Shown here piece by piece: positions 1 to 64,000 of a DNA stretch of 64,000 nt. Made by a program: the position numbers and the translations under genes. The stretch lies in contig JAJEJA010000061.1 in assembly GCA_022828145.1 (NCBI GenBank), positions 66,081 to 130,080 of the forward strand. Direction: 5' to 3'. The stretch comes from Candidatus Poribacteria bacterium (GTDB lineage Bacteria > Poribacteria > WGA-4E > WGA-3G). Every line of letters starts with the position of its first letter. Position 1 is the first letter of the stretch. The notes beneath the pieces are model-generated. The model worked only from the letters and a program-made list of their open reading frames with translations. It did no database searches and was not told the origin of the DNA.

Positions 1-26
1 AAAATGGAGCGTTCGTTCGGGATTGG

Positions 27-881
27 ATGCTACAGACTACCAATGATGGCAATGTTAATGTCCTCGTCCTTTACGGTATACTCCCTGCATCTGTCTACGC
101 TGAAGGCGATGGATCCATTGCAGAAAATTGGATTGAAACAACGGATGGAAATACTATTCTGAATCATGCAGAATACATCGGGTATTTTACTGACGTTGGT
201 ACAGGCAACCGCAATGCAGTCACTATCGGTGAGCCTGGATTGCGAAATCTTATGGACAATCCTAATATAACCTCTTTCATTCACGGGCAAGGTTATGATG
301 ATCCTTTGCCAATGATCGTCACATCCGATGGAACTGCATTCACACCGAGTTTAGTCAATTTTGGATCTTACAGACCGATTTCATTAAATCAACTCCGAGG
401 GAGATGGTTTGCTGAAAAGGTCTTTGCCAGCGATACAGGTAATGCTCAGGCAACTTACGCAGACCCTGTCATTGTTCGGGATGGGAATCTGGGGAGACTT
501 GCAATTTTGCACTCCAGCAACCAGCCTGCAGAGTCTAAAAGTCTCCCGAATGGAGAAGTTGCGGCTGAGATAATCAGCAATTATCTCCTTGATGAGGATG
601 CGTCAACTACGGTGGTGCCGCCAGAAAAGCCTACAACACCACCTGTAAGTCCTGTGCCAAACTACTCCCAGATCTATGTGGACGCTGTCAACGGTGTAAA
701 TGCACCCACAGGCAGAGGGTCTGCAGATAAACCGTATAAAACGATTACCTTCGCGCTTTTGATCAGCGAAAGAAATAAACTACCGGATCCGTGGCAAGTG
801 CTTATTCGTCCGGGTACCTACGTAGCGGATCCGTTGAAACCGCAACTGGAACGCGAAGTTTTTCCGAATCAAACTGCGTAA
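27..881 (+). CDS. N-terminal part of a secreted right-handed beta-helix protein. The reading frame is open back to the window edge. It ends in the typical beta-helix entry motif (KPYKTITFAL...IRPGTYVADP), and the same protein continues in the next ORF in a different frame.
   Basis: The ORF is open at the 5' end. Its C-terminal motif matches the start of pectate-lyase-like beta-helix domains. The stop at 879-881 is followed 5 nt later by the +1-frame ORF that carries the rest of the helix. Confidence 0.5.
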   Translation: MLQTTNDGNVNVLVLYGILPASVYAEGDGSIAENWIETTDGNTILNHAEYIGYFTDVGTGNRNAVTIGEPGLRNLMDNPNITSFIHGQGYDDPLPMIVTSDGTAFTPSLVNFGSYRPISLNQLRGRWFAEKVFASDTGNAQATYADPVIVRDGNLGRLAILHSSNQPAESKSLPNGEVAAEIISNYLLDEDASTTVVPPEKPTTPPVSPVPNYSQIYVDAVNGVNAPTGRGSADKPYKTITFALLISERNKLPDPWQVLIRPGTYVADPLKPQLEREVFPNQTA

Positions 882-885
882 TAAT

Positions 886-3081
886 ATGATTTTCTCAGGT
901 ACGACCAATGCAGCAGAGTGTATCATTGACGCACAGCATCTTGACTCTTCAACTGTACCTATTCTCAATGGGTTTAATGTAGGTGGTGTTACCATTCAAA
1001 ACTTGACAATTCGTAACATGAACCGCACCGAACACCATGGCGGTATTGACTTGTGGGATCACACAAACGAGATTACAACCCCTAACCAGATTTTATCTTG
1101 TATTATCCATAACAACCATCCCAATGGTGTTGGCACGAATGTTCCACTTGTGCTTGCAAACAACACTATCAGCGACAATAGGCGCAACGGTGTCTGGTCG
1201 AATACGAACGTCTCTGCGACACACAACATATTCAGTGGAAACGTCGAAATGGGTGTAGAAGATTGGCGTATTCAGGAAGGTGCGCTCCATATTGATGGTG
1301 ATTCATCCGGAGATATTTTTGGCAACACTTTTCAGAATATTGAATCTGACGAAGGTCATGTTTACATTAAAGGTGTGGCTGTTAATGGTACATTAATAGG
1401 TAAGGTTAGCAACAATACTTTTACGGGGGCTGGTTACGGGATCCAGACCCGTCAATTTAGGGGCGACTTTACCAACAATGTCTGTTCTAATACACGAACT
1501 GGGATCGAGACAGGGGATTTCATTGGCAATGTTAGCCACAATACTTTTTTTGATCACCGGGAATATGGGATGTACCTGTCTAATGGCAAATTTACCGGCA
1601 ATATCAACCACAATACCTTTACCAATAGTAAGGGTGGGTTCTATATTAGAGGTAGTGTCATTGGGAATATAGCCTACAATAAATTCATTAGTAATACAGA
1701 TTTGTCTGCTACTTGGCAAACCGGTGGCGGATTTTTAATTGAAAGTTTATCTGGTAATATTACGCATAATCTCTTTGTTGGAAATTCTGCGGCAGGAGCC
1801 GGTGGATTTGTAATACAGAATAACTCCACGAATGAGGTAAAGGTTAGCAACAATATTTTCGTCAACAATAGAGGAACTCAAAAAGGTAGTTGGGATCCAA
1901 GCAACCTTGATGTAGATGCAGTTGGTGATGCGGTTATTACGCGTCACAACACACATTTCATCAACAATCTATTTTTGACAGCATCTGATAAACTTGTCAC
2001 AGACACGTCAGATACAAGTGCTGTTGTGCCTGCGGGTGGCACTGTCTGGGTGAAATCACCAGGGTGTCGTTTTCACAATAATATCTTTTCCGGTGGGCAT
2101 ACCGCTATCTTCATAAAAGGCAACCACGATCTACCCATTACGCACAATCTTTTTCACAGCAACATTCTAAATACCTTTGTGAATCAAGCAGGGAATGCAT
2201 ACGGAATTGAATTAGAGATTTGGGAACTCTTTGCCACGAATGCCAGTGATAACATTGTCGCAAAAGTCCTGCTTATAGAACCAGGCGAAGATCGAGACTA
2301 CCGGCTACAAAATCCCGGGCTTGTGATTGACGCTGGCACAAACGAATTCACACCTGCAGATGACTACAATGGCGATGCAAGACCTGTCGGTGGCACTGTT
2401 GATATTGGTCCCTACGAGTATCCGGAGGAGACCAAAGATGTTACCTTAGTGGAGGCACCTGCCTGGGATGTCAATGAAGATGGTCACGTGAATATCCTGG
2501 ATCTAGTGCTGGTATCACGCTTCTTCGGACTAAGCGATTTTCGTGCTAACCCGCGTGTAGATGTCAATGATGATGGGAGTGTGAATATTTTAGATCTCGT
2601 CGTCGTTGCCGGCCACTTTGGGGAATCCACGGGGGTTTCTGCACCTGCTGATGCTCGGATACCTGAAAATATAGACGCTGGTACGGTTCAGGCTTGGATA
2701 GCACTTGCACAAGTAGCAGACGACGGTTCTGCTGTTTTCCGTGAAGGGATTGCTAATCTCAAGCAGCTACTGGCAGTAAGCACACCGCAAAAGACTGCAC
2801 TGCTGGCAAACTATCCGAATCCGTTCAACCCAGAGACGTGGATACCCTATCAGTTAGCGAATCCAGCAGACGTAAGTATGACAATCTATGCTGCAGATGG
2901 GAAGTTAGTCAGAACGCTAACATTAGGACATCAAGCTGTCGGCAAGTATCATGATCGTAGCCGTGCTGCGTATTGGGATGGCAAAAACGCACAAGGTGAA
3001 GCTGTAGCAAGTGGCGTTTATTTCTACACACTCACCGCAGGCGATTTTTCTGCCACACGCAAGATGTTGATACTGAAGTAA
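886..3081 (+). CDS. Parallel beta-helix repeat protein (NxIxxN repeats). It has a tandem dockerin type-I pair (DVNEDGHVNILDLVLV and DVNDDGSVNILDLVVV, about 2455-2640). It also has a C-terminal T9SS (Por) sorting domain (about 2810-3078).
   Basis: I recognise the repeated beta-helix motifs (NNTISDN.., HNIFSGN.., HNTFT.N..), the two dockerin Ca-binding repeats, and a T9SS C-terminal domain signature (YPNPFNPETWI...GVYFYTL). Confidence 0.75.
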   Translation: MIFSGTTNAAECIIDAQHLDSSTVPILNGFNVGGVTIQNLTIRNMNRTEHHGGIDLWDHTNEITTPNQILSCIIHNNHPNGVGTNVPLVLANNTISDNRRNGVWSNTNVSATHNIFSGNVEMGVEDWRIQEGALHIDGDSSGDIFGNTFQNIESDEGHVYIKGVAVNGTLIGKVSNNTFTGAGYGIQTRQFRGDFTNNVCSNTRTGIETGDFIGNVSHNTFFDHREYGMYLSNGKFTGNINHNTFTNSKGGFYIRGSVIGNIAYNKFISNTDLSATWQTGGGFLIESLSGNITHNLFVGNSAAGAGGFVIQNNSTNEVKVSNNIFVNNRGTQKGSWDPSNLDVDAVGDAVITRHNTHFINNLFLTASDKLVTDTSDTSAVVPAGGTVWVKSPGCRFHNNIFSGGHTAIFIKGNHDLPITHNLFHSNILNTFVNQAGNAYGIELEIWELFATNASDNIVAKVLLIEPGEDRDYRLQNPGLVIDAGTNEFTPADDYNGDARPVGGTVDIGPYEYPEETKDVTLVEAPAWDVNEDGHVNILDLVLVSRFFGLSDFRANPRVDVNDDGSVNILDLVVVAGHFGESTGVSAPADARIPENIDAGTVQAWIALAQVADDGSAVFREGIANLKQLLAVSTPQKTALLANYPNPFNPETWIPYQLANPADVSMTIYAADGKLVRTLTLGHQAVGKYHDRSRAAYWDGKNAQGEAVASGVYFYTLTAGDFSATRKMLILK

Positions 3082-3084
3082 TTC

Positions 3085-3142
3085 ATTGTCTGAACCAGGA
3101 TTGACCAAGATTTACAAGATTGACCAGGATTTTCAAGATAAG
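3085..3142. repeat. Solo copy of the terminal region of the MITE-D family (GTCTGAACCAGGATT...), inverted relative to the right end of the element at 45960-46287.
   Basis: Sequence similarity seen by eye to 46236-46287 (reverse complement) and to 45960-46010. Confidence 0.45.
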
Positions 3143-3421
3143 AATCTGTATCATCAAGATAAACTGCAATGCCAACTTTTTCTATTGTCTTGTTGGTACC
3201 AGTCTCTTATCCTGGAAATCTGTAATTCCTGGTTAAGACAATATTTAGATTTTAGGATTAGTGGAGCGTTAAACTAAATAGTCCTGCTATACTTGATATA
3301 TATATATTGACGTGAACCAAAAATTATGTTACTATTATAGAGTAAAATGTCTGCACTGTGTTGGACATTGATTCATGGATTGTTATTTGCGATAAAGCGA
3401 CACAATTGTATTGGAGGAAAA

Positions 3422-4213
3422 ATGAGAAAAAGATTCGATTGCTTTGCGACTTTGGGTGTTTTTTTATTGGTTTTCTCTCTTGTATTCACGTTCCAAATTG
3501 AAGCGGAGATTGAGCGTGGGACTGCTATAGGCATTTGGCTTCTTGATGAAGGTAGTGGCATAACCATTAACGATAGTTCTGGAAATAAGAATCATGGTGA
3601 GTTAACGGGTGGAAAATGGGTTGATGGTCCCTCTGGACCCGCATTGAGTTTGAATGGTGTAGATGACCGAGTGATCGTTCCAGATTCCGACAGTTTATAT
3701 GCTGACAAAGCCTGGACAATTACCGCTTGGGTTAATGTGAATGCTGCTGAGAATAGTTATGGACATATAATTGGTAAGAGAGATGATACTGCTGGAACAG
3801 CTAACTATGCGTTTCGTACAAATAGCGGTGGTAGTGGTTGGGAAGCATATTTTAGATTGAACGGTTGGAAAGGTGCATGGAACCAAGGAAGTGTGAAGAA
3901 AAATCAGTGGGTGTATATGACAGCTACTTATGACGGAACGAACACCATCACAATTTACGAAAATGGTTCACAAATTAGTGCTGTAAACGTTGGGGGACCT
4001 CCTCCTCGTGGAAATGCGGATGTTCATATTGGCGGTTGGACAAACAACACTTCTGAAACATTAAATGGCATGCTTTATGATGTTGCTATTCTTAGTGTTG
4101 CATTATCCGAAGATGATATAAATGATCTGATGGATAATGGTATCGGAACACTACTACCTGTAGAACCTGCTGGCAAACTTGCAACAACTTGGGGTCGTCT
4201 TAAAGTTAAATAG
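3422..4213 (+). CDS. Secreted LamG/concanavalin-A-like lectin (LamG_3-type jellyroll) domain protein.
   Basis: Signal peptide at the internal ATG 3422 with GGAGG upstream. Classic LamG_3 motifs are present (GIWLLDEGSG..., NHGELTGGKWVDGP.G.ALSLNG.DDRV, WTITAWVN, HIGGW). Confidence 0.7.
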   Translation: MRKRFDCFATLGVFLLVFSLVFTFQIEAEIERGTAIGIWLLDEGSGITINDSSGNKNHGELTGGKWVDGPSGPALSLNGVDDRVIVPDSDSLYADKAWTITAWVNVNAAENSYGHIIGKRDDTAGTANYAFRTNSGGSGWEAYFRLNGWKGAWNQGSVKKNQWVYMTATYDGTNTITIYENGSQISAVNVGGPPPRGNADVHIGGWTNNTSETLNGMLYDVAILSVALSEDDINDLMDNGIGTLLPVEPAGKLATTWGRLKVK

Positions 4214-4299
4214 ACGCCTTTCACATAAGTGAACTTGGGTGTAATTGATTACAGCCATAAGCATCAATTTAAGGGATAAATCTGTTGAGATAGTGCCTT

Positions 4300-4760
4300 C
4301 AGTCCCTACCAAATCAACGCCAAATGCGCGTTTGGCATTTGGCGGGCCTAAAAAAACGGGTGTTCAACCATGATCTATAAACATATCGTCCCTACGGGAC
4401 TGAGGATACTATTAGATTATGTTTATCTTCTTAAAGTGACGTCTATAGTGGTTGCAGAAAGAAGCACAATCAAGGATGAATGTGCTACGGTCATAATTAA
4501 GATGAATGAGTACAGAGAAGCACAATCAAGGATGAATCGGTTGTACAAAGAAGCACAATCAAGGATGAATGTGCTACGGTCATGGTTTTGGCAATCGTTA
4601 AATTGACGCATAAGGTAGAATACACGTTTGGTCATCTGCATTGATTGGGAAATCGCACCTACCGGCCTGGGAACGTCACTAAATTGACGTATAAGGTGCG
4701 GTTTCCTGACCTAACCTACCGGCACTGGAAGGACGGTAAATTGTCTGATTCAGGGTTGAT
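4300..4760. repeat. Repeat-rich non-coding region. It has three direct copies of AGAAGCACAATCAAGGATGAAT (4467, 4517, 4549). It has a REP-C copy (4377-4409). It has CGTTTGG motifs and a half-copy of the REP-F arm (GGGAAATCGCACCTACC, 4648-4663).
   Basis: Repeats seen directly in the sequence. There is no convincing ORF, and the 78-aa ORF 4370-4606 simply spans the repeats. Confidence 0.5.
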
Positions 4761-4782
4761 ACTTAAAACGTAAATTACCCGT

Positions 4783-6393
4783 TCACCTCATAACAGCCAA
4801 TTTCCTCAAAATAGTATACGTTTCACCTTTTACTTCTACAGTAATCTGACAGACATATATCCCAGCAGAAACTGCTAATCCATACGCAGTCTGCTGATTC
4901 CACCATGTTCGCCATATACGACTGTCAATTCTATCAGATACGCCATCTATCCTTTTTATCAAACTACCCTTCACATCAAATACATTAACGCTCATATCCG
5001 TTATCTCCAGATTACCTTCAACCCGAAATTCGGTCTGATTGCTGATCCTAACAGGATTCGGATAGATATTTACATCCTTCCAGACGAAAGCTTCATCCAG
5101 TACAACGGATCGCCTGACAGAGTTTGCGCCTAAGGGAAAGAGTGCAATGACAATCAGGTTATTTGCCCCAGGAGACAACGGGACAGTAGCAGTGTATGTC
5201 TGTTTCTCTTTATCTAACTTTGCAACGACCTTACTCGGGTGAAATACGATCTCTATCGGATAGTCAGCCTTGTAAGTGCCGGTGACTTGAAGCGGATTCT
5301 GCTTGACGAGAGCAGGTAATTCAACCGTAATCTGTGGTAACGCACGGTCTGCATGAAACATATTGGTCAGTAAGTTGTCAAGCGTTACTAAAACTAATTG
5401 CGTCACTTTGCTGACTAAACTAAAGTTAACTTTGTCAACAGTATCTCTAAAGGTGTGATAATAAGGATTTGCATCGTAATTCTGTGAATCACGCCACGGT
5501 GTTGAACTTTCAATCAATGTAACGGCTGGATAACCTACATCCCAAAAAGATTTGTGTGACGAAATATCAATAAATTCATCTTGTGTCCTTCTAATTTTTA
5601 GTCCGATTTCATACCATGAGTTGGATATTGTCAATGCCCGACTAATCCAGGCGGAATTTCTATTTGTAATCACCTCTACCAGTTCGCTTTTCCAGTTGAA
5701 TCCAATCATATCTAAATTGATAACAGCTGTTATTCTTCCTGAAATCGCAAAATGTGTGTCGGTTAATGTATTACGACTTGTATCACCAGAATGGATAGAA
5801 TCCTGAATGAAATTATAGCTGCCTTGAAAATCAAGTTCCTCGCCCCCAAGAGCGATAAAAATCAGATCGTGGTCGTATTCATACTGGCTTAAGATGTTAG
5901 CAATTTCCAGTAAGGCAGCAATACCTGTGCCGTTCTTATTTGCTCCTGGTGCTTTGGATGATAACGGATTCCAATCCGGTTCACGGACAGCGCGGGTGTC
6001 GTAATGTGCACAGATGATAAACACTCGATCACTGATAGATGTCTGTTTTTTTGGCAGCATAGCGATTACATTACGTATACCCCCTACATTCTGTTCAGCC
6101 ATAAGTAAACGTTTCGATCTACTTAGTATCCTCTTGATATAATTTACAGCAGAGTCTGTTGCGTCCCGATGGTGTGCACTTCGGGTGTTGTACGCTTCTT
6201 TAGCAAGATTGAAAGCGACATTCTCCTGCAAGGAAGTAACATGTGAAACTAAGGCATCTTTCTGCACTTTGGATATTAGCTCCTCACCTCGATCTGCCGA
6301 AGCAGTAAACAGAAAATAGAACGAGGACAGTATAACCATCAAGGTTATCACGTTTTTATGAGGTGGATTTGATTGACTTAATTGTCTTGACAT
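4783..6393 (-). CDS. M28-family zinc aminopeptidase with a C-terminal T9SS sorting domain.
   Basis: Signal peptide. M28 metal-binding motifs are present (HYDT, NKNGTGIAALLE, GGEELDFQGS). The C-terminal T9SS domain reads YPNPV...GIYVCQI. Confidence 0.8.
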   Translation of the reverse strand: MSRQLSQSNPPHKNVITLMVILSSFYFLFTASADRGEELISKVQKDALVSHVTSLQENVAFNLAKEAYNTRSAHHRDATDSAVNYIKRILSRSKRLLMAEQNVGGIRNVIAMLPKKQTSISDRVFIICAHYDTRAVREPDWNPLSSKAPGANKNGTGIAALLEIANILSQYEYDHDLIFIALGGEELDFQGSYNFIQDSIHSGDTSRNTLTDTHFAISGRITAVINLDMIGFNWKSELVEVITNRNSAWISRALTISNSWYEIGLKIRRTQDEFIDISSHKSFWDVGYPAVTLIESSTPWRDSQNYDANPYYHTFRDTVDKVNFSLVSKVTQLVLVTLDNLLTNMFHADRALPQITVELPALVKQNPLQVTGTYKADYPIEIVFHPSKVVAKLDKEKQTYTATVPLSPGANNLIVIALFPLGANSVRRSVVLDEAFVWKDVNIYPNPVRISNQTEFRVEGNLEITDMSVNVFDVKGSLIKRIDGVSDRIDSRIWRTWWNQQTAYGLAVSAGIYVCQITVEVKGETYTILRKLAVMR

Positions 6394-6424
6394 TTGAAGG
6401 AAAAATTGTTATTATGTTCATGTT

Positions 6425-6567
6425 AACGTGAGTTTGATAAAACACATTGTAGGACAAACTTTCAGTTTGTTTCATAGCACACAAACTAGAAAGTTTGTGC
6501 TACAAGGCGGTTCTTGGGACAAAATACTGCTTATAGGACTGACATCTTTTATTATCAAACTAGCGTT
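6425..6567. mobile_element. MITE-A copy 1. It has imperfect 16-bp terminal inverted repeats (AACGTGAGTTTGATAA / TTATCAAACTAGCGTT) around a long internal hairpin.
   Basis: TIRs and an internal inverted repeat seen in the sequence. It is the same family as 40659-40823. Confidence 0.5.
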
Positions 6568-6693
6568 ATATTAAAGAATGTTTTCTTGAAAATGGAGAAC
6601 TTTTGTCCGCAATACCATTACATCTTGATTCTATCAATAATTTTGAAACATTGCAAACAAAGATTTGCCATGTAATATTTATATTTAAGCAAC

Positions 6694-7653
6694 ATGCCTG
6701 CTAATCTACCACCGACCTACTATAAACTAAAGCATCAGCATGAATCGGCAAAGTCAGATGAGGAACGACTCGGTCTATTAGAAGAAATGCTAAGTATTGT
6801 TCCAAAGCACAAAGGGACTGAAAAGGTCGTCTCCGATTTACGAAAACGTATTGCTGTTTTGAAGAAAGGTGCTTCAGGTAAATTAGGAAAGGGTGGCGGT
6901 AGAAAAGGCTATAGCGAACATATACCAAAACAGGGGGCCGGACAGATCGTCATGTTCGGTCCACCCAATAGTGGTAAATCACAGATTCTTGCAAAATATA
7001 CAAAGGCAAAATCGGAAGTATCTCCAACACCCTACACCACCACAGTACCAGTCGTCGGTATGTTACAATATGAGAATATACAGTTCCAACTTATTGACAC
7101 CCCTTCAATTATGCAGGATTTTATTGCTTCTACGGTATTGACACTCCTTAGAAATTGCGATCTCTGTCTAACTATTATCAGTTTAGCAAGTGATAGTCTA
7201 TTAGACGAGTTGGAACTCGTGCTGACGACATTGAATGAACAGAACGGAGATGCAGATGAACCGACCATACCATTTTTGGTTGCAGCAAATCAGTTGGATG
7301 CTGAAGGTGCAAGGGACAGATTAGAAATCTTACAAGAGTTTTATGAGGAAAAGTTCAAAATCTATCCAGTATCAGCGGAAACAGGTGATGGTATAGATGC
7401 GCTGTTTAAAGGCATATACGACACACTAAATATCGTCCGAGTCTATCCAAAAGCACCGGGTAAGAAGTTAGAACGAGATGATCCAATTGTACTGCCCAAC
7501 GGATCAACTGTGCTTGATGCTGCGATGGGATTACACAAAGATTTTGAGGATTTCAAACTTGCTCGGATATGGGGTCCTAATTGGCACGATGGACAACCTG
7601 TTAGCCGAAATGATGTCATCTATGATGGAGATGTCGTAGAATTTCATCTGTAA
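6694..7653 (+). CDS. P-loop GTPase with a C-terminal TGS domain. It is DRG/Obg-like, with an N-terminal lysine-rich helix as in DRG proteins.
   Basis: G1 motif GPPNSGKSQ, G3 motif DTPS and an NKxD-like NQLD are present. The TGS-like C-terminus reads RVYPKAPGKK...PIVLPNGSTVLDAA...DVVEF. Confidence 0.65.
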   Translation: MPANLPPTYYKLKHQHESAKSDEERLGLLEEMLSIVPKHKGTEKVVSDLRKRIAVLKKGASGKLGKGGGRKGYSEHIPKQGAGQIVMFGPPNSGKSQILAKYTKAKSEVSPTPYTTTVPVVGMLQYENIQFQLIDTPSIMQDFIASTVLTLLRNCDLCLTIISLASDSLLDELELVLTTLNEQNGDADEPTIPFLVAANQLDAEGARDRLEILQEFYEEKFKIYPVSAETGDGIDALFKGIYDTLNIVRVYPKAPGKKLERDDPIVLPNGSTVLDAAMGLHKDFEDFKLARIWGPNWHDGQPVSRNDVIYDGDVVEFHL

Positions 7654-7687
7654 TTATAAACTACTATATTATTAAATTGGAGAAAAT

Positions 7688-7936
7688 GTGAACATCAAAA
7701 TTCAGAACCTTGAAGGGAAAGATGGAATCTGTGTCTCAAAGAATCTGTTGGATTCAGCACAGATCAAAGCAGATGAGGAAGTACAAGTTACCATTCAGAA
7801 TGGTAGAATAATTGTTGAATCTGCTGCTAAAGCAATCAAGCGGATTAAATTAAGGGAATTAGTATCAAAAATGCCTAAAGACTATAAACCTATGGAATTA
7901 GATTGGGGTAAACCTGTAGGAAAAGAGGTGTGGTAG
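7688..7936 (+). CDS. mazE: MazE/AbrB-family antitoxin-like protein (SpoVT/AbrB fold), with a GTG start.
   Basis: The C-terminal LDWGKPVGKEVW matches the MazE signature IDWGEPKDKEVW. It is 82 aa long. No mazF follows. Confidence 0.6.
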   Translation: MNIKIQNLEGKDGICVSKNLLDSAQIKADEEVQVTIQNGRIIVESAAKAIKRIKLRELVSKMPKDYKPMELDWGKPVGKEVW

Positions 7937-7973
7937 ATGCCTGATTATAGATTATTTCCTCTTTGACAGACAC

Positions 7974-9575
7974 ATGATAAAATTAAATAAATCTCCCTTT
8001 AAATATCTTGTCTACTCGTGCAGCATACACATGATTATTCTATTATGTCTATGGTGGTTGAATCCTATTGTTGAAACCCCACTGCCTGATGACGGTTCTT
8101 TAGAAGTGGAACTTTTTAACTTACCTCGAACTAACTTAATTAGACCACCTAAACCACTTGATGAACCGATTAAGACTAAGACTGAACCCACTGTTGAAGT
8201 AAAGGTTGAAATACCACATATCCCAAAACCAACGATAAACCTGCAATCGGAATGGAATGTTAGTGCCAGTGATAGTAACAGTAAGGGCGAAACGCATACT
8301 GTAAGGGATATACATAAGACGAATACTGGCAAACCGAAACCTGATGGCGTTTCTAAGCACAATTACGCACGCAGATCACCTATACATGTTTCCGATCTAC
8401 AAAAGATTCGCACAACACCCGAAAGTGTCAATAGAGAAACGTTGTCGTTATCACGTTCAACAGGAACAGGAAATGAGGATATTCAAGAAGATACTAAAAA
8501 AGTAGAATTTGATATAAAGAACACATTAAGCGGTATTTCACCATCCGTGAATGCCCCAAATGTACAGTATAAAAGCAGGCGGGGTGATGCATTACGTGCA
8601 ACCAGCATAGGTAATAATTGGGGTGGAAGTAGTAGCTCAGGCGGCACTAAAACTACAGGGTCATACATCAAGATGATGAAAGCTATCGCTGATGAACTCA
8701 TCAAAGCAAACACTTCAGAAAAGGTTGATCTCATACTATTAATTGATGAAACTGCAAGTATGGTTGACAATATACGCGGCATACGTGCCTATTTCGATCT
8801 GATTTTTGACGCTTTTGAAAGAAACAGAATTGATGTTAACTATGGACTGGTGACATTTACAGACAGAACTAAAACCTTCGGATTTACTGATGACTTCGGC
8901 AAATTCAATAACTGGATGTTTAAAATAGATGTAGACCATGGGGGGGACCTGTCAGAAGCGGGATTAGATGCACTGATGGATGCTGTGAATACGTTCAAAT
9001 TCCGTAAGAATGCACAGCGACATTTCATTTATGCCAGTGATGCTGCGTTTCATGATGCAGATTACGATGGGAAATCCCGCTATAGCCTGGATGAGGTAAT
9101 TGCGAGCCTACAAAAGAATGCTATCAGGGTTGATGTGATTGGACTCGACTATCTCCCAATCAAGCAAATTGCTCTTGCAACAGAGGGGACTTGGCGTGCT
9201 ATACCAGGGAAGGGTTACCTTGAATATGTTCCCCCGATAACACAGACCGAGAAAATGCTGTCAAAATTAGGGACACTTAGCATTGATGGTAATACGCATG
9301 TGTCCGATATGATAAATGTGCATATTAACAATCCACCACGTCCTAAGCAGTTAACACTCACTTGGAAGGTACTGAATCCATTAGGTGAAAGGTGCTACGG
9401 TCCCTTTACACAGGAGACAGAGATACCAAATGATACGTCAACGATTATTAGATTAAATCCAAAACTCGATCAGGCTTCTTTTCAAACCATACCTGGAACC
9501 TACACGGTCATTTATAAACTGGAAAATGATAGAGGACACAAGAGTATTCTAAGGAGAGCCATTAAATATCAATGA
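7974..9575 (+). CDS. Membrane-anchored von Willebrand factor A (vWA) domain protein.
   Basis: N-terminal TM helix. The vWA domain carries a MIDAS-like DETAS motif (LILLIDETASM...GLVTFTD...GGDLSEAGLDAL). Confidence 0.6.
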   Translation: MIKLNKSPFKYLVYSCSIHMIILLCLWWLNPIVETPLPDDGSLEVELFNLPRTNLIRPPKPLDEPIKTKTEPTVEVKVEIPHIPKPTINLQSEWNVSASDSNSKGETHTVRDIHKTNTGKPKPDGVSKHNYARRSPIHVSDLQKIRTTPESVNRETLSLSRSTGTGNEDIQEDTKKVEFDIKNTLSGISPSVNAPNVQYKSRRGDALRATSIGNNWGGSSSSGGTKTTGSYIKMMKAIADELIKANTSEKVDLILLIDETASMVDNIRGIRAYFDLIFDAFERNRIDVNYGLVTFTDRTKTFGFTDDFGKFNNWMFKIDVDHGGDLSEAGLDALMDAVNTFKFRKNAQRHFIYASDAAFHDADYDGKSRYSLDEVIASLQKNAIRVDVIGLDYLPIKQIALATEGTWRAIPGKGYLEYVPPITQTEKMLSKLGTLSIDGNTHVSDMINVHINNPPRPKQLTLTWKVLNPLGERCYGPFTQETEIPNDTSTIIRLNPKLDQASFQTIPGTYTVIYKLENDRGHKSILRRAIKYQ

Positions 9576-10741
9576 AAAAAAAGATTTTTGATCACTGCCA
9601 ACGCCATTACGATGACATCGTCTCAATTCGACGTGATATTCATCAACATCCTGAAATAGGGTTTGAGGTAGAACGCACTGCAGGAATTGTTGCAGATGCA
9701 CTAAACAGACTCGACATTCCGGTTAACACCGGTATTGGTAGAACCGGCGTTGTCGGAAATCTTGATGTTCCTGGCGCAACGAAACGGATAGCACTACGCG
9801 CAGATATGGACGCATTGCCTATTCAGGAACAGACAGAAGTGCCGTTCAAGTCTAAGTTTGATGGGAAAGCACATCTATGTGGACATGACGCACATACAGC
9901 CATGTTAATCGGAACGGCAAGGGTATTGACTGAACTTAGAAGCAGCCTCAAAACGCATATCCGTCTGATTTTTCAACCGTGTGAGGAGTCATATCCCGGC
10001 GGCGCACAAGCTATGATCAACGATAGCGTTTTAAACGATGTGGACGAGATATACGGGTTTCATGTTTTCCCTCTATATCCTGTCGGTCATTATGCTACAT
10101 GCAAGGGACCTATGCTTGCACAATCAGATACCTTTGAAATAACTATCACAGGTAAAGGTGGACACGCTGCATTCCCACATCTGACAGTTGATCCTGTGCT
10201 ATTAGGTGCGCAGTTCGTCAATGCTGCACAATCTATTGTTTCAAGAAACGTCAACCCTTTGGATTCAGCAGTCGTAAGTATTACAGAGTTCCACGCGGGA
10301 GATGCTAAGAATGTTATTCCCCCATCAATCACATTAGGGGGAACGGTTCGAACTTTAAATCTGACAGTCCAGAAAAGAATAATAACACAGTTAGAGAATC
10401 TCCTGAAAGGAATAACGACTGCCAACGATGCCAGTTACCGTTTTGATTACCAAGAAGGATGTCCAGTTACATTTAACCATGACCCGTGTGTTGAGCGTGT
10501 TCTCTCGTCCGCAAGAACATTAGTGGGTGAAGAGAATACCATCTTCCCAATTTCCCCCATACTCGGGGGTGAGGACTTTGCATGTTATTCGCAGCAGACA
10601 CCGGCATGTTTTGTTATGGTCGGGGCAGGAAATGAGCAGAAAGGTATCGTAAACATGTGTCATCATCCACAATTTGATATTGATGAAAAATCAATGCTAT
10701 ACGGTATGGCATTGTCAGTGTCTATTGCCCTAAAAGGATAA
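9572..10741 (+). CDS. M20D-family amidohydrolase (hippurate hydrolase / N-acyl-L-amino-acid amidohydrolase type).
   Basis: Motifs IHQHPEIGFEV, CGHDAHTAMLIG and GGEDFA are present. Confidence 0.8.
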   Translation: MKKKIFDHCQRHYDDIVSIRRDIHQHPEIGFEVERTAGIVADALNRLDIPVNTGIGRTGVVGNLDVPGATKRIALRADMDALPIQEQTEVPFKSKFDGKAHLCGHDAHTAMLIGTARVLTELRSSLKTHIRLIFQPCEESYPGGAQAMINDSVLNDVDEIYGFHVFPLYPVGHYATCKGPMLAQSDTFEITITGKGGHAAFPHLTVDPVLLGAQFVNAAQSIVSRNVNPLDSAVVSITEFHAGDAKNVIPPSITLGGTVRTLNLTVQKRIITQLENLLKGITTANDASYRFDYQEGCPVTFNHDPCVERVLSSARTLVGEENTIFPISPILGGEDFACYSQQTPACFVMVGAGNEQKGIVNMCHHPQFDIDEKSMLYGMALSVSIALKG

Positions 10742-10825
10742 CCCTCAAAAATGTGTAAGATGATTAAGAAACAGTTAAATTACGACAACATATATCGGAA
10801 TACCTTCCTACAAGTTCAATTTAAA

Positions 10826-13096
10826 ATGTGCCTGTTATTGATTTTAATCTGTATAGCGAATACCGGTTTCGCGCAGATTCAACATAAGAATGGGCAACCT
10901 AAGAATGATAACGCACAGTCGAGATTAGAGACAATAAGGGCAGTTCAGAAGGCAAATGACCACTACTATGAAAAACGTTATGCAGAAGCAATAGAGGCAT
11001 ATCAGACACTTCTTAAAGGCGATCTCACTGTTAGCCAGAAAGGCTCTATACGTCTCATGTTAGGACAGAGTTATGTAAGACTTAGTAAAGATACAGAAGC
11101 AAAAAAAACCCTTACTGAGCTTATCAATGAAGCCCCTAACGGTACATACGCAACCCAGGCTGTTCATCAACTCACAAGTCTTTATAGGCAACGTTACCAG
11201 ATTAAAGAGGCTATTGTCTTGAGCAAACACTTAGTCAAACAACATCCTGATACTGCTGTTGCTGCTGTTGCTGCTTACCTTAATGCCTACTTTGAATATA
11301 TGGATGGACAGTTTGATGCGGCAATTGAAAGCTACAAACTATTCTTGAAAAACTACCCAGACTCAATATATAGCGCAACTGCAATAAACAGTTTAGTACG
11401 ATTATACACTGCAAATGAAAAGTTCGCTGAAGCAGAAAAACTCATAAATGAACGTATTAAACTAAATCCATCAGATACATCACTCTTAGAGGGATTAGCA
11501 ACACTTTATCAACAACAGGGTAAATATCAGAAAGCCTTGGAACTATACAAGAATGTCCTTGAAAAGAATCCTAATAGTGCGACAATCCGTGAAAAACTCG
11601 GCTCACTCTATATTGAAATCGGAGACAAGGAGAAAGCGATCGTAGAATGGGAAAAAATGGTAACAGATGGTTTCGATAGATATCAGCAACTCGGCACTTT
11701 ATACTTGTCACATAAAATGTATGATGAAGCGATAGAAGCATTTCTCAAGGCAATTCAAGCATACCCAACCTACGGATATCTCTATACACAACTCGCCTTC
11801 GCATACAAAATACAAGGAAACATTGATAAAGCTGCGAGGACTTACCTTGAAGGATTACGGCAAATCGGTTCGAGTGCCAGTCAAAGAGAATCGATATGGG
11901 AAGCGATGCTCGAAATCTATCAAGGGGAGCAGCAGAAACCGCTGAGAGAAAAACTGATCGCAGAATATAGAAATGCGCTAAAGACTTCACCCAATAATCT
12001 GAATACAGCAATCATATTGGGAGAACTCTATTTCTATGACAGACAATTTGATGATACGCTCAAAACTTACAAACTTGTTCACCGTTTCTTTCCAACAACG
12101 ATTGAGTCAGCATTGCAAAGACTAGCAAGAATCTTAGAGAGAGACCGAGACCCTCAAGCAATAACGTTCTTCACAACGCTGCTGGGACTATCAAAAAACA
12201 TAAACATCTTGACAAATACACGGTATTCCCTGGCGAAGATATACCAGAATCTTGAGCAATGGGACCAAGCAGCAGCTACCTTGAAAGAGCTTGATAAAAA
12301 CAGTGCAGCATCAATAGAAAGCAAATTGATGCGTGCAAAAATCCAATTGTACGGTCTCCACAATCCAAAGGAAGCACAAATAACACTGCAACCCTTGCTG
12401 ACGAAAAGATTAGATCACAGCCAATACATGCAGGTACAATTGACCCTCGGTGAAATCCATTTATTGTTAGGTAGGTATACACTTGCAAGACAGGTACTGA
12501 CACCTATTGCAGATAGTATAAGTCCTTTTAGTTCTTCAGCCAGAAAGTTAATCGGAGATTCATACCTCTTTGCTACAGAATTTGATCAAGCTCTTAAAGA
12601 ATACAGAAAAGCAGTATTAAGAACACAATCAGATAAACTCACTAACGATGCACTTGAACGGATAGTACTCATCCAAGCGAACACGGATTATCTTGGTATA
12701 CCTATAAGTGATTATGTTAATGCACTTCAACATTACTTAAGTGGTGATGCCAAAACTGCAATTGTCCAATGTGAAGACACAATCTCACTACATAACAAAT
12801 CACTGATTGTTGATGACATGTGGATGCTTCTTGGACGCATACACAGATCACAGAAGTCTTTTGGTGATGCCATACATTCGTTTCGTCAAGTCGTTACGCT
12901 GGAAAGTTCTTTAGCACCGCATGCATTGACGAACATCGCAGAAATATATCAACAGAAACAGGATTGGACGAATGCACTTGAAACGTATACAACACTGTTA
13001 ACTACATTTCCTAACAACACCATCGTTCCACATGCACGGCAGCAGATGGATAACGTCACAAAGTACATTAAAAACATAGGTTCAAACACACCTTGA
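10826..13096 (+). CDS. Secreted tetratricopeptide-repeat (TPR) protein.
   Basis: Signal peptide at the internal ATG 10826. There are many TPR-like helical repeats (AxxxY/L spacing). Confidence 0.65.
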   Translation: MCLLLILICIANTGFAQIQHKNGQPKNDNAQSRLETIRAVQKANDHYYEKRYAEAIEAYQTLLKGDLTVSQKGSIRLMLGQSYVRLSKDTEAKKTLTELINEAPNGTYATQAVHQLTSLYRQRYQIKEAIVLSKHLVKQHPDTAVAAVAAYLNAYFEYMDGQFDAAIESYKLFLKNYPDSIYSATAINSLVRLYTANEKFAEAEKLINERIKLNPSDTSLLEGLATLYQQQGKYQKALELYKNVLEKNPNSATIREKLGSLYIEIGDKEKAIVEWEKMVTDGFDRYQQLGTLYLSHKMYDEAIEAFLKAIQAYPTYGYLYTQLAFAYKIQGNIDKAARTYLEGLRQIGSSASQRESIWEAMLEIYQGEQQKPLREKLIAEYRNALKTSPNNLNTAIILGELYFYDRQFDDTLKTYKLVHRFFPTTIESALQRLARILERDRDPQAITFFTTLLGLSKNINILTNTRYSLAKIYQNLEQWDQAAATLKELDKNSAASIESKLMRAKIQLYGLHNPKEAQITLQPLLTKRLDHSQYMQVQLTLGEIHLLLGRYTLARQVLTPIADSISPFSSSARKLIGDSYLFATEFDQALKEYRKAVLRTQSDKLTNDALERIVLIQANTDYLGIPISDYVNALQHYLSGDAKTAIVQCEDTISLHNKSLIVDDMWMLLGRIHRSQKSFGDAIHSFRQVVTLESSLAPHALTNIAEIYQQKQDWTNALETYTTLLTTFPNNTIVPHARQQMDNVTKYIKNIGSNTP

Positions 13097-14817
13097 GTAT
13101 CATCAAACTGTCTGGCAGCCTTAGAACAGTGCCAAAAATACCGATAAAAATTGAGATATTATCCTTTTTTTGGCTACTATCTAACATTCTACTACTACCT
13201 ACCATAGCACAAATACCCACTGTTCATTTTACTGACCAGACAGAAGAATCTGGAATTACCTTTCGACACATAAATGGTGTATCTAAACACAGATATCTTC
13301 CGGAAACTATGGGAGCAGGATGTCTATTTTTTGACTATAACAGTGATGATCTTCTTGACATCTATCTCGTCAACAGTGGTCGTTCTTGTGAAAACATAGA
13401 CCTGCCGAGACAGGAACCGGACGAAATGAACGCGCTCTATCGCAATAACGGAGATGGGACATTCACAGATGTAACTGTAGAAGCTGGATTGGATAAGAAT
13501 ATTGGTTATGGGATGGGGTGTATCTCTGCTGACTACGATAACGATGGCGACCCTGACCTATATCTCACGAACTATGGTAAAAACCAGTTCTATCGCAACA
13601 ATGGTGACGGAACTTTTACTGACATAACACAGACTGCAGGTGTCGCGGACCCTAATTGGAGTGTGAGCGCATCTTTCGGAGACTATAATCTGGATGGATT
13701 TCTTGATCTGTATGTCACAAACTACCTTGACTATAAGATAGAGACTGCACATCCATGTTCTCTTGAAGGTATCCACATATATTGTGGACCACACGAGTAT
13801 CCGGGGATATCAGATACACTCTATCGTAACAATGGTGATGGCACGTTCACTGATGTAACTACCACGGCTGGCCTTAGGAACAGTGGTAAAGGATTAGGCG
13901 TGATTTTTACAGACTATAATGATGATGGATACCCAGATATCTTAGTCGCTAACGATGCTGTCGCTGACTTTCTCTATAGAAACAATAGAGACGGTTCGTT
14001 TACTGACGTGGCTATCGCTGCAGGTATCGCATTCAATTCTGAGGGACGTGAAACCGGAAGTATGGGGATCGCTGATGGAGACTATGACAACGATGGAAGA
14101 ACAGATTTTCTCATCACGAACTTTTCATTAGAGGTTAACAGTCTCTTCAGGAACGAGGGTGATGGCAATTTCACAATGACAACATATCAAACAGGCATTG
14201 CAGAACCCAGCTTTAATAGGCTCGGTTTCGGCACACAATTCCTTGATGCTGACAATGATGGACATTTAGATCTGTTCGTTGCCAACGGACATGTATGGGA
14301 TAATGTATCCAAAATTACGCCCACGCTATCTTATAGACAGAAAAGTCAGTTCTTTTATAACACAGGAAAGGGGAGATTCACGGATAGTTCCGATACGGCA
14401 GGGGAACATTTCAAAAACCCGATCGTCGCACGCGGCACTGCGATAGGTGACTATGACAACGACGGTGATTCTGACATATTGGTAACAACTTCCAATAACA
14501 GACCCTTTCTATTGCGGAATGACTCGAATACACACAACACTTGGCTAAAAATAAAACTGATAGGTGCAAGCAACAACCGGGATGCAATCGGTGCGAAAAT
14601 AACGGTCAAAACTGAGAATCTAACGCAATTCAGAGAGGTGTCTTGTGGTGGCAGCTACGCATCTTGCAGCTCCCGCATACTACTATTTGGGTTAGGAAAG
14701 AATAGAATCGTGAAGTCATTAGAAGTGAAATGGTTAGACAGCAAAGGAACAGAATTGGGCAAGACGATTGAGAATATAGCACCAAATGAGACTATTATAA
14801 TCGAGGAAACCCGATGA
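13093..14817 (+). CDS. CRTAC1-family protein with FG-GAP/VCBS repeats and a C-terminal ASPIC/UnbV domain.
   Basis: Repeated YRNNGDGTFTD(V/I)T motifs. The C-terminal UnbV_ASPIC-like segment reads NRDAIGAKITV...SCGGSYAS. It overlaps the upstream TPR gene by 4 nt. Confidence 0.8.
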   Translation: MSIIKLSGSLRTVPKIPIKIEILSFFWLLSNILLLPTIAQIPTVHFTDQTEESGITFRHINGVSKHRYLPETMGAGCLFFDYNSDDLLDIYLVNSGRSCENIDLPRQEPDEMNALYRNNGDGTFTDVTVEAGLDKNIGYGMGCISADYDNDGDPDLYLTNYGKNQFYRNNGDGTFTDITQTAGVADPNWSVSASFGDYNLDGFLDLYVTNYLDYKIETAHPCSLEGIHIYCGPHEYPGISDTLYRNNGDGTFTDVTTTAGLRNSGKGLGVIFTDYNDDGYPDILVANDAVADFLYRNNRDGSFTDVAIAAGIAFNSEGRETGSMGIADGDYDNDGRTDFLITNFSLEVNSLFRNEGDGNFTMTTYQTGIAEPSFNRLGFGTQFLDADNDGHLDLFVANGHVWDNVSKITPTLSYRQKSQFFYNTGKGRFTDSSDTAGEHFKNPIVARGTAIGDYDNDGDSDILVTTSNNRPFLLRNDSNTHNTWLKIKLIGASNNRDAIGAKITVKTENLTQFREVSCGGSYASCSSRILLFGLGKNRIVKSLEVKWLDSKGTELGKTIENIAPNETIIIEETR

Positions 14818-14868
14818 TTCTTGATAGAGATTGCAAATAATACCTCGGGACGGTAAATTGACAGTCCA

Positions 14869-16788
14869 CTACGCCGTCCTAAAATCAATTACCGTCTGAC
14901 GATACTCCTCCGGAAGGCCGATGTCAAAACGCCGTCCCTTCACCACATACCCAGAAAAACCGTCCGCTTTCCGCAAATCGTCTAAACAAGATGTCAGTTG
15001 AAACTCACCCCGTTCCCGGAAATTGTGTTCTATGTTCTGTTCAAGAAAACCGAATATCTGCGGTTCAATCACATAGATACCAAACACAGTCAGGAAATTC
15101 TCACTTTTCATGCCATCTACATGTAAGTGTTCTCTGGCATAATCCGGGTCAGGTTTCTCGTAAAACTCAGTTACCGACAACATTGCCCCTTCTTCCTTCC
15201 AGACACCCGTCACACAACCGAAATTTGACAACTCGTCAATTGGCGTCTCTTTTAATCCTACGACACTATGACCAACGCGTTCATAAGCATCCAATACCTG
15301 TCTTGCACACGAGCTCGGTTCTTCAGACCCGTAGAGATGATCCCCTAACATCAATAGAAAAGGCTCATTACCTACCCACTCCCTTGCACAGTAAACAGCA
15401 TGACCGAAACCCTCCTGAACATCTTGCACAACTAAGGTTATACGACCCCCTAATTCAATAAGATAGTCGCAATATGCCTTATTCTCTTTGCTAAGTTTAT
15501 TGTAATGTTCAATCCGTGGGGGTGTCTTGAAAAATGATTCAAACAGGTCTATATCTGCTTCCTGAACGATCAAACAGACTTCTTCAATACCTGCATTAAC
15601 TGCTTCTTCAACGATCGCCATAATCGCGGGTTTTGCCCGTCCGCTTCGATCAACTATTGGAAACAGTTCCTTTTTCATTGCCTTAGATGCAGGAAAAAGG
15701 CGAGTGCCAAAACCTGCAGCGGGAATAACTGCTTTTCTAACGTGTTTACTCGCTTCTATAACGAGTTTCAGGCAAGACATTTTTAAATCCCTCTCAATTA
15801 TCTCAATTACTCTACTCTGACTCTCTTCATCCTTAACGATGAATTGTGCAGAACCGTCCCCTTGGGAACCTACACCTTTACCACCCCAGATATAGGGTTG
15901 AATTGGTTCATAGTTTAGAACTTTATGTAGGATCGGTGCGGTCAATTGCGTAGGACATGCAGGTATCAGATGTTTGTCAAACTCTTGCTGTGCCCGTGTC
16001 ATCAGTTTACCGACTGCTTCTGCATCTCCCTGCCGAAGAGCTTCATAAGCATCTAATGTAATCTCCGCGCTGAGTGGTCCCAGAAAGTGTTGAACATTTC
16101 GCTGTAGATCATTTTCCGCAAATGGAAAACAGTGACTCAATTGCGTTAGAATCAACCGTGTATCTTTTCCGGCACCTAAGTCAACAATCACCATATATAG
16201 ATTCGTTGGCACACTAAATTCTTTCACATCTAATAGGTCGCCATCAAAACGCATCAGGATCGGATGTTGGTAAGCGCACCCTTGATCCATACGACCGCAC
16301 CGAGATGGTGTAGTCGTTTCCCCTCGGTATGCGTATTCCATTTCTCCGCGTGTCGTCATTTTAAGATCGTATATCCGGTTAAATGCTCTGGCAACCATAA
16401 CGCAAATTGCTGCACTTGAAGATAGTCCTTTTTTCACAGGTAAATCGGTCAGATAGTTATCTATCTCTAAACCTTGCACGCGATAGTTTGTCAGGATCTG
16501 GTATGCGACCCCAGCAGCGTAACTGAAGAACCCGCCTTTTTCCGCCTCCTCAAGTAGGGATTCCGGATCCATAGGTAAGGTATAAGGACCGTGTCTTGTT
16601 CCATCGCTAAGACTGGTTTTTAAAATCAGGCTCGTTGGATGGGGTTGAACGTCTGCGTAGACACCTTGATTAGTGCTTGTGATGAGTGTATATCCCTTGT
16701 GAATTTCTGCATTTTTCAGGCGGTAATGGGCTGCCCAATCACTATGTTCACCAAAAAGACATATCCGTCCTGGAACAAATAATTTCAT
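14869..16788 (-). CDS. Bifunctional protein. The N-terminal half is a GHMP-family sugar-1-kinase (galactokinase-like). The C-terminal half is a sugar-1-phosphate nucleotidyltransferase (UDP-glucose pyrophosphorylase-like).
   Basis: GHMP motifs PGRICLFGEHSD and KKGLSSSAAI are present. The GalU-like motif KAVIPAAGFGTRLFPASKAMKKELFPIV follows them. Confidence 0.75.
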   Translation of the reverse strand: MKLFVPGRICLFGEHSDWAAHYRLKNAEIHKGYTLITSTNQGVYADVQPHPTSLILKTSLSDGTRHGPYTLPMDPESLLEEAEKGGFFSYAAGVAYQILTNYRVQGLEIDNYLTDLPVKKGLSSSAAICVMVARAFNRIYDLKMTTRGEMEYAYRGETTTPSRCGRMDQGCAYQHPILMRFDGDLLDVKEFSVPTNLYMVIVDLGAGKDTRLILTQLSHCFPFAENDLQRNVQHFLGPLSAEITLDAYEALRQGDAEAVGKLMTRAQQEFDKHLIPACPTQLTAPILHKVLNYEPIQPYIWGGKGVGSQGDGSAQFIVKDEESQSRVIEIIERDLKMSCLKLVIEASKHVRKAVIPAAGFGTRLFPASKAMKKELFPIVDRSGRAKPAIMAIVEEAVNAGIEEVCLIVQEADIDLFESFFKTPPRIEHYNKLSKENKAYCDYLIELGGRITLVVQDVQEGFGHAVYCAREWVGNEPFLLMLGDHLYGSEEPSSCARQVLDAYERVGHSVVGLKETPIDELSNFGCVTGVWKEEGAMLSVTEFYEKPDPDYAREHLHVDGMKSENFLTVFGIYVIEPQIFGFLEQNIEHNFRERGEFQLTSCLDDLRKADGFSGYVVKGRRFDIGLPEEYRQTVIDFRTA

Positions 16789-16843
16789 CGCATATCCTTC
16801 TTCTTTGGCAAAATTTGATAATAATTATACTCTATCCCACTTA

Positions 16844-16868
16844 GGGTAGGTGCGATTTCCTAATCGCG
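16844..16868. repeat. Half-copy of the REP-F arm (GGTAGGTGCGATTTCCTAATCGCGC).
   Basis: Near-identical to the arm GGTAGGAGCGATCTCCGAATCGCGAC at 62552-62577. Confidence 0.45.
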
Positions 16869-17091
16869 CTATAACTGACAAGTGTGTTTCTACAAAAACT
16901 ATACAAACACCACATATATATTATAAACTGAAATGCAAGTCTCGTCAACATGACTTTTCAGTGACAGTATTCTGCCGAACCGCTTCTTTCGCATGATGGG
17001 AGTCGTTTGTGGGGGAATGCGGATCCGTTGTTGCGGGATGAGAAGTCTACTGTGGGTGAGCCGCCACCATAGATTTCATAGTTAATCGCCG

Positions 17092-19461
17092 CTACTTGGT
17101 GTTCTCGAGTTCTTGGAGTGATTGCTCAATCTCAGTTTTCATATCTTGGTTGTCGGTTTGTTCTGCAAGTTCCAAGGCTATCTGAAAAGCTTTTCTTGCT
17201 TTCTCGAAATTCTCTCTTGCATATTCCTGAGTAGAACCTAAGTGAGCATTTGCCTTGCTTTGAGCCTCGGCAGCTTCGGCAAAAATCCGATATGAATCAC
17301 CTCTATTCTTACCTTCGTTATAATAAACTCTAATAGCTTTTTGGAAATCTGCTTCTGCTTCCTGAGTAGAACCCAAGTGAGCTTTTGCTTTGCTTCGAGC
17401 TAAGTAGGCCTCGGCAGCTTCGGCATAATTCCAATCTACAGCAAGGCGGATAGTTTCATTAAGGTCGGCAATCGCTGACTCATATTTTTCTAATGCACAT
17501 TTTGCAAGCGCACGATTGTAGTAGTAAGAACCCGCATATTTCGGGCCAACTTCATTTATCCCATGTATCGCTTTATCATAATCCTTAATTGCTGACTCAT
17601 ATTGTCCTAGTTCGTATTTTATAAGCCCTCGCTGGTAGTAATACGGGTAGTACGAGCTTAACTGTAGGGCTTCATCATAGTCAGCAAGTGCTGATTGATG
17701 TTGGCCCAATACTAACTTTTTTCTCCCTCGAGTACTATATGCATCAGAAGATGGATATAACCGTACTGCTTCGTCGTAGTCAGCAAGTGCCGCTTCGTGC
17801 TGATCTAACATAGATTTTACTCGCCCCCGATTGAGATAACTTTCTGCCAGTTCCCGGGAAGCACTGCTTAAGCGTATTGCTTCGTCATAATCCTCAATCG
17901 CAGCCTCGTATCGTCCTAAATTGTCTTTTGCCTCTGCTCGGTTGGTGTATGCCTCAGCAAAATCAGGTTTTAGGCGAATTGTCTCATTGTAATCAGCAAC
18001 TGCAGCCTCATATTGGCGAAGTTTGTACTTTGCAGTTCCGCGGTTCTTGTATGCTTCCGCATCATCTGGATTATAATCTATTACCGTATCATAATCGGCA
18101 ATTGCTGCTTCGTAATCCCCTAACTTCTCTTTTACCTCTGCTCGGTTGAAGTATGCCTCCACATCATCTGGATTTAGGTGAAGAGCTTCATCGTAATCAA
18201 CAATCGCCTCCTTGTATCGTTTTAGCTTAACTTTAGCATATCCCCGGTTGAAATAGACATCGGCATTTTTCGGGTGGCGTTCTATGACTGTATCATAATC
18301 CGTAATAGCTGCTTCGTAGTTACCTAACTGTTTCTTAGTTTCGCCGCGCATAAAGTAAACAAGGTAGTGATCAAAGCTCAGATGGATTGCCTTATCAAAG
18401 TCATCAATTACTTCATTAAACCGTTCCAATGCAAACTTCGCGCGGCCTCGGTTGAAGTATGCATGTGCAAAGTCAGAATTGAGTCCGAGCGTTTTATCAA
18501 AGTCGGCAATTGCAGATTCAAACTGATCTAATTCAAGCTTTATACAGCCCCGATTATAATAGACTTCGGTGTGAGATGAATCTAAAGAAATGGCTTCGTC
18601 AAAATCAGCGATTGCTTCGTCAAATTGGCGAAGGTATCCTTTTGAAAGTCCTCGGGCGTAATAGGTCTTGAAATCGTCTGCTTTTATCTGGAGGGAAATG
18701 TCAAAATCAGCGATTGCGTCTTCATATTGTTCCAGGCTCCCCTTGGCACAGCCCCTTAAGGTGTAGACGAGGGGAGCCTCTGGTTTAAGCACTATTACCT
18801 CATCATAGTCAGCAATGGCAAGTTCATATTGGTGGAGTTCGCTCCGGGCTAAGCCTCGATTATAATAGGCATCTACGTTCTTCGGATCAAGCCGGATTGC
18901 CTTATCATAATCAGAAATTGCAGACTCATATTCCTCTTGCAAGAATTTTGTAGCCCCTCGGTCATTGTAAAAAAGGGGGTTATCTGGTTTGAGTCGTATT
19001 GCTTCATCATAATCAACGATGGCAGCTTCAAGTTGAACTGCTTTAGAGTAATTAGTGTATTCAGATCGGCGTTGCTCCAACACTCTCTTCAGATTACCGC
19101 GGTTATAGTAGGCATCCGCATAGTCTGGTTTGAGCTCGATCGCCTTGTCGTAGGCGGAATAAGTCTTTTCCACGAAATCGCGTCCCTTATCGTCTTCTGA
19201 GAGGAGGCATCCTACGGCAAGCCAAGCATGGGCAGCTAGTTCGTTGTTGGGTCCCTCAGCGATAGTAGCGACAGCCTGCCACTTTTCAATGGCATCCTTT
19301 AGTTCTCCGTCGTGTTGCAGCAGGTAGGCATCAATTATCGCTTTGTCCACAAGAGGCAACTCGGTGTTTTGCAGTTCCTCCCGCACAGTTTCCTTAACTT
19401 CTCCAGATTTCTCTGGATCCACAAGGTTTTCTATGAGTTCAATTAGGGTTCTTGTGTTCAT
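17092..19461 (-). CDS. Large TPR-repeat protein with more than 20 repeats.
   Basis: Regular 34-residue repeats (AIADYD.AI.L.P..A.AY.NRG). Confidence 0.8.
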   Translation of the reverse strand: MNTRTLIELIENLVDPEKSGEVKETVREELQNTELPLVDKAIIDAYLLQHDGELKDAIEKWQAVATIAEGPNNELAAHAWLAVGCLLSEDDKGRDFVEKTYSAYDKAIELKPDYADAYYNRGNLKRVLEQRRSEYTNYSKAVQLEAAIVDYDEAIRLKPDNPLFYNDRGATKFLQEEYESAISDYDKAIRLDPKNVDAYYNRGLARSELHQYELAIADYDEVIVLKPEAPLVYTLRGCAKGSLEQYEDAIADFDISLQIKADDFKTYYARGLSKGYLRQFDEAIADFDEAISLDSSHTEVYYNRGCIKLELDQFESAIADFDKTLGLNSDFAHAYFNRGRAKFALERFNEVIDDFDKAIHLSFDHYLVYFMRGETKKQLGNYEAAITDYDTVIERHPKNADVYFNRGYAKVKLKRYKEAIVDYDEALHLNPDDVEAYFNRAEVKEKLGDYEAAIADYDTVIDYNPDDAEAYKNRGTAKYKLRQYEAAVADYNETIRLKPDFAEAYTNRAEAKDNLGRYEAAIEDYDEAIRLSSASRELAESYLNRGRVKSMLDQHEAALADYDEAVRLYPSSDAYSTRGRKKLVLGQHQSALADYDEALQLSSYYPYYYQRGLIKYELGQYESAIKDYDKAIHGINEVGPKYAGSYYYNRALAKCALEKYESAIADLNETIRLAVDWNYAEAAEAYLARSKAKAHLGSTQEAEADFQKAIRVYYNEGKNRGDSYRIFAEAAEAQSKANAHLGSTQEYARENFEKARKAFQIALELAEQTDNQDMKTEIEQSLQELENTK

Positions 19462-19468
19462 GGTTTCT

Positions 19469-20134
19469 TTATGGGGCGATATATTTTGCTAATTTATCTA
19501 ACAAACGTTTATGTCGATCCTGATTAATTTTGCCTAAAACAAATTTCTCAGGTATATCTTTTTTCCTTATCCGACTTAGAAAACCGAGTCGGATCACAGA
19601 TTGTTTAGTAATGTGTTCTTTTAGATCGGAGTCATTAGGATCTTCTGGATCAACAATTTCGTCCAAATCAGGATTATAATATTTCGTTTGTGCGCTTAAG
19701 CCACAAACAAGGAATTCGTTATAGAATTCTCGTAGGCAAATCGCTACTCTTGGCTTGCCCACCCTCTCATAGTACCTGTCAGATTTAAGGTAATTTCCTA
19801 ATCTTTCATACAGCGAAATTAGTTGCACATAGGCATCAGGAGAATTGGGATTACGTTTCACCCAATCCTCAAGCGTATCTATTGCCTTATGAAGTTCCTT
19901 ATTCATCTCATAGAGTGTTGCCAAGTAAAGGCAAACTTCCAAATCATTAGGATTAGTTCTTACTTCTGCCTCTGTCTCCTTTATCAAGACTACAAGGTCT
20001 TTTGGAGATACAACTTTTAATTCCAATTTTGCCCGTTGATACAACTGAAAGTGTTCCAAAATTTCTTTCTGACTTTCTAAGGGGATAAGAATTATAGCCC
20101 CCTCCGTTGCTTTTGCCAAGATATCCTCCTTCAA
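19469..20134 (-). CDS. Hypothetical protein with a TPR-like helical region. It is probably co-transcribed with the large TPR gene.
   Basis: ORF with an 8-nt gap to the downstream gene. No recognisable catalytic motif. Confidence 0.5.
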   Translation of the reverse strand: MKEDILAKATEGAIILIPLESQKEILEHFQLYQRAKLELKVVSPKDLVVLIKETEAEVRTNPNDLEVCLYLATLYEMNKELHKAIDTLEDWVKRNPNSPDAYVQLISLYERLGNYLKSDRYYERVGKPRVAICLREFYNEFLVCGLSAQTKYYNPDLDEIVDPEDPNDSDLKEHITKQSVIRLGFLSRIRKKDIPEKFVLGKINQDRHKRLLDKLAKYIAP

Positions 20135-20219
20135 ATTAATATCTTTTATGTTATAAGCGATCTCACCATCAACGCATGTTGTTGAGAAAATGCTCCTATG
20201 GTAGGTGCGACCTATGTAT

Positions 20220-20987
20220 CTATTTCTCAGCAGGTTCTTGGTATTGAGAGTTTATCAAGTCGAGTTGGGCTGGTGTGTATTCTGGCTCATCAGCATTGGA
20301 CGCTGTCCTAAGCATACGACCAGGTGAGGTCGCCCCATCCCTTTGTAGTGCAACGGCATCTTGAGCGGAGTCTTGGTATTGAGAGTTTATCAAGTCGAGT
20401 TGGGCTGGTGTGTATTCTGGTTCATCAGTATTGGACGCCGTCCTAAGTCCACGACCCAGTAAGCGTAAGTCTGTCATATTAGGTTTCTCCTCATTCTTCT
20501 CAATCAAGTTATCAATGAAATCCATCAATGGAACTAAGAAGTGGTTTTCATTCTCACCAACAAGATCAAGTAACTTGTCCAGTGAGGCAACAAGCCGCTG
20601 ATGATCATCCTCTGTCAATGAAGTTAAGAATTGTTCTTCGTTGACACTAACCAACGCGTCAACGGCCGCAACAAGCGATTGAGATGGGCTCTCCGCTGTT
20701 GCACCAGAGTCACTTGATGCTGCGAGTACCATCGCCAAAGAAAATTGATACATATCCCGCCATTGAGATCCTAAGATTCCCAGCGCAGCGAGTGACTGCA
20801 ACATTTTAGAACCTTCCAACATTGATGATGATCCAAATCTAACAGTCGCCTGTTTTTGCGCTCCAAATCCACTTAACCCGCCAGCATCTTCAAACGCGAG
20901 ACCTAATTCGGCAGAATTCAACCTTGCCGTGGCTATCGGTGTCGTTTGTCTTTCACGTGCCATATCTATTTCCTCAAATTTTCCCAA
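20220..20987 (-). CDS. Hypothetical acidic protein. It contains an in-frame tandem duplication (two copies of LRTASN.DEPEYTPAQLDLINSQYQ).
   Basis: Segments 20236-20312 and 20371-20447 are nearly identical at the DNA level. Confidence 0.5.
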   Translation of the reverse strand: MGKFEEIDMARERQTTPIATARLNSAELGLAFEDAGGLSGFGAQKQATVRFGSSSMLEGSKMLQSLAALGILGSQWRDMYQFSLAMVLAASSDSGATAESPSQSLVAAVDALVSVNEEQFLTSLTEDDHQRLVASLDKLLDLVGENENHFLVPLMDFIDNLIEKNEEKPNMTDLRLLGRGLRTASNTDEPEYTPAQLDLINSQYQDSAQDAVALQRDGATSPGRMLRTASNADEPEYTPAQLDLINSQYQEPAEK

Positions 20988-21252
20988 TTCTCTTTAACGT
21001 GTGTTTTAGTTCTACGGGTTTCATTAAACGTTTAAATTTCGTTTGTTTGAACAATATAACGGGAATCATCGTTCAGTATACCATGGAAAAATGTCGCTGT
21101 CAAGAAAAATCAAAAAATTGCAAGATTCACAATTAAACGATACCCTTAAACTGTTCAAACTATAGTAAACATTTAACCTATTTCATGGTATAATTGGAAA
21201 TACAAGATAAGAAAAAACTAAATAATCCTTCTCACTATAAGGCGTAAAACAC

Positions 21253-21528
21253 ATGAAAAAGAAATGTTTATGGGGACTTGGTATCCTTCTTGTATGTATT
21301 GTCCATACCTTTCTGTTTGTCACGGTCAACCAGAATGCAAAGAAGCTGCAACTTGAAACCGATTTAGTAGAATTACAGAAAATGTTAGAAAAACATCACA
21401 AAACAGTCAATACGTCTAAAACTATAGATGCTTCTAATATTAAGTCGCCTGATGAACAAAGGTTTACATGGGTTCGGCAGGGGAACCACTGGCACAAAGT
21501 TCCGGTTCCTAATCTCTCTGACCGTTGA
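21253..21528 (+). CDS. Small protein with an N-terminal TM/signal segment.
   Basis: ORF overlapping the next gene by 4 nt. Low information. Confidence 0.35.
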   Translation: MKKKCLWGLGILLVCIVHTFLFVTVNQNAKKLQLETDLVELQKMLEKHHKTVNTSKTIDASNIKSPDEQRFTWVRQGNHWHKVPVPNLSDR

Positions 21529-22931
21529 TTTGGAAATCCTACCTGCAACAAAGAACTACCAATATGTCTATCAATAAGTTGACATCCCTCAGCAATCAAG
21601 CCTCTGTAAAAAGAATTGCAATCTGGAGTCTATCAATACTACTCCTATTTCTCGGTTTTTATATTAACCTGTGGCGTGCTGCAGAACCGTCCTGGTTCGA
21701 AATGCATCAACGCGACACAGAAGCGTATATCATGGGGAGAATGGTCAAATCACGGCAAGATGGAATCTTCTCTGCAGGAGCACTGAATTGTGTTGGTAAA
21801 ATAAAGGATATACCGGAGCAGTGGGTATCTGCATCGGATGTTCAAAGACAATACATAGCCTATCAAAACAATCTTTCTTATGATGAATTTTCAACATACA
21901 AATCACAACCTGGTGGTCAGGGTATGGTATTCAGTCTATTTGACAGATTGCTGCCACTACCATCCAATGTCAAACTGCAGCTCTTCTATATATTGACAGC
22001 TTTACTTACAGCAATCGCCATAACCGCAGTCATATTATGGTTCTACCGAGAATTTGGCTTATGGGTTGCAGTATGTGTCTTGGTAACAACGTTATTCTCA
22101 GGGTGGTTAACAGTCTTTGGTAAAAACCTTTGGTGGAGTACCTGGGCATTTTACCTGCCTATGATTGCTGTTTTATATTACCTGAAACGTCAAAGAGAAG
22201 AAACAGACCGTCCATATATTAGGTTTGGTATACTTGTTTTCATCGTAATTTCCATTAAATGTTTCATCAACGGCTATGAATACATGACAACGACACTTGT
22301 CATGATGGTTGTTCCCTGTGTATATTATGCTATTCTTGAAAAATGGGGTAAACAGAGAATGCTAAAATTCACACTTGCTACTTGTATCGGATCGGGAGTT
22401 GCCATTTTATTAAGTCTCATCATCTTGTGTTTCCAGATCGGTGTTATAAGAACAGGATTTGTAGACGGTCTTACCCATGTCATCTACTCAATCGGTAAAC
22501 GAACTTATGGATCGGCAGAGGATTTTCCCCCTATCTATGCAGCAAGCCTTGACGCAGGCACAATTGAGGTCGTCCTAAAATACCTAAACGGTGTATATTT
22601 TGATCTGAATAACTACATAACTAAAGAAATTCCCTTTGTCTCCAAATGGATATTCAGAGTCCGTTATTCTTACCTAATAGTTTTCTTCATTGGTGTCACT
22701 GTTCTGTTGCTGCTACAGATCAAGCCAACATTAAGGTCAGAACATCGTCAGCACTACTTTGCCTTGATATGTACAACGTGGTTTTCAATCTTAGCACCGA
22801 TGTCTTGGTATGTTGTTTTCAAAGCACACTCATTTATACACACCCACATGAGTTTCCTATTGTGGCAAATGCCTTTTACCCTATTCGGTTTTGCTATGTG
22901 TGCTGCTGTATTTGGCAGGAAAAGCAGGTGA
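21525..22931 (+). CDS. Polytopic integral membrane protein of unknown function.
   Basis: Multiple hydrophobic helices. Confidence 0.55.
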   Translation: MIWKSYLQQRTTNMSINKLTSLSNQASVKRIAIWSLSILLLFLGFYINLWRAAEPSWFEMHQRDTEAYIMGRMVKSRQDGIFSAGALNCVGKIKDIPEQWVSASDVQRQYIAYQNNLSYDEFSTYKSQPGGQGMVFSLFDRLLPLPSNVKLQLFYILTALLTAIAITAVILWFYREFGLWVAVCVLVTTLFSGWLTVFGKNLWWSTWAFYLPMIAVLYYLKRQREETDRPYIRFGILVFIVISIKCFINGYEYMTTTLVMMVVPCVYYAILEKWGKQRMLKFTLATCIGSGVAILLSLIILCFQIGVIRTGFVDGLTHVIYSIGKRTYGSAEDFPPIYAASLDAGTIEVVLKYLNGVYFDLNNYITKEIPFVSKWIFRVRYSYLIVFFIGVTVLLLLQIKPTLRSEHRQHYFALICTTWFSILAPMSWYVVFKAHSFIHTHMSFLLWQMPFTLFGFAMCAAVFGRKSR

Positions 22932-22961
22932 GGTCATTACCTTGACATAAATAAGCAAACT

Positions 22962-23513
22962 GTGTTAGTATTTAACATGATGAGAGTCCCAATATGTCTT
23001 CTTCTCTGCTTATTTTCCATCGGAGTCTTCAGCCATGCAAAAGACGAACCCCCAAAGGTTGGAGATATTGCACCAGATTTTACACTGCAGGATGTTAAGG
23101 AGAAAGAGCATACACTAAAAAAACTACGCGGAAAAATCGTCTTTCTCATCATGGGAAACCGAAAGATACGAAAAGAAGATGACAAATGGGCAGAAGCATT
23201 TCAAAAAATGTATAAAACAGATAAAAGGATTGCAGTATACATTGTCGCTGATTTACGGAGTGTGCCAGGATTCATACCAAAACGATTTATCCGGTTCCAA
23301 CTCAAGAGAAATCCACCCCCCGCACCATTTCTACTTGATTGGAAAGGTAAGGTACATCAACGTTATCATACAGAGAAAAAGAAGCCTAATCTCTATTTGA
23401 TTTCCTCAAAAGGAGAGTTAATATATCATAAAAAGGCAAACTTCACACCAGAACTATTTACTGAGCTTAGGAATCTGGTTGGAGCGCGATTAGTCAATTT
23501 GCAAAAAAAATAG
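22962..23513 (+). CDS. Secreted thioredoxin-fold (TlpA/redoxin-like) protein that lacks a CxxC motif.
   Basis: Signal peptide. A VGDIAPDFTLQD motif typical of the AhpC/TSA/redoxin family is present. There are no cysteines in the mature part. Confidence 0.5.
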   Translation: MLVFNMMRVPICLLLCLFSIGVFSHAKDEPPKVGDIAPDFTLQDVKEKEHTLKKLRGKIVFLIMGNRKIRKEDDKWAEAFQKMYKTDKRIAVYIVADLRSVPGFIPKRFIRFQLKRNPPPAPFLLDWKGKVHQRYHTEKKKPNLYLISSKGELIYHKKANFTPELFTELRNLVGARLVNLQKK

Positions 23514-23538
23514 AGGACACATTTCGAGAAACTAACAA

Positions 23539-24411
23539 ATGACAAAGGGAAAACAGATGCTTACAGATACAGCAATAAAAAAATTCTTAACCTTCCCCGT
23601 ATTTCTTATCAGCAGCGGTTCATTTGTCGGTCTCATCGGATGGTGGGGTTTAGCACAGACAGCAAGTGGTATCATATTTTTTATCGGTTCAATGCTATTG
23701 TCCCTTTCTGGATCAATTACGACTTTGTGGGGACTCCTGAGCCTGGAACGGACTGAACCGAGTCCATTCAAAATAAGGAAACTAAAAGAAAAGATATTAA
23801 AAGACCTAAAAATAGCGTATCCATCCTACATATTAAGAGTTGAGAACCTGACACAAAAACAAACTGAGTTAAGCAATAAGTTTCCTTTCTACCGTTCATT
23901 CTATGAGAACTTCAGAGACAACAGAAGACAGTTGCGGACTGAGTTAAAAAACTTGGAAAAACAGCTGGAGAATAGACTTAGACAGAATGTTGCTAATATT
24001 GATCACGATAGCGCGGAAGGGATCGCTGAAAAGATTCTCTGGTCTGAAAAACAGATATATCTCACACAACTCAATGAGACTTTAGAAACACTAACAGACC
24101 TATTTACATCATCTGATGTTGAACAGTATCGGCATGAATTGGCACGTTTAAAAGGAAAGATTACCCAGTTGGAACACGGAACTGACATGTATCGCGAACT
24201 GATGATACTCTGCAATAAGGATGATGCCGAATATGATAATATCCAACAAATCAAACAGAAAGTTGATGACCTAAGCGATTTAATGTCACATCAAGAACCC
24301 AAATTGCAGGAATTAGAAGCCTGGATTAAAACCAAGTATGAAGAATCTAAAAAGGAACTTTCGCAATTTCGTAAGCAAATAACAGAATTTGAACAGAGAG
24401 GAACGGTATGA
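23539..24411 (+). CDS. Membrane protein with a long coiled-coil C-terminal region.
   Basis: Two N-terminal TM helices followed by heptad-rich sequence. Confidence 0.5.
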   Translation: MTKGKQMLTDTAIKKFLTFPVFLISSGSFVGLIGWWGLAQTASGIIFFIGSMLLSLSGSITTLWGLLSLERTEPSPFKIRKLKEKILKDLKIAYPSYILRVENLTQKQTELSNKFPFYRSFYENFRDNRRQLRTELKNLEKQLENRLRQNVANIDHDSAEGIAEKILWSEKQIYLTQLNETLETLTDLFTSSDVEQYRHELARLKGKITQLEHGTDMYRELMILCNKDDAEYDNIQQIKQKVDDLSDLMSHQEPKLQELEAWIKTKYEESKKELSQFRKQITEFEQRGTV

Positions 24412-25379
24412 AATATCTTGTTACGGGTTGTGCAGGTTTTATCGGTTGGAAGGTAACTGAACTACTGCTTGCTGATGGTCATACTGTAGTCGGCGTTGAC
24501 AATTTAAATGATGCTTATGATGTGAGAATGAAGAAATGGAGACTCTCACAACTTCAGACATCCTCTAATTTTCAATACAACTGCATAGATATATGTGATC
24601 GCGCTGCATTGGAGTCAGTCTATGACGAAAAACTTGATGGAGTGATAAACCTTGCTGCACACGCTGGGGTCAGAAAGTCTGTAGAGAACCCCTGGGAATT
24701 TGTGGATGTTAACATCACTGGAACGCTGAACCTATTGGATCACTGTCAGAAGTATAAAATAAAGAAGTTCATACTCGCCTCCACCTCCAGTCTATACGGA
24801 GCTAGTAATGCACTACCATTTAGCGAAGATGCCAATACGGACGGTCCCCTTTCTCCTTATGCCGCTTCAAAAAAAGGGGCTGAAGCGATCTGCTTTAGTT
24901 ATCATCACTTGTTCCAAATTGACATAACAGTTTTTCGTTTCTTTACTGTATACGGACCTGCTGGACGCCCAGATATGGCAGCATTCAGATTTGTTCAATG
25001 GATTAGCGAAGAAAAACCTGTTACCGTTTACGGCGATGGTAAGCAATCCTCGCGTGACTATACATATCTTGATGATATTGCGAAAGGCGTTATCGCAGGA
25101 TTAAAACCCCTTGGGTACGCAGTCATCAACCTCGGTTCTGATAGTCCAATTGTCTTAATAGATACGATAAGGATAATCGAGGAACTTATCGGAAAAAAGG
25201 CGATACTCTCACATCAGCCAGTACATCCTGCCGACCCAGACGCCACTTGGGCAAACATACAGCAAGCGCAACACCTCTTAGGATGGAGACCACAAGTCTC
25301 TTTCCGTGAAGGCATTGAATCAGTCGTTGATTGGTACAATGAGAATCGGGAGTGGGCAAAAGACATCTCAACAGGATGA
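24408..25379 (+). CDS. NAD-dependent epimerase/dehydratase (UDP-glucuronate 4-epimerase-like extended SDR).
   Basis: GCAGFIGW Rossmann motif and YAASKKGAE catalytic motif. Confidence 0.85.
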   Translation: MKYLVTGCAGFIGWKVTELLLADGHTVVGVDNLNDAYDVRMKKWRLSQLQTSSNFQYNCIDICDRAALESVYDEKLDGVINLAAHAGVRKSVENPWEFVDVNITGTLNLLDHCQKYKIKKFILASTSSLYGASNALPFSEDANTDGPLSPYAASKKGAEAICFSYHHLFQIDITVFRFFTVYGPAGRPDMAAFRFVQWISEEKPVTVYGDGKQSSRDYTYLDDIAKGVIAGLKPLGYAVINLGSDSPIVLIDTIRIIEELIGKKAILSHQPVHPADPDATWANIQQAQHLLGWRPQVSFREGIESVVDWYNENREWAKDISTG

Positions 25380-25403
25380 ACAACCGCGATATTGTAACTA
25401 AAA

Positions 25404-25658
25404 TTATCTCAAAGTCTCCCAAGCAATATTCAACATTTTGTTTGCGTAATCCTGTCCAGCTGTTGGTAGAGGTAATGATTTACCTTCGTGTTTGTATTGA
25501 TCAATTATTTCCTCAACGATGCCACACAATTCTGAAAATACTTCTTGTTCGTCATCACCGTGACATCCCCCATAAAATAGACCTGGGCAACTACCAACGT
25601 AACATTGGTCTTTATCAGACCATTCAACTATTTTTACATAACGGGTACTTACTTTCAT
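25404..25658 (-). CDS. hicB: HicB-family antitoxin.
   Basis: HicB-like N-terminal fold (VEWSDKDQCYVGSCPGLF.GGCHGDDEQE). The hicA gene lies directly upstream, and the two overlap by 4 nt. Confidence 0.7.
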   Translation of the reverse strand: MKVSTRYVKIVEWSDKDQCYVGSCPGLFYGGCHGDDEQEVFSELCGIVEEIIDQYKHEGKSLPLPTAGQDYANKMLNIAWETLR

Positions 25659-25852
25659 CTTTTTACTTCCTCAATAGCTGCCTTGACAGCCTTTTCTTGA
25701 TAATGTTTAGCATCCGATCCGAGTTTACCAGATAGGATTACGAATTTAGACACCCTTGCATGAGTAAATTTCTTGTGGCTACCTTTACCACCGCGGTTTA
25801 CAAATCCTGCGGCTTCAAGTTCTTTGACGAGTTCTCTAATTTTACGAGGCAT
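25655..25852 (-). CDS. hicA: HicA-family mRNA interferase toxin.
   Basis: The motif GFVNRGGKGSHKKFTH matches the HicA signature (G...RGSH..F.H). It is 65 aa long. Confidence 0.75.
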   Translation of the reverse strand: MPRKIRELVKELEAAGFVNRGGKGSHKKFTHARVSKFVILSGKLGSDAKHYQEKAVKAAIEEVKR

Positions 25853-26113
25853 ATATCAAATAGTTTGTATTCTGAGTTTGTCAAGTTATATTTTACGGAA
25901 TTAGTCGTTTTGGACTTAAAAAAAGTTATTAAAGAGTCCTAAACCTTTGTATAGACTGGGTTTATACGGTATGGTATAAATAAGAAATTAGGGGCTTCAT
26001 CTCCTAATTGAACCCAAAAAGGCGAATTGCTTTTTCCAATGTTCCATCCTATTTGATAGTGTACCAGAATTCATCAGATAAAGCAATCCATTACTGAGTA
26101 TCCTGCTAAGATT

Positions 26114-26677
26114 CTATGCCGCTGTTAGTATTTCAACTGCCTTCACAAGCGCGGTTTCCTCAACCTTTAGTCTTGCGTTTTCCACTTCCCGTTTCACATA
26201 AGTGATAGTATTTTCTAAGTTCATTGGGGTAGCAATCTCATCTACAATTTTTTGCAGACGTTTGATGTCTGTTTTCTTGATCCCTGTCTGTTCCTCTACA
26301 CGTGAATGTAATTCTGCAGCGGTTTCAGGTTCACTGACTTTTTCCTTCGGTTTTGCTGTAGTTGACTTGGTGCTTGTCGTACGTGGTTTAGTCGTGCGTG
26401 TCCGTTTCCGTGGTGTGCTTTTCTGTATTTTCCCTGCGTCCAACGCTTTCATACCACATGCCTGACACAATTTCGCGGTTACTTCACCCATTGTCATCGT
26501 AACAATTACTTCACTGATTGCCCCACACAGTTCACATTCAGTAAGACTTTCAATGCTGGAAAGGATCTCAGCATGTAGCACATACATCTTATCCTTATCA
26601 GTCTTTGTTGGTTTCTCTTTCTGACACAACGCGATGAGTTTTTGCGCTGATTTTTCTATTTGGCTCAATCTTCCCAT
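26114..26677 (-). CDS. Hypothetical protein with a CxxC...CxxC zinc-ribbon and a basic central region.
   Basis: ECELCGA...CQACG motif. No family assignment. Confidence 0.45.
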   Translation of the reverse strand: MGRLSQIEKSAQKLIALCQKEKPTKTDKDKMYVLHAEILSSIESLTECELCGAISEVIVTMTMGEVTAKLCQACGMKALDAGKIQKSTPRKRTRTTKPRTTSTKSTTAKPKEKVSEPETAAELHSRVEEQTGIKKTDIKRLQKIVDEIATPMNLENTITYVKREVENARLKVEETALVKAVEILTAA

Positions 26678-26803
26678 AATTTACCTCCAAGATATGTTAT
26701 AATTAGTATAACATATATGGAAGTTAATGTCAAAAGAAAACAGTGGTGATCAGATGTATTTCGTTTTAGGTTTCGTAGGGGTGGCAAATTGAGTTGAATT
26801 AAC

Positions 26804-28369
26804 TCAGAAATCTTGATCAATAAGGAGTTTATACTCAAAACTCTCAATCAATGCTTCGTAACTTGCGGAGATTATATTCTCTGAGACGCCAACGGTTCGC
26901 CAACTCTCTCTACCATCACCCGCTTCAATTAGCACTCGAACTTTGGACCCTGTGCCAGCTTTTGTGTCCAACACGCGAACTTTATAGTCTATTAGTCTCA
27001 CTGTCTTAAGTTCAGGATAAAACTGTTCAAGTGCCTTACGTAATGCGGTGTCTAATGCATTCACAGGACCGTCTCCATCCGCTGCAGTGTGAATAGTATT
27101 CCCATCAGGCGTTGTAACTTTTACAGTCGCTTCAGAGCGCATCGTGTGGTCGCTGAATTTTTCTATGATCACACGGAATCCTAACTGCTCAAAAAATGAC
27201 TCATATCCGTTGAAAACTTTCCGCGTTAAGAGTCTAAAGGAGGCTTCAGCTGCTTCATATTGATACCCTTCGTTTTCCGCTTCTTTGAGACGTTGGAAGA
27301 GGTCTAACACCTGCGGAGAGTTCTTGTCGTAATTCGGGTATTCTTTTTCAATCTTCTTCATGATCGTGCCCCGACCTGCTTGGTCAGAGACCAGAATACG
27401 TTGTGAATTCCCCACTTTTTCAGGTACGATATGTTCATAAGTAAGCCGATTCTTGCGAATGGCATCCGTGTGTAGACCCCCCTTGTGTGCAAAAGCCGAA
27501 CGTCCCACATAAGGTTGCCGTTCATCATGTGGAAGATTTGCCAGTTCACTAATTAATCGGGAGACGCTCGTTAACAACTGTAACTGTGTCTCGCTGAGAC
27601 ACTCAATCCCTAATTTCAACTGAATTGTTGGGATGATGGAAGCAAGATTTGCGTTGCCACACCGTTCCCCATATCCGTTGAATGTGCCTTGAATATGATT
27701 TGCACCAGCTTGCACCGCTAAGACAGAGTTTGCCGCCCCCATTCCAGCGTCATTGTGTGCATGTATGCCAACAGGCAATAACAGTTCTGACATAACCACT
27801 TTTACGCCTTCCTGAATTTCTGTAGGCAATCTTCCACCGTTTGTATCACAGAGGACGAGACATTTTGCGCCACCGTCGGCAGCGGCGTGTAATGTCTTGA
27901 TTGCATAATCAGGGTCGTCGGCGTATCCATCAAAAAAGTGTTCAGCATCATAGATGACTTCTCGTCCATTATCAGCGAGATAACGCACTGAACTCTCAAT
28001 TAGTTCTAAATTCTCATCAGCGGTTACACGGAGGACATCTGTCGCGTGAAGTTTCCAACTCTTACCAAAAATCGTAACGGTTCTTGCACCTGTATCAAGG
28101 AGAGCAGAAAGATTAGGATCAGCATCAGGAGAAAAGGTGGGATATCGGGTGCTACCAAAGGGCACAACGGTTGCTGTTTCCAGAACCATATTTTTTGCTC
28201 GTTTGAAGAACTCTATATCTTTCGGATTAGAACCTGGGTAACCACCTTCAATATAGCGGATACCTAATCTATCTAATTCCTCGATGATGATGAGTTTGTC
28301 TTCAACCGAAAATGTTACGCCTTCCGCTTGGCTTCCGTCACGGAGCGTTGTATCGTAAAATTCAACCAT
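26804..28369 (-). CDS. cimA: (R)-citramalate synthase (LeuA/CimA family).
   Basis: N-terminal motif FYDTTLRDGSQAEGV. Length 521 aa. CimA-type C-terminal regulatory domain. Confidence 0.8.
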   Translation of the reverse strand: MVEFYDTTLRDGSQAEGVTFSVEDKLIIIEELDRLGIRYIEGGYPGSNPKDIEFFKRAKNMVLETATVVPFGSTRYPTFSPDADPNLSALLDTGARTVTIFGKSWKLHATDVLRVTADENLELIESSVRYLADNGREVIYDAEHFFDGYADDPDYAIKTLHAAADGGAKCLVLCDTNGGRLPTEIQEGVKVVMSELLLPVGIHAHNDAGMGAANSVLAVQAGANHIQGTFNGYGERCGNANLASIIPTIQLKLGIECLSETQLQLLTSVSRLISELANLPHDERQPYVGRSAFAHKGGLHTDAIRKNRLTYEHIVPEKVGNSQRILVSDQAGRGTIMKKIEKEYPNYDKNSPQVLDLFQRLKEAENEGYQYEAAEASFRLLTRKVFNGYESFFEQLGFRVIIEKFSDHTMRSEATVKVTTPDGNTIHTAADGDGPVNALDTALRKALEQFYPELKTVRLIDYKVRVLDTKAGTGSKVRVLIEAGDGRESWRTVGVSENIISASYEALIESFEYKLLIDQDF

Positions 28370-28551
28370 ATTTCTACCATAGTATATGTGCCATAGTTTA
28401 TGTGAAAGATCACTCGTTAGATATACCCTCTAATTCTATCACATTTTATCTTAAAAGTCAATTATAATGATTTTCAAAACAGCGTCTTATTTGGATGATT
28501 ACACAAATACTTCTTCTTTCATATAAAGAGAAATTATGCTATTATTTACTT

Positions 28552-29826
28552 ATGAAAACATGTCGTCTTATTCTATTTCATTTTATTATTTTACTAACAG
28601 GTTGCGGTGTCTTCAGTACTAAACCTGTTACACCACCTACAATCCAAGTTGACCAACTTGACAGACTGAATGCCGATATTGATAAGATATTACAAAACCC
28701 AATATTCACAACAGCGAGTATTGGTATAAAAGTAGTTTCGGTTGAATCTGGTGATGTTCTTTATGCTAAGAACGCTCAAAAACTACATCATCCTGCCTCA
28801 ACGACTAAGTTATTTACGGCTGCAACTGCTTTAGCGAAATTGGGACCAAATTATAGGTTTATCACCTCTTTGTCCGCCGACACAGGCACAGATGCACAGA
28901 TAATAGACAATATTTATCTAACAGGTAAAGGTGACCCAGTATTGCAAACAGAAGATTTAGAAAAACTCTGTGATTCCTTAGTTCAGATCGGTGTTAAGAC
29001 AATTAGAGGGGATATTGTTGTAGACGAAACCTTCTTTGATTCAGTAAGAGAGGGGCCCGGGTGGATGTGGGATGACAGACCGTTTCATATAAGTGCATTA
29101 AGTATACGATACCTTGTACCTGACAAACATGCAGAGAATAGAGCGATTGCTTGTGGACACTTTCTGAAAGACAAACTGACACAAGAAGGTATTTCTGTTA
29201 AGGGTAATGTCGTATCAGGTAAAGTGCCTACTGACGCGGAAAGTGTGGCTGAACATCTCTCTCCACCACTATCGCAGCTAGTTAAAACGATGAACAAACC
29301 GAGTGATAATTGGATCGCTGAGATGCTATTCAAGACAATCGGTGCTGAAGTGAAAGGTGAACCAGGTACCTGGCAGAAAGGAAGGGAAGCGATCAGTGAA
29401 TTCTTAGACGAAATAACAGACGGACAGAATACATATAGATTCGTTGATGGATCAGGTCTATCTCGATACAATTTGCTCAACACAGAACTCTTGACAAAAC
29501 TACTTGTCTATATGTATAACAATTTTGAGTTGATGCCAGAATTCACCGCTTCTTTACCAATTGCTGGCGTTGATGGCACCTTACGCAATCGGATGCAAGG
29601 TTTATATGCAGAGAAGGTATTACGCGCAAAAACAGGGACCCTCAGCGGCGTATCTGCCCTGGCAGGATACACCCGGACTGCAGATGGTAAAGTCTTAGCC
29701 TTCGGTATACTGATCAGTCATTACGTAGGGTCTTCAGCAACAGCGCGCGGGATTCAAGATAGTATTGGAGATATTCTGACAAAGTTTAGATTAGAATCAT
29801 ATACCGAACAACCCCTTGCATTTTAA
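28552..29826 (+). CDS. dacB: D-alanyl-D-alanine carboxypeptidase/endopeptidase (PBP4, peptidase S13).
   Basis: Lipoprotein-type signal peptide (LLTGC). STTK, SDN and KTG motifs are present. Confidence 0.8.
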   Translation: MKTCRLILFHFIILLTGCGVFSTKPVTPPTIQVDQLDRLNADIDKILQNPIFTTASIGIKVVSVESGDVLYAKNAQKLHHPASTTKLFTAATALAKLGPNYRFITSLSADTGTDAQIIDNIYLTGKGDPVLQTEDLEKLCDSLVQIGVKTIRGDIVVDETFFDSVREGPGWMWDDRPFHISALSIRYLVPDKHAENRAIACGHFLKDKLTQEGISVKGNVVSGKVPTDAESVAEHLSPPLSQLVKTMNKPSDNWIAEMLFKTIGAEVKGEPGTWQKGREAISEFLDEITDGQNTYRFVDGSGLSRYNLLNTELLTKLLVYMYNNFELMPEFTASLPIAGVDGTLRNRMQGLYAEKVLRAKTGTLSGVSALAGYTRTADGKVLAFGILISHYVGSSATARGIQDSIGDILTKFRLESYTEQPLAF

Positions 29827-29887
29827 ACCTAATTGTGATACCCTGTTTTTTAACATGGCAGATCATACCAAAGGAGACAGATTATTT

Positions 29888-30766
29888 ATGTTTAAAGTCG
29901 GAGTAATAGGTGACGAAGTATCTCAAGACTTCGCAACAGTCGTTAATTTTGTAAAAGAACACAATCTGGATTCAATAGAAATTCGTTCTGTATGGGACAA
30001 ACAACCCCACCAACTCACGGATCAAGATATAGATGAAATGAAACGTCTGCTGGACGGTTCAGATATTGAAATTATCGGTGTCGCTTCACCCTTTTTCAAA
30101 TGTGATATGGATAATGCGGATGAACGCGAAGAACATCTTGATATTCTGAAAGGATGTATCCGAGCTGCAAAAGCGTTCGACACAAATCTTATCCGTACAT
30201 TTGTGTTTTGGGACACCGGAAAAACGGAAGAAAGGTGGGACGAAATCATAGCATCTTATGATGAACCCCAGAAAATAATTGACGGGGAAGGTATTATACT
30301 TGGGATGGAGAATGAATCCACAACTTCGCTGAGTACAGCGCAACTAACAGCAAAATTCATAGAAGAAATAGACTCGCCAAATATTCGCGGAATCTGGGAT
30401 CCAGCAAACGAGGCACATGCAACACATGGTGTCACACCTTTCCCTGATGCATACAACCAGATGAAACCAACAATGATTCATGCACATTTGAAGGATGCCG
30501 CACCCAATGCAGATACAGATGAGATGGAATCTGTGCCTGTCGGAGATGGTATAATTGACTGGCAAGGTCAGCTGCAAGCTTTTGTTGATGATGGATATGA
30601 AGGACATCTCTGTCTTGAAACACACTGGAGACCTACCCTTAAAATTGACGATGACCTCTTAAATAGACCCGGCGGACAAGCATTCTCAGAAGCAGGTGAA
30701 GAAGCATCTCGCATCTGCATTGAGAATCTCAAAGCTATGATCAGTAGATTAGAAGATCAGAATTGA
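29888..30766 (+). CDS. Sugar-phosphate isomerase/epimerase (xylose-isomerase-like TIM barrel).
   Basis: AGGAG-ATG start at 29888. TIM-barrel family motifs are present (GMENE, ETHW). Confidence 0.65.
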   Translation: MFKVGVIGDEVSQDFATVVNFVKEHNLDSIEIRSVWDKQPHQLTDQDIDEMKRLLDGSDIEIIGVASPFFKCDMDNADEREEHLDILKGCIRAAKAFDTNLIRTFVFWDTGKTEERWDEIIASYDEPQKIIDGEGIILGMENESTTSLSTAQLTAKFIEEIDSPNIRGIWDPANEAHATHGVTPFPDAYNQMKPTMIHAHLKDAAPNADTDEMESVPVGDGIIDWQGQLQAFVDDGYEGHLCLETHWRPTLKIDDDLLNRPGGQAFSEAGEEASRICIENLKAMISRLEDQN

Positions 30767-30793
30767 GACGATTGAAAGGTATGCAGAACAGTA

Positions 30794-31879
30794 GTGAAAA
30801 TTAGAGACGTCCGAACAACACTTTATGACATTCCACCTCAAGTCAAACGGACTGATGCAATACAAGCATTTGTTTCAATGGAATTTCCATTCATTGAAAT
30901 TGAAGATGATGATGGCGTTGTCGGTACAGGATTCTCATATACAATCGGAAAGGGTGGAGAGGCTATCAAACAGGTGATAGATGCTTATCTCACGCCAATC
31001 CTATATGATGAAGACCCATCTAACATTGATAGAATCTGGAACCGAATGTGGATGGAGACACACTGGGTCGGTAGAGGTGGAATTGTAGGTTTAGGGATCG
31101 CAGCTGTTGACATTGCACTCTGGGACCTTATGGCACAACGTGCAAATTTACCGCTCTATAAACTCCTCGGCGGAGCAAAGGACACTGTCCCTGTATACAA
31201 TACCGATGGTGGATGGTTACATCTGACAGAAGATGAACTGGTCAGACAATCTGTTCAATATGTGGAACACGGATACAAAGGAATCAAGATAAAAGTAGGC
31301 AGAGAAAACCTTCACGAAGATGTCTCACGTATCTTTGCCGTTAGGAAAGCAATTGGACAGGAACCGTATCTTATGATAGACGCAAATATGAAGTGGAATG
31401 CTCGTGAAGCTACGCAACTCGCTTGTCGCATTGAGGAAGCAGATATCTTCTGGTTTGAAGAGCCGATAGCAGCAGATGATGTTGATAGCCATGTTGACCT
31501 GCGACAGAAGACTACCATCCCAATTGCTATTGGCGAGACGATCTATAACAAATATGTCTTTCAGGAGTATATTGCACAAGGTGCAGCAGACATTTTGCAA
31601 CCGGATGCTGTGCGGGTAGGTGGGATAACGGAGTGGATGAAAGTGGCACATACTGCCGAATGTTTCGGACTATCAGTATCTCCGCATTTTCTTATGGATT
31701 TACATGTCCATCTGTCAGCCGCCGTCCAAAATTCTCTTTTTGTAGAGTATATTCCATCGCTTGATCCTGTCCTGAGCGAAACGTTGGAACTAAAAGATGG
31801 ACATTTTTCTCCACCGAACAGACCAGGACACGGAATCATGTTTGACAAAGACAAATTGGAACAGTATAGCGTTGCTTAA
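30794..31879 (+). CDS. Enolase-superfamily enzyme (mandelate racemase / muconate lactonizing enzyme family).
   Basis: Capping-domain N-terminus plus the KIKVG...D.N...EEP barrel motifs. Confidence 0.75.
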   Translation: MKIRDVRTTLYDIPPQVKRTDAIQAFVSMEFPFIEIEDDDGVVGTGFSYTIGKGGEAIKQVIDAYLTPILYDEDPSNIDRIWNRMWMETHWVGRGGIVGLGIAAVDIALWDLMAQRANLPLYKLLGGAKDTVPVYNTDGGWLHLTEDELVRQSVQYVEHGYKGIKIKVGRENLHEDVSRIFAVRKAIGQEPYLMIDANMKWNAREATQLACRIEEADIFWFEEPIAADDVDSHVDLRQKTTIPIAIGETIYNKYVFQEYIAQGAADILQPDAVRVGGITEWMKVAHTAECFGLSVSPHFLMDLHVHLSAAVQNSLFVEYIPSLDPVLSETLELKDGHFSPPNRPGHGIMFDKDKLEQYSVA

Positions 31880-31932
31880 ACTAACATAATGAGATTGTTA
31901 ACTGGGTATAACCCGTTATATTAGGTACAACT

Positions 31933-32643
31933 ATGAAACTTAAAGATCGGATTGCAATAATCACTGGTGGTGGTCGTGGGATAGGTCGTGCAACTGCAAT
32001 CGCGTTTGCAAATGAAGGCGCGAACATCGTACTTGCTGCCAGAACAGAAAAAGAAATAAACGCTGTCGCTGAAGAAGTTAAGGAACTTGGCAGTAGTGCC
32101 ATCGCTATTCAAACAGATGTCCAACAGAAATCGGAAGTTGACACACTGGTCAGAAGCACTCTTAATACTTTCGGTAAAGTAGACATACTGGTCAACAATG
32201 CTGGTGTTGCCATCCATAATCCGATACCTAAGATTCGCGAAGAAGATTGGGATTTTACAATGTCAGTTAATCTTAAGGGTGTTTTCTTGTGTACACAAGC
32301 TGTCTTCTCTCACATGTGTAAACAGGAGAGCGGACATATCGTCAACGTATCATCTGTATCAGGAAAAATTGGACATGTGAATGGCGGTGCGTATTGTGCT
32401 TCTAAATTTGCTGTCATCGGTTTTACTGAAACAACCAACAATGAAGGGAGACGATATGGCGTAAAGGCTTCGGTTGTCTGTCCTGGACCTGTTGATACAA
32501 AGATGCGTCGTGATAATCATCCTGACGATGTGATTGAGCATCTTACACGACCCGAAGATGTTGCGGAGTTAATTCTTTTCCTTGTCACTCAACCCAAACA
32601 TGCCCACACAGTTGAGGCTGTCATTAGAACACCTCTCATGTAG
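31933..32643 (+). CDS. Short-chain dehydrogenase/reductase (SDR).
   Basis: TGGGRGIGRA, NNAG and YCASK motifs. Confidence 0.85.
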   Translation: MKLKDRIAIITGGGRGIGRATAIAFANEGANIVLAARTEKEINAVAEEVKELGSSAIAIQTDVQQKSEVDTLVRSTLNTFGKVDILVNNAGVAIHNPIPKIREEDWDFTMSVNLKGVFLCTQAVFSHMCKQESGHIVNVSSVSGKIGHVNGGAYCASKFAVIGFTETTNNEGRRYGVKASVVCPGPVDTKMRRDNHPDDVIEHLTRPEDVAELILFLVTQPKHAHTVEAVIRTPLM

Positions 32644-32662
32644 TCTTGCAACAATACACACC

Positions 32663-33433
32663 ATGCTGATTGATTCGCACACACATATTCAAGTATCCCA
32701 ATTTGATCATGATCGTGAAGAAACGTTACAACGCGCAGTTGAAGCGGGTGTTACGCATATTCTCGTCATCGGAATCGATCCGGATACAAGTCTTGCAGCG
32801 GTAGAACTTGCTGAAAAATACGATCATCTATATGCCACCGTTGGAATGCATCCACACAATGCGGAAGATTTCACAAGTGAGACCTTATCTACTTTTCGCG
32901 ACCTTCTACGTCATCCAAAAGTGATTGCCCTCGGTGAAATCGGTCTTGATTACTACAGAGACCTCTCTCCGCGAAATACACAGAAAGATGTATTTGAAAA
33001 ACAATTAGACCTTGCCGAAGAAACGGGAATGCCTATCATTATTCATAACCGTGATGCTTACGATGATATACTACCCATTCTGGAAAAACGGAAGGGTAAA
33101 CTCCGCGGCGTCCTGCACTGTTTCACAGCTGATGTAGAACGCATGCAAAAGAGTCTTGATATCGGTTTTCATATTGGAATCGGTGGGATTGTTACCTATC
33201 CGAAGGCTACAGATGTTCAACGCGTCGCGAAAGAAGTACCTATTGATAGGTTACTCATTGAAACGGATTGTCCTTGGTTGGCACCGCAATTCAGACGTGG
33301 GAGACGTAACGAACCTGCTTATGTACGGGAAGTTGCAGAGAAGATCGCAGAACTCAGGAACACTTCAGTGGAAACAATGGGTGAGATGACTTCAGGAAAC
33401 TTCTTTTCTCTGTTCGGAGTTGATACGACTTAG
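32663..33433 (+). CDS. tatD: TatD-family metal-dependent hydrolase.
   Basis: MLIDSHTHIQ start and GEIGLDY. Starting at the internal ATG 32663 avoids overlap with the SDR gene. Confidence 0.8.
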   Translation: MLIDSHTHIQVSQFDHDREETLQRAVEAGVTHILVIGIDPDTSLAAVELAEKYDHLYATVGMHPHNAEDFTSETLSTFRDLLRHPKVIALGEIGLDYYRDLSPRNTQKDVFEKQLDLAEETGMPIIIHNRDAYDDILPILEKRKGKLRGVLHCFTADVERMQKSLDIGFHIGIGGIVTYPKATDVQRVAKEVPIDRLLIETDCPWLAPQFRRGRRNEPAYVREVAEKIAELRNTSVETMGEMTSGNFFSLFGVDTT

Positions 33434-33450
33434 CAAATACAGCAACACAC

Positions 33451-34560
33451 ATGAAACAAATAAACTTACGCATGTATGCAATGGTATTTGCCTTATTCTG
33501 TATTTGGGTTATCTTTACACTTGTAACCGATGGTTTATTCCTTTCTGGACGTAATCTATTTAACCTTACCCGCCAAGCTGCTGTTACCGCAATTCTCGCT
33601 ATTGGTATGGTTTTGGTTATCATATCAGCGAATATCGACCTTTCAGTCGGATTTGGTGCAGGCTTGCTTGGTGCTGTCACCGCAATACTACATGTTCGGG
33701 CGAACTTGCCAGCTACATTAACCCTACTTATTGTCTTATGTTTAGGCATATTTATTGGCGTTATACAAGGATATCTTGTTGGATATCTACGTATACCAGC
33801 GTTTATTGTTACGCTGGGTGGTTTCTTGGTTTATAGAGGACTGATGTTAGCAGTTACAAAAGGTGAGACTATAGCACTACCCGATAACTGGTTAAAGGCG
33901 ATTGGAACTGCCCATATACCTAAAGCAATTGGTATCTATCTCCTGCTGTTTTGCATCGTCGTTTTTGTGTTAGTGTATATGAGACGACTTAAGAAAACAA
34001 CTGTTGAAAGATATCTCAAGACAGAACTTCACTATATTTTGACAAGTATTCTAATATGGATCATTATTATCGCTTTTGTGTTGGTTATGAATTCCTACAA
34101 AGGTATACCTGTGCTTGCTTGCATCATGTTCGGTTTAGCATTCATAGTTCATTTCATTGCAAACTACTCCCGTTTTGGGAGATATGTGTATGCAGTCGGT
34201 GGCAATTCAGACGCTGCCTATCTATCTGGAATTAATGTTGAGGGGATTACGTTGCGAGTCTTTGCTGTCATGGGAGCCTTAATGGCAATCGCAGGTATCG
34301 TTATGACAACGCGACTCGGCAGTGCCGGCCCTGAAGCAGGACGACTGCTTGAGTTAGAAGCTATTGCAGCATGTGTCATCGGTGGTGCAAGTCTCATGGG
34401 TGGACGTGGAACAATCTTCGGCGCAATCTTAGGAGCGTTTGTTATGGCAAGTCTCAGTAATGGCATGAGTATGGCAAACATGGGACCCTCATGGCAGGAC
34501 ATCATAACCGGTACAGTACTCGTCGCAGCTGTTGGATTTGATATGCTGTCAAGGAAATGA
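33451..34560 (+). CDS. ABC transporter permease (monosaccharide/branched-chain type, BPD_transp_2).
   Basis: Eight or nine TM helices. A conserved loop reads GGASLMGGRGTIFGAILGA. No ATPase or binding-protein gene is adjacent. Confidence 0.7.
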   Translation: MKQINLRMYAMVFALFCIWVIFTLVTDGLFLSGRNLFNLTRQAAVTAILAIGMVLVIISANIDLSVGFGAGLLGAVTAILHVRANLPATLTLLIVLCLGIFIGVIQGYLVGYLRIPAFIVTLGGFLVYRGLMLAVTKGETIALPDNWLKAIGTAHIPKAIGIYLLLFCIVVFVLVYMRRLKKTTVERYLKTELHYILTSILIWIIIIAFVLVMNSYKGIPVLACIMFGLAFIVHFIANYSRFGRYVYAVGGNSDAAYLSGINVEGITLRVFAVMGALMAIAGIVMTTRLGSAGPEAGRLLELEAIAACVIGGASLMGGRGTIFGAILGAFVMASLSNGMSMANMGPSWQDIITGTVLVAAVGFDMLSRK

Positions 34561-34578
34561 TGACTATGTCATATAATT

Positions 34579-34636
34579 AGGACTTACGCATTTTTTCTTA
34601 AAGCCCCCTTGATAAGGGGGGAAGTGCGTAAGTCCT
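34579..34636. repeat. REP-B palindromic element (AGGACTTACGCA ... CCCCTTGATAAGGGGGG ... TGCGTAAGTCCT). It probably also serves as a terminator of the permease gene.
   Basis: Perfect 12-bp arms and a palindromic core. A second, larger copy lies at 51421-51551. Confidence 0.55.
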
Positions 34637-34739
34637 GATAATTAAACACTGTTTTCTCACATTTTTTTAAACCAAACTCGTAAATTCCTCCCTCTTTACT
34701 GCTGAATACAACTCTTGCGTTATTCCGAGGTATATAAAT

Positions 34740-36497
34740 ATGCATTACGAATCTATCTCTATTTGTGATCAGAAAGACGTAGATTTAGTCCGTCTTATCC
34801 AAGCACGTGATGAAGCAGCATTCAAAGAACTCATGTCCCGTTATAATCCACTCATCTGGAATATATTAAACCGGAATGTCAGACAACACCGAGATGCAGA
34901 AGAAATCCTTATGGATATCTGGATGATTGTTTGGGAGAACATTATCGGTTTACGAAACGCAGAAAGTTTTGCGGGATGGTTACGACGAATCGCTTTCACT
35001 GCCTGCAAAAGATACTACGCAAAAAGGACATCTCAACAGAGCGAACTCCTACTCAATTATGAAGATTTGGCTCTACAGATAGACAGAGAAGCTGAAAAAC
35101 GTTTCCATGATGACAGAATACGGGAAGATGCAAGGGAAGCAGTCCAGCATCTTCCACGAGGTATTAGGAGTATTGGAATCAGATACTACCTTGAACAGTG
35201 GACTATCACTGATATTGCGGATGAACTAAGTCTGCCAACTGGAACAGTAAAGTCCCAGCTAAGTAAGGTGAGAGATCTGCTGCGTAAAGAATTCGAAGTC
35301 AAAACTGAACCTATTAGGAGGAAAACTATGTCAACTAAAGATACAATCATTGAGAATACCGAATCAATGGTTAAAATCATCGGAGTAGGTGGGGCAGGAT
35401 GTAATGTCATCAGAACAATGTCAGAGACTGAATGTCCTGACATCGCTTTCTACGCTATTGATACAGATAAAAAAACGCTTAATACATGCACAGGTGCAGT
35501 GCAGCTGCAAATCGGTAAAAACACGACGCACGGAGACGGAACACATGGGAACCTGGCACTCGGGAGGCAAGCAGCTGCAGAAGACATGGATCAGCTACGA
35601 TCAATTGTTGAAGGGGCACAGGCTGTTTTTGTAATTGCTGGATTGGGTGGTGGAACAGGCACAAGCGTGGCACCAGTTGTCGCATCGCTTGCACAGGAGC
35701 AAAATGCATTGACCTTCTGTATTGTAACAAGACCATTCCAGGCTGAAGGTAAAAAACGAAGTGAAAGTGCAGAAGTAGGATTGCAGGAATTGCACAAGGA
35801 TCCATCGCAAAGTCTGGACGCTGTAATCACAATTCCTAACGAGCAAGTATTAGAAATAATCAACAGTGGTCCCCCCTTACAGGATGTCTTGCAAGGAAAC
35901 AATGAAATCTTAATACAGGGAATTTGTGCAATCACGGATATGGTATTAGATTTTCCTCAAGAAATAACCGTCTCTATAGATGACATAAAGGAATTTTTGC
36001 GCGACCAAGGGATTCTGCAGATGAGTATTGGAAAAGCAAGTGGTGAAAACAGAGCAACGATCGCAGCACAGAACGCGATGTCCTCACCTTTACTCTCTGG
36101 CAATAGAATAGCTGATGCAAAGAGAGTCATCTTAAGTATCGCAGCACCACCCAACTTTGATATGCAAGAATTCGACGAAGCGATTAATGTTTGCATTGAT
36201 AGATCAGAAATTGTAGATTTTATGATTGGCTTGGTTCATAAAGATGATCTAGAACAATCAGATGAGGTACTGATTACCGTAATTGCATGTATGCCGAGTC
36301 ATAAGAAAAATCAGGACTCTGAAACATCAAAAAGCATTCAAGATGATACAACGGGAGAGAATATTGATAAGTCCATAAGTTCATCAGAGTATGCGAATCA
36401 AGTCAATTTCAGTCAATACGATCTATCACAGCATTTATCTAATGATGCAAGTTTAGTGCGGAGTACTATTGAGGATAGTATATCCAATGCAGTTTAA
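34740..36497 (+). CDS. ECF sigma-70 factor (regions 2 and 4, about residues 1-185) fused in frame to a divergent FtsZ/tubulin-like GTPase (about residues 197-585).
   Basis: The Sigma70_r2-like segment is DLVRLIQARDEAAFKELMSRYNPLIW...ILMDIWM. The r4 helix-turn-helix is ITDIADELSLPTGTVKSQLSKVRDLL. FtsZ G-box motifs IIGVGGAGCNV, FYAIDTD and GLGGGTGTS are present. A T7-like loop ITDMVLDFPQE is present. The C-terminal domain resembles FtsZ_C. There is no stop between the domains. Confidence 0.7.
   Translation: MHYESISICDQKDVDLVRLIQARDEAAFKELMSRYNPLIWNILNRNVRQHRDAEEILMDIWMIVWENIIGLRNAESFAGWLRRIAFTACKRYYAKRTSQQSELLLNYEDLALQIDREAEKRFHDDRIREDAREAVQHLPRGIRSIGIRYYLEQWTITDIADELSLPTGTVKSQLSKVRDLLRKEFEVKTEPIRRKTMSTKDTIIENTESMVKIIGVGGAGCNVIRTMSETECPDIAFYAIDTDKKTLNTCTGAVQLQIGKNTTHGDGTHGNLALGRQAAAEDMDQLRSIVEGAQAVFVIAGLGGGTGTSVAPVVASLAQEQNALTFCIVTRPFQAEGKKRSESAEVGLQELHKDPSQSLDAVITIPNEQVLEIINSGPPLQDVLQGNNEILIQGICAITDMVLDFPQEITVSIDDIKEFLRDQGILQMSIGKASGENRATIAAQNAMSSPLLSGNRIADAKRVILSIAAPPNFDMQEFDEAINVCIDRSEIVDFMIGLVHKDDLEQSDEVLITVIACMPSHKKNQDSETSKSIQDDTTGENIDKSISSSEYANQVNFSQYDLSQHLSNDASLVRSTIEDSISNAV
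35316..35330 (+). promoter_or_regulatory. Internal translation-initiation site: AGGAGG, then a 6-nt spacer, then ATG (35328), exactly at the sigma/FtsZ junction.
   Basis: A perfect Shine-Dalgarno sequence with a spacer, seen directly in the sequence. Confidence 0.4.
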
Positions 36498-36548
36498 GAT
36501 CATAAGAATACAGAAAAGCATACGGTTGTCTAATCCCAGTCAGTTTAA

Positions 36549-36575
36549 AAGTAGTAGGCACACTCCGTGTGCCGT
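36549..36575. repeat. 27-bp element AAGTAGTAGGCACACTCCGTGTGCCGT with a perfect 7-bp stem (GGCACAC/GTGTGCC). It sits downstream of the fusion gene and may be a terminator.
   Basis: An identical copy lies at 46178-46203. Confidence 0.5.
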
Positions 36576-36670
36576 CCAAAGTTGATGACTAACTACTGAT
36601 TTTTCATTGTTTATCCATCAAGAAACTGATATAATTGAGAAGATGTTATACCTAACCACTCTATAGATAT

Positions 36671-37585
36671 TTGGAAAATACAATGAATATCAATGAACGT
36701 TTCCAGAACTACACACGATCTGAACTGCCACCTAAATTTAAGGAAAGACTTGACCGTAAACAGATCACTGAGATTGCCTTATCACCCGACGGTACAAAAC
36801 TCGCTGGTAGCGGTGAAGGACGTATATGGGTCTACGATCTGGACAGTAGCGAGCAGGTGGCAATGCTTGCTGGACATGCAGATCGCATACGTGCTTTGGC
36901 ATTTGCACCTGACAACACCTCCATTGCAAGTGCCAGTGAAGATAATACACTCAGACTATGGGATACGGACCAGGGAAACGAGATTGCAACAGTCGCAGGG
37001 GATACATCAAACCTTGCGACAGCCTTAGCATCATCTCCTGATGGCGTTCCTTTGACAGCATGGAACGAAGAGACTGTCCGACTGCTCAGTAGTTCTGGCA
37101 CTGAACCTTCACGTATCAGAACACTGCGGTATTCGGATGATGGAGATACCCTCGTTAGCGGTGGCGTGGATGGTAAGATACGTGTCTTTGAAATTGAGAC
37201 AGGACGTCAAAACGCATCATTTGCTGCACATGACGGTTTAGTCTTATCTCTCGCCCTAACTTCGGATGGTCAATTCTTTGCCAGTGGTGGTTCGGATACT
37301 ACCGTCCGCTTATGGGACATGAGTGATCATCGGCTGCTGGCTACCTTGACGGCGCATGCTGATTCTGTCTATGCATTAGCGTTTTCCGATAACGGAGAAA
37401 TGCTTGCCAGTGGTGGAAGAGACCCCCATGTTCGGCTCTGGAATGTCCAAGCGAGAGGTCTCATGCGTACTATACCAATTCAGGACGGTTTTGTCTGGAA
37501 GTTAGCATTTTTACAAGACAGAGATAGTGATACAGAAAAACTCGTTTGTATCAATAGAGATGGAAGCCTCTTGCAGTGGGAATGA
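36671..37585 (+). CDS. WD40-repeat (beta-propeller) protein.
   Basis: About seven WD-like repeats (GH...A.S.D.T.RLWD). Confidence 0.8.
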   Translation: MENTMNINERFQNYTRSELPPKFKERLDRKQITEIALSPDGTKLAGSGEGRIWVYDLDSSEQVAMLAGHADRIRALAFAPDNTSIASASEDNTLRLWDTDQGNEIATVAGDTSNLATALASSPDGVPLTAWNEETVRLLSSSGTEPSRIRTLRYSDDGDTLVSGGVDGKIRVFEIETGRQNASFAAHDGLVLSLALTSDGQFFASGGSDTTVRLWDMSDHRLLATLTAHADSVYALAFSDNGEMLASGGRDPHVRLWNVQARGLMRTIPIQDGFVWKLAFLQDRDSDTEKLVCINRDGSLLQWE

Positions 37586-37696
37586 TTGGATTCTGTAGGA
37601 CACCAGCTTTATAAAAACAGGTGTTCCCGACTATCAAACGGCACAAACTAAAAGTTTATGCTACAATGAAAGAGGCATTTTCATTTAGCAATGGTA

Positions 37697-38854
37697 TTAC
37701 TGCCACTTGTATTCGTCCTCTGCTATTAGACCGTCCTTACTTTTTTCTATAATGCGCTTCTTGAATAACTGCAATTGGTCATGTTCACTTTTCTCAAAAT
37801 GCTCGAAATGGACTTCAAGGTAAATCATCCATAATAGGAGTGTGAACTCACGATCAATATAGATATCCTCTGTCTGTATTTCAGGAATTTGTTCAGTTTT
37901 GACTTCACGATACACGCGAATGAGTTCATGCTCATAAGAACGTTTCTGTCCAGTATAATACTTCACAGTTTCATCAAATGCATATTCAAGTTCACTCATC
38001 GGTTTATAGCCTTTGGAGACGCTGTATATGGCACTGTCATATCCCCCGAGTATTTTCTCATACAACCAATATGACATATCCGAGACAAGGTTGACATTTT
38101 TCTGCCCGTTTGCCATTGAGACGCATCGAAATCCGAGAGTACCTATACCATCAGCAGCAGGATGTTGACTTACGGTTGCTATGTCTAACTCATCTGCTTC
38201 TTCAAACCAGGAACCCCCGCGTGTTCTATGATATCTTCCGTGTATATCGTTTGCATCTAACCTATCTAAACACCATTCATCGACATTACCGATCATATCG
38301 TATAAGCCGAAATCGTTGGGTTGATAGCTGCCAACTTTTTTTGTTGGTGGAATGCGAAAACTAACTTTCTCGGTGTATCTACCAAAGTTTGCTCTGTTTT
38401 TAGGATGGTCATTTCCCCATGGATACTTCTTCGCTTTAAGTAGACCGCGTGCTGCTCTTTCCCATTGCGCTTGTGTGGGTAAATCCTTACTAACCCATTC
38501 TGCATAAGCTTTTGCAGCGAACCAGCTCATACCGCACACAGGATGATCGGCTCTACCTTTCGGATACATATTGTTCTTCCAGCCTGAGAGATATGTATCC
38601 CCAACCAGTGAGATGAGTGCTTTGTCCTGTTGCCATAGCGGATTGGCATCCAAGAACTCCTTAAATTGTCTATTTGTAACCTCATACTTGTCCATATAGA
38701 AAGCTTCAAGACCATCACCCGCAGGTATCAGAACCATACCATCAGGCGCATCGGCATAACCCAAATTGAAGTTTGTTATTGTAAATAGAAATATCGTCAT
38801 TGTGAGGTATATTATTTTCTTTAGGTTTTTCACTGTTTTGCTCCAAGTTTTCAC
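37697..38854 (-). CDS. Secreted FGE-sulfatase (SUMF1/formylglycine-generating-enzyme-like) domain protein with a C-terminal extension.
   Basis: Signal peptide. FGE-sulfatase motifs are present (PVCGMSWFAAKAYAEW, RGGSWF, GFRCV). Confidence 0.7.
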   Translation of the reverse strand: MKTWSKTVKNLKKIIYLTMTIFLFTITNFNLGYADAPDGMVLIPAGDGLEAFYMDKYEVTNRQFKEFLDANPLWQQDKALISLVGDTYLSGWKNNMYPKGRADHPVCGMSWFAAKAYAEWVSKDLPTQAQWERAARGLLKAKKYPWGNDHPKNRANFGRYTEKVSFRIPPTKKVGSYQPNDFGLYDMIGNVDEWCLDRLDANDIHGRYHRTRGGSWFEEADELDIATVSQHPAADGIGTLGFRCVSMANGQKNVNLVSDMSYWLYEKILGGYDSAIYSVSKGYKPMSELEYAFDETVKYYTGQKRSYEHELIRVYREVKTEQIPEIQTEDIYIDREFTLLLWMIYLEVHFEHFEKSEHDQLQLFKKRIIEKSKDGLIAEDEYKWQ

Positions 38855-39068
38855 AAAATTGAGAGTGTTTCCCTAATTTTTGATAAACTGTGTTCTTTTT
38901 TCTACTTCTGTTTCTACATTCCAACTACTGTTTTTCTATTTTTTCTATTTTAAGACATTCTGAACACCTATCACAGCAGTATTTATCGTGTGTATTGGTT
39001 TGTGTAATGTTTATTGTCATTCTTGAATGACGTAGTTTTATGTGCAATTATTGTGCCAATGTTCAAGC

Positions 39069-40448
39069 TTATTCTGTAAGGTTTTTGACTTTCTTGAACT
39101 TATCCTCTGCAAATTGGCCCCATTCCTTAATCTTCTCATTTCGATAAACTGCATTGTTCCATTTTGTTTCAGCCATCGTCAATGCTTCCTGATCCGTGAT
39201 TGGCATCTGAACAAGTGCTGCTATTGCTGCGTTGCGTTTCGCTGGATCCTCAGTGTTGCTGATTGCAGTCCAAGCATCAACAAGATCCTTATGTGAATCT
39301 ATGATTAGCACACCGAACAGATCGTTTACAATATCCCATCGTTTGCTTCCTACTTCAGCATCATAAGGGAAGGGATCGACCGGTAATTTGAAGGGATTGG
39401 TTACGATAGACCTTTCCCCTAATTCATCATAGAGTGTTGGTATCACGCTTGCGCGATTGAGTCCCCCTTCCCAATTCGGACCTTCGGGGTCATCTTCAGG
39501 AAGCATCCAGAGTTTTTGTGCCTTCTCGGACAGAACAAACGCAATGAATTTTTTTGCTACCTCCATATTTGGTGCACCTTTCAATATTGCAATTGAATCC
39601 GGATTGACCACAATGCCATCAGTCGGTAATACATACTTGATTTTGTCTTCTCCTACAGCAGCAATTTGACTATATGCATAGAAGTCAATTGCCAATCCGT
39701 AGATCACTTCTCCATTGGCGACATCTCTCGGTATAACGTTTGACCCGGCAGAGAATTTCTTGACATTCCCCCCCAATTTCGTCAGGAGTGCAAACCCTTT
39801 TTCCCAACCGTGTGTTTGAAGGATAATCTCATACATCATGTGTGCACTACCGCTTTCTCTTGGATCAGCAGCCCCTATTTCGTCGATCAGTGCAATGTTA
39901 CCCAAGTCCTCCCATTTTGCAGGTATAGGTAGTTCTTTTATCTCTCGTACTTGGTCGTTATACATGATGCCGAAACTGGAGAGTACTGCGCCATACCAAC
40001 GATATTGTGCATCATATACCGGAATACCGTGATATGATTGGGGTATCAGTTTTAGTTGTTCGTCTGGAAGTTTATAGGGAGTCAATAGATCCAATTCTGC
40101 CAATCTAAGGTAACTATCCGTTCCGCCCCCGAAGAAGATGTCATGCTCAATTCCATCAGGCAGGCGATCAAATTCTGTTGTGATCAACTTGTAATTGGTA
40201 GATGTTCCGCCAGCATCCCTCCAATTGACTTCCACTGTTTTACCTGTCTGTTCCTTGTACCACGCCTTAAAACTGCTACCGAACACCTCTTTAATACCAT
40301 CTGGATGTGGTGATATAATGACGAGTTGATCGTCTGATTGTTTGGTTGGTTGACATTGCCAGAACACCATCAATCCGACCAGTATGATTACCAATGTTGT
40401 GATGTGTCGGATACTATCCCTTTGCAGAAACGGATTAGACTTGAACAT
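39069..40448 (-). CDS. ABC transporter periplasmic substrate-binding protein (family 1, iron/thiamine-type).
   Basis: Signal/TM segment at the internal Met (MFKSNPF...). SBP_bac_1-like fold motifs. The upstream 39 codons of the ORF have no signal sequence, so the start was moved to 40448. Confidence 0.6.
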   Translation of the reverse strand: MFKSNPFLQRDSIRHITTLVIILVGLMVFWQCQPTKQSDDQLVIISPHPDGIKEVFGSSFKAWYKEQTGKTVEVNWRDAGGTSTNYKLITTEFDRLPDGIEHDIFFGGGTDSYLRLAELDLLTPYKLPDEQLKLIPQSYHGIPVYDAQYRWYGAVLSSFGIMYNDQVREIKELPIPAKWEDLGNIALIDEIGAADPRESGSAHMMYEIILQTHGWEKGFALLTKLGGNVKKFSAGSNVIPRDVANGEVIYGLAIDFYAYSQIAAVGEDKIKYVLPTDGIVVNPDSIAILKGAPNMEVAKKFIAFVLSEKAQKLWMLPEDDPEGPNWEGGLNRASVIPTLYDELGERSIVTNPFKLPVDPFPYDAEVGSKRWDIVNDLFGVLIIDSHKDLVDAWTAISNTEDPAKRNAAIAALVQMPITDQEALTMAETKWNNAVYRNEKIKEWGQFAEDKFKKVKNLTE

Positions 40449-40658
40449 TTTTTGTAATTTCTCCTCTGAGTTGTGAAAATTTGAATCAGACATTAAAAAA
40501 GTGAGACGATATCTTTCATTTTCCATGCTAAGACAATGATAGCACCGAGAAGGATCAGATACCATACAATCATGGATTTTACATGTTTCCCCTTGAAAAA
40601 TGAACGGTTTGGCCTCTGCAGTTTCATCTGTTAGTTCCTCATGTTGCCTTTAGATTTG

Positions 40659-40823
40659 TTGCTTTAACGTGAGTTTGATAATTAAATCAATATGCGTTGT
40701 AGGTTGGGTTGAGGCACGAAACCCAACATGTATTGTTCTATAATGGGGCAAGATGTTGGGTTTCGTGCCTCAACCCAACCTACATATTTAGTTGTTCTGA
40801 TTTATCAAACTCACGTTGCTTTA
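40659..40823. mobile_element. MITE-A copy 2. It has 16-bp TIRs (AACGTGAGTTTGATAA / TTATCAAACTCACGTT) around a hairpin with about 31-bp arms (GTAGGTTGGGTTGAGGCACGAAACCCAACAT).
   Basis: Perfect TIRs and a long internal inverted repeat seen in the sequence. Confidence 0.55.
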
Positions 40824-40924
40824 GATAGATGATAGCATGTATCTCTTTTATATGTCAAATTCTTCGCGCATTCAGCGTTTATTCTGATTTCTTTGTCAGA
40901 ATTTCTGAGACCCTTACAGAGACC

Positions 40925-41026
40925 CATAGTAGATAGTCCATTCTAATTGTTCGGGTAAAGGTCGGGAATCGGAGTTCCCTCCTACCGATGGACTGCTTAT
41001 GGTAGGAGGGAACTCCGATTCCCGAC
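40925..41026. repeat. REP-F copy 1, a palindromic element (GTCGGGAATCGGAGTTCCCTCCTACC ... GGTAGGAGGGAACTCCGATTCCCGAC) with a roughly 35-bp extension.
   Basis: It is the inverted homologue of 62517-62613 and shares its core with 50006-50068. Confidence 0.55.
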
Positions 41027-41063
41027 TATTGCTTATACCCACAAGTTTAGTCTGGACTATCCA

Positions 41064-44042
41064 CTAATCGTGCCTTTGGGCTGGGGGAGACGGTTGTTCA
41101 AGATACACCTGATAGAGATGTTGCTTGAGTTCGGCATTAATTTCAGGTTTAGATAATTTCTTATAGAGTTCAAGTTTGGTGTTGACGTAATCCAATAAAA
41201 ACTCATCAAACACCTTATAAAACCACTCTTCTTTGCTGCTCTCCGAATTATCCCCTTCAATCACCAGTCGAAGTGCTTCGTCAGCGTTCATTTTTTGTTG
41301 AATAGTCTCAATATCAACCTTATCTTCCTCTGTAAACTCTGTCTGATATGCCTCATTCAGAGCCTGAATGATATTAGAGAGCAGATCTTGTTCCGGTTCT
41401 CTGCTCGGTTGGACACCACTACCAATCCCTTCAACCTCGCTATCTTCTGGTTCGAGAATTATTTGTTGGTTCTCATAAATTTTCGCCACACGCAACGAAT
41501 CCAAGTTTACAGAATAGATGACATCTTGTAGGTTAGGATTATCCCGTTTCGGCAGCTTCTTGTTGAGGCTGCGTCCAAAGACGTACAATTTTTCTAACGC
41601 CACATCTGTGAAAGTAATCAGTTGTGAGATGTATCCGTAGAGACGAATATAACTTTGCAAGGCAGAACGAAACTTCTCTTTTTCGTCTGTTTCATTCTCC
41701 ATCCATTTCTCAACAACGTCATCAAGAATGCCTTGTAGAAGTTCGTCGGGTTGATCAGCATCATAAAAGACTTCACAAAATCGGTTAATAATATCAGCAT
41801 CGTAGAGATCAAAATCGCCTAACTGACTCTGTAGGTCATACAAGCGATTCGGGTCGGTTTCCTCCGCGAGCGTTGTCGTCTGATAGTATTGTTGGAATGC
41901 GGCTTGTATCTGTTCAGGGTCATTCACAAAATCGAGTACCAGCGTATCTGTCTTACCGGGGGCGACGCGGTTCAGGCGGCTTAAGGTCTGGACACACTGC
42001 AGCCCGTCTAACTTCTTATCAACATACATTGTCTGTAGCATCGGCTCATCAAAACCGGTTTGGAATTTATTCGCGACAATCAGAATACGATACTGTGGAC
42101 TCTTGAAGGTGTCTGCAATTGAAGCTTTTGGTGGTAATTCGTTCATGCTGTTTTCCGTATAGTCCACTTCGCTGTCGGTGTCGTGAACGGTATCACTGAA
42201 TGCTACCAGACATCCGTAGGGTAGGTTCATCGCCCGCATCTGTTTATCAAATTCTAACTTGTATTTGACACAGTGCAGTCGGGACGGCGTGACCAGCATC
42301 GCTCGCCCCTTACCTTCTATCGTTTTCTCCGTGTGTTCTATGAAGTGTTCCAACATAATCTTGGTTTTCTTCTCAATGCTGGTCGGTTGCAGGTCGACGT
42401 AGCTGGTCAGTGTCCGCAGCGTGCGTGCCTTATCGTACTCTTTATCCTCCGACACGCTTTTGACCAGTTCAAAATATCGTTTAAAGGTAGTGTAATTCTG
42501 CAGCACGTCAAGTGTGAAGCCTTCACTGATACTTTGACGCATGGAATAGGTATGGAACGGAACAAACTTCCCATTCACATTCTTCTGTCCGAACAGTTCT
42601 AATGTCTTATTCTTCGGTGTGCCGCTGAAACCGAAATAGGAGATATGATCCTGCATCCTGCGCTGTTCCATCTGCTTGATAATTCGAGCGTCTATACCCG
42701 ATATTTCTTCGGTGTCATCTTCGTCTTCGGTTTCTTCTTCAATCCCTTTTGAAAGCGAAACTCTGAGGTCTTTTGCAGCTTCACCGCTCTGTGAGGAGTG
42801 CGCTTCGTCAATAATCACTGCAAAGGTCTTGCTATTAAGCGCGCCGATTGTTTCCGCAATCACACTGAACTTCTGAATCGTGGAAATTATGATGCTTTTG
42901 CCGGATTCAAGAAAACCTCTGAGTTGTGCTGAATTCTTGTCAACGGCATGAACCACACCCTCGACCTGTCCTACCTGCTTGATTGTATCTTGCAGTTGCT
43001 TATCAAGTACGAGTCGATCTGTCACCACGATAATAGAGTCGAAAATCCGATGTGTCATGTCCGAAGAACTGTATAAATGCGTTAGCAGGTGCGCTAACCA
43101 TGCAATTGAATTGGATTTACCGCTCCCTGTAGCGTGTTGGATTAGGTATTTCTGTCCGACATCCTTCGCTTTAATATCTGTTTTCAAATCACGGATTACA
43201 CTCAGCTGATGGTATCGCGGGAAAATAAGCACTTTATGCGTTATATCTTTCACGTCGTCGATTCTGTGGTCGTAAACCTTCTCTGTGACCTCCTGCTCAT
43301 GAATAAAGTTGTTGATTAACTCCACCAGGTTATCGGGTTGCAGGATGTCCTCCCACAAGTAGGCGGTCTTGTGACCTTTCCTATTCACAGGATTTTCTAT
43401 GTCCTTGTTAAACGGAAAGAACCGTGTCTCATCCCCTTGTAATCGGGTTGTCATTGAAACCTTTTCGTTACCCACCGCAAAGTGAACCAGACACCGCTTG
43501 AATTTGAACAACGGTTCATTCTTATCTCGATCTGTCCGATACTGTTTCTCCGCATCTGTGAAAACTTGACCGGTAAGGCTGTTTTTCAGTTCCATTGTCA
43601 CTAACGGCAAACCGTTGAGGAACAACACCATATCCAGCGATTTCTCGTTCCGCTGTGCGTAATACAGTTGTCTTATTAAAGAGAATCTGTTTTGCGAGTA
43701 AAGTTTCTGATGGATGGGGTTCATGCCACTTGATGGTAGGAAGTAAGTCAGGTCAAAATGACACCCTCTATCCGCAATGCCTTTCCGTAGCACGTCCAAC
43801 ACTCCGCGGCGATCAATCTCTCTGCTTATGCGGTCACGGAGTTTAGTGGGAGTATCTGCTCCATATTGCCGTTCCAGTTTCTGATATACCTTTAGTTGTG
43901 TGTCTTTAATAAACTGGAGCGTCTCATTCGGTATTAGACAGAGAGATTTATCATAATCGGAAGACAGCAGAGATTGGTAACCCGATTGATTCAGGTGTGC
44001 TTCAATGTGATCTTCAAATTTTTCTTCTGTATACTTCGGCAT
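41064..44042 (-). CDS. hsdR: Type I restriction enzyme R subunit (HsdR).
   Basis: HsdR N-terminus, SF2 helicase motifs (ATGSGKS, DEAH) and about 990 aa in length. Confidence 0.9.
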   Translation of the reverse strand: MPKYTEEKFEDHIEAHLNQSGYQSLLSSDYDKSLCLIPNETLQFIKDTQLKVYQKLERQYGADTPTKLRDRISREIDRRGVLDVLRKGIADRGCHFDLTYFLPSSGMNPIHQKLYSQNRFSLIRQLYYAQRNEKSLDMVLFLNGLPLVTMELKNSLTGQVFTDAEKQYRTDRDKNEPLFKFKRCLVHFAVGNEKVSMTTRLQGDETRFFPFNKDIENPVNRKGHKTAYLWEDILQPDNLVELINNFIHEQEVTEKVYDHRIDDVKDITHKVLIFPRYHQLSVIRDLKTDIKAKDVGQKYLIQHATGSGKSNSIAWLAHLLTHLYSSSDMTHRIFDSIIVVTDRLVLDKQLQDTIKQVGQVEGVVHAVDKNSAQLRGFLESGKSIIISTIQKFSVIAETIGALNSKTFAVIIDEAHSSQSGEAAKDLRVSLSKGIEEETEDEDDTEEISGIDARIIKQMEQRRMQDHISYFGFSGTPKNKTLELFGQKNVNGKFVPFHTYSMRQSISEGFTLDVLQNYTTFKRYFELVKSVSEDKEYDKARTLRTLTSYVDLQPTSIEKKTKIMLEHFIEHTEKTIEGKGRAMLVTPSRLHCVKYKLEFDKQMRAMNLPYGCLVAFSDTVHDTDSEVDYTENSMNELPPKASIADTFKSPQYRILIVANKFQTGFDEPMLQTMYVDKKLDGLQCVQTLSRLNRVAPGKTDTLVLDFVNDPEQIQAAFQQYYQTTTLAEETDPNRLYDLQSQLGDFDLYDADIINRFCEVFYDADQPDELLQGILDDVVEKWMENETDEKEKFRSALQSYIRLYGYISQLITFTDVALEKLYVFGRSLNKKLPKRDNPNLQDVIYSVNLDSLRVAKIYENQQIILEPEDSEVEGIGSGVQPSREPEQDLLSNIIQALNEAYQTEFTEEDKVDIETIQQKMNADEALRLVIEGDNSESSKEEWFYKVFDEFLLDYVNTKLELYKKLSKPEINAELKQHLYQVYLEQPSPPAQRHD

Positions 44043-44045
44043 CGT

Positions 44046-45302
44046 CTAAACCTCGTTTCGGACATCTATCTTGCCTGTCACCGCTTCAGAGATGAGGGAT
44101 TGACGGTATTCCTTGAGGAGTTGGATTTTTTGATTTTCTGTGGCTATCAGTTCGTCAATCTGTTTAGTCTTACAGTCAAGGAAGTTAGCGATTTGGGTTT
44201 GTTCTATCATAGATGGATAGGGGACAATGATATCCTTAAAATCATCAAATCGTAGTTCCCATTGGCTCGTTCTAATTCCGTAAGACAACCTATTAAACTC
44301 TTGAATGTAAGAATCAGACCTAAGTAAATGATGGAAGTATTTGCCAAAAAAATGTTGCTTAGGTTTACACACAGTATAAGCAGGGCTAACAATTCCTCTA
44401 TATTCAGAGATGCCTAAAGAACCTTGCCAACATTTCATTTTGTTAAACACGAAATCCCCAGGTTCAACGAGTTTATAGTTTGATATGTCCTCTGATATTC
44501 TGTTGTAATTATCGTCTCTGCTGTCTCGCTTAATGACCCCGTAATCTCTATAAACAGATAAATTGATTTCTCCAGATGTATTCTTTATATGCTTTCGTTC
44601 AAACAGATAATTACACTTTACTGTATCCCAATGCTTTGGTATCTCTCCAATCCACTCCACGCCCGACGGTTTCATCTCCACATTTGGGTCAAGTCCCTTT
44701 GTTACTGTCTGATTTATCAGTGCGGTGCGTTGTTCTTGTAGGAGTTCTGTCTGTCGTTCTTTGATGCGGACGAGTTCGTCAATCTGTTCGGTTTTGCGGT
44801 CAAGGAAGTTAGCGATTTGTAATTTCTCATGATCTAAAGGTATAGGGATTTTTGCATTCAGAATATCATCAACTGCCGTTCGTGGCATTTTTGCCCCGTA
44901 AGATATAGAATCGCAGTATTCAATGAAGCGATTGGATTGCATCAAATAGAAAAGATATTTGCCCATACATTGTAAAGTAGGTCTTATGACTATCATTTCA
45001 CCAAGAGAGTACCCATCATATTTGGCAAAGACTACCTTGTTGAGATAGACACGAATTTTGTTAAATAACACATCCCCAGCTTGAAATTTCACACCCACCG
45101 CATCATAGGAACTATAAAAATCAAGGACTTTACCGGTTTTCGATTCAACATTTTCAGGCGAAATTTTTATAGCATCTGTCTCTGGTGTAGATTTTTCACT
45201 TACAAGGGTTGCGACATGTTTTATTCTCTCTATCTTCCAATGTGCTGGTATCTCTCCAAGCCACTCTACGCTGCTCTTTTTATATTCGGGGTAACGCTTC
45301 AT
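44046..45302 (-). CDS. hsdS: Type I restriction-modification specificity subunit (HsdS), with two target-recognition domains.
   Basis: Two conserved coiled-coil spacer repeats (LDRKTEQIDELV... and LDCKTKQIDELI...). It lies 3 nt upstream of hsdR. Confidence 0.85.
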   Translation of the reverse strand: MKRYPEYKKSSVEWLGEIPAHWKIERIKHVATLVSEKSTPETDAIKISPENVESKTGKVLDFYSSYDAVGVKFQAGDVLFNKIRVYLNKVVFAKYDGYSLGEMIVIRPTLQCMGKYLFYLMQSNRFIEYCDSISYGAKMPRTAVDDILNAKIPIPLDHEKLQIANFLDRKTEQIDELVRIKERQTELLQEQRTALINQTVTKGLDPNVEMKPSGVEWIGEIPKHWDTVKCNYLFERKHIKNTSGEINLSVYRDYGVIKRDSRDDNYNRISEDISNYKLVEPGDFVFNKMKCWQGSLGISEYRGIVSPAYTVCKPKQHFFGKYFHHLLRSDSYIQEFNRLSYGIRTSQWELRFDDFKDIIVPYPSMIEQTQIANFLDCKTKQIDELIATENQKIQLLKEYRQSLISEAVTGKIDVRNEV

Positions 45303-45464
45303 AATTCTAATATCTTTTTGTCAGAATCTCGGATTATTCGGTAAACACACCTCAGTTAACATATCTGGCATAGATGGGCGCGGAAAGTGTTTATGTCTGT
45401 GAAACTTTTGATGGCGAATTCTTTGTGATGTTCTTGTAATTTCGTAGTGTGTCTCCTTTCAAAA

Positions 45465-45603
45465 TCGTACCATATGGTACGAAATTTCGTACCGTGGTAC
45501 GATTTGGTACAATGGCGGTGGCGTTAGTCGCAGTAAGGTTTTGTAGCGTGTTTTTTGACAGAGTCAAAATTTTAAAATTCCTTTTTGGTACGAAATTCTC
45601 GCC
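45465..45603. promoter_or_regulatory. Cluster of GGTACGA/TCGTACC palindromes about 165-300 bp upstream of hsdS: TCGTACCATATGGTACGA, TCGTACCGTGGTACGA and a further GGTACGA half-site. A TTTTGACAGAGTCAAAA palindrome is also present.
   Basis: Perfect palindromes seen directly in the sequence. A regulatory role is inferred. Confidence 0.35.
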
Positions 45604-45959
45604 ATGTTGAAATATGGATAAAAAAATCGGTTTTTTTCTGATATTGCGATCCTTTCTGGTCGTATTGTATAATAGCATTGTCAACACCTTTTTTGTACAA
45701 ACTTTTCGTTAGTAGTATATTAACATATAGAATTACATTTGTCAAGTTAAATATGAAAGGGGTGTGTAAAGTTTTTGTTCCTCTATTTGTCTGAATCGCG
45801 GATTACACGGAGGACACGCCAGTTATATACATCGGCGCGGAAGGGGTTTCTGGATCATTATATGACTTTGATCGGCTGCAAAGAAGCACAATCTAACAGA
45901 ATGTGGCAGAATACGCGTTTGGTATTCTGCATTGGTTAGGAAATTGCACCTACCTTTTT

Positions 45960-46287
45960 GTCTGAACCAGGATTTACAGGATTACCATGATGATTTACAG
46001 GATAAGAGTTTGTGCAATCTTTTTTTGTAGGGACGGGGTATCCTTGTCCGTTGTATCATTTTTTTAGTCCCTAATGAAGTTTAGGCAATTTTGTGAGGTT
46101 AGGAAGAAATCAACGGTATGAATGCCATTTAGGCATTCCCCGCCTCGTCAGCAGCGCGGTGAACCTGCCTTATGCAAAGTAGTAGGCACACTCCGTGTGC
46201 CGTATGTTAAAAGGTTCTTCAATGGAAGAATTTCTTATCCTGAAAATCCTGGTCAAATCTGGAAATCCTGTAAATCCTGGTTCAGAC
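45960..46287. mobile_element. MITE-D, a 328-bp element with perfect 24-bp terminal inverted repeats (GTCTGAACCAGGATTTACAGGATT). It contains the 46178-46203 hairpin element.
   Basis: The TIRs are exact reverse complements of each other. A related solo end lies at 3085-3142. Confidence 0.55.
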
Positions 46288-46358
46288 AAGTAACCAGAAC
46301 TTTACACACCCTCTTATAGGTCAGGACTTATAACGCCAATACCTCATTCAGCAAACCT

Positions 46359-46874
46359 TCACTTTTCCGTTCCAGTACTCCGATGCAATCGTTGAATATC
46401 AGCTTCGCAAATAAACGCTATTGTCACACCATTTTGACGGAATGCGTCACGGAAATCCAACCACTTACTATCTACTGCTTGCAGGATAGGCGTTTTTTCT
46501 GGATGTGTCATCGCAACAGCGATAAATTTCCGGTCATCTGGATCAAAGTCATTCAATGCTGGATCGTTTGGGAACTCCTCAAACTCGTTATCTGAACCAT
46601 TGACAGGTGTAATCGAAACTAAATCGCACTGTGTATCCTTGTTTCTCAAGAGCCATAAGAGAAACCTATCGCCAGCACCCGGTTCTCCACTGGAACGGAG
46701 ATTTCTTAGGTACTCACTAAGGATTATCCACATATCATCAAGCACTAATTTCTCCTCGCCACGGATAATCCTTTCAAGCCGATTGATACATGTATCTACA
46801 CAATTAGGAGAGGCTTGCAACGATTGCCCGTTGGCGACCACTGCGACATTTGTATCTACAATTACCACCATCAT
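46359..46874 (-). CDS. PIN-like small nuclease, partner of the upstream AAA ATPase.
   Basis: N-terminal VIVDTNVAV (PIN motif I). GEEKLVLDD is a candidate acidic motif. DRKFIAVAM is a D..hhA.A-type motif III. It overlaps the ATPase gene by 4 nt. Confidence 0.45.
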   Translation of the reverse strand: MMVVIVDTNVAVVANGQSLQASPNCVDTCINRLERIIRGEEKLVLDDMWIILSEYLRNLRSSGEPGAGDRFLLWLLRNKDTQCDLVSITPVNGSDNEFEEFPNDPALNDFDPDDRKFIAVAMTHPEKTPILQAVDSKWLDFRDAFRQNGVTIAFICEADIQRLHRSTGTEK

Positions 46875-48226
46875 TTCATCACTTTCCGCCGCTGCATTTC
46901 AACTTTTGTCTTTTCCACTAAATCACCAATATCATCGCCAAAGAAGTCTTGGGGCCAATTCAGAATGTTGCCGTATTCATCAACCTTGAGTCGTTCAATT
47001 TCTGATGTGCCATCGTTGATCTGACAGAAATAGAGTGCTGTGTCATCCGCTGCAATTTGCTCTTCTGCGATCCGTCGTTGCAGACGGTGAAGCAGAAGTG
47101 CACTGTGGCTTTCAAGGATAATCTGGACGTTTCGATTTTTGACGACATCAATGAGAACATCTGCCAAACCTGCTTGTACTTTCGGATGCAGGTGAATTTC
47201 TGGTTGTTCAAGAATTACGGTTGATTTTTCTGGGACATAGTAACAAAGGACGAGTACAGGCAAGAGTTGTGAAACACCAAAACCGACATCAGTAATTAGC
47301 ACCTCGGAACTGTTTCGACTCTTTTTCACACGGAATTCATAATCCTTTCGGTTCTCGGCGATAGGTTCAAGTGAAAAAGAATAAATTAGTTCCATTTTTT
47401 GTAACCATTCTAAAATTCGCTGTTCTATGGGTTTATGAGAACGTTTCACATTGACGAGTCGGGATGAAGTCAATCCTTCTGCACGCGCTGCAAGCAGGGC
47501 AGGGATGGCTTCTTCTCCACTGATACCGACATCTTGAGGTCGTTCTCCAGACCAAATATAACTGCGTCTTGGATACTCGCGAAGTGGACCGAGATATGCT
47601 ATATCAGAAAATAGGTTTTCAAAGGCGAGTACGAAGTCTGAAAGAAAACCAAGATTCTGGTAGTATCCACTAACTTCGTCTGGAAAACCGTAACATTTTA
47701 CGGGAGGGGGTAAATTCCACGGACGTCCGGGGTTTCGTATTGCTTCATAGCCTTCATGAATTAGTTCGTACTGATTCTTTCCGCTTTTCTTTTTCTTCAT
47801 GTCTCGTTTCATTCCAAATTTGCTGAGTTTATTCTTGTAATGGAAATACTCAACGAGAGGACGGTCGTTTTCTTCGCGGATTTCTGTCTGGAACGTAAGG
47901 TTGTTCCCTTGATCAAACAGACTTCTATTAATAGGCAACCGCTTAGGTAGATTCCAAGATAAATCTATCTGGAGTGTTAAATCTGTGTTATGTGTATAAA
48001 GCACATCATGAAAGGTGCCGAAGTCAACAAGGGAACGGTCATCTCCAAAGTGTAGAACTCTATTTCGGTCAGGAGATTCTACAGTCTGCATGAGCATCAA
48101 CAGCACCTGTATGATACTGGTTTTACCGGAACTATTCGCGCCGAAAAGTCCAGTTAATGGCGCAAACTGTAACGTATCCGTATCTTGCCATGATTTAAAA
48201 TTTCGTGCTCTGAGTTCGGTAATCAT
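46871..48226 (-). CDS. AAA_21/ABC-type ATPase (SMC-like, OLD/RloA/AbiL-like family).
   Basis: Walker A motif GANSSGKTS. Walker B/signature-like ILEQPEIHLHP. H-loop ILESHS. It overlaps hsdM by 4 nt. Confidence 0.75.
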   Translation of the reverse strand: MITELRARNFKSWQDTDTLQFAPLTGLFGANSSGKTSIIQVLLMLMQTVESPDRNRVLHFGDDRSLVDFGTFHDVLYTHNTDLTLQIDLSWNLPKRLPINRSLFDQGNNLTFQTEIREENDRPLVEYFHYKNKLSKFGMKRDMKKKKSGKNQYELIHEGYEAIRNPGRPWNLPPPVKCYGFPDEVSGYYQNLGFLSDFVLAFENLFSDIAYLGPLREYPRRSYIWSGERPQDVGISGEEAIPALLAARAEGLTSSRLVNVKRSHKPIEQRILEWLQKMELIYSFSLEPIAENRKDYEFRVKKSRNSSEVLITDVGFGVSQLLPVLVLCYYVPEKSTVILEQPEIHLHPKVQAGLADVLIDVVKNRNVQIILESHSALLLHRLQRRIAEEQIAADDTALYFCQINDGTSEIERLKVDEYGNILNWPQDFFGDDIGDLVEKTKVEMQRRKVMK

Positions 48227-49968
48227 AATCCCAATACCTCATTCAGCAAACCTTCACTTTTCCGTTCCAGTGCCAACATTTCATCGGCAATTTCCTTGAG
48301 TGAACGCAGTGGCGTGTACTGATAGAAATACCGATTGAAGTTGATTTCGTAGCCAATCTTATCCTTTTTTCTGTCTATCCAACTATCAGGCACGTGCGGT
48401 TTTACTTCCCGTTGGTAGTAATCCTCAATGTTCTCTGTAAGAGGAACGCGTTCATGGTCTCGCAGCTTGGTATCCGGTTTCGGATTGCCTTTCTTATCCG
48501 GGACAACGATTTCACTCTCCTCTCCAAAAAAATCCTGCTTTTCAACGAGTGGTCTCTCAATTGTCACTTTCGTGTAACCGAAAAAGTCGTTTGGATAGAT
48601 TCTGCAGTGTTCAGTTTCTTCAAAGTTGGTGTACAGTTCAGCTATCTGACGGATATGACTATCGGAGATAAATGCATTCTTGTCCCCGAGATTTCTTTTC
48701 ATAGTATCATAGAAGTCAACGGCATTGATGAGTTGTATCTTACCTTGTCGCGCTTCCGATTTTTGATTTGTTAAAATCCAAATGTAGGTTGCGATACTGG
48801 TGTTAAAGAAAAGTTTCTCAGGTAGTGCAACAATACACTCTAACCAGTCGTTTTCAATAACCCATTTTCGGATTTCACTTTCACCACTACCGGCATCACC
48901 CGTAAAGAGTGGTGATCCGTTAAAGACAATTCCGATGCGACTCCCGCGGTTCTCCATCTTGGAGAGCATGTGTTGTAGAAACAGCAACGCCCCATCAGAG
49001 GAACGAGGCGTACCCTTTGAGAACCTGCCATTGGGATTCTCCGCTTCGTTTTTCACCACATTTGCATCAGATTTCCAGCTGACACCAAAGGGGGGATTTG
49101 TGATCATATAATCAAATCGTTCACCCTGAAATTGGTCGTTAGAAAGGCTTGAACCGTGTCGGATAGCACCAGGGTCTTCACCTGTAATTAACATATCTGA
49201 CTTGCAGATTGCATAAGTCTGCGGGTTCAGTTCTTGACCAAACAACTGAATTTTAACATCGGGATTGATCTGTTCGCGAAAGTAATTCTTCCCAATCGTC
49301 AACATGCCTCCTGTTCCGCAGCACGGGTCGAAAATCTTGCGGACAAGTCCCTGCCCGCGTAAGTCCTCTCGGTGCTCGGCAAAAAGTAAGGAGACCAGGA
49401 GCTGCACGACATCCCGCGGTGTGTAGTGTTCTCCACTGGTTTCGTTAGACATCTCCGAAAACTTGCGGAGCAATTCCTCAAAGACCAGTCCCATCGTGCG
49501 GTTGTCTACCTTAGCGGGATGCAGGTCAACTTCGGTAAATTTTTCGCAGAAAGTGTACAACCGATCACTTTGGTGCAACCGCTCAATCAACTGGTTGAGA
49601 TTGAAGTTCTTAATAATATCCTGAACATCTTGGCTGAAACTGTTGAGATAGTGTTGTAAGTTGTGATGGATATTATTCGGGTCATCCTTTAGGCGAGAGA
49701 GGTCATACTTGGAGGTGTTGTAGAAGTTTGCATTTGTCTCTCTCAGAATAATCGGGGGTAGCAAGTCTTCAGATATTGCACCACTGAATCGGTTGTAAGT
49801 ATCAATGGCTTTCTCTTTTCGGTCATTCTCGTCTAAGATGCAGTCCAATCTACGCAGCACTAAGAACGGGAGGGTGATGTCTCCGTATTCGTGCGGTTTG
49901 AACAATCCTCTGAGAACATCATCTGCCACATTCCAAACGAGATTTGCTAATTCTTGGTAATTTGCCAT
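48223..49968 (-). CDS. hsdM: Type I restriction-modification N6-adenine DNA methyltransferase (HsdM).
   Basis: HsdM N-terminal domain. SAM-binding motif DPCCGTGGML. Catalytic NPPF in ITNPPFG. Confidence 0.9.
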   Translation of the reverse strand: MANYQELANLVWNVADDVLRGLFKPHEYGDITLPFLVLRRLDCILDENDRKEKAIDTYNRFSGAISEDLLPPIILRETNANFYNTSKYDLSRLKDDPNNIHHNLQHYLNSFSQDVQDIIKNFNLNQLIERLHQSDRLYTFCEKFTEVDLHPAKVDNRTMGLVFEELLRKFSEMSNETSGEHYTPRDVVQLLVSLLFAEHREDLRGQGLVRKIFDPCCGTGGMLTIGKNYFREQINPDVKIQLFGQELNPQTYAICKSDMLITGEDPGAIRHGSSLSNDQFQGERFDYMITNPPFGVSWKSDANVVKNEAENPNGRFSKGTPRSSDGALLFLQHMLSKMENRGSRIGIVFNGSPLFTGDAGSGESEIRKWVIENDWLECIVALPEKLFFNTSIATYIWILTNQKSEARQGKIQLINAVDFYDTMKRNLGDKNAFISDSHIRQIAELYTNFEETEHCRIYPNDFFGYTKVTIERPLVEKQDFFGEESEIVVPDKKGNPKPDTKLRDHERVPLTENIEDYYQREVKPHVPDSWIDRKKDKIGYEINFNRYFYQYTPLRSLKEIADEMLALERKSEGLLNEVLGL

Positions 49969-50005
49969 GCGTTTCCTTTTAAGTTAAAATATAGTAAATT
50001 ATTTA

Positions 50006-50068
50006 AATAAGTTTACGCATATTCTGTAGGAGTGATCTCCGAATCACGACACAACCACTAATAGTCGG
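50006..50068. repeat. REP-F copy 2 (GTAGGAGTGATCTCCGAATCACGAC ... GTCGGGAATCGGAGTTCCCTCCTAC), 38 bp upstream of hsdM.
   Basis: Same arms as copies 1 and 3. Confidence 0.5.
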
Positions 50069-50472
50069 GAATCGGAGTTCCCTCCTACAACACAGATGTA
50101 AAGTTAATTGTAGAATCCACTATAATAGGTGTTTGTGAGTACATTTTCATCTACGGCATAAGTCGTTTTGGGCCTGAAAAAATTGTTGAAGGCACAATCA
50201 ACCCTTTTTCATAAAGGTTTTTATGGTATAATATTAGTAAAAAAATAGGGTGACACCCTATTTGAACCCCATAGTGAGTTGTTTTTCTCGGTTCTACATT
50301 TCACAGATATTATATCAGAATCCGTCAGAAAGAGCAACTTTTAAAACGGGAGAAATGAAACGGAAAATGGCACAATCTGGAAGAATGTGCTATCATAAAG
50401 AGGCATTATCAATTAGAAATTGTATTATATCAAATATAATCAAAAGTCTTACTGCGAAGGATTAAAATACTG

Positions 50473-51408
50473 ATGCGTAATCCAAAAGTCGCCGTCGTTG
50501 GCAGTGCAAACGTTGACCTCGTCTTACGCACTGAACGCATGCCGATCAAAGGTGAAACACTCATCGGAGATGCATTTGACATCTTCACCGGCGGGAAAGG
50601 TTTTAATCAAGCCGCAGCTGCAGCACGGCTGGGAGCAGATGTTACACTCATCGCAAAAATAGGCGATGACCCTTTCGCGGATATACTCCGATCCGTAATA
50701 GATTCTGAAAATATCAACACTGAATTTGTCAAGACCGATGCTGACGCTGGCACCGGAGTCGCAGCAATAGTCGTTGAACCGGATGGTGAGAATAGCATTA
50801 TCGTTGTACCGGGCGCAAATATGCGTTTGACACCCGCGGATATAGATGTCGCGCAAAATAGTATTGCAGAAGCTGATGTTTTACTGTTACAATTAGAGAC
50901 ACCGATTAATACTTCAGAACATGCAATAGAGATTGCTAAAGCGAATGAGACGATAGTTATCCTTGATCCTGCCCCCGCACGTTCGCTGCCAGCAAATCTG
51001 CTATCTCAGGTGGATATCCTGAAACCTAACGAAGTGGAAGCAGGTGTGTTATCTGGACGTGCGGTTAGCACGCCAGAAGATGGTGTTGCGGCTGCTAAAG
51101 CATTACAATCTCAGATAGCATCTGATGGACTATCTGCTGTCGTGTTGACACTTGGTCAACAGGGTGTATTGACTTATACACAAACACAGAATACCCACTT
51201 ACCCGCAATTGCAGTTGATGTCGTGGACACAACAGGAGCGGGAGATGCATTTAGTGGTGCATTGGCAACTGCACTTGCAGAGGATAAACCGTTGATTGAA
51301 GCAGTGATATTCGCTAACGCTGCAGGTGCAGCCGCAGTAACAACACTTGGTGCAACACCATCAATGCCAAAACGAGAAAAAATAGAGGAAATCCTTACTC
51401 ATAAATAA
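50473..51408 (+). CDS. rbsK: Ribokinase.
   Basis: Motifs GSANVDLV, GGKGFNQA and DTTGAGDAF. Confidence 0.85.
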   Translation: MRNPKVAVVGSANVDLVLRTERMPIKGETLIGDAFDIFTGGKGFNQAAAAARLGADVTLIAKIGDDPFADILRSVIDSENINTEFVKTDADAGTGVAAIVVEPDGENSIIVVPGANMRLTPADIDVAQNSIAEADVLLLQLETPINTSEHAIEIAKANETIVILDPAPARSLPANLLSQVDILKPNEVEAGVLSGRAVSTPEDGVAAAKALQSQIASDGLSAVVLTLGQQGVLTYTQTQNTHLPAIAVDVVDTTGAGDAFSGALATALAEDKPLIEAVIFANAAGAAAVTTLGATPSMPKREKIEEILTHK

Positions 51409-51420
51409 CGAAACTCTAAC

Positions 51421-51551
51421 AGGACTTACGCATTATCTCTTAAAGTCCCCTTGATAAGGGGGATTTAGGGGGTTAAAAAGACTAAAAACACTGAAATAGC
51501 GTATCATTTAACCCCCCTAACCCCCTTATCAAAGGAGAATGCGTAAGGCCT
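51421..51551. repeat. REP-B copy 2 (131 bp, larger than copy 1 and with an internal insertion), flanked by 13-bp direct repeats ATAACGAAACTCT at 51405-51417 and 51557-51569.
   Basis: Palindromic arms and flanking direct repeats seen in the sequence. Confidence 0.55.
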
Positions 51552-51618
51552 GATACATAACGAAACTCTTATACAGAAATGTGGAAGTTTAAAAATTAAA
51601 AGGCGAGAGGAGAAATCA

Positions 51619-54492
51619 ATGAAAAGAATTACCGCACTCTTCATAATCTATATAGCATTAGTCGCTACTGTTATGACATCCTTTTCCCAAGAGGAATGGG
51701 AAGAGGATATGAAAAAGGGCTTTGAAAAAGTTCTATCAGCTAAGAATGATAGGGTTAATAGACATCGTGATTTCATCACTGATTGGCGTGGAAAGGAATA
51801 TCTTGCTGAACTGATACAGCTATACGAATTGGAAAAGGTCAATCGGACAGACGATGCAGCTTTTATTTATGCATTAGGATATGCTTATGCTTTGACAGAA
51901 GAGAAAGATAACAGGGAAGCGATAGAGAATGCTGAAACTAATTTCAAAACAGCAATTACACTCGATCCTTCTATGTTTTGGGCACATTATAGTCTTGGGG
52001 CAATCTATCAGAGACAGCAAAAATATGACGAAGCATTGACGAAATTTCAGACCAGTCTCTCATTAAATCCTAAGTACTATCCTGCATATTACTATATTGG
52101 TGAAATTCAGATTAAAAAGGGAAAACATGCTGAAGCTCTCAACTCTTTTGAAACTGCACAAGCAATAAATCCGAAGTGGGTATATCCCGTATATGGTAAA
52201 GGTCTGGTATACCTTGATCAAGGCAACTTGAATTTGGCACGGGAAACATTTGAACGTGCTATTCAGAATAACCGAAAGTTTGCCCCTGCTTATGTCAAAC
52301 TTGGTCAAGTGCTTGCAATGGAAGGTTTTTTTGAAGATGCGTTGATGGAATATCAGAAATCCGCTGAGTATCAACCCTATACTGCAACAGATATATTTGA
52401 TCTGGCAGTTATTTTTACTGAAGGTGACAATGCTGATGGTGCTATTCAGTTGTATCATCGGACGCTTGAAATAGACCCAAACTACGGACCCGCACACCTG
52501 GCAGTTGCTGATGTGCTATACGCTCAAGGGGACACTGATACCGCAGTTGTCCACTATAAGAAAGCCATCGAATTTGATCCGATACTCAAGGACAGTTTCT
52601 TTGATGCATTGGAACCCCATTTCACAGGCAGAATTGGGGTTGCTGAAGCACGTGTCATTCTGAAAAAAGCGATGGTTGTCCTACCCGATGATCCACGTTC
52701 TCATTTTTACATGGGTAAGATTGAAACAGATTCTGGCAATATAGAAAAAGCTATAGAACACTATAATAGGACGCTTGAAATTGTTGAAGCAGACCCCAGT
52801 TATTTAGAGATGGAACTTCCCGAAGGACACTTTAATGATACCTACCTGAAGTTAGGTGATCTTTATCGTAAACAAGGCGATTTAACGAATGCATCAAAGA
52901 ACTATCAGCAGGCACTTAAGTTGAATCCTACATTAGCCAATCGCTTCAAAGATGAGGGTAAGAGTGCTTATGAAGCTGGAGACTATGAAAACGCAATTGA
53001 ACCTTTTAGCATTCATCTCATCCTTTATCCAAATGACATTGATGCGACATTTCTGTTGGGACAATCCTACGATGCGAAAGATGATAAAGATAACGCACTC
53101 ATATATTATGAAAAGACGCTCCAGTTAGATGCGGAACGCTCGGATGTACTTTACAAGATGGTGGATATCTATCAAGAGCGGGATTCCCATCAGTTGGTAA
53201 TAGATACCTTGAAGAGGGTCATTGCTCTAAACGCAAATGATGCACAAGCGCATTACAAATCAGCACTCTCATACCTCGCTCTGAACCAGTCTGATGCTGC
53301 CCTATCTTCATTACTTGAAACTGTTCGGATTGAACCAGAGAATGTCAAAGCACAATATCAGATCGGTTTGATGTATCAGAACAGAGAAGATATTGACAAA
53401 GCAGTCGTCTATTTTGAGAAAACAATTGAATTAAATCCTGACAATCCTGAACCGTTCTTTCGTCTCGGTGGTATCTATGAAAAACGTCAAGACGAAGACA
53501 ATATGATCCGTGTTTATCAACCTGCCTTGTTACTTGAGCCAAATCATCCAGATATACATCACAAACTGGCAGTTATATTTGAAAAACGTTTCAAGAAAGT
53601 ACCTGAGGAGAACAGAGAAGAGAATCTACAGCAAGCACTGCATCACTACGGATTAGCAAACGAACATGATCCAGAACATTTTGACTGGCACTATAACTAT
53701 GCACTGCTACTTGATGAGAAAGCAGCATCACTGGAAGATTATCACAAACATGCAGCAATGGCAGTGAAAGCATATACTGACACAATTGCGCTGAAACCTG
53801 ATTTTGTTGATGCTTACTTTAGACGTGCTATGATCACGAATCGTTATAAACGGATAGGAGAGGAACTCTATCTCAGTGCACAGATTATAGAGGATTTTAA
53901 ACAGGTTATCATGTTAAAACCTGATTACGTTGAAGCATACTTTCAAATGGGTACGTTACAAGTATGGATAGATGATTTCCAACTGGCAGAGGAAAACTTT
54001 CAGAAGGTCATACAGTTGAACCCAAAATATAAGGGTGTTCACACCGAACTTGGTAAACTGGCAGAACGCGAAAAAGATTGGAAAAAAGCGATACTACTCT
54101 ATGAAAAAGAGATAGCAATAGATGACAAAGCGACAACTGCTTATCAACGTCTCGGGGATCTCTACTATAATTCTCAGATGGAACTCAATAAAGCAAAAGC
54201 AACGTTGGAAAAGGCACTTGCGCTCAACGATAAACATGTGAATACCATTATTATGTATGCAAATGTCTTATACAGTATGGATAGGTTGGGTGCAGCATCG
54301 GAACAGTTTGAACGTGCATTACAACTGGAGTCCAGCAATCTAACAGCGAATTTTAACCTCGCTCTGATGTATGAATATACTGAAAGAAACGAACTCGCTA
54401 AAGCACAATGGAAGACGTTCCTTAAATTGGACCCACCTGAACAGTGGAAAATTGAGGCAGAGAAACACCTGAAGAAACTTGGTGGAAAATAG
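51619..54492 (+). CDS. Secreted TPR-repeat protein (957 aa).
   Basis: Signal peptide and many TPR motifs. Confidence 0.75.
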   Translation: MKRITALFIIYIALVATVMTSFSQEEWEEDMKKGFEKVLSAKNDRVNRHRDFITDWRGKEYLAELIQLYELEKVNRTDDAAFIYALGYAYALTEEKDNREAIENAETNFKTAITLDPSMFWAHYSLGAIYQRQQKYDEALTKFQTSLSLNPKYYPAYYYIGEIQIKKGKHAEALNSFETAQAINPKWVYPVYGKGLVYLDQGNLNLARETFERAIQNNRKFAPAYVKLGQVLAMEGFFEDALMEYQKSAEYQPYTATDIFDLAVIFTEGDNADGAIQLYHRTLEIDPNYGPAHLAVADVLYAQGDTDTAVVHYKKAIEFDPILKDSFFDALEPHFTGRIGVAEARVILKKAMVVLPDDPRSHFYMGKIETDSGNIEKAIEHYNRTLEIVEADPSYLEMELPEGHFNDTYLKLGDLYRKQGDLTNASKNYQQALKLNPTLANRFKDEGKSAYEAGDYENAIEPFSIHLILYPNDIDATFLLGQSYDAKDDKDNALIYYEKTLQLDAERSDVLYKMVDIYQERDSHQLVIDTLKRVIALNANDAQAHYKSALSYLALNQSDAALSSLLETVRIEPENVKAQYQIGLMYQNREDIDKAVVYFEKTIELNPDNPEPFFRLGGIYEKRQDEDNMIRVYQPALLLEPNHPDIHHKLAVIFEKRFKKVPEENREENLQQALHHYGLANEHDPEHFDWHYNYALLLDEKAASLEDYHKHAAMAVKAYTDTIALKPDFVDAYFRRAMITNRYKRIGEELYLSAQIIEDFKQVIMLKPDYVEAYFQMGTLQVWIDDFQLAEENFQKVIQLNPKYKGVHTELGKLAEREKDWKKAILLYEKEIAIDDKATTAYQRLGDLYYNSQMELNKAKATLEKALALNDKHVNTIIMYANVLYSMDRLGAASEQFERALQLESSNLTANFNLALMYEYTERNELAKAQWKTFLKLDPPEQWKIEAEKHLKKLGGK

Positions 54493-54538
54493 TCCATCTT
54501 GGAACAATGTGGGTCTAGCTTTCGTAGGTGATTAGATT

Positions 54539-55198
54539 TTGCTCAACATTAACGCTATTCGTAAAGATCTGAAAACAGAGTTCATCGGCAAACCCCATAT
54601 TGTATGTTATTCAGAAATCACATCAACAAACGACTGTGCAAAAAAGAACGGGAAACTACAAGCGGTTAAAGAGGGGACATTGATCATTGCCGAACATCAA
54701 ACGGCAGGTCGTGGACGATACGGAAGAACATGGGAAACACCAAAAGGTAAGTGTATACTTGCATCAGTCATCTTCAGACATAGACTTAAGCATGACCAAG
54801 TGCATATACCAAATCTGATCGGTGCGCTATCTATTGCACAAGCGATATATGAACTTACGGGTCTTGAAGCGCGTATCAAACACCCAAATGATGTCAGAAT
54901 ATCAGGAAAGAAAGTTGCGGGTGTTCTTACTGAGATGCAATATGATAGCAATCGCGACCCTTTTTTCGTCTTAGGTTTTGGCGTTAATGTCAACACAACT
55001 ATATCTGAATTTCCTCAAAAACTGAGAGAAAAAGCAACGTCATTGACAATTGCTTCAAACGCTGGTAAGAATGCAATCTCACGAAGAAACCTACTGCTAA
55101 CTATTTTGGAGAAGCTTGAGGCAAACTATCTCCTCCTCAAAACTGGTGAAACAGCAAGAATTGCAAAAGAAGTCAAAGTATGGGAAGAAGCTAAATGA
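54539..55198 (+). CDS. birA: Biotin--[acetyl-CoA-carboxylase] ligase (group I, no HTH domain). Probable TTG start.
   Basis: Motifs QTAGRGR and GKKVAGVL. Confidence 0.75.
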   Translation: MLNINAIRKDLKTEFIGKPHIVCYSEITSTNDCAKKNGKLQAVKEGTLIIAEHQTAGRGRYGRTWETPKGKCILASVIFRHRLKHDQVHIPNLIGALSIAQAIYELTGLEARIKHPNDVRISGKKVAGVLTEMQYDSNRDPFFVLGFGVNVNTTISEFPQKLREKATSLTIASNAGKNAISRRNLLLTILEKLEANYLLLKTGETARIAKEVKVWEEAK

Positions 55199-55632
55199 AA
55201 GTAGTGATCAGTGCGTGCCTGCTCGGTGTTAATTGTAGATTCGATGGTGGAAATAGCAAGAATAGAGATGCAGTTGAACAGAGTCAGACGCACGAACTCA
55301 TACCGGTATGTCCTGAAGAAGCAGGGGGTCTGCCAACACCGCGGCCCCCGGTTGAGATTGTCGGCGGCGATGGGTATGATGTGTTAGACGGGAAGGCTAA
55401 AGTCCTAACAGCAGACGGTCACGATAAGACAGCAGAATTTTTAAAAGGTGCACAACAAGCATTGGCGTTGGTACAAGCACAAGGTGTAAAATGTGTCATC
55501 CTGAAAGCAAAAAGTCCTTCCTGTGGTTGTGGAAAGATATATGATGGGACTTTTTCAGGAACCCTTATCCCTGGGGACGGGGTTACCACTGCGCTCCTAA
55601 AACGACATGGCATAGAAATTATCACTCTGTAA
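55195..55632 (+). CDS. DUF523-family protein (TudS-like).
   Basis: The N-terminal VISACLLGVNCRFDG motif is characteristic of DUF523. Confidence 0.55.
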   Translation: MKVVISACLLGVNCRFDGGNSKNRDAVEQSQTHELIPVCPEEAGGLPTPRPPVEIVGGDGYDVLDGKAKVLTADGHDKTAEFLKGAQQALALVQAQGVKCVILKAKSPSCGCGKIYDGTFSGTLIPGDGVTTALLKRHGIEIITL

Positions 55633-55650
55633 CAGAAAGGACAAGGTGGT

Positions 55651-56424
55651 TTATCCTATCAACTCCCGAACTTTTTCTCCTATATCCTGACTCCGCATCA
55701 ACGATTCCCCTACCAGAATAGCATTTACACCCACTTCTCGTAAAGCCGTGACATCATCACGCGTATAGATACCGCTTTCACTCACAACGACTTTGCCCTC
55801 AGGAATTAGCGCACGTAGCTTGAAAGTTGTATCAAGGGTTGTCCTGAAGGTACGCAAATCCCTATTGTTGATTCCAATGATTTCGGCATCAGCATCAAGC
55901 GCAATATCCAATTCCTCCTCTGTATGTACTTCAACAAGGGAGGCTAATGAAAGTGATGCAGCAATCTCTATGTATTCTTTTAGTTCGTCAGGCGTTAGCA
56001 CAGCAACTATCAGCAGGACAGCATCTGCTCCAGCGACACGTGCCTGAAAGATATGGTAGGGATCTATTGTGAAGTCCTTTCTGAGTAAGGGAAGATGTAC
56101 TGCTTTCCGTATTGAGGACAGATAACTTAGATTGCCATCAAAGAAATGTTTATCTGTTAGCACGGATATGGCTGCAGCACTGTTTTCTTGGTATGTATAT
56201 GCAATTTGTAAGGGGTCAAAGTCTGCTCTAATAATACCTTTACTGGGAGATTTTTTCTTAACTTCGGCAATCAGATTCGTCGAATCCGGATTTGATATGG
56301 CACCAAAAAAATCCTGTGTTGGAGGAGCATCTATTAGTTTAGATTTTAGTTTGGAAAGTGGTACTTGATCCTGTTCAACCGATAGTTCTTTCCGTTTATG
56401 TGCAACAATTGTGTCTAATATCAT
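55651..56424 (-). CDS. trpC: Indole-3-glycerol phosphate synthase.
   Basis: IAEVKKKSPSKG and LRKDF motifs. Confidence 0.85.
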   Translation of the reverse strand: MILDTIVAHKRKELSVEQDQVPLSKLKSKLIDAPPTQDFFGAISNPDSTNLIAEVKKKSPSKGIIRADFDPLQIAYTYQENSAAAISVLTDKHFFDGNLSYLSSIRKAVHLPLLRKDFTIDPYHIFQARVAGADAVLLIVAVLTPDELKEYIEIAASLSLASLVEVHTEEELDIALDADAEIIGINNRDLRTFRTTLDTTFKLRALIPEGKVVVSESGIYTRDDVTALREVGVNAILVGESLMRSQDIGEKVRELIG

Positions 56425-57497
56425 GGATTGGATACCGATTTTAGTCCTTCAAGTTTTTCCATAGCATTACCAGAATCTATAGAATCTGCAGCAATTTCTA
56501 AACCCTTTTCAAAGTTGTCTGCCTTACCGCCAGCAACGATTGCGGCAGCGGCATTCAGTAGGACTATATCTCGTTTTGGTCCTTTTTTCCCTTTAAGGAT
56601 ATCTGTGGTTATCTCAGCATTTTCTTTAGGTGTTCCACCCAGTAGCGACTTTGATTCGGTCTTTGGAATGCCGAGTGTTGTCGGATCAAGTGTATAGGTT
56701 TTCACTTCACCATGAGCGAGTTCAGAAACCCGTGTTTTTGTTGTCGTTGTTATTTCATCTAAGCCATCGTTCCCGTGAACGACGAAAGCACGTTTAGTGC
56801 CGAGATTCTTGAGAACATTTGCGTGTACCTCAGTCAGTTCTTCTGAATAGACACCCAAGACTTGGGCTTGCGCGCCTGCCGGATTAGTCAAGGGTCCAAT
56901 CGCATTGAAAATCGTTCGGATACCGATTTCTCTACGGGGACCGATTGCATATTTCATTGCACTATGCAACATAGGTGCAAACAGAAAACCGATTCCTATC
57001 TTATCAATACATGCTCCAACCTGTTCCGGTGTAATTTCTATATTGACACCTAAAGCCATCAGCACATTTGCACTGCCGCTGAGACGTGTAACCCCTCTGT
57101 TTCCGTGTTTAGCGACGGGAATTCCTGCACCTGCAACGACGAATGCGGATGTTGTAGATATATTGAACGAGTGCAGACCTGTACCTCCCGTGCTACATGT
57201 ATCAACGAGAAAAGTTTGCTGCGTTGGTATGGGTGTTGCTTTATCGCGCATCACGCGTGCTGCCCCAGTTATCTCATCTATTGTTTCTCCTTTGAGTCGT
57301 AGTGCTGTCAAGAAACAAGCAATTTGAGCATCTGTAGTTTTCCCCTCCATAATTTCGTTCATAGTTGCTATCATTTCAGTTTCGGTAAGATCACGACCAT
57401 CAATTACGTTCTGTATTGCTTCATTTATCAATTCTTTTCCTCCCAATATGTGCATTCTACTAAAGGTAATTATATCTAAAAGATGGGATTTGTTCAA
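56421..57497 (-). CDS. trpD: Anthranilate phosphoribosyltransferase.
   Basis: CSTGGTGLHSFNISTTSAFV and KHGNRGVT motifs. Confidence 0.85.
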   Translation of the reverse strand: MNKSHLLDIITFSRMHILGGKELINEAIQNVIDGRDLTETEMIATMNEIMEGKTTDAQIACFLTALRLKGETIDEITGAARVMRDKATPIPTQQTFLVDTCSTGGTGLHSFNISTTSAFVVAGAGIPVAKHGNRGVTRLSGSANVLMALGVNIEITPEQVGACIDKIGIGFLFAPMLHSAMKYAIGPRREIGIRTIFNAIGPLTNPAGAQAQVLGVYSEELTEVHANVLKNLGTKRAFVVHGNDGLDEITTTTKTRVSELAHGEVKTYTLDPTTLGIPKTESKSLLGGTPKENAEITTDILKGKKGPKRDIVLLNAAAAIVAGGKADNFEKGLEIAADSIDSGNAMEKLEGLKSVSNP

Positions 57498-57509
57498 GTA
57501 ACTTAGGAA

Positions 57510-58232
57510 TTAAAAAAGGACAGATAACGTTGAACTGTGCGTCCCACTCGTAGAGGACTCGGATTCTGTCTCACTTTCGGTAATACCTACACCAGTAGAA
57601 CTCACTTCATTACCAACCGAGCTACTACTACCTTCCGTCTCACTGCTACTTTCGCCTTCGGTTTCTGTCTGACTACTACCGGTTGTCGTCGTGCTCGTGC
57701 TCATCCAATCCGCACCTTGAATCGTTATCGCACCTGTCCCACTCCAATAGTAAGTCCCAGATGTATACTCCCCGTGAGTGCCAATACGAGCCATATTAAG
57801 CCACGGTGAATCGGTCGGATCAGTTTTGAATATATAAGTGCTTTTTGGATCAGTATCTGATGGTTGCTTTGCGCGCCCACCAGGTCCCTTTTCAAATGTG
57901 CCAACTGAAGCACCTCCAATTGAAGTCACGCCATGTGAAGAATTAATACTGCCAGAGATGTATCCAAAACCACGATATTCTACTGTCGCTTCAACTGCAA
58001 CTTTTCTCGGTGGTGCATTCGGACTCCAGTTCGCATCATAGGTTTGACATCCGAGTTCACTATTAGAACCCCAATACTTCACCTTCATTGAACCTGTGTA
58101 CGTCTTATCACCACCGCCTTTGCCAATATCTGTCCCCGCAATCCAAGCATCGTACGTTTGAATAGACCCATAAACAGTTAAACATAGTAATAAAAATAGA
58201 AATAGAGAAAGAGAAAAGAAAAACTTTTTCAT
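57510..58232 (-). CDS. Secreted hypothetical protein with a Ser/Thr/Glu-rich low-complexity C-terminal tail.
   Basis: Signal peptide. Compositional bias in the tail. Confidence 0.5.
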   Translation of the reverse strand: MKKFFFSLSLFLFLLLCLTVYGSIQTYDAWIAGTDIGKGGGDKTYTGSMKVKYWGSNSELGCQTYDANWSPNAPPRKVAVEATVEYRGFGYISGSINSSHGVTSIGGASVGTFEKGPGGRAKQPSDTDPKSTYIFKTDPTDSPWLNMARIGTHGEYTSGTYYWSGTGAITIQGADWMSTSTTTTGSSQTETEGESSSETEGSSSSVGNEVSSTGVGITESETESESSTSGTHSSTLSVLF

Positions 58233-58249
58233 CGGTTATGATCTCCTCA

Positions 58250-59056
58250 TTATTTTAGGTAAGTTGGCAGCAGATGCTCTAAGTTCATATCAATATACGC
58301 TTGACGCATCGCTGCTGCTGTTTGACGTTGCATGTTTCTTGAAGCTTCTTCAGGCGATTCACCAACACCATTATAAACCGAAGCTCCAAGTGTAGGAATT
58401 TCACCTTGTGCTTCTTCATTGAGTTTGTCCATTTCAGCTTCAAGTCGGTTGACTTCTGCGGTATTGCCATCATCTTTTGCTTCGTGCCATTGTGAGTGCA
58501 TCTTCAGCATCCGCTTATGTTGTTCAAGAGTCGGCGCGTAGCCAATCTTCATCCTTTTCGGCTTGAAGAACGTGACAGTATTCGGATATACCCGATAGAC
58601 GTTACCATCTTCATCTTTGACGTGGTTGTAGTGTTCACCGAGTGGTGCAGCTTCAACACCCATCCGCTTTTTGTAATCTTCACGCCAGAGACGATACGCT
58701 TCATCGCGTTCGGGGCCCGGCAGTTTATTGAACTCATCAAAACGATAGACCTTATATCCGCCTTCTGCTGTTTTGCGAGCAATCGGTTCTGTCGGAAGTT
58801 TTTCAGGAATTAGAGACTCAGCTGAATCATCATGATCCGTTGCTAAAGCACTATCGGATACATCTCTGTTTGCATCTGGGTGAACGGCTGACGATGGCAT
58901 TTTAAACACCTTTTGCGGTTCGGGTTCAGGTTGTAAAATAAAAAACAAACTCACGATACCCAGTAGTAGAATGAGGGTCGCTATCCCCCAGTAAAACTTT
59001 CTATTCATCAGAATAGCCTCCTTATAAAGAGTTATCCCTTTACTCCGCTGCGTCAA
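58250..59056 (-). CDS. Membrane-anchored hypothetical protein.
   Basis: One N-terminal TM helix. No family assigned. Confidence 0.5.
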   Translation of the reverse strand: MTQRSKGITLYKEAILMNRKFYWGIATLILLLGIVSLFFILQPEPEPQKVFKMPSSAVHPDANRDVSDSALATDHDDSAESLIPEKLPTEPIARKTAEGGYKVYRFDEFNKLPGPERDEAYRLWREDYKKRMGVEAAPLGEHYNHVKDEDGNVYRVYPNTVTFFKPKRMKIGYAPTLEQHKRMLKMHSQWHEAKDDGNTAEVNRLEAEMDKLNEEAQGEIPTLGASVYNGVGESPEEASRNMQRQTAAAMRQAYIDMNLEHLLPTYLK

Positions 59057-59090
59057 GCGGACAAGGGTGTGTTGGAAAAACTTGTATGGA

Positions 59091-59560
59091 TTCCTTTCAT
59101 ACTTAAAGACACAGTTTTATACCCAAATAGGTGCATAAAATGAAAGAAAAATGAAGTTTTTACTAAAATTTCAGTCAAAACGGGCAAAAAACGATAGATT
59201 CCGTGAAAAATACTCAAATTGAGCTCCTCTAATAAATCATCAATTAGGTTTCCAATAAGTATGGAATTCGATCACATTTTTTTCCTTCATAACTTAAGAC
59301 ACAGTATTAATTCCAAAAGAGTGCATATCTGAAAAAAGTAAAACATGCTCTATTTTTCCAATTCATCAAGAAAACTATTACAATGCGTTGATTTAGAAAA
59401 CTACTCAAACAACGAGATAGAATACCCTCTATAATTAAAGACACAGGTTTATACCCAAAAGGGTGCAAGTAAAGAAAAAAAATGAACTTTTTCTGACATT
59501 TTTACTAAAAATAGGTAATATATTGATAAAATTCATGAAAATCACTCACATACCCTACAA
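59091..59560. repeat. Three degenerate tandem AT-rich repeats of about 150-190 bp. Each begins near TTAAAGACACAG and ends near TGAAAAATACTCA.
   Basis: Aligned by eye: 59091-59225, 59281-59400 and 59437-59557. Confidence 0.45.
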
Positions 59561-59712
59561 ACCTACTTTGGAGAGCATACAGAGTAATGAATCCATGATC
59601 AACTCACTTATTCTCTTGAATTATTAAGGGAATATAGGTATAATAAACCCATGGGACGAGACACAATACATTCTTTAGGAAATTTTAAACTGAATTGCAT
59701 AGGAGAATTGAA

Positions 59713-60366
59713 ATGAAGCAGGTTTTTATTTTTACAGCATTGGCAGTCATACTGATTTCAGGTTCTGTGTTTTCAACACAAATACCTACGATACAAGGTG
59801 AGTATATAGAGGCACGGTCTGCAAGTGTTTATGTAGGTGCATGTCATTACGGATCAGAATATGTAGAAGGTGGTAAAGAAGCAACCCTTATATGGAACAT
59901 CAATAAAGGCATTTGGAATGATGTTCAATTAGATGGTCTAACCGTTGTTGCTGTCGTCAGTGCAAAGGACAATTTAGCTATTGATACAAAGACACGTAGA
60001 AGTGCTGTCTATGTTGATAGCAAAGCAACACCAGAACAACATGCAGCAATCAGTGATATGCTGTCTAAAAAGCAGGTAGACGTGCTTGGCACAGTTGTTA
60101 CCACGCAAACAGCACCCATTGATTATACAAAAGATGGAACGAAATATGATGTTTCTGTTGGAGAGGTTTTGCAGCTCTCTGTTAATCGCTTTCCATGTGA
60201 ACATTGCACGCAACCACACCAGATTTGGTATGAACCACTGATTGAAGTCCAAAACCCAATAGTCGGAAAATCTGAAGTCTACCGTTACAAGGACACACAC
60301 CTACCTGTTAATTGGCAGCAAGGTGAGACGACTAACAATGTTTTTGTTGGGAAATTTTCGTTGTAG
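59713..60366 (+). CDS. Secreted hypothetical protein (218 aa). It contains a CEHC motif.
   Basis: AGGAG-N7-ATG start. Signal peptide. Confidence 0.55.
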   Translation: MKQVFIFTALAVILISGSVFSTQIPTIQGEYIEARSASVYVGACHYGSEYVEGGKEATLIWNINKGIWNDVQLDGLTVVAVVSAKDNLAIDTKTRRSAVYVDSKATPEQHAAISDMLSKKQVDVLGTVVTTQTAPIDYTKDGTKYDVSVGEVLQLSVNRFPCEHCTQPHQIWYEPLIEVQNPIVGKSEVYRYKDTHLPVNWQQGETTNNVFVGKFSL

Positions 60367-60457
60367 TGTTATGTCAATTCTTATCTTTTAGGTCGGGTAG
60401 AGCGAAGCGATACCTATAAGTGTAAAGTTAAGGGTTTTTCGATGCCAGGAACCCTCT

Positions 60458-60582
60458 TCAGTCCCGTAGGGACGATATGTGTAGTAGTTCATCCTGATAT
60501 AAACATATCGTCCCTACGGGACTAAAGAGAGGTGGGGTACACATTTTTCTATAAACATATCGTCCCTACGGGACTGAAGAGG
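60458..60582. repeat. REP-C cluster: one inverted and two direct copies of ATAAACATATCGTCCCTACGGGACTRAAGAG.
   Basis: Copies at 60458-60479 (inverted), 60498-60528 and 60551-60582. A fourth copy lies at 4377-4409. Confidence 0.5.
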
Positions 60583-60687
60583 GGACAATCTCAATAATCA
60601 TTTCCCTTAGAGGGCACAATAACCCAGACATTTTCTAAAATTGACACCTATTGTTCGGTTTCCTAACCGAACTGGTAAGGAGCAAGA

Positions 60688-61545
60688 GTGGAAACAAATA
60701 CAACAGCAGAGAAACGAAAGTTTAAACTAACAGATGATGAGTTGATTCAGTGGAACGATAACGGTTACTTCGTCCGATACAACGTTTTTACGAAAGCAGA
60801 AAACGCAGAGATCGCACAAATTGCTGATGACATCGTCAATAGAAAACGCACCTTTCCCGAATATCACATCTTTCAAAATGCTTTAGTCTTAGAGGGTAAA
60901 GTGGAGGCAGAAGGCATCTACGCAATGCACAATATCCAATATGTGAGCTGCAATTGCAAAGAATTCCTTGACCGCACGCGTGACCCACGACTCACAGACC
61001 CGGTCGTTGATATTCTTGGACCAGACTTACTCGGACTTAACAATCTGTACATCTGGAAACCCCCGAAGTTAGGTTTAGGTTTTCCGTGGCATCAGGATAA
61101 ATGGTACTTTAACCATCAATATAAAACCGGGACAACTGTGGCAACCTGGACCGCAATTGATGACGCAGATATAGAAAACGGTTGTCTATATGTAGTCCCC
61201 GGAAGCCACAAGGGTGGTGTTCGTGATCATGAGAAACTTGAAGGTTACCAACAGGGAGAATTTAGACAAGCACAAGGTGTTCGTGATGAAGACGGTGTTC
61301 CGGTTGAAATTCCTGCAGGTTCAGTCATCTGGTTCAATAGCCAAGTGCTACACAAAAGTACTGATAATCATAGTGAACGTTTTCGTAGGTGTAACGTCGC
61401 GCATTATATCAAAGCGAATACTGAATGGACACGACCCGAGGCAGTTAATGTAAAACGACCTCCTATGTGGATACGCGGTAAAACCTATCCCGGTATGGAA
61501 AATGAAGTTCAACATGACATTATACCTATTATAGAAAACGATTAG
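60688..61545 (+). CDS. Phytanoyl-CoA dioxygenase (PhyH)-family Fe(II)/2-oxoglutarate oxygenase, paralog 1. GTG start.
   Basis: HxD motif in FPWHQD. Distal His in LHKSTDN. R..RR in FRRCNVAHY. Confidence 0.8.
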   Translation: METNTTAEKRKFKLTDDELIQWNDNGYFVRYNVFTKAENAEIAQIADDIVNRKRTFPEYHIFQNALVLEGKVEAEGIYAMHNIQYVSCNCKEFLDRTRDPRLTDPVVDILGPDLLGLNNLYIWKPPKLGLGFPWHQDKWYFNHQYKTGTTVATWTAIDDADIENGCLYVVPGSHKGGVRDHEKLEGYQQGEFRQAQGVRDEDGVPVEIPAGSVIWFNSQVLHKSTDNHSERFRRCNVAHYIKANTEWTRPEAVNVKRPPMWIRGKTYPGMENEVQHDIIPIIEND

Positions 61546-61636
61546 ATGTGGAAGAGGGAAGGATGGAAGAATGGAAGGGTGGAAGGGTGGATGAATGGAA
61601 GAATGGAAGGGTGGAAGGGTGGAAGAGGGGAAGAAT
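61546..61636. repeat. Simple tandem repeat (GGAAGGGTG / GGAAGAATG units) between PhyH paralogs 1 and 2.
   Basis: Seen directly in the sequence. The ORF-track start of 61595 lies inside it. Confidence 0.6.
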
Positions 61637-62479
61637 ATGAATACAATGGTTGAAAAACGGAAGTATAGACTGACATCTGATGAAGTATCCTCTTGGGAAG
61701 AGAAGGGTTACTTTATCCGTTACGATGTTTTCACGAAAGCAGAAAACGATTCTTTGGCTCAGATCGCTGATGACATCGCGATTGGAAAACTGCCTTTCCC
61801 CGCAAAAAACATACACCAGAACGCATTGGTCAGAGATGGGAAAACAGAAGCATCAGGTGTCAACGGCATGCATTGCATTCATCATATAAACAAACATTCC
61901 CCTGAATTCCTTTTGCGTACACGCGATCCGCGTTTAACAGACCCTGTCGTTGATTTAATTGGTCCAAATGTCCTCGGACTGAACAATCTATATATCTGGA
62001 AACCCCCGAAGATAGGTTTGGGTTTTCCGTGGCATCAAGACAAGTGGTATTTTAACAATCAGTATGTAACGGAAAAAACCGTTGGCACTTGGTCCGCAAT
62101 TGATGATGCGGATGAACAGAACGGATGCTTATATGTTATCCCTGGTAGCCACAAGAAAGAGGTTCATGAGCATGTGAACCTTGAAGGATCACAACAGAAT
62201 GAATTTAAATATGCTGTTGGCGCAAGGGATGAAGACGGTGTTCCAGTTGAAGTTCCCGCTGGTAGTGTGGTATTTTTCAACAATCAACTCCTACATAAGA
62301 GTACGGATAACCGTAGTGATAGATTTCGTAGATGTAGTGTTGCACACTATATTAGTGCAGATTCACAACGTGTGGAAACCGTAAAGTATCCTCGTCCTGT
62401 CATGTGGGTTCGGGGTGATACACACTCAGAAAAAATGGAGCCGGTACATCGGGACGTATTACCTTTAGTTGAAGAATAA
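61637..62479 (+). CDS. PhyH-family Fe(II)/2OG oxygenase, paralog 2.
   Basis: The same motifs as paralog 1 are present. Confidence 0.8.
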   Translation: MNTMVEKRKYRLTSDEVSSWEEKGYFIRYDVFTKAENDSLAQIADDIAIGKLPFPAKNIHQNALVRDGKTEASGVNGMHCIHHINKHSPEFLLRTRDPRLTDPVVDLIGPNVLGLNNLYIWKPPKIGLGFPWHQDKWYFNNQYVTEKTVGTWSAIDDADEQNGCLYVIPGSHKKEVHEHVNLEGSQQNEFKYAVGARDEDGVPVEVPAGSVVFFNNQLLHKSTDNRSDRFRRCSVAHYISADSQRVETVKYPRPVMWVRGDTHSEKMEPVHRDVLPLVEE

Positions 62480-62516
62480 TGGACAGTTCAGACTAAACTT
62501 ATAGGTATAAGGAATA

Positions 62517-62613
62517 GTCGGGAATCGGAGTTCCCTCCTACCAATAGCAGTCCATCGGTAGGAGCGATCTCCGAATCGCGACCTTTACCCAAAGAATTAG
62601 AATGGACTATCTA
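62517..62613. repeat. REP-F copy 3 (inverted, extended copy of 40925-41026) between PhyH paralogs 2 and 3.
   Basis: Arms GTCGGGAATCGGAGTTCCCTCCTACC / GGTAGGAGCGATCTCCGAATCGCGAC plus a shared extension. Confidence 0.5.
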
Positions 62614-62625
62614 ATAGGAGCATAT

Positions 62626-63483
62626 ATGGATACAACAGCAACAATGACGCATAAAGAATTTGCGATGACATCTGATGAAAAAACATCTTGGGAGGAAAAT
62701 GGATTCTTCGTCCGATACGACGTATTCACAAAAGAGGAGAACGACCTCCTAAGACATATCGCTGATGATATAGCTGTCGGAAAACGACCTTTCCCTGATG
62801 CGAATATAAACCAAAACGCATTAGTACGCGATGGAGAAGCGGAAGCGACAGGTATCCATGCGATGCACAAAATCCATCATGTGAGTTGTTACTGTCCAGA
62901 ATTCCTTGCCCGTGTGCGTGACCCACGACTGACAGACCCAATTGTTGACCTCTTGGGTCCTGACCTACTCGGTCTCAACAATCTGTATATCTGGAAATCA
63001 CCAAAGATAGGATTAGGATTCCCTTGGCATCAAGATAAGTGGTATTTTAATCATCAGTATAAAACCGATATGACTGTTGGTACTTGGACTGCCATTGATG
63101 ACGCAGACCGAGAGAATGGATGTCTATATGTTATCCCAGGTAGCCACAAACACGGTATCTATGAACATGTGGACGTTGAAGGATCCCAGCAAGCAGAATT
63201 CAAATTGGCACGAGACGCAAAGGATGAAGACGGTATTGCCGTTGAAGCACCACAAGGTGCAGTCGTTTTCTTCAACAATCAACTGCTCCATAAGAGTACC
63301 GACAACCATAGTCTTCGTTTTCGTCGTTGTAATGTGGCACACTATATCAGTGCAAAGGCTGAACGCAAACCCAAAGTGCAGGTAAAGAATCAACGTCCTG
63401 TTATGTGGATCCGAGGTAAGATTTACCCAGGAAAGATGGATCCCGTATACCGTGATGTCCAACCGATACCGGAATCTGATTGA
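62626..63483 (+). CDS. PhyH-family Fe(II)/2OG oxygenase, paralog 3.
   Basis: AGGAG-N6-ATG start at 62626. The ORF-track start 62602 lies inside REP-F. Same catalytic motifs. Confidence 0.8.
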   Translation: MDTTATMTHKEFAMTSDEKTSWEENGFFVRYDVFTKEENDLLRHIADDIAVGKRPFPDANINQNALVRDGEAEATGIHAMHKIHHVSCYCPEFLARVRDPRLTDPIVDLLGPDLLGLNNLYIWKSPKIGLGFPWHQDKWYFNHQYKTDMTVGTWTAIDDADRENGCLYVIPGSHKHGIYEHVDVEGSQQAEFKLARDAKDEDGIAVEAPQGAVVFFNNQLLHKSTDNHSLRFRRCNVAHYISAKAERKPKVQVKNQRPVMWIRGKIYPGKMDPVYRDVQPIPESD

Positions 63484-63491
63484 AAAAAGGG

Positions 63492-63983
63492 TTAAATCTG
63501 CATCACAGCGGTATTTGTCAGATAGGGTGACTCGAACTGTGTCATATCTCCTGCCTTGAGACCGGGGACAGGAAACAGTCGGACAGATAAAGGTTTATTG
63601 AGCCGCATGGAGAGGGTGGCAACATCAGATAGGATAGCGGCGATCTGTGTTACGGTTGCGTCACCTGGAATGGGAATTGTGTCCAGACCCGTTCCACAGA
63701 TGGTGGAATAGAGTAATAGGCTGTCTAAATTGAAATAACATTCCTCACTCCGTTTTCCCAATCCGACATCTTCAAGAACCGGGAGCATCAATCCTGAATA
63801 TCCACACAGCGGCAGTGATAAGGATTTAAGCGTCCTTGTTATGCCTGCAGCGAGTGTCAGTGTTCCGCTTTCGCCAAAACAACCGGGGAGTTGGTGTTCC
63901 ATAGCGTAAGCGATGCTGTCATCACCCATCGGTGCGAGTGATACGTCAAGACCGATAAACTTTATTCCCCACTCCTTTGCCAT
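63492..63983 (-). CDS. Hypothetical protein, C-terminal part only (the ORF is open at the window edge). Possibly UPF0210/DUF711-like.
   Basis: Long ORF convergent with the PhyH genes. The family assignment is uncertain. Confidence 0.35.
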   Translation of the reverse strand: MAKEWGIKFIGLDVSLAPMGDDSIAYAMEHQLPGCFGESGTLTLAAGITRTLKSLSLPLCGYSGLMLPVLEDVGLGKRSEECYFNLDSLLLYSTICGTGLDTIPIPGDATVTQIAAILSDVATLSMRLNKPLSVRLFPVPGLKAGDMTQFESPYLTNTAVMQI

Positions 63984-64000
63984 AGTTTCTGCAATTGTAA

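What the first reader, a model, noticed from the sequence alone, without database searches (positions are those of the whole stretch)
34740..36497. ECF sigma factor fused in frame to a divergent FtsZ/tubulin GTPase
One uninterrupted 585-codon ORF encodes a complete ECF sigma-70 factor followed by an FtsZ homologue. The sigma part has a region 2 DNA-melting/core-binding segment and a region 4 helix-turn-helix. The FtsZ part has a recognisable G-box (GVGGAG), the tubulin signature GGGTGTS, a T7-like loop (LxDxxE instead of NxDxxD) and an FtsZ_C-like domain. Its acidic, Ser-rich tail lacks the conserved FtsA/ZipA-binding peptide. The gene is not in a dcw (mur-fts) cluster. Its neighbours are an orphan ABC permease upstream and a WD40 propeller protein 170 bp downstream. 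A perfect AGGAGG-N6-ATG sits exactly at the domain junction at 35316-35330. So either a stand-alone FtsZ-like protein is also made from the internal start, or the upstream stop codon was lost. I know of no described sigma factor covalently linked to a cytomotive GTPase. If it is real, it suggests sigma-factor activity is controlled by GTP-dependent polymerisation or sequestration. An alternative is a localised filament that positions RNA polymerase.
Basis: partly seen in the sequence, partly recalled or inferred. Interest (0 to 1): 0.85.

Follow-up and report, generated by a model that had tools for sequence, protein, structure and literature searches.

The report
Sigma factor fused to FtsZ copy
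This is a real gene found across the sponge-symbiont phylum Poribacteria, in which an alternative sigma factor is joined in one reading frame to an extra copy of the cell-division protein FtsZ (in most relatives also to a DNA polymerase); the literature I could search does not describe it, and it may link gene expression directly to the cell-cycle machinery.

Summary
The 585-codon ORF (34740-36497) is real and encodes an ECF sigma factor fused to an FtsZ-type GTPase. It is not an artefact. A scan using sigma-specific peptide patterns found 210 related loci in species-representative genomes; the best 80 are all Poribacteria or unnamed uncultured-bacterium MAGs, including complete chromosomes and a single-cell genome.

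In 39 of those 80 loci the frame runs on into a DnaE-type polymerase (about 1,350-1,740 aa). The window gene is a shortened, fast-evolving derivative whose tail is a relic of the polymerase N-terminus. The same sigma subfamily also carries FtsZ's GTPase half alone, beta-clamp domains or WD40 propellers.

A canonical ftsZ with the FtsA-binding peptide sits in a normal dcw cluster in these genomes, so the fused copy is an extra paralogue.

Two conserved DNA features define the unit: an ECF-like promoter (AAACC-N16-CCCTC, window 34669-34694) and a strong internal ribosome-binding site plus ATG at the junction (35316-35330). The SD-like match reaches 5 nt or more in 89% of loci versus 1% of control ATGs, so a free FtsZ-like protein is probably also made.

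The function is inferred, not shown. My best guess is an ECF sigma factor without an anti-sigma factor, whose activity is coupled to FtsZ-type assembly.

The parts
34666..34698 (+). Conserved ECF-type promoter-like motif: TTTAAACC (-35-like; AAACC at 34669-34673), a 16-nt spacer, then CCCTCTTTA (-10-like; CCCTC at 34690-34694)
   Evidence: It is the single match in the window (expected 0.19). It is conserved in 21 of 21 aligned upstream regions, including those of the unlinked 400-aa paralogue. Of 53 regex hits in 1.49 Mb of loci, 49 lie upstream of fusion genes. It is also upstream of the sigma-WD40 and sigma-DnaN(2,3) genes. Promoter function is inferred.
34727..34730 (+). Weak Shine-Dalgarno (GAGG) for the sigma start codon
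   Evidence: Read from the sequence. Duplex energy with the anti-SD is -7.2 kcal/mol in the window; the family mean is -4.9.
34740..36497 (+). Full ORF of 585 aa: ECF sigma, linker, FtsZ paralogue and PHP-relic tail
   Evidence: Full-length relatives share 40-92% identity.
34830..35030 (+). Sigma region 2 (residues 31-97; helical domain at 13-93 in the model)
   Evidence: Pfam PF04542 scores 31 bits, above the threshold of 24. pLDDT is about 75-91. dN/dS is 0.14-0.26 for the sigma part as a whole (residues 1-190).
35124..35288 (+). Sigma region 4 helix-turn-helix (residues 129-183)
   Evidence: Pfam PF08281 scores 26.9 bits, above the threshold of 25.7. pLDDT is about 64-82.
35301..35360 (+). 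Disordered junction linker (residues 188-207)
   Evidence: pLDDT is below 50. The amino-acid sequence varies across the family.
35316..35330 (+). Internal ribosome-binding site AGGAGG, 6-nt spacer and ATG (Met197): start of a nested 389-aa FtsZ-like product
   Evidence: The junction codon is ATG in 78 loci and GTG in 2. An SD-like match of 5 nt or more occurs in 89% of 80 loci versus 1.1% of 901 control internal ATGs. Duplex energy is -9.2 at the junction, -4.9 at the sigma start and -1.6 at controls. The stand-alone copies P0011 and P0122 begin at this Met. Use of the site in vivo is not shown.
35370..35864 (+). FtsZ/tubulin GTPase domain (residues 211-375); T1 is GGAGCN, T4 is GGGTGTS, and T3 is degenerate (GDGTHGN)
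   Evidence: Pfam PF00091 scores 126.8 bits. Motif comparison is. dN/dS is 0.17-0.28. pLDDT is about 85-94.
35967..35984 (+). T7-loop equivalent TVSIDD (residues 410-415); Asn and the first catalytic Asp are lost
   Evidence: Taken from the HMMER alignment to NLDFAD. The wider family keeps N-V-D-x-x-D; the change is specific to the window's subclade.
36015..36287 (+). FtsZ C-terminal domain (residues 426-516), under relaxed constraint
   Evidence: Pfam PF12327 scores 45.5 bits. dN/dS is 0.45-1.2.
36390..36485 (+). Tail segment YANQVNFSQYDLSQHLSNDASLVRSTIEDSIS (residues 551-582): a degenerate relic of the DnaE PHP-domain N-terminus
   Evidence: It is colinear with FVHLHNHSEYSLLDGACRIPDMV in relatives. 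The direct HMM score is only 1.7 bits (38/1000 shuffles reach it). Intermediates support homology: L011 scores 8.0 bits (0/1000), and an HMM of short-form tails from other clades scores the window at 10.1 bits (1/1000) and a true PHP N-terminus at 31.2 bits.
33451..34560 (+). Upstream neighbour: ABC permease (BPD_transp_2), a conserved syntenic anchor and probably a separate transcription unit
   Evidence: Pfam result. It is present upstream in 35/39 long and 21/22 mid-length loci.
36671..37585 (+). Downstream neighbour: 304-aa WD40 beta-propeller protein; its functional link to the fusion is uncertain
   Evidence: Pfam result. It is conserved downstream only in the window's wider clade, at 64-99% identity. 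The same sigma subfamily occurs fused to WD40 propellers elsewhere.

Best explanation
Shown:
- The gene belongs to a Poribacteria-wide family in which an ECF-type sigma factor (sigma2 + sigma4) is joined by a disordered linker of about 20 residues to a paralogue of the lineage's own FtsZ.
- The older form continues into a DnaE-type polymerase. The window lineage deleted the polymerase and kept a relic of about 32 residues.
- A canonical ftsZ in a dcw cluster coexists with the fusions.
- The unit carries a conserved ECF-like promoter (AAACC-N16-CCCTC). It also carries a conserved, strong internal ribosome-binding site plus ATG at the sigma/FtsZ junction.

Inferred mechanism:
- The sigma part recognises its own promoter, giving positive autoregulation.
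- Translation yields two nested products: a major free FtsZ-like protein (389 aa, from Met197) and a minor sigma-tagged version.
- The FtsZ-like moiety takes the place of the missing anti-sigma factor. By GTP-dependent association with the free FtsZ-like protein and/or the canonical FtsZ, the tethered sigma is held on, or released from, polymers. Transcription from this sigma's promoters would then follow the assembly state of FtsZ-type filaments, that is, GTP level or division status.
- In the window's subclade the T7 loop has lost its catalytic Asn and Asp, and the C-terminal domain is under relaxed constraint. This version would therefore act more as a non-hydrolysing binding or capping subunit than as a dynamic filament former. 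This parallels the 400-aa paralogue, which keeps only sigma and the GTPase half.
For: - **Real and conserved:** full-length relatives down to 40% identity; 210 confirmed loci; the frame is open in 79/80.
- **Domains:**
- **Selection:** purifying selection on sigma (dN/dS 0.14-0.26) and on the GTPase domain (0.17-0.28), relaxed on the C-domain (0.45-1.2).
- **Promoter motif:** specific to this sigma subfamily whatever the locus or cargo.
- **Internal start:** 89% versus 1.1% for SD-like matches; duplex energy -9.2 versus -4.9 kcal/mol, stronger than the sigma start in 98% of loci; natural FtsZ-only copies begin at this Met.
- **Canonical FtsZ:** it has the DIPAFLR peptide, lies in a dcw cluster and comes from the same genomes (contig-length matches).
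- **No anti-sigma factor:** none among the neighbours.
- **Tether:** the linker is disordered, so sigma is tethered rather than docked.
- **Known precedent:** at least 26 ECF groups use N- or C-terminal extensions as regulators in place of an anti-sigma factor (PMC8999054).
Against: - No expression, protein or biochemical data exist. Promoter use, internal initiation, GTP binding, polymerisation and co-assembly with canonical FtsZ are all inferred.
- The AlphaFold model gives no sign of contact between the FtsZ part and sigma (the linker has pLDDT below 50), unlike ECF41-type extensions.
- The cargo varies (DnaE, DnaN domains, WD40). The common principle therefore cannot be FtsZ polymerisation as such.
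- The window's T3 and T7 loops are degenerate, so GTP-dependent dynamics may be impaired.
- No regulon beyond the fusion genes themselves was found in the 1.49 Mb examined.
Confidence: 0.5

Rival explanations
1. Expression cassette only. The promoter, sigma and junction RBS/ATG form a portable, self-activating driver placed in front of various cargo genes. The functional cargo protein is the free product made from the internal start. The sigma-cargo fusion protein is just the sigma factor with an inert appendage, and the cargo does not regulate sigma.
For: The internal RBS is stronger than the sigma-start RBS in 98% of loci. The same promoter, sigma and junction precede different cargos, and cargo was swapped at one fixed locus. 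The linker is disordered with no docking.
Against: A stop codon would be trivial to gain. Even so, the frame stays open in 79/80 loci and in several paralogous families over phylum-scale divergence, which argues for selection on the covalent link. An unrelated ECF sigma (27% identity) is independently fused to DnaN with the same layout.
Confidence: 0.2
2. Tether rather than sequestration. The fusion places sigma, and with it RNA polymerase, on FtsZ-type filaments. In relatives it would place them on Pol III alpha or the beta clamp. Transcription of target genes would then be activated at or by the division or replication machinery, a cellular analogue of phage T4 late transcription, where the sigma-like gp55 works through the gp45 sliding clamp (own knowledge).
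For: The cargos are replisome and divisome parts: FtsZ, DnaE, full DnaN, and DnaN domains 2-3, which carry the partner-binding cleft. Two independent sigma-DnaN fusions exist. The flexible tether would allow sigma to reach polymerase core.
Against: WD40 cargos do not fit this picture. The window form has lost the polymerase and the T7 residues. No data on localisation or targets exist.
Confidence: 0.15
3. Decoy (guard) sensor. The C-terminal parts are baits that copy essential proteins often attacked by phage or toxin inhibitors (FtsZ, beta clamp, polymerase), or are generic WD40 sensors. Binding of an attacker frees or activates the sigma factor to switch on a response.
For: A constant N-terminal output module is combined with swapped C-terminal modules. 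The cargos are truncated but keep their interaction surfaces. The window clade evolves fast, with dN/dS up to about 1 in the C-domain. Copies are duplicated or disrupted by insertion sequences.
Against: The fusions match no PADLOC defence family and do not occur on viral contigs. The locus is a stable syntenic site among metabolic genes across the phylum, not a defence island. The polymerase active-site motif is kept in 34/39 long forms, which is unexpected for a pure decoy.
Confidence: 0.1
4. It is the organism's division FtsZ with an odd N-terminal extension, or else an assembly error or pseudogene.
For: The FtsZ core is about 37-43% identical to bona fide FtsZ.
Against: A canonical ftsZ with the C-terminal DIPAFLR peptide sits in a dcw cluster in Poribacteria and in fusion-bearing genomes. 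The window protein lacks that peptide, falls below the TIGR00065 cutoff, has a degenerate T7 loop and is not in a dcw cluster. The fusion recurs in complete chromosomes and in a single-cell genome. Sigma and the GTPase domain are under purifying selection.
Confidence: 0.03

Closest known systems
[quoted passage not shown] ECF41 with SnoaL-like, ECF42 with TPR, ECF57 with WD40-like extensions; PMC8999054, PMC7826278)
   Same: A sigma2 + sigma4 core with an extra domain fused after sigma4. No anti-sigma gene is adjacent. The gene appears to be autoregulated from an ECF-type promoter. Members of the same sigma subfamily carry WD40 propellers, as ECF57 does.
   Different: The extension is a complete paralogue of a cytomotive GTPase, and ancestrally also a DNA polymerase, of 390 to more than 1,200 aa. 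It is joined by a disordered linker, with no predicted contact to sigma. It has its own conserved internal translation start. Cargos are swapped between family members. Neither ECF classification paper mentions a Tubulin/FtsZ, DnaE or DnaN extension.
Extra FtsZ paralogues that lack the C-terminal tethering peptide, such as FtsZm of magnetotactic bacteria (own knowledge)
   Same: A lineage-specific duplicate of the cell's own FtsZ. It lies outside the dcw cluster, lacks the FtsA/ZipA-binding peptide and coexists with a canonical FtsZ.
   Different: It is fused to a sigma factor at its N-terminus and, ancestrally, to DnaE at its C-terminus. The window copy also lacks the T7 catalytic residues.
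Coupling of sigma-factor activity to cell-cycle machines: SpoIIE-FtsZ control of sigma-F in Bacillus sporulation, and phage T4 gp55/gp33 acting through the gp45 sliding clamp (own knowledge)
   Same: They offer a functional analogy: transcription initiation made dependent on FtsZ assembly or on a DNA-loaded clamp.
   Different: Those systems use non-covalent partners and unrelated proteins. Here the link is a covalent fusion to paralogues of FtsZ, DnaN or DnaE. The analogy is untested.
Nested genes with in-frame internal starts that give two isoforms (CheA-L/CheA-S, IF2 alpha/beta, ClpB; own knowledge)
   Same: An in-frame internal ATG with its own Shine-Dalgarno sequence inside a longer ORF, predicted to give a long and a short product that share their C-terminal part.
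   Different: The two products would differ by a whole sigma factor. Isoforms have not been observed.

Membership tests
ECF (group 4) sigma-70 family | Contains sigma region 2 and region 4 only, with no region 1.1 or region 3 | tested here: met
   PF04542 and PF08281 score above their gathering thresholds, with no region 3 hit. TIGR02937 sigma70-ECF scores 63.3, above 42.9. ECF sigma structures in the PDB match at E 1e-12.
ECF (group 4) sigma-70 family | Directs transcription from an ECF-type promoter, often its own | not testable with these tools
   A conserved AAACC-N16-CCCTC motif precedes every gene of this sigma subfamily that I examined. Recognition by this sigma factor is inferred only.
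ECF sigma with regulatory C-terminal extension | An additional domain fused C-terminal to sigma4, and no cognate anti-sigma factor nearby | tested here: met
   The FtsZ paralogue starts 20 residues after sigma4. The neighbours are an ABC permease and a WD40 protein, and no anti-sigma domain was found.
ECF sigma with regulatory C-terminal extension | The extension modulates sigma activity (contact with sigma2/sigma4 or the linker, or partner-dependent activation) | tested here: inconclusive
   The AlphaFold2 model has a disordered junction (pLDDT below 50 at residues 188-207) and an overall pTM of 0.69, with no evidence of docking. No functional test is possible with these tools.
Cell-division FtsZ (TIGR00065 equivalog) | Tubulin/FtsZ GTPase domain with the GGGTG(T/S)G signature, plus the FtsZ_C domain | tested here: met
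   PF00091 scores 126.8 bits and PF12327 scores 45.5 bits; the signature reads GGGTGTS.
Cell-division FtsZ (TIGR00065 equivalog) | Score at or above the curated equivalog cutoff | tested here: not met
   The score is 257.6 bits, below the 295.2 cutoff.
Cell-division FtsZ (TIGR00065 equivalog) | T7 synergy loop N-x-D-x-x-D | tested here: not met
   The window has T-V-S-I-D-D. The long forms of the family and the canonical Poribacteria FtsZ keep N-V-D-F-x-D.
Cell-division FtsZ (TIGR00065 equivalog) | Conserved C-terminal peptide that binds FtsA/ZipA, and a location in the dcw cluster | tested here: not met
   The tail has no D-I-P-x-F-L-R-type peptide, and the gene lies between an ABC permease and a WD40 gene. 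The canonical copy P0219 has DIPAFLR and lies after ftsQ-ftsA.
DnaE (Pol III alpha) PHP domain | A recognisable PHP domain | tested here: not met
   PF02811 does not hit the window protein. Only a relic of about 32 residues is present, with homology supported through intermediates. Long relatives have PHP, DNA_pol3_alpha, finger and HHH_6.
Known anti-phage defence systems (PADLOC) | Match to a defence-system protein model | tested here: not met
   The window fusion and a long form match no family.

The most novel reading that the evidence does not exclude
Poribacteria may use a self-activating 'sigma cassette' (own promoter, ECF sigma, junction start site) fused covalently to paralogues of the core cell-cycle machines: an FtsZ filament subunit, Pol III alpha and the beta sliding clamp. 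RNA polymerase would then be physically coupled to, or gated by, the division and replication apparatus. That would be a chromosomal, covalent counterpart of phage T4's clamp-dependent late transcription. Alternatively, the cassette could be a decoy-based surveillance system for attacks on these machines. The window gene would be the FtsZ-only, polymerase-less version of this system.
Probability: 0.25. Interest if true: 0.95.

Novelty: new variant of a known kind. Interest (0 to 1): 0.8.

Why it matters
How bacteria coordinate transcription with replication and division is a long-standing question, and the known links are indirect. In this phylum the link is written into single polypeptides: a promoter-specificity factor joined to FtsZ, DNA polymerase III alpha or the sliding clamp. 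The fusions are kept under selection in more than 200 loci. This gives a directly testable system, because the parts can be expressed and assayed in vitro even though Poribacteria are uncultured. It also extends the range of regulatory extensions known for ECF sigma factors. There is a practical point for annotation as well. These genes are currently labelled 'sigma-70 family sigma factor', 'DNA polymerase III subunit beta' or 'hypothetical', which hides the architecture.

Tried and rejected
- **FtsZ-half search:** searching with the FtsZ half alone did not reveal a same-lineage canonical FtsZ. Generic FtsZ proteins from other phyla filled the list, and none stood out. The canonical copy was found only through the exhaustive representative search with the 400-aa paralogue.
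- **P0122:** it first looked like a stand-alone FtsZ, but it is a family member truncated next to transposases and is not in a dcw cluster.
- **WD40 neighbour:** it is not a universal partner and is conserved only in the window's wider clade.
- **The 274-aa ORF after the long form in L013:** it is a Uma2 nuclease, not the missing DnaE C-terminus.
- **Leader hairpin:** an apparent ATTCCC/GGGAAT inverted repeat upstream of the sigma start would lie mostly upstream of the likely transcription start, so I dropped it as an mRNA structure.
- **Rfam:** nothing in the window.
- **Sigma-70 promoter and terminator scan:** not above chance.
- **PADLOC and PHROGs:** only generic hits.
- **Viral contigs:** none.
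- **Direct PHP-HMM test of the window tail:** marginal at 1.7 bits, so the relic claim rests on intermediates.
- **Literature:** no description of a sigma-FtsZ, sigma-DnaE or sigma-DnaN fusion. The supplements of the ECF reclassification paper were not available.
Full report
**1. The observation**

The ORF at 34740-36497 (+) is uninterrupted and 585 codons long. Pfam finds four domains, all above their gathering thresholds: Sigma70_r2 (residues 31-97), Sigma70_r4_2 (129-178), Tubulin/FtsZ GTPase (211-375) and FtsZ_C (426-516). NCBIfam places the N-terminal part in sigma70-ECF (63.3 bits against a cutoff of 42.9). The C-terminal part scores 257.6 bits against the ftsZ equivalog, below its cutoff of 295.2. 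Solved FtsZ structures match at about E 1e-58 and ECF sigma factors at about 1e-12.

One detail was mis-registered.

**2. The fusion is real**

A search with the full-length protein returned about 40 full-length relatives at 42-92% identity, some on contigs of 5-6 Mb. It also returned a larger group of proteins of about 400 aa that have sigma plus the Tubulin domain but no FtsZ_C.

A scan of one genome per species used two peptide patterns from the sigma part. It found 269 candidate stretches, of which 210 encode a relative. The best 80 are all Candidatus Poribacteria MAGs, apart from three labelled only 'uncultured bacterium'. They include many complete chromosomes and the single-cell genome WGA-3G. 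The reading frame is open through the junction in 79 of the 80 loci. The exception, L077, has a frameshift inside sigma region 4. Assembly error and a recently lost stop codon are therefore excluded.

**3. The window gene is a shortened member of a larger family**

When I extended the reading frames, 39 of the 80 loci ran on to 1,208-1,743 codons. Pfam shows that these long forms consist of sigma r2 + r4, then Tubulin + FtsZ_C, then PHP + DNA_pol3_alpha + finger + HHH_6. That is a DnaE-type polymerase fused after the FtsZ part, and it is also present in the single-cell genome. The active-site motif PDIDIDF is present in 34 of the 39 long forms.

On a neighbour-joining tree of the shared region, long forms occupy both major clades. 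Forms of about 590 aa appear in at least six separate places. The window lies in an all-short clade with long branches.

The window's tail (residues 551-582) is colinear with the PHP N-terminus FVHLHNHSEYSLLDGACRIPDMV seen in relatives. Direct similarity is marginal: 1.7 bits, with 38 of 1000 shuffles scoring as high. Intermediates connect the two:
- L011, from the window's own clade, scores 8.0 bits against the PHP N-terminus HMM (0/1000 shuffles).
- An HMM built from short-form tails of other clades scores the window tail at 10.1 bits (1/1000).
- The same HMM scores a true PHP N-terminus at 31.2 bits (0/1000).

Upstream synteny (AP_endonuc_2, MR_MLE, adh_short, TatD, ABC permease) is kept in 35/39 long and 21/22 mid-length loci. 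The WD40 gene downstream is kept only in the window's wider clade.

**4. It is not the division FtsZ**

The exhaustive representative search with the 400-aa paralogue found P0219 (449 aa). This protein has intact GLGAGANPE, GGGTGTGAAP and NVDFAD motifs, a Pro/Ala linker and a C-terminal DIPAFLR peptide. It lies in a textbook dcw cluster, mraY-murD-ftsW-murG-murC-ftsQ-ftsA...ftsZ.

Its orthologues are named 'cell division protein FtsZ [Candidatus Poribacteria bacterium]' where a source name exists. Several come from contigs whose lengths match contigs that carry a fusion: 3,583,287; 5,539,749; 6,158,967; 188,901; and 83,721 bp (one search compared).

P0219 is 58-64% identical to the FtsZ part of the long forms, 68% to the GTPase domain of the 400-aa type, and only 43% to the window's FtsZ part. 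It shares lineage-specific strings with all of them. The fused FtsZ is therefore a within-phylum duplicate, and the window's version has diverged quickly. I could not inspect the window's own genome, so for that genome the point is an extrapolation.

**5. Two conserved DNA features define the unit**

*(a) A promoter-like motif.* ATTTTTTTAAACC, 16 nt, then CCCTCTTTA lies 25-40 nt before the sigma start. It is present in all 21 diverse upstream regions that I aligned, including those of the unlinked 400-aa paralogue. The window has one copy, at 34669-34694, where 0.19 would be expected by chance. In 1.49 Mb of loci, 49 of 53 regex matches lie upstream of fusion genes. The motif also precedes sigma-WD40 and sigma-DnaN(2,3) genes of the same sigma subfamily. 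Its layout (an AAC core and a 16-nt spacer) is ECF-like. Autoregulation is inferred, not shown.

*(b) An internal start at the sigma/FtsZ junction.* The junction codon is ATG in 78 loci and GTG in 2. A purine-rich match of 5 nt or more to the Shine-Dalgarno sequence lies at -16..-4 in 89% of loci, against 1.1% of 901 other in-frame ATGs. The residues encoded there vary (RRKT, RGKT, KGET, KRGT, ERGG, EGVR). Predicted pairing to the anti-SD averages -9.2 kcal/mol at the junction, -4.9 at the sigma start and -1.6 at control ATGs. The junction site is the stronger of the two in 98% of loci. The natural FtsZ-only copies P0011 (in tandem with a full fusion in L002) and P0122 begin at exactly this Met. 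The gene is therefore very probably nested, giving a sigma-tagged long product and a free FtsZ-like short product.

**6. State of the parts in the window lineage**

Within the window clade, dN/dS is 0.14-0.26 for sigma, 0.17-0.28 for the GTPase domain and 0.45-1.2 for the FtsZ C-domain. T1 (GGAGCN) and T4 are intact. T3 is degenerate (GDGTHGN). T7 has lost Asn and the first Asp; this loss is confined to the subclade, and the wider family keeps NVDxxD.

The AlphaFold2 model (70-sequence alignment, mean pLDDT 71.7, pTM 0.69) gives confident sigma2, sigma4 and FtsZ folds. The junction linker (188-207) and the tail (521-571) are disordered, and there is a short terminal helix. Nothing suggests that the FtsZ part docks on sigma.

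**7. Wider context**

The same sigma subfamily is 45-69% identical among its members and about 22% identical to E. coli RpoE. Besides FtsZ and FtsZ-DnaE, it is found fused to PHP/DnaE directly, to DnaN domains 2-3 and to WD40 propellers. The sigma-PHP fusion (P0220) and one sigma-WD40 fusion (P0224) visibly keep the junction Met; P0225 and P0228 do not.

The sigma-DnaN(2,3) gene occupies the same syntenic slot as sigma-FtsZ-DnaE does in other genomes. Cargo was therefore swapped behind a fixed sigma.

A second, unrelated ECF sigma (27% identity) is fused to a complete beta clamp. It too has GGAGGT-N6-ATG at DnaN's own start codon. It is conserved at 66-72% identity, 3-6 kb upstream of the 400-aa gene, in 8 of 18 such loci.

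**8. Mechanism**

What is shown is the architecture, its conservation, the selection pattern, the two DNA signals and the coexistence of a canonical FtsZ. The rest is inference.

The closest known kind is the ECF sigma factor with a regulatory C-terminal extension and no anti-sigma factor. At least 26 ECF groups have N- or C-terminal extensions predicted to be regulatory, including SnoaL, TPR and WD40-like C-terminal extensions (PMC8999054). I propose that the FtsZ-like part plays that role. It would associate, in a GTP-dependent way, with the abundant free short product and/or with canonical FtsZ. The tethered sigma would then be sequestered or released according to filament assembly. In the window lineage the T7 residues are lost and the C-domain is relaxed, which suggests a binding or capping subunit rather than a dynamic polymer.

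The rivals are: a pure expression cassette in which the fusion has no regulatory meaning; a positive tether of RNA polymerase to division or replication machines, analogous to T4 gp55-gp45; and a decoy sensor for inhibitors of FtsZ, DnaN or DnaE. The fusions match no PADLOC defence family and do not occur on viral contigs. The locus is a stable metabolic neighbourhood. All three points weigh against the decoy idea without excluding it.

**9. Novelty**

Full-text searches for Poribacteria + FtsZ, for ECF + FtsZ + extension, for Poribacteria + sigma factor + DNA polymerase III, and for FtsZ + DnaE + sigma-70 + gene fusion found no description. Neither ECF classification paper mentions tubulin, FtsZ, GTPase or Poribacteria. 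The library covers open-access papers only, so an earlier mention elsewhere cannot be excluded.

I class the finding as a new variant of a known kind. It is an ECF sigma factor with a C-terminal extension, but with unprecedented cargos, a nested start and cargo swapping. I rate it as highly interesting.

Noticed in passing
L007 5124-6851 (+); also L068, L069, L070, L072, L073, L076, L083, L087: A different ECF sigma (27% identical to the window's) is fused in frame to a complete three-domain DNA polymerase III beta clamp (575 aa). GGAGGT-N6-ATG sits at DnaN's own start codon inside the ORF. The fusion is conserved at 66-72% identity, 3-6 kb upstream of the 400-aa sigma-FtsZ(N) gene.
   Followed up: partly
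L013 7986-12293; L058 8001-13232; L081 3082-7344, and 36 other loci: Giant ORFs of 1,208-1,743 aa encode ECF sigma + FtsZ + DnaE-type polymerase (PHP, pol3_alpha, finger, HHH_6). Most end after HHH_6; only L058 continues to 1,743 aa. The active-site motif PDIDIDF is kept in 34/39. I do not know whether these genomes have a second dnaE.
   Followed up: partly
L092 and L093 4001-5410: A sigma of the window's subfamily is fused to DnaN domains 2-3 only (469 aa; NCBI labels it 'DNA polymerase III subunit beta'). It sits in exactly the syntenic slot that sigma-FtsZ-DnaE occupies elsewhere, so cargo was replaced at a fixed locus.
   Followed up: partly
L091 1820-9636: Three tandem WD40 genes lie here, two of them sigma-WD40 fusions (901 and 906 aa). 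The first sigma belongs to the window's subfamily and has the same promoter motif and AGGAGG-N4-ATG junction. The second is a different ECF sigma with a GCAACC...CGTC-type upstream sequence.
   Followed up: partly
L068-L087 (e.g. L007 10001-11215); P0222: The 400-aa paralogue ends just after FtsZ helix H7, with no T7 loop and no C-domain. It coexists with the long form in the same genomes. A 212-aa stand-alone version with only the GTPase half also exists in Poribacteria.
   Followed up: partly
L002 6001-9089; L006 10001-11356; L056 about 5757 and 7480; L077 about 8500: The family shows signs of turnover: a tandem FtsZ-only copy next to a full fusion (L002); a copy truncated next to IS1595/DDE transposases and carrying an internal insertion (L006); a second sigma start with the promoter motif (L056); and a frameshift inside sigma region 4 (L077).
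   Followed up: partly
window 41064-49968 (-): A type I restriction-modification system (HsdR, HsdS, HsdM) has an AAA_15/AAA_21 + DUF3696 ATPase gene and a small 171-aa ORF embedded between hsdS and hsdM.
   Followed up: no
window 36557-36573: A perfect 7-bp palindromic stem-loop (GGCACAC-TCC-GTGTGCC) lies between the fusion gene and the WD40 gene. The T-run follows it only on the minus strand, where no gene converges.
   Followed up: no
window residues 221, 250 and 327 of the ORF (about 35400, 35487 and 35718): Cysteines are invariant or nearly so in the fused FtsZ part across the full-length (long and ~590-aa) family. One lies in the T1 nucleotide-binding loop (GGAGCN, where canonical FtsZ has GGGGNN), and another in LNTC. 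Cys89 in sigma2 is also invariant.
   Followed up: no
L012, about 100-170 nt upstream of the sigma start (about 7810-7880): A run of GGAAG-rich short repeats (TGGAAGA/TTGGAAGG units) lies upstream of the promoter motif in this one locus.
   Followed up: no

Follow-up and report, generated by a model that had tools for sequence, protein, structure and literature searches.

The closest described relative of the gene pair analysed here is HEC-03 (Hma-embedded candidate 03), which was reported by Payne, Hughes, Fineran and Jackson in 2024 as an ABC ATPase accompanied by a VapC-like PIN protein and embedded in an Hma system (bioRxiv 10.1101/2024.01.29.577857). According to the same preprint, the tested representative lowered plaquing in E. 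coli MG1655 without R-M, and protection by this representative required both genes. Another related system is Menshen (Millman et al. 2022), for which AlphaFold 3 predicts that the NsnB ATPase docks through its DUF3696 tails onto the PIN-like part of the NsnC protein (PMC12065111).

In the window, i.e., the whole 64,000-nucleotide stretch of Candidatus Poribacteria DNA that was analysed, the two genes located between hsdM and hsdS of a type I R-M operon are a HEC-03 member, since both encoded proteins match HEC-03 PADLOC models over the full length. The ATPase matches PDLC04148 (1.6e-142, 473.7 bits; protein positions 1-449, model positions 1-453 of 458), and the PIN protein matches PDLC04147 (2.6e-32, 110.1 bits; protein positions 2-158, model positions 1-153 of 159). 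The preprint uses the designations A and B the other way round from these PADLOC-DB v2 models. The initial annotation saw no obvious counterpart of the pair among named systems, which is contradicted by these two matches. It had also named the case in which its novelty claim would fall, namely that the pair is simply a known variant, and this is what was found: HEC-03 has already been described and phage-tested, so the arrangement is known and does not represent a new system. The PADLOC run on the region that the annotation had proposed matched, in addition to the HEC-03 models, MTase_I, Specificity_I, and REase_I, and its view of the pair as an accessory defence module within a type I R-M operon holds, with HEC-03 lying between hsdM and hsdS. 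Coordinates of all features are given in Table 1.

Table 1. Features of the HEC-03-containing type I R-M locus (positions are those of the window)
Feature	Coordinates	Strand	Evidence or remarks
hsdM (581 aa)	48223-49968	-	Pfam N6_Mtase 6.3e-65 and HsdM_N 4.1e-21; PADLOC MTase_I 1.7e-245
ATPase gene, HEC-03 ABC-type (451 aa)	46871-48226	-	PADLOC, Pfam, motifs
PIN gene, HEC-03 (171 aa), putative metal-dependent nuclease effector	46359-46874	-	PADLOC, AlphaFold2, Foldseek
Spacer, non-coding, 1,056 nt	45303-46358	.	Interspersed MITE-like repeats
Inner MITE-like element	45958-46289	.	Between 30-nt inverted arms; hairpin GGCACACGGAGTGTGCC at 46185-46201
Promoter-like site TTGACA-17 nt-TAATAT, TG extension	45717-45745	-	About 415 nt upstream of hsdS start codon
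hsdS (418 aa, two target-recognition domains)	44046-45302	-	Pfam Methylase_S, two stretches; PADLOC Specificity_I 7.5e-114
hsdR (992 aa), helicase-nuclease restriction subunit	41064-44042	-	Pfam HSDR_N, ResIII, SWI2_SNF2, T1R_D3-like; PADLOC REase_I 1.3e-51

All five open reading frames lie on the minus strand in the order hsdM, ATPase, PIN gene, spacer, hsdS, and hsdR, exactly as initially annotated. HsdM, HsdS, and HsdR are encoded together, and all three have both Pfam and PADLOC matches. Their NCBIfam equivalog scores, however, are under the cut-offs (e.g., 2.5e-66 for HsdR against TIGR00348, under the curated cut-off), which points to a divergent type I R-M subfamily. The first ~160 codons of hsdS (44820-45302) are unalignable with the closest relative, locus L001, and TRD1 has therefore been swapped. 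Both 4-nt overlaps claimed for the operon are seen directly in the sequence as ATGA junctions: one is shared by the hsdM stop and the ATPase start (...GGATTATGATTACC...), and the other by the ATPase stop and the PIN start at 46871-46874 (...GAAATGATGGTG...). The ATPase-PIN cassette probably shares a transcript with hsdM and is probably linked to it by translational coupling. A long hairpin was also observed downstream of hsdR; its Rfam matches are to plant miRNAs only and were dismissed as meaningless.

The spacer, previously noted as a repeat-laden stretch of about 1 kb, indeed carries inverted as well as direct repeats. Besides several direct repeats, it has 30-nt inverted arms (45958-45987 and 46260-46289) that are 97% complementary, and outer arms at 45760-45782 and 46289-46311. 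Parts of the spacer recur between genes at numerous places, both in related Poribacteria loci and in other parts of the window, and neither of the ORFs within it (98 aa and 65 aa) matches a Pfam family. In related loci the slot of the spacer is filled by other defence genes, which shows that the position between hsdM and hsdS is, in these genomes, a hotspot that gathers varied defence genes. As for the promoter-like site listed in Table 1, it is a weak candidate for an internal promoter of hsdS-hsdR, based on a consensus match only, and shuffled sequence contains sites of this kind at least as often as the region does.

According to Pfam, the ATPase contains AAA_15 (5.7e-24) and AAA_21 (1.5e-22), two of the families that had been proposed for an HMM search, as well as DUF3696 (1.1e-10) in the tail at residues 391-436. 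Among other PADLOC models, NsnB of Menshen matches with 2.4e-63, being 260 bits behind the HEC-03 model, followed by a partial match to PARIS AriA (5.3e-26) and weak, partial matches to AbiLi (5e-14), GajA (1e-12), and Old (2e-10). Walker A (G29-x4-G34-K35-T36), the Q-loop (Q47), the signature GxG-x-SQ (315-320), and the H-loop (H374) were all located, which together with the Pfam matches confirms the ABC/AAA_21 architecture of the initial annotation. The motif it described as DEPE-like does resemble DEPE; the actual Walker B, however, is L-E-Q-P-E (339-343), in which the Asp-Glu dyad is replaced by Glu-Gln. This replacement suggests that ATP binding rather than turnover may drive the protein. 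Conservation was examined in 89 homologues. The N-terminal part (1-75) and the C-terminal core (271-390) are conserved and form one cluster each. The insert region between them (~76-270), in contrast, is hypervariable, falling into 28 clusters at 50% identity among the same 89 sequences. Tandem copies carry different inserts in every case.

The PIN protein has no match in Pfam or NCBIfam, and its fold was assessed by structure prediction. From a shallow alignment of 35 sequences with identities of 70% or more, AlphaFold yielded a pLDDT of 67 with 1 of 5 models usable, and a fold search with this model was uninformative. With an alignment of 74 more diverse sequences, the AlphaFold2 model reached a pLDDT of 94.1 and a pTM of 0.89. 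Its top Foldseek matches are PIN proteins, namely 1o4w (probability 1.00), the VapC structure 7vwo (0.98), PAE0151, HARP, and SMG6, with modest E-values for the top PIN/VapC matches. A profile search of PDB sequences returned only SecA and actinin, both spurious, and no homologues of the PIN protein were found in the phage collection. Candidate active-site residues D7, E54, D114, and D135, plus D46, are kept in 142 or more of the 144 aligned sequences or, where only 140 have a residue, in all of these (conservation was scored on 143 representatives, whose median identity to the window protein is 39%). The protein also has an insertion of ~25 residues (about 87-111), and its cysteines are largely conserved. 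The confident model, the PIN structures among the best matches, and the near-invariant acidic residues agree with the initial assignment of the 171-aa protein to the PIN fold; judging by the residues kept, the domain is putatively catalytically competent and would be a metal-dependent nuclease effector.

The pair is intact throughout the 80 related loci: in 77 of them, which are all those whose contig reaches far enough upstream, the PIN gene is immediately preceded by an ATPase homologue, nearly always with an overlap of 1 or 4 nt. Type I hsd genes similar to those of the window accompany the pair in 40 loci, with the full M-ATPase-PIN-S-R order in 26 of these 40. In 2 loci the pair is located between type III-like Mod and Res, in at least 23 it stands alone among housekeeping genes at two sites, and 15 are other or short. 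Metagenomic contexts obtained with a non-Poribacteria query are stand-alone in 5 of 7 cases. The gap between hsdM and the ATPase ranges from 0 to 4 kb in relatives, and the junction is not conserved; even L001, which is 93% identical, has a 1-kb insert there. A recurrent pattern of genes encoding 516 and 414 aa, the pair, then 206 and 897 aa was considered as a second type I R-M family and rejected: Pfam reports citrate-synthase-like, isocitrate dehydrogenase, NIPSNAP, and MutS matches, meaning that these neighbours are housekeeping genes.

Tandem arrays occur, and several ATPases are sometimes stacked with one PIN. Across homologues, divergence of the PIN protein is tied most closely to that of the DUF3696 tail (rho 0.82-0.84); for the core, rho is 0.58-0.63, and for the insert 0.53-0.54. 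A PF09414 RNA ligase gene comes directly after the PIN gene on two unrelated plasmids, which hints at an RNA target. No homologue of this ligase was detected in the window or the Poribacteria loci, and a third ORF overlapping the PIN gene in one locus (L092) proved to be unrelated to the plasmid RNA ligases.

It is likely that the HEC-03 pair is an autonomous cassette of an ATPase and a competent PIN protein, carried in a variable cargo slot of the R-M operon; the frequent stand-alone loci argue for such an independent module rather than a PrrC-like dependant of the R-M complex. For its action we infer the following scheme. The ATPase would hold the PIN protein via the C-terminal DUF3696 tail, as predicted for the homologous NsnB-NsnC of Menshen, and a phage component may be sensed by the hypervariable insert, acting as a recognition surface. 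This step, coupled to ATP binding, would free or activate the PIN nuclease. Its target is most likely RNA, by analogy with VapC-type PINs, and cleavage would stop phage multiplication, possibly at the cell's cost. An abortive-infection type of action is plausible, and the R-M system and the cassette would act as independent defence layers at a shared locus.

Three other readings were weighed against this one. PrrC and PARIS are precedents for defence triggered when a phage counters restriction, and by analogy the pair could be latent on the Hsd complex or sense Ocr/ArdA, firing when a phage disables restriction. The overlap of the ATPase start codon with the hsdM stop codon, the distant and partial relation of the ATPase to PARIS AriA, and the location of 40 of the 80 loci inside type I R-M operons, with 2 more between type III-like Mod and Res, are consistent with such a guard. 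However, R-M genes are missing from the vicinity in at least 23 loci and 5 of 7 metagenomic contexts, the hsdM-ATPase junction is unconserved, with the gaps and the L001 insert noted above, and the partner is a PIN protein instead of a fused anticodon nuclease or a TOPRIM protein. Moreover, published HEC-03 defended R-M-free E. coli (bioRxiv 10.1101/2024.01.29.577857). This reading is thus unlikely, and the PrrC-like or anti-anti-restriction mechanism raised in the initial annotation is, as an obligate one, unsupported in view of the stand-alone loci and the R-M-free experiment. A version for members embedded in the type I R-M operons of Poribacteria, in which the operon would be more than a landing site, is rather unlikely as well: their ATPases, with swappable inserts and maybe co-expressed with HsdM, would guard against anti-restriction proteins in a PARIS-like manner by RNA cleavage, the reversibility of which is suggested by the RNA-ligase-linked variants. 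If true, it would provide R-M systems with a modular guard layer whose sensors can be swapped.

The VapC-like fold of the PIN protein is also what would be expected if it were a toxin with the ATPase as its antitoxin, the two serving mainly to stabilise the R-M locus or its mobile carrier DNA instead of defending against phage. The annotation of AAA_21 describes a putative AbiEii or type IV TA family, and homologues are found on conjugative plasmids beside Hok/Gef and AbiEii, as well as beside ParE/Phd and VapBC in a metagenomic contig. A VapB-like antitoxin, however, is absent, and the ATPase is large, keeps all nucleotide-binding motifs, and has a diversifying insert typical of sensors. The anti-phage activity of published HEC-03 (bioRxiv 10.1101/2024.01.29.577857) speaks against this reading too, which makes it decidedly improbable, although toxin-antitoxin behaviour and abortive infection are mutually compatible. 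Least probable, to the point of being hardly credible, is a reduced Menshen made of NsnB and a shortened NsnC after loss of NsnA. The ATPase does match NsnB and has the same ABC head and DUF3696 tail, and NsnC begins with a PIN-like domain (PMC12065111). Nevertheless, no ParB/DUF262 (NsnA) gene adjoins the pair in the window or in related loci with scanned neighbours, the PIN protein is without a C-terminal effector domain, and it keeps the catalytic acidic residues, which are absent from all major NsnC PIN-like families (PMC12065111). The 260-bit lead of the HEC-03 model over NsnB likewise speaks against a reduced Menshen.

In comparison with other known systems, PrrC and Campylobacter rlo share with the pair the position between type I hsd genes, an ABC-type ATPase domain, and a probably RNA-targeting effector. 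In PrrC, however, the anticodon-nuclease domain is part of one and the same polypeptide, which is regulated by EcoprrI, whereas here two proteins with a PIN effector are encoded, and unlike PrrC and rlo the cassette is often found without R-M genes nearby. Neither PrrC nor RloC is represented among the best 25 of 139 PADLOC matches, and the C-terminus of the ATPase is DUF3696. PARIS, Gabija, Septu, OLD, and AbiL also combine an OLD-type ABC ATPase (AAA_15/AAA_21), serving as sensor or scaffold, with a paired or fused nuclease. Their nucleases are TOPRIM/DUF4435 (AriB, GajA, OLD), HNH (PtuB), or RloB-like (AbiLii), in contrast to the PIN used here. Pfam, PADLOC, and NCBIfam report no HNH, RloB-like, or TOPRIM domains in the ATPase or the PIN protein, and the latter has no match to TOPRIM or DUF4435, by which AriB of PARIS is recognised. 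VapBC has in common with the pair the PIN fold and conserved acidic residues, with VapC structures among the best structural matches. Instead of an upstream VapB, however, the 451-aa ATPase gene is present, and the insertion and the largely conserved cysteines described above distinguish the PIN protein.

Menshen is similar in both components: NsnB has an ABC head, a degenerate Walker B, a GxG signature, and a DUF3696 tail, and a PIN-fold protein is encoded immediately downstream of the ATPase. Its tail-to-PIN docking, itself predicted, is the best available model for the ATPase-PIN pair. Menshen differs in the NsnA (ParB-DUF262 + ParBDB) sensor, which the pair lacks: DUF262 is found in none of the five locus proteins, the locus contains no further ORF of appreciable size, and the neighbours of stand-alone homologues are housekeeping genes rather than NsnA. 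Furthermore, NsnC combines a catalytically inactive N-terminal PIN-like domain with a C-terminal nuclease (PMC12065111), while the PIN here is a single domain with D-E-D-D kept and is the likely effector, and the Q-loop Gln kept in this ATPase is Arg in Menshen NsnB.

The nearest counterpart remains HEC-03, in which an ABC ATPase gene likewise precedes, on one strand, the gene for a small VapC-like PIN protein, the two being embedded within another DNA-modification-based defence system. The host system is a Candidatus Poribacteria type I R-M operon here and Hma in the published case. The hypervariable ATPase insert, the tandem arrays, the sister architecture of Menshen NsnB-NsnC, and the plasmid RNA ligase linkage are new here. 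Thus, HEC-03, known from one preprint, is extended to sponge-symbiont Poribacteria and to type I and type III-like R-M systems as hosts, and the comparative data offer testable handles: the insert as a candidate sensor, the DUF3696 tail as a candidate docking site, a PIN with an intact active site, and the RNA ligase linkage.

According to the PADLOC-DB models of HEC-03 (Hma-embedded candidate 03), the gene pair between hsdM and hsdS belongs to an already catalogued anti-phage system. Both proteins are matched over their full length (1.6e-142 for the ATPase and 2.6e-32 for the small PIN protein), and the pair shows every testable defining feature of HEC-03, namely an ABC ATPase accompanied by a VapC-like PIN protein, defined as embedded in Hma systems (Payne, Hughes, Fineran and Jackson, bioRxiv 10.1101/2024.01.29.577857). 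The same preprint reports HEC-03 as one of seven candidates reducing plaquing in E. coli MG1655 without R-M systems, an effect that needed both genes, and notes that embedded genes are also frequent in BREX, DISARM, and type I R-M systems. Thus, the initial annotation had the architecture right, but it was wrong to see no obvious match to a named system, since HEC-03 has been described and both of its models hit over the full length. What makes the locus valuable is its comparative hints on an uncharacterised mechanism rather than any new system. As for nomenclature, HEC-03A in PADLOC-DB v2.0.0 is the PIN protein (PDLC04147, 159 positions) and HEC-03B the ATPase (PDLC04148, 458 positions), while in the preprint the two letters are the other way round, with A for the ATPase and B for the PIN protein (bioRxiv 10.1101/2024.01.29.577857), which is a naming trap for annotators.

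An ORF scan and direct sequence reading bear out the layout noted initially: five co-directional minus-strand genes, with ATGA overlaps at both the hsdM/ATPase and ATPase/small-protein junctions. HsdM, HsdS, and HsdR all carry their expected Pfam domains and give strong matches to the type I models of PADLOC (1.7e-245, 7.5e-114, and 1.3e-51). The type I system is complete but divergent, because the NCBIfam equivalog scores of the Hsd proteins fall below the cut-offs. The base composition of the locus is not unusual. A perfect 32-bp hairpin (window 40696-40784; RNA fold -61 kcal/mol, z = -12.8) follows the hsdR stop codon at a distance of about 280 nt; it is possibly a terminator or else a palindromic repeat element, and its Rfam plant-miRNA matches are spurious.

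Coordinates of the operon genes in the window and of the variant arrangements in related loci
Feature	Sequence	Positions	Strand	Length
hsdM	window	48223-49968	-	581 aa
ATPase	window	46871-48226	-	451 aa
small protein (PIN)	window	46359-46874	-	171 aa
hsdS	window	44046-45302	-	418 aa
hsdR	window	41064-44042	-	992 aa
three ATPase-PIN pairs between type III-like Mod and Res	L070	4976-10543		
two ATPase-PIN pairs	L078	6839-10537		
two ATPases, then single PIN gene	L022, L025, L053, L065	about 7370-10500		
ATPase-PIN-RNA ligase	L089, Aeromonas salmonicida pAsa9-like plasmid	7566-10191		
ATPase-PIN-RNA ligase	L091, Tistrella mobilis pTM2	7676-10133		
slot cargo, varied defence-type genes	L008	10616-13978		
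slot cargo, varied defence-type genes	L011	10706-14482		
slot cargo, varied defence-type genes	L012	10766-12637		
slot cargo, varied defence-type genes	L028	10529-11866		
slot cargo, varied defence-type genes	L002	11008-11889		

Pfam reports AAA_15 and AAA_21 on the ATPase, plus DUF3696 at its C-terminus. Across 89 aligned homologues taken from the related loci, Walker A (G29-x4-G34-K35-T/S), the Q-loop (Q47), the GxG-x-SQ signature (315-320), Walker B, and the H-loop (H374) are conserved. Walker B reads L-E340-Q341-P-E, with E in 89/89 and Q in 85/89 sequences; therefore Glu-Gln replaces the usual Asp-Glu dyad, and the earlier description "DEPE-like" is only approximately right. For NsnB, the ATPase of Menshen, a similarly degenerate dyad (Glu-Asn) is reported along with a GxG signature (PMC12065111). 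At 50% identity, residues 76-270 fall into 28 clusters among the 89 sequences, and the N-terminal and C-terminal core parts form one cluster each. Judged by sequence, the ATPase is a conserved chassis with a hypervariable middle. In tandem copies within a locus the insert types always differ, the pattern that would be expected of a diversifying sensor surface. In the annotation of the Acinetobacter soli plasmid pAS843-2 (L090 7591-8956), two CDSs, one named "AAA family ATPase" and the other a 61-aa "DUF3696 domain-containing protein", make up the HEC-03 ATPase; either a frameshift or a split introduced by annotation has probably set its tail apart from its head.

The small protein has 188 relatives in a scan of one genome per species. 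At E <= 1e-10, its family amounts to 1,182 representative clusters among the 1.84 billion representatives of a library; it occurs on 12 plasmids, and no member was found in phage records. The best 80 of the 188 loci come almost entirely from Candidatus Poribacteria MAGs, the closest being L001 (94% protein and about 93% DNA identity); very probably, therefore, the window itself stems from the genome of a poribacterium, a sponge symbiont. In 77 of these 80 loci the PIN gene directly follows an ATPase homologue, and nearly all of them show an overlap of 4 or 1 nt; the remaining 3 are truncated there by a contig edge. Window-like hsd genes occur within 10 kb in 40 of the 80 loci (26 with the complete M-ATPase-PIN-S-R order). 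The pair stands alone between isocitrate dehydrogenase and NIPSNAP/MutS in 18 and at a second housekeeping site in 5, lies between a type III-like Mod methylase and Res helicase in 2 (L070 and L080), and has other contexts or short contigs in 15. A non-Poribacteria (Thermoflexus) query returned seven metagenomic contexts (5 stand-alone, 1 beside hsdR, and 1 with an unknown third ORF), and on the Acinetobacter soli plasmid the pair sits within a helicase/N6-methylase (Hma- or DISARM-like) neighbourhood. Because hsd, type III-like, stand-alone, and plasmid contexts are mixed, the pair is an autonomous mobile cassette, often but not necessarily inside modification-based defence operons. The stand-alone loci and the activity published for a host free of R-M both argue against an obligate, PrrC-like dependence on the Hsd complex.

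Regarding the PIN protein, C25, C29, C83, and C156 are largely conserved (137, 123, 110, and 139 of 144 aligned, respectively) and are candidates for a metal site or redox feature. PIN divergence follows that of the DUF3696 tail (rho 0.82-0.84) more closely than that of the core (0.58-0.63) or insert (0.53-0.54); between L004 and the window, the tail is 95%, the PIN protein 84%, and the insert only 28% identical. This co-divergence fits tail-to-PIN docking of the kind predicted for NsnB and its PIN-fold partner NsnC (PMC12065111), although plain genetic linkage would produce the same signal. Directly 3' of the PIN gene, two unrelated plasmids from Aeromonas and Tistrella carry a PF09414 RNA ligase (E about 1e-33; 57% identical to each other). 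This linkage gives circumstantial support for an RNA substrate: the three-gene variant suggests RNA as the target of the PIN protein and damage that may be open to repair. PIN-gene fragments (24-49% of full length) near intact modules (L001 2949-3050, L013 15125-15373, and L061 11311-11496) are probably remnants of earlier copies, a sign of locus turnover.

In related type I loci, the hsdM-to-ATPase distance is 0-4 kb and the PIN-to-hsdS distance 0.03-6 kb. Cargo in the latter slot varies by genome (Schlafen/AlbA_2, STAND-like NTPase, HEPN_AbiU2, DUF4365, DUF4268, and DUF2971), and several large slot ORFs (e.g., 839 aa in L010) have no Pfam match. In the window, nothing but 1,056 nt of non-coding DNA carrying nested inverted repeats fills this slot, and pieces of this DNA reappear between genes elsewhere in the window and in Poribacteria genomes. 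A short palindrome, GGCACACGGAGTGTGCC, is present at window 46185-46201 and 36557-36573, as well as intergenically in L008, L032, L040, L049, L054, L063, and L073, and shows the behaviour of a REP-type interspersed repeat. A promoter-like TTGACA-17-TAATAT precedes hsdS by about 415 nt, but matches of this kind are no commoner there than in shuffled sequence. In comparison with L001, the window is without a 1-kb hsdM-ATPase insert and, behind the PIN gene, 2.9 kb of cargo. In hsdS, the first target-recognition domain is unalignable (window 44820-45302 vs L001 13459-13990), whereas the remainder of hsdS and the entire hsdR align with this 93%-identical locus, which indicates a domain swap and therefore a different recognition sequence. 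The spacer most plausibly represents MITE-like repeat debris at a recombination hotspot and no part of the module.

Among known systems, Menshen (NsnA-NsnB-NsnC) has its ATPase architecture in common with the pair. In contrast to Menshen, however, the pair lacks NsnA, and its PIN protein is unfused and predicted to be active; it is thus a sister architecture of Menshen, not a member. PARIS, Gabija, Septu, OLD, and AbiL share with the pair only the general ABC-ATPase-plus-nuclease logic, and PrrC and the rlo genes only the genomic position.
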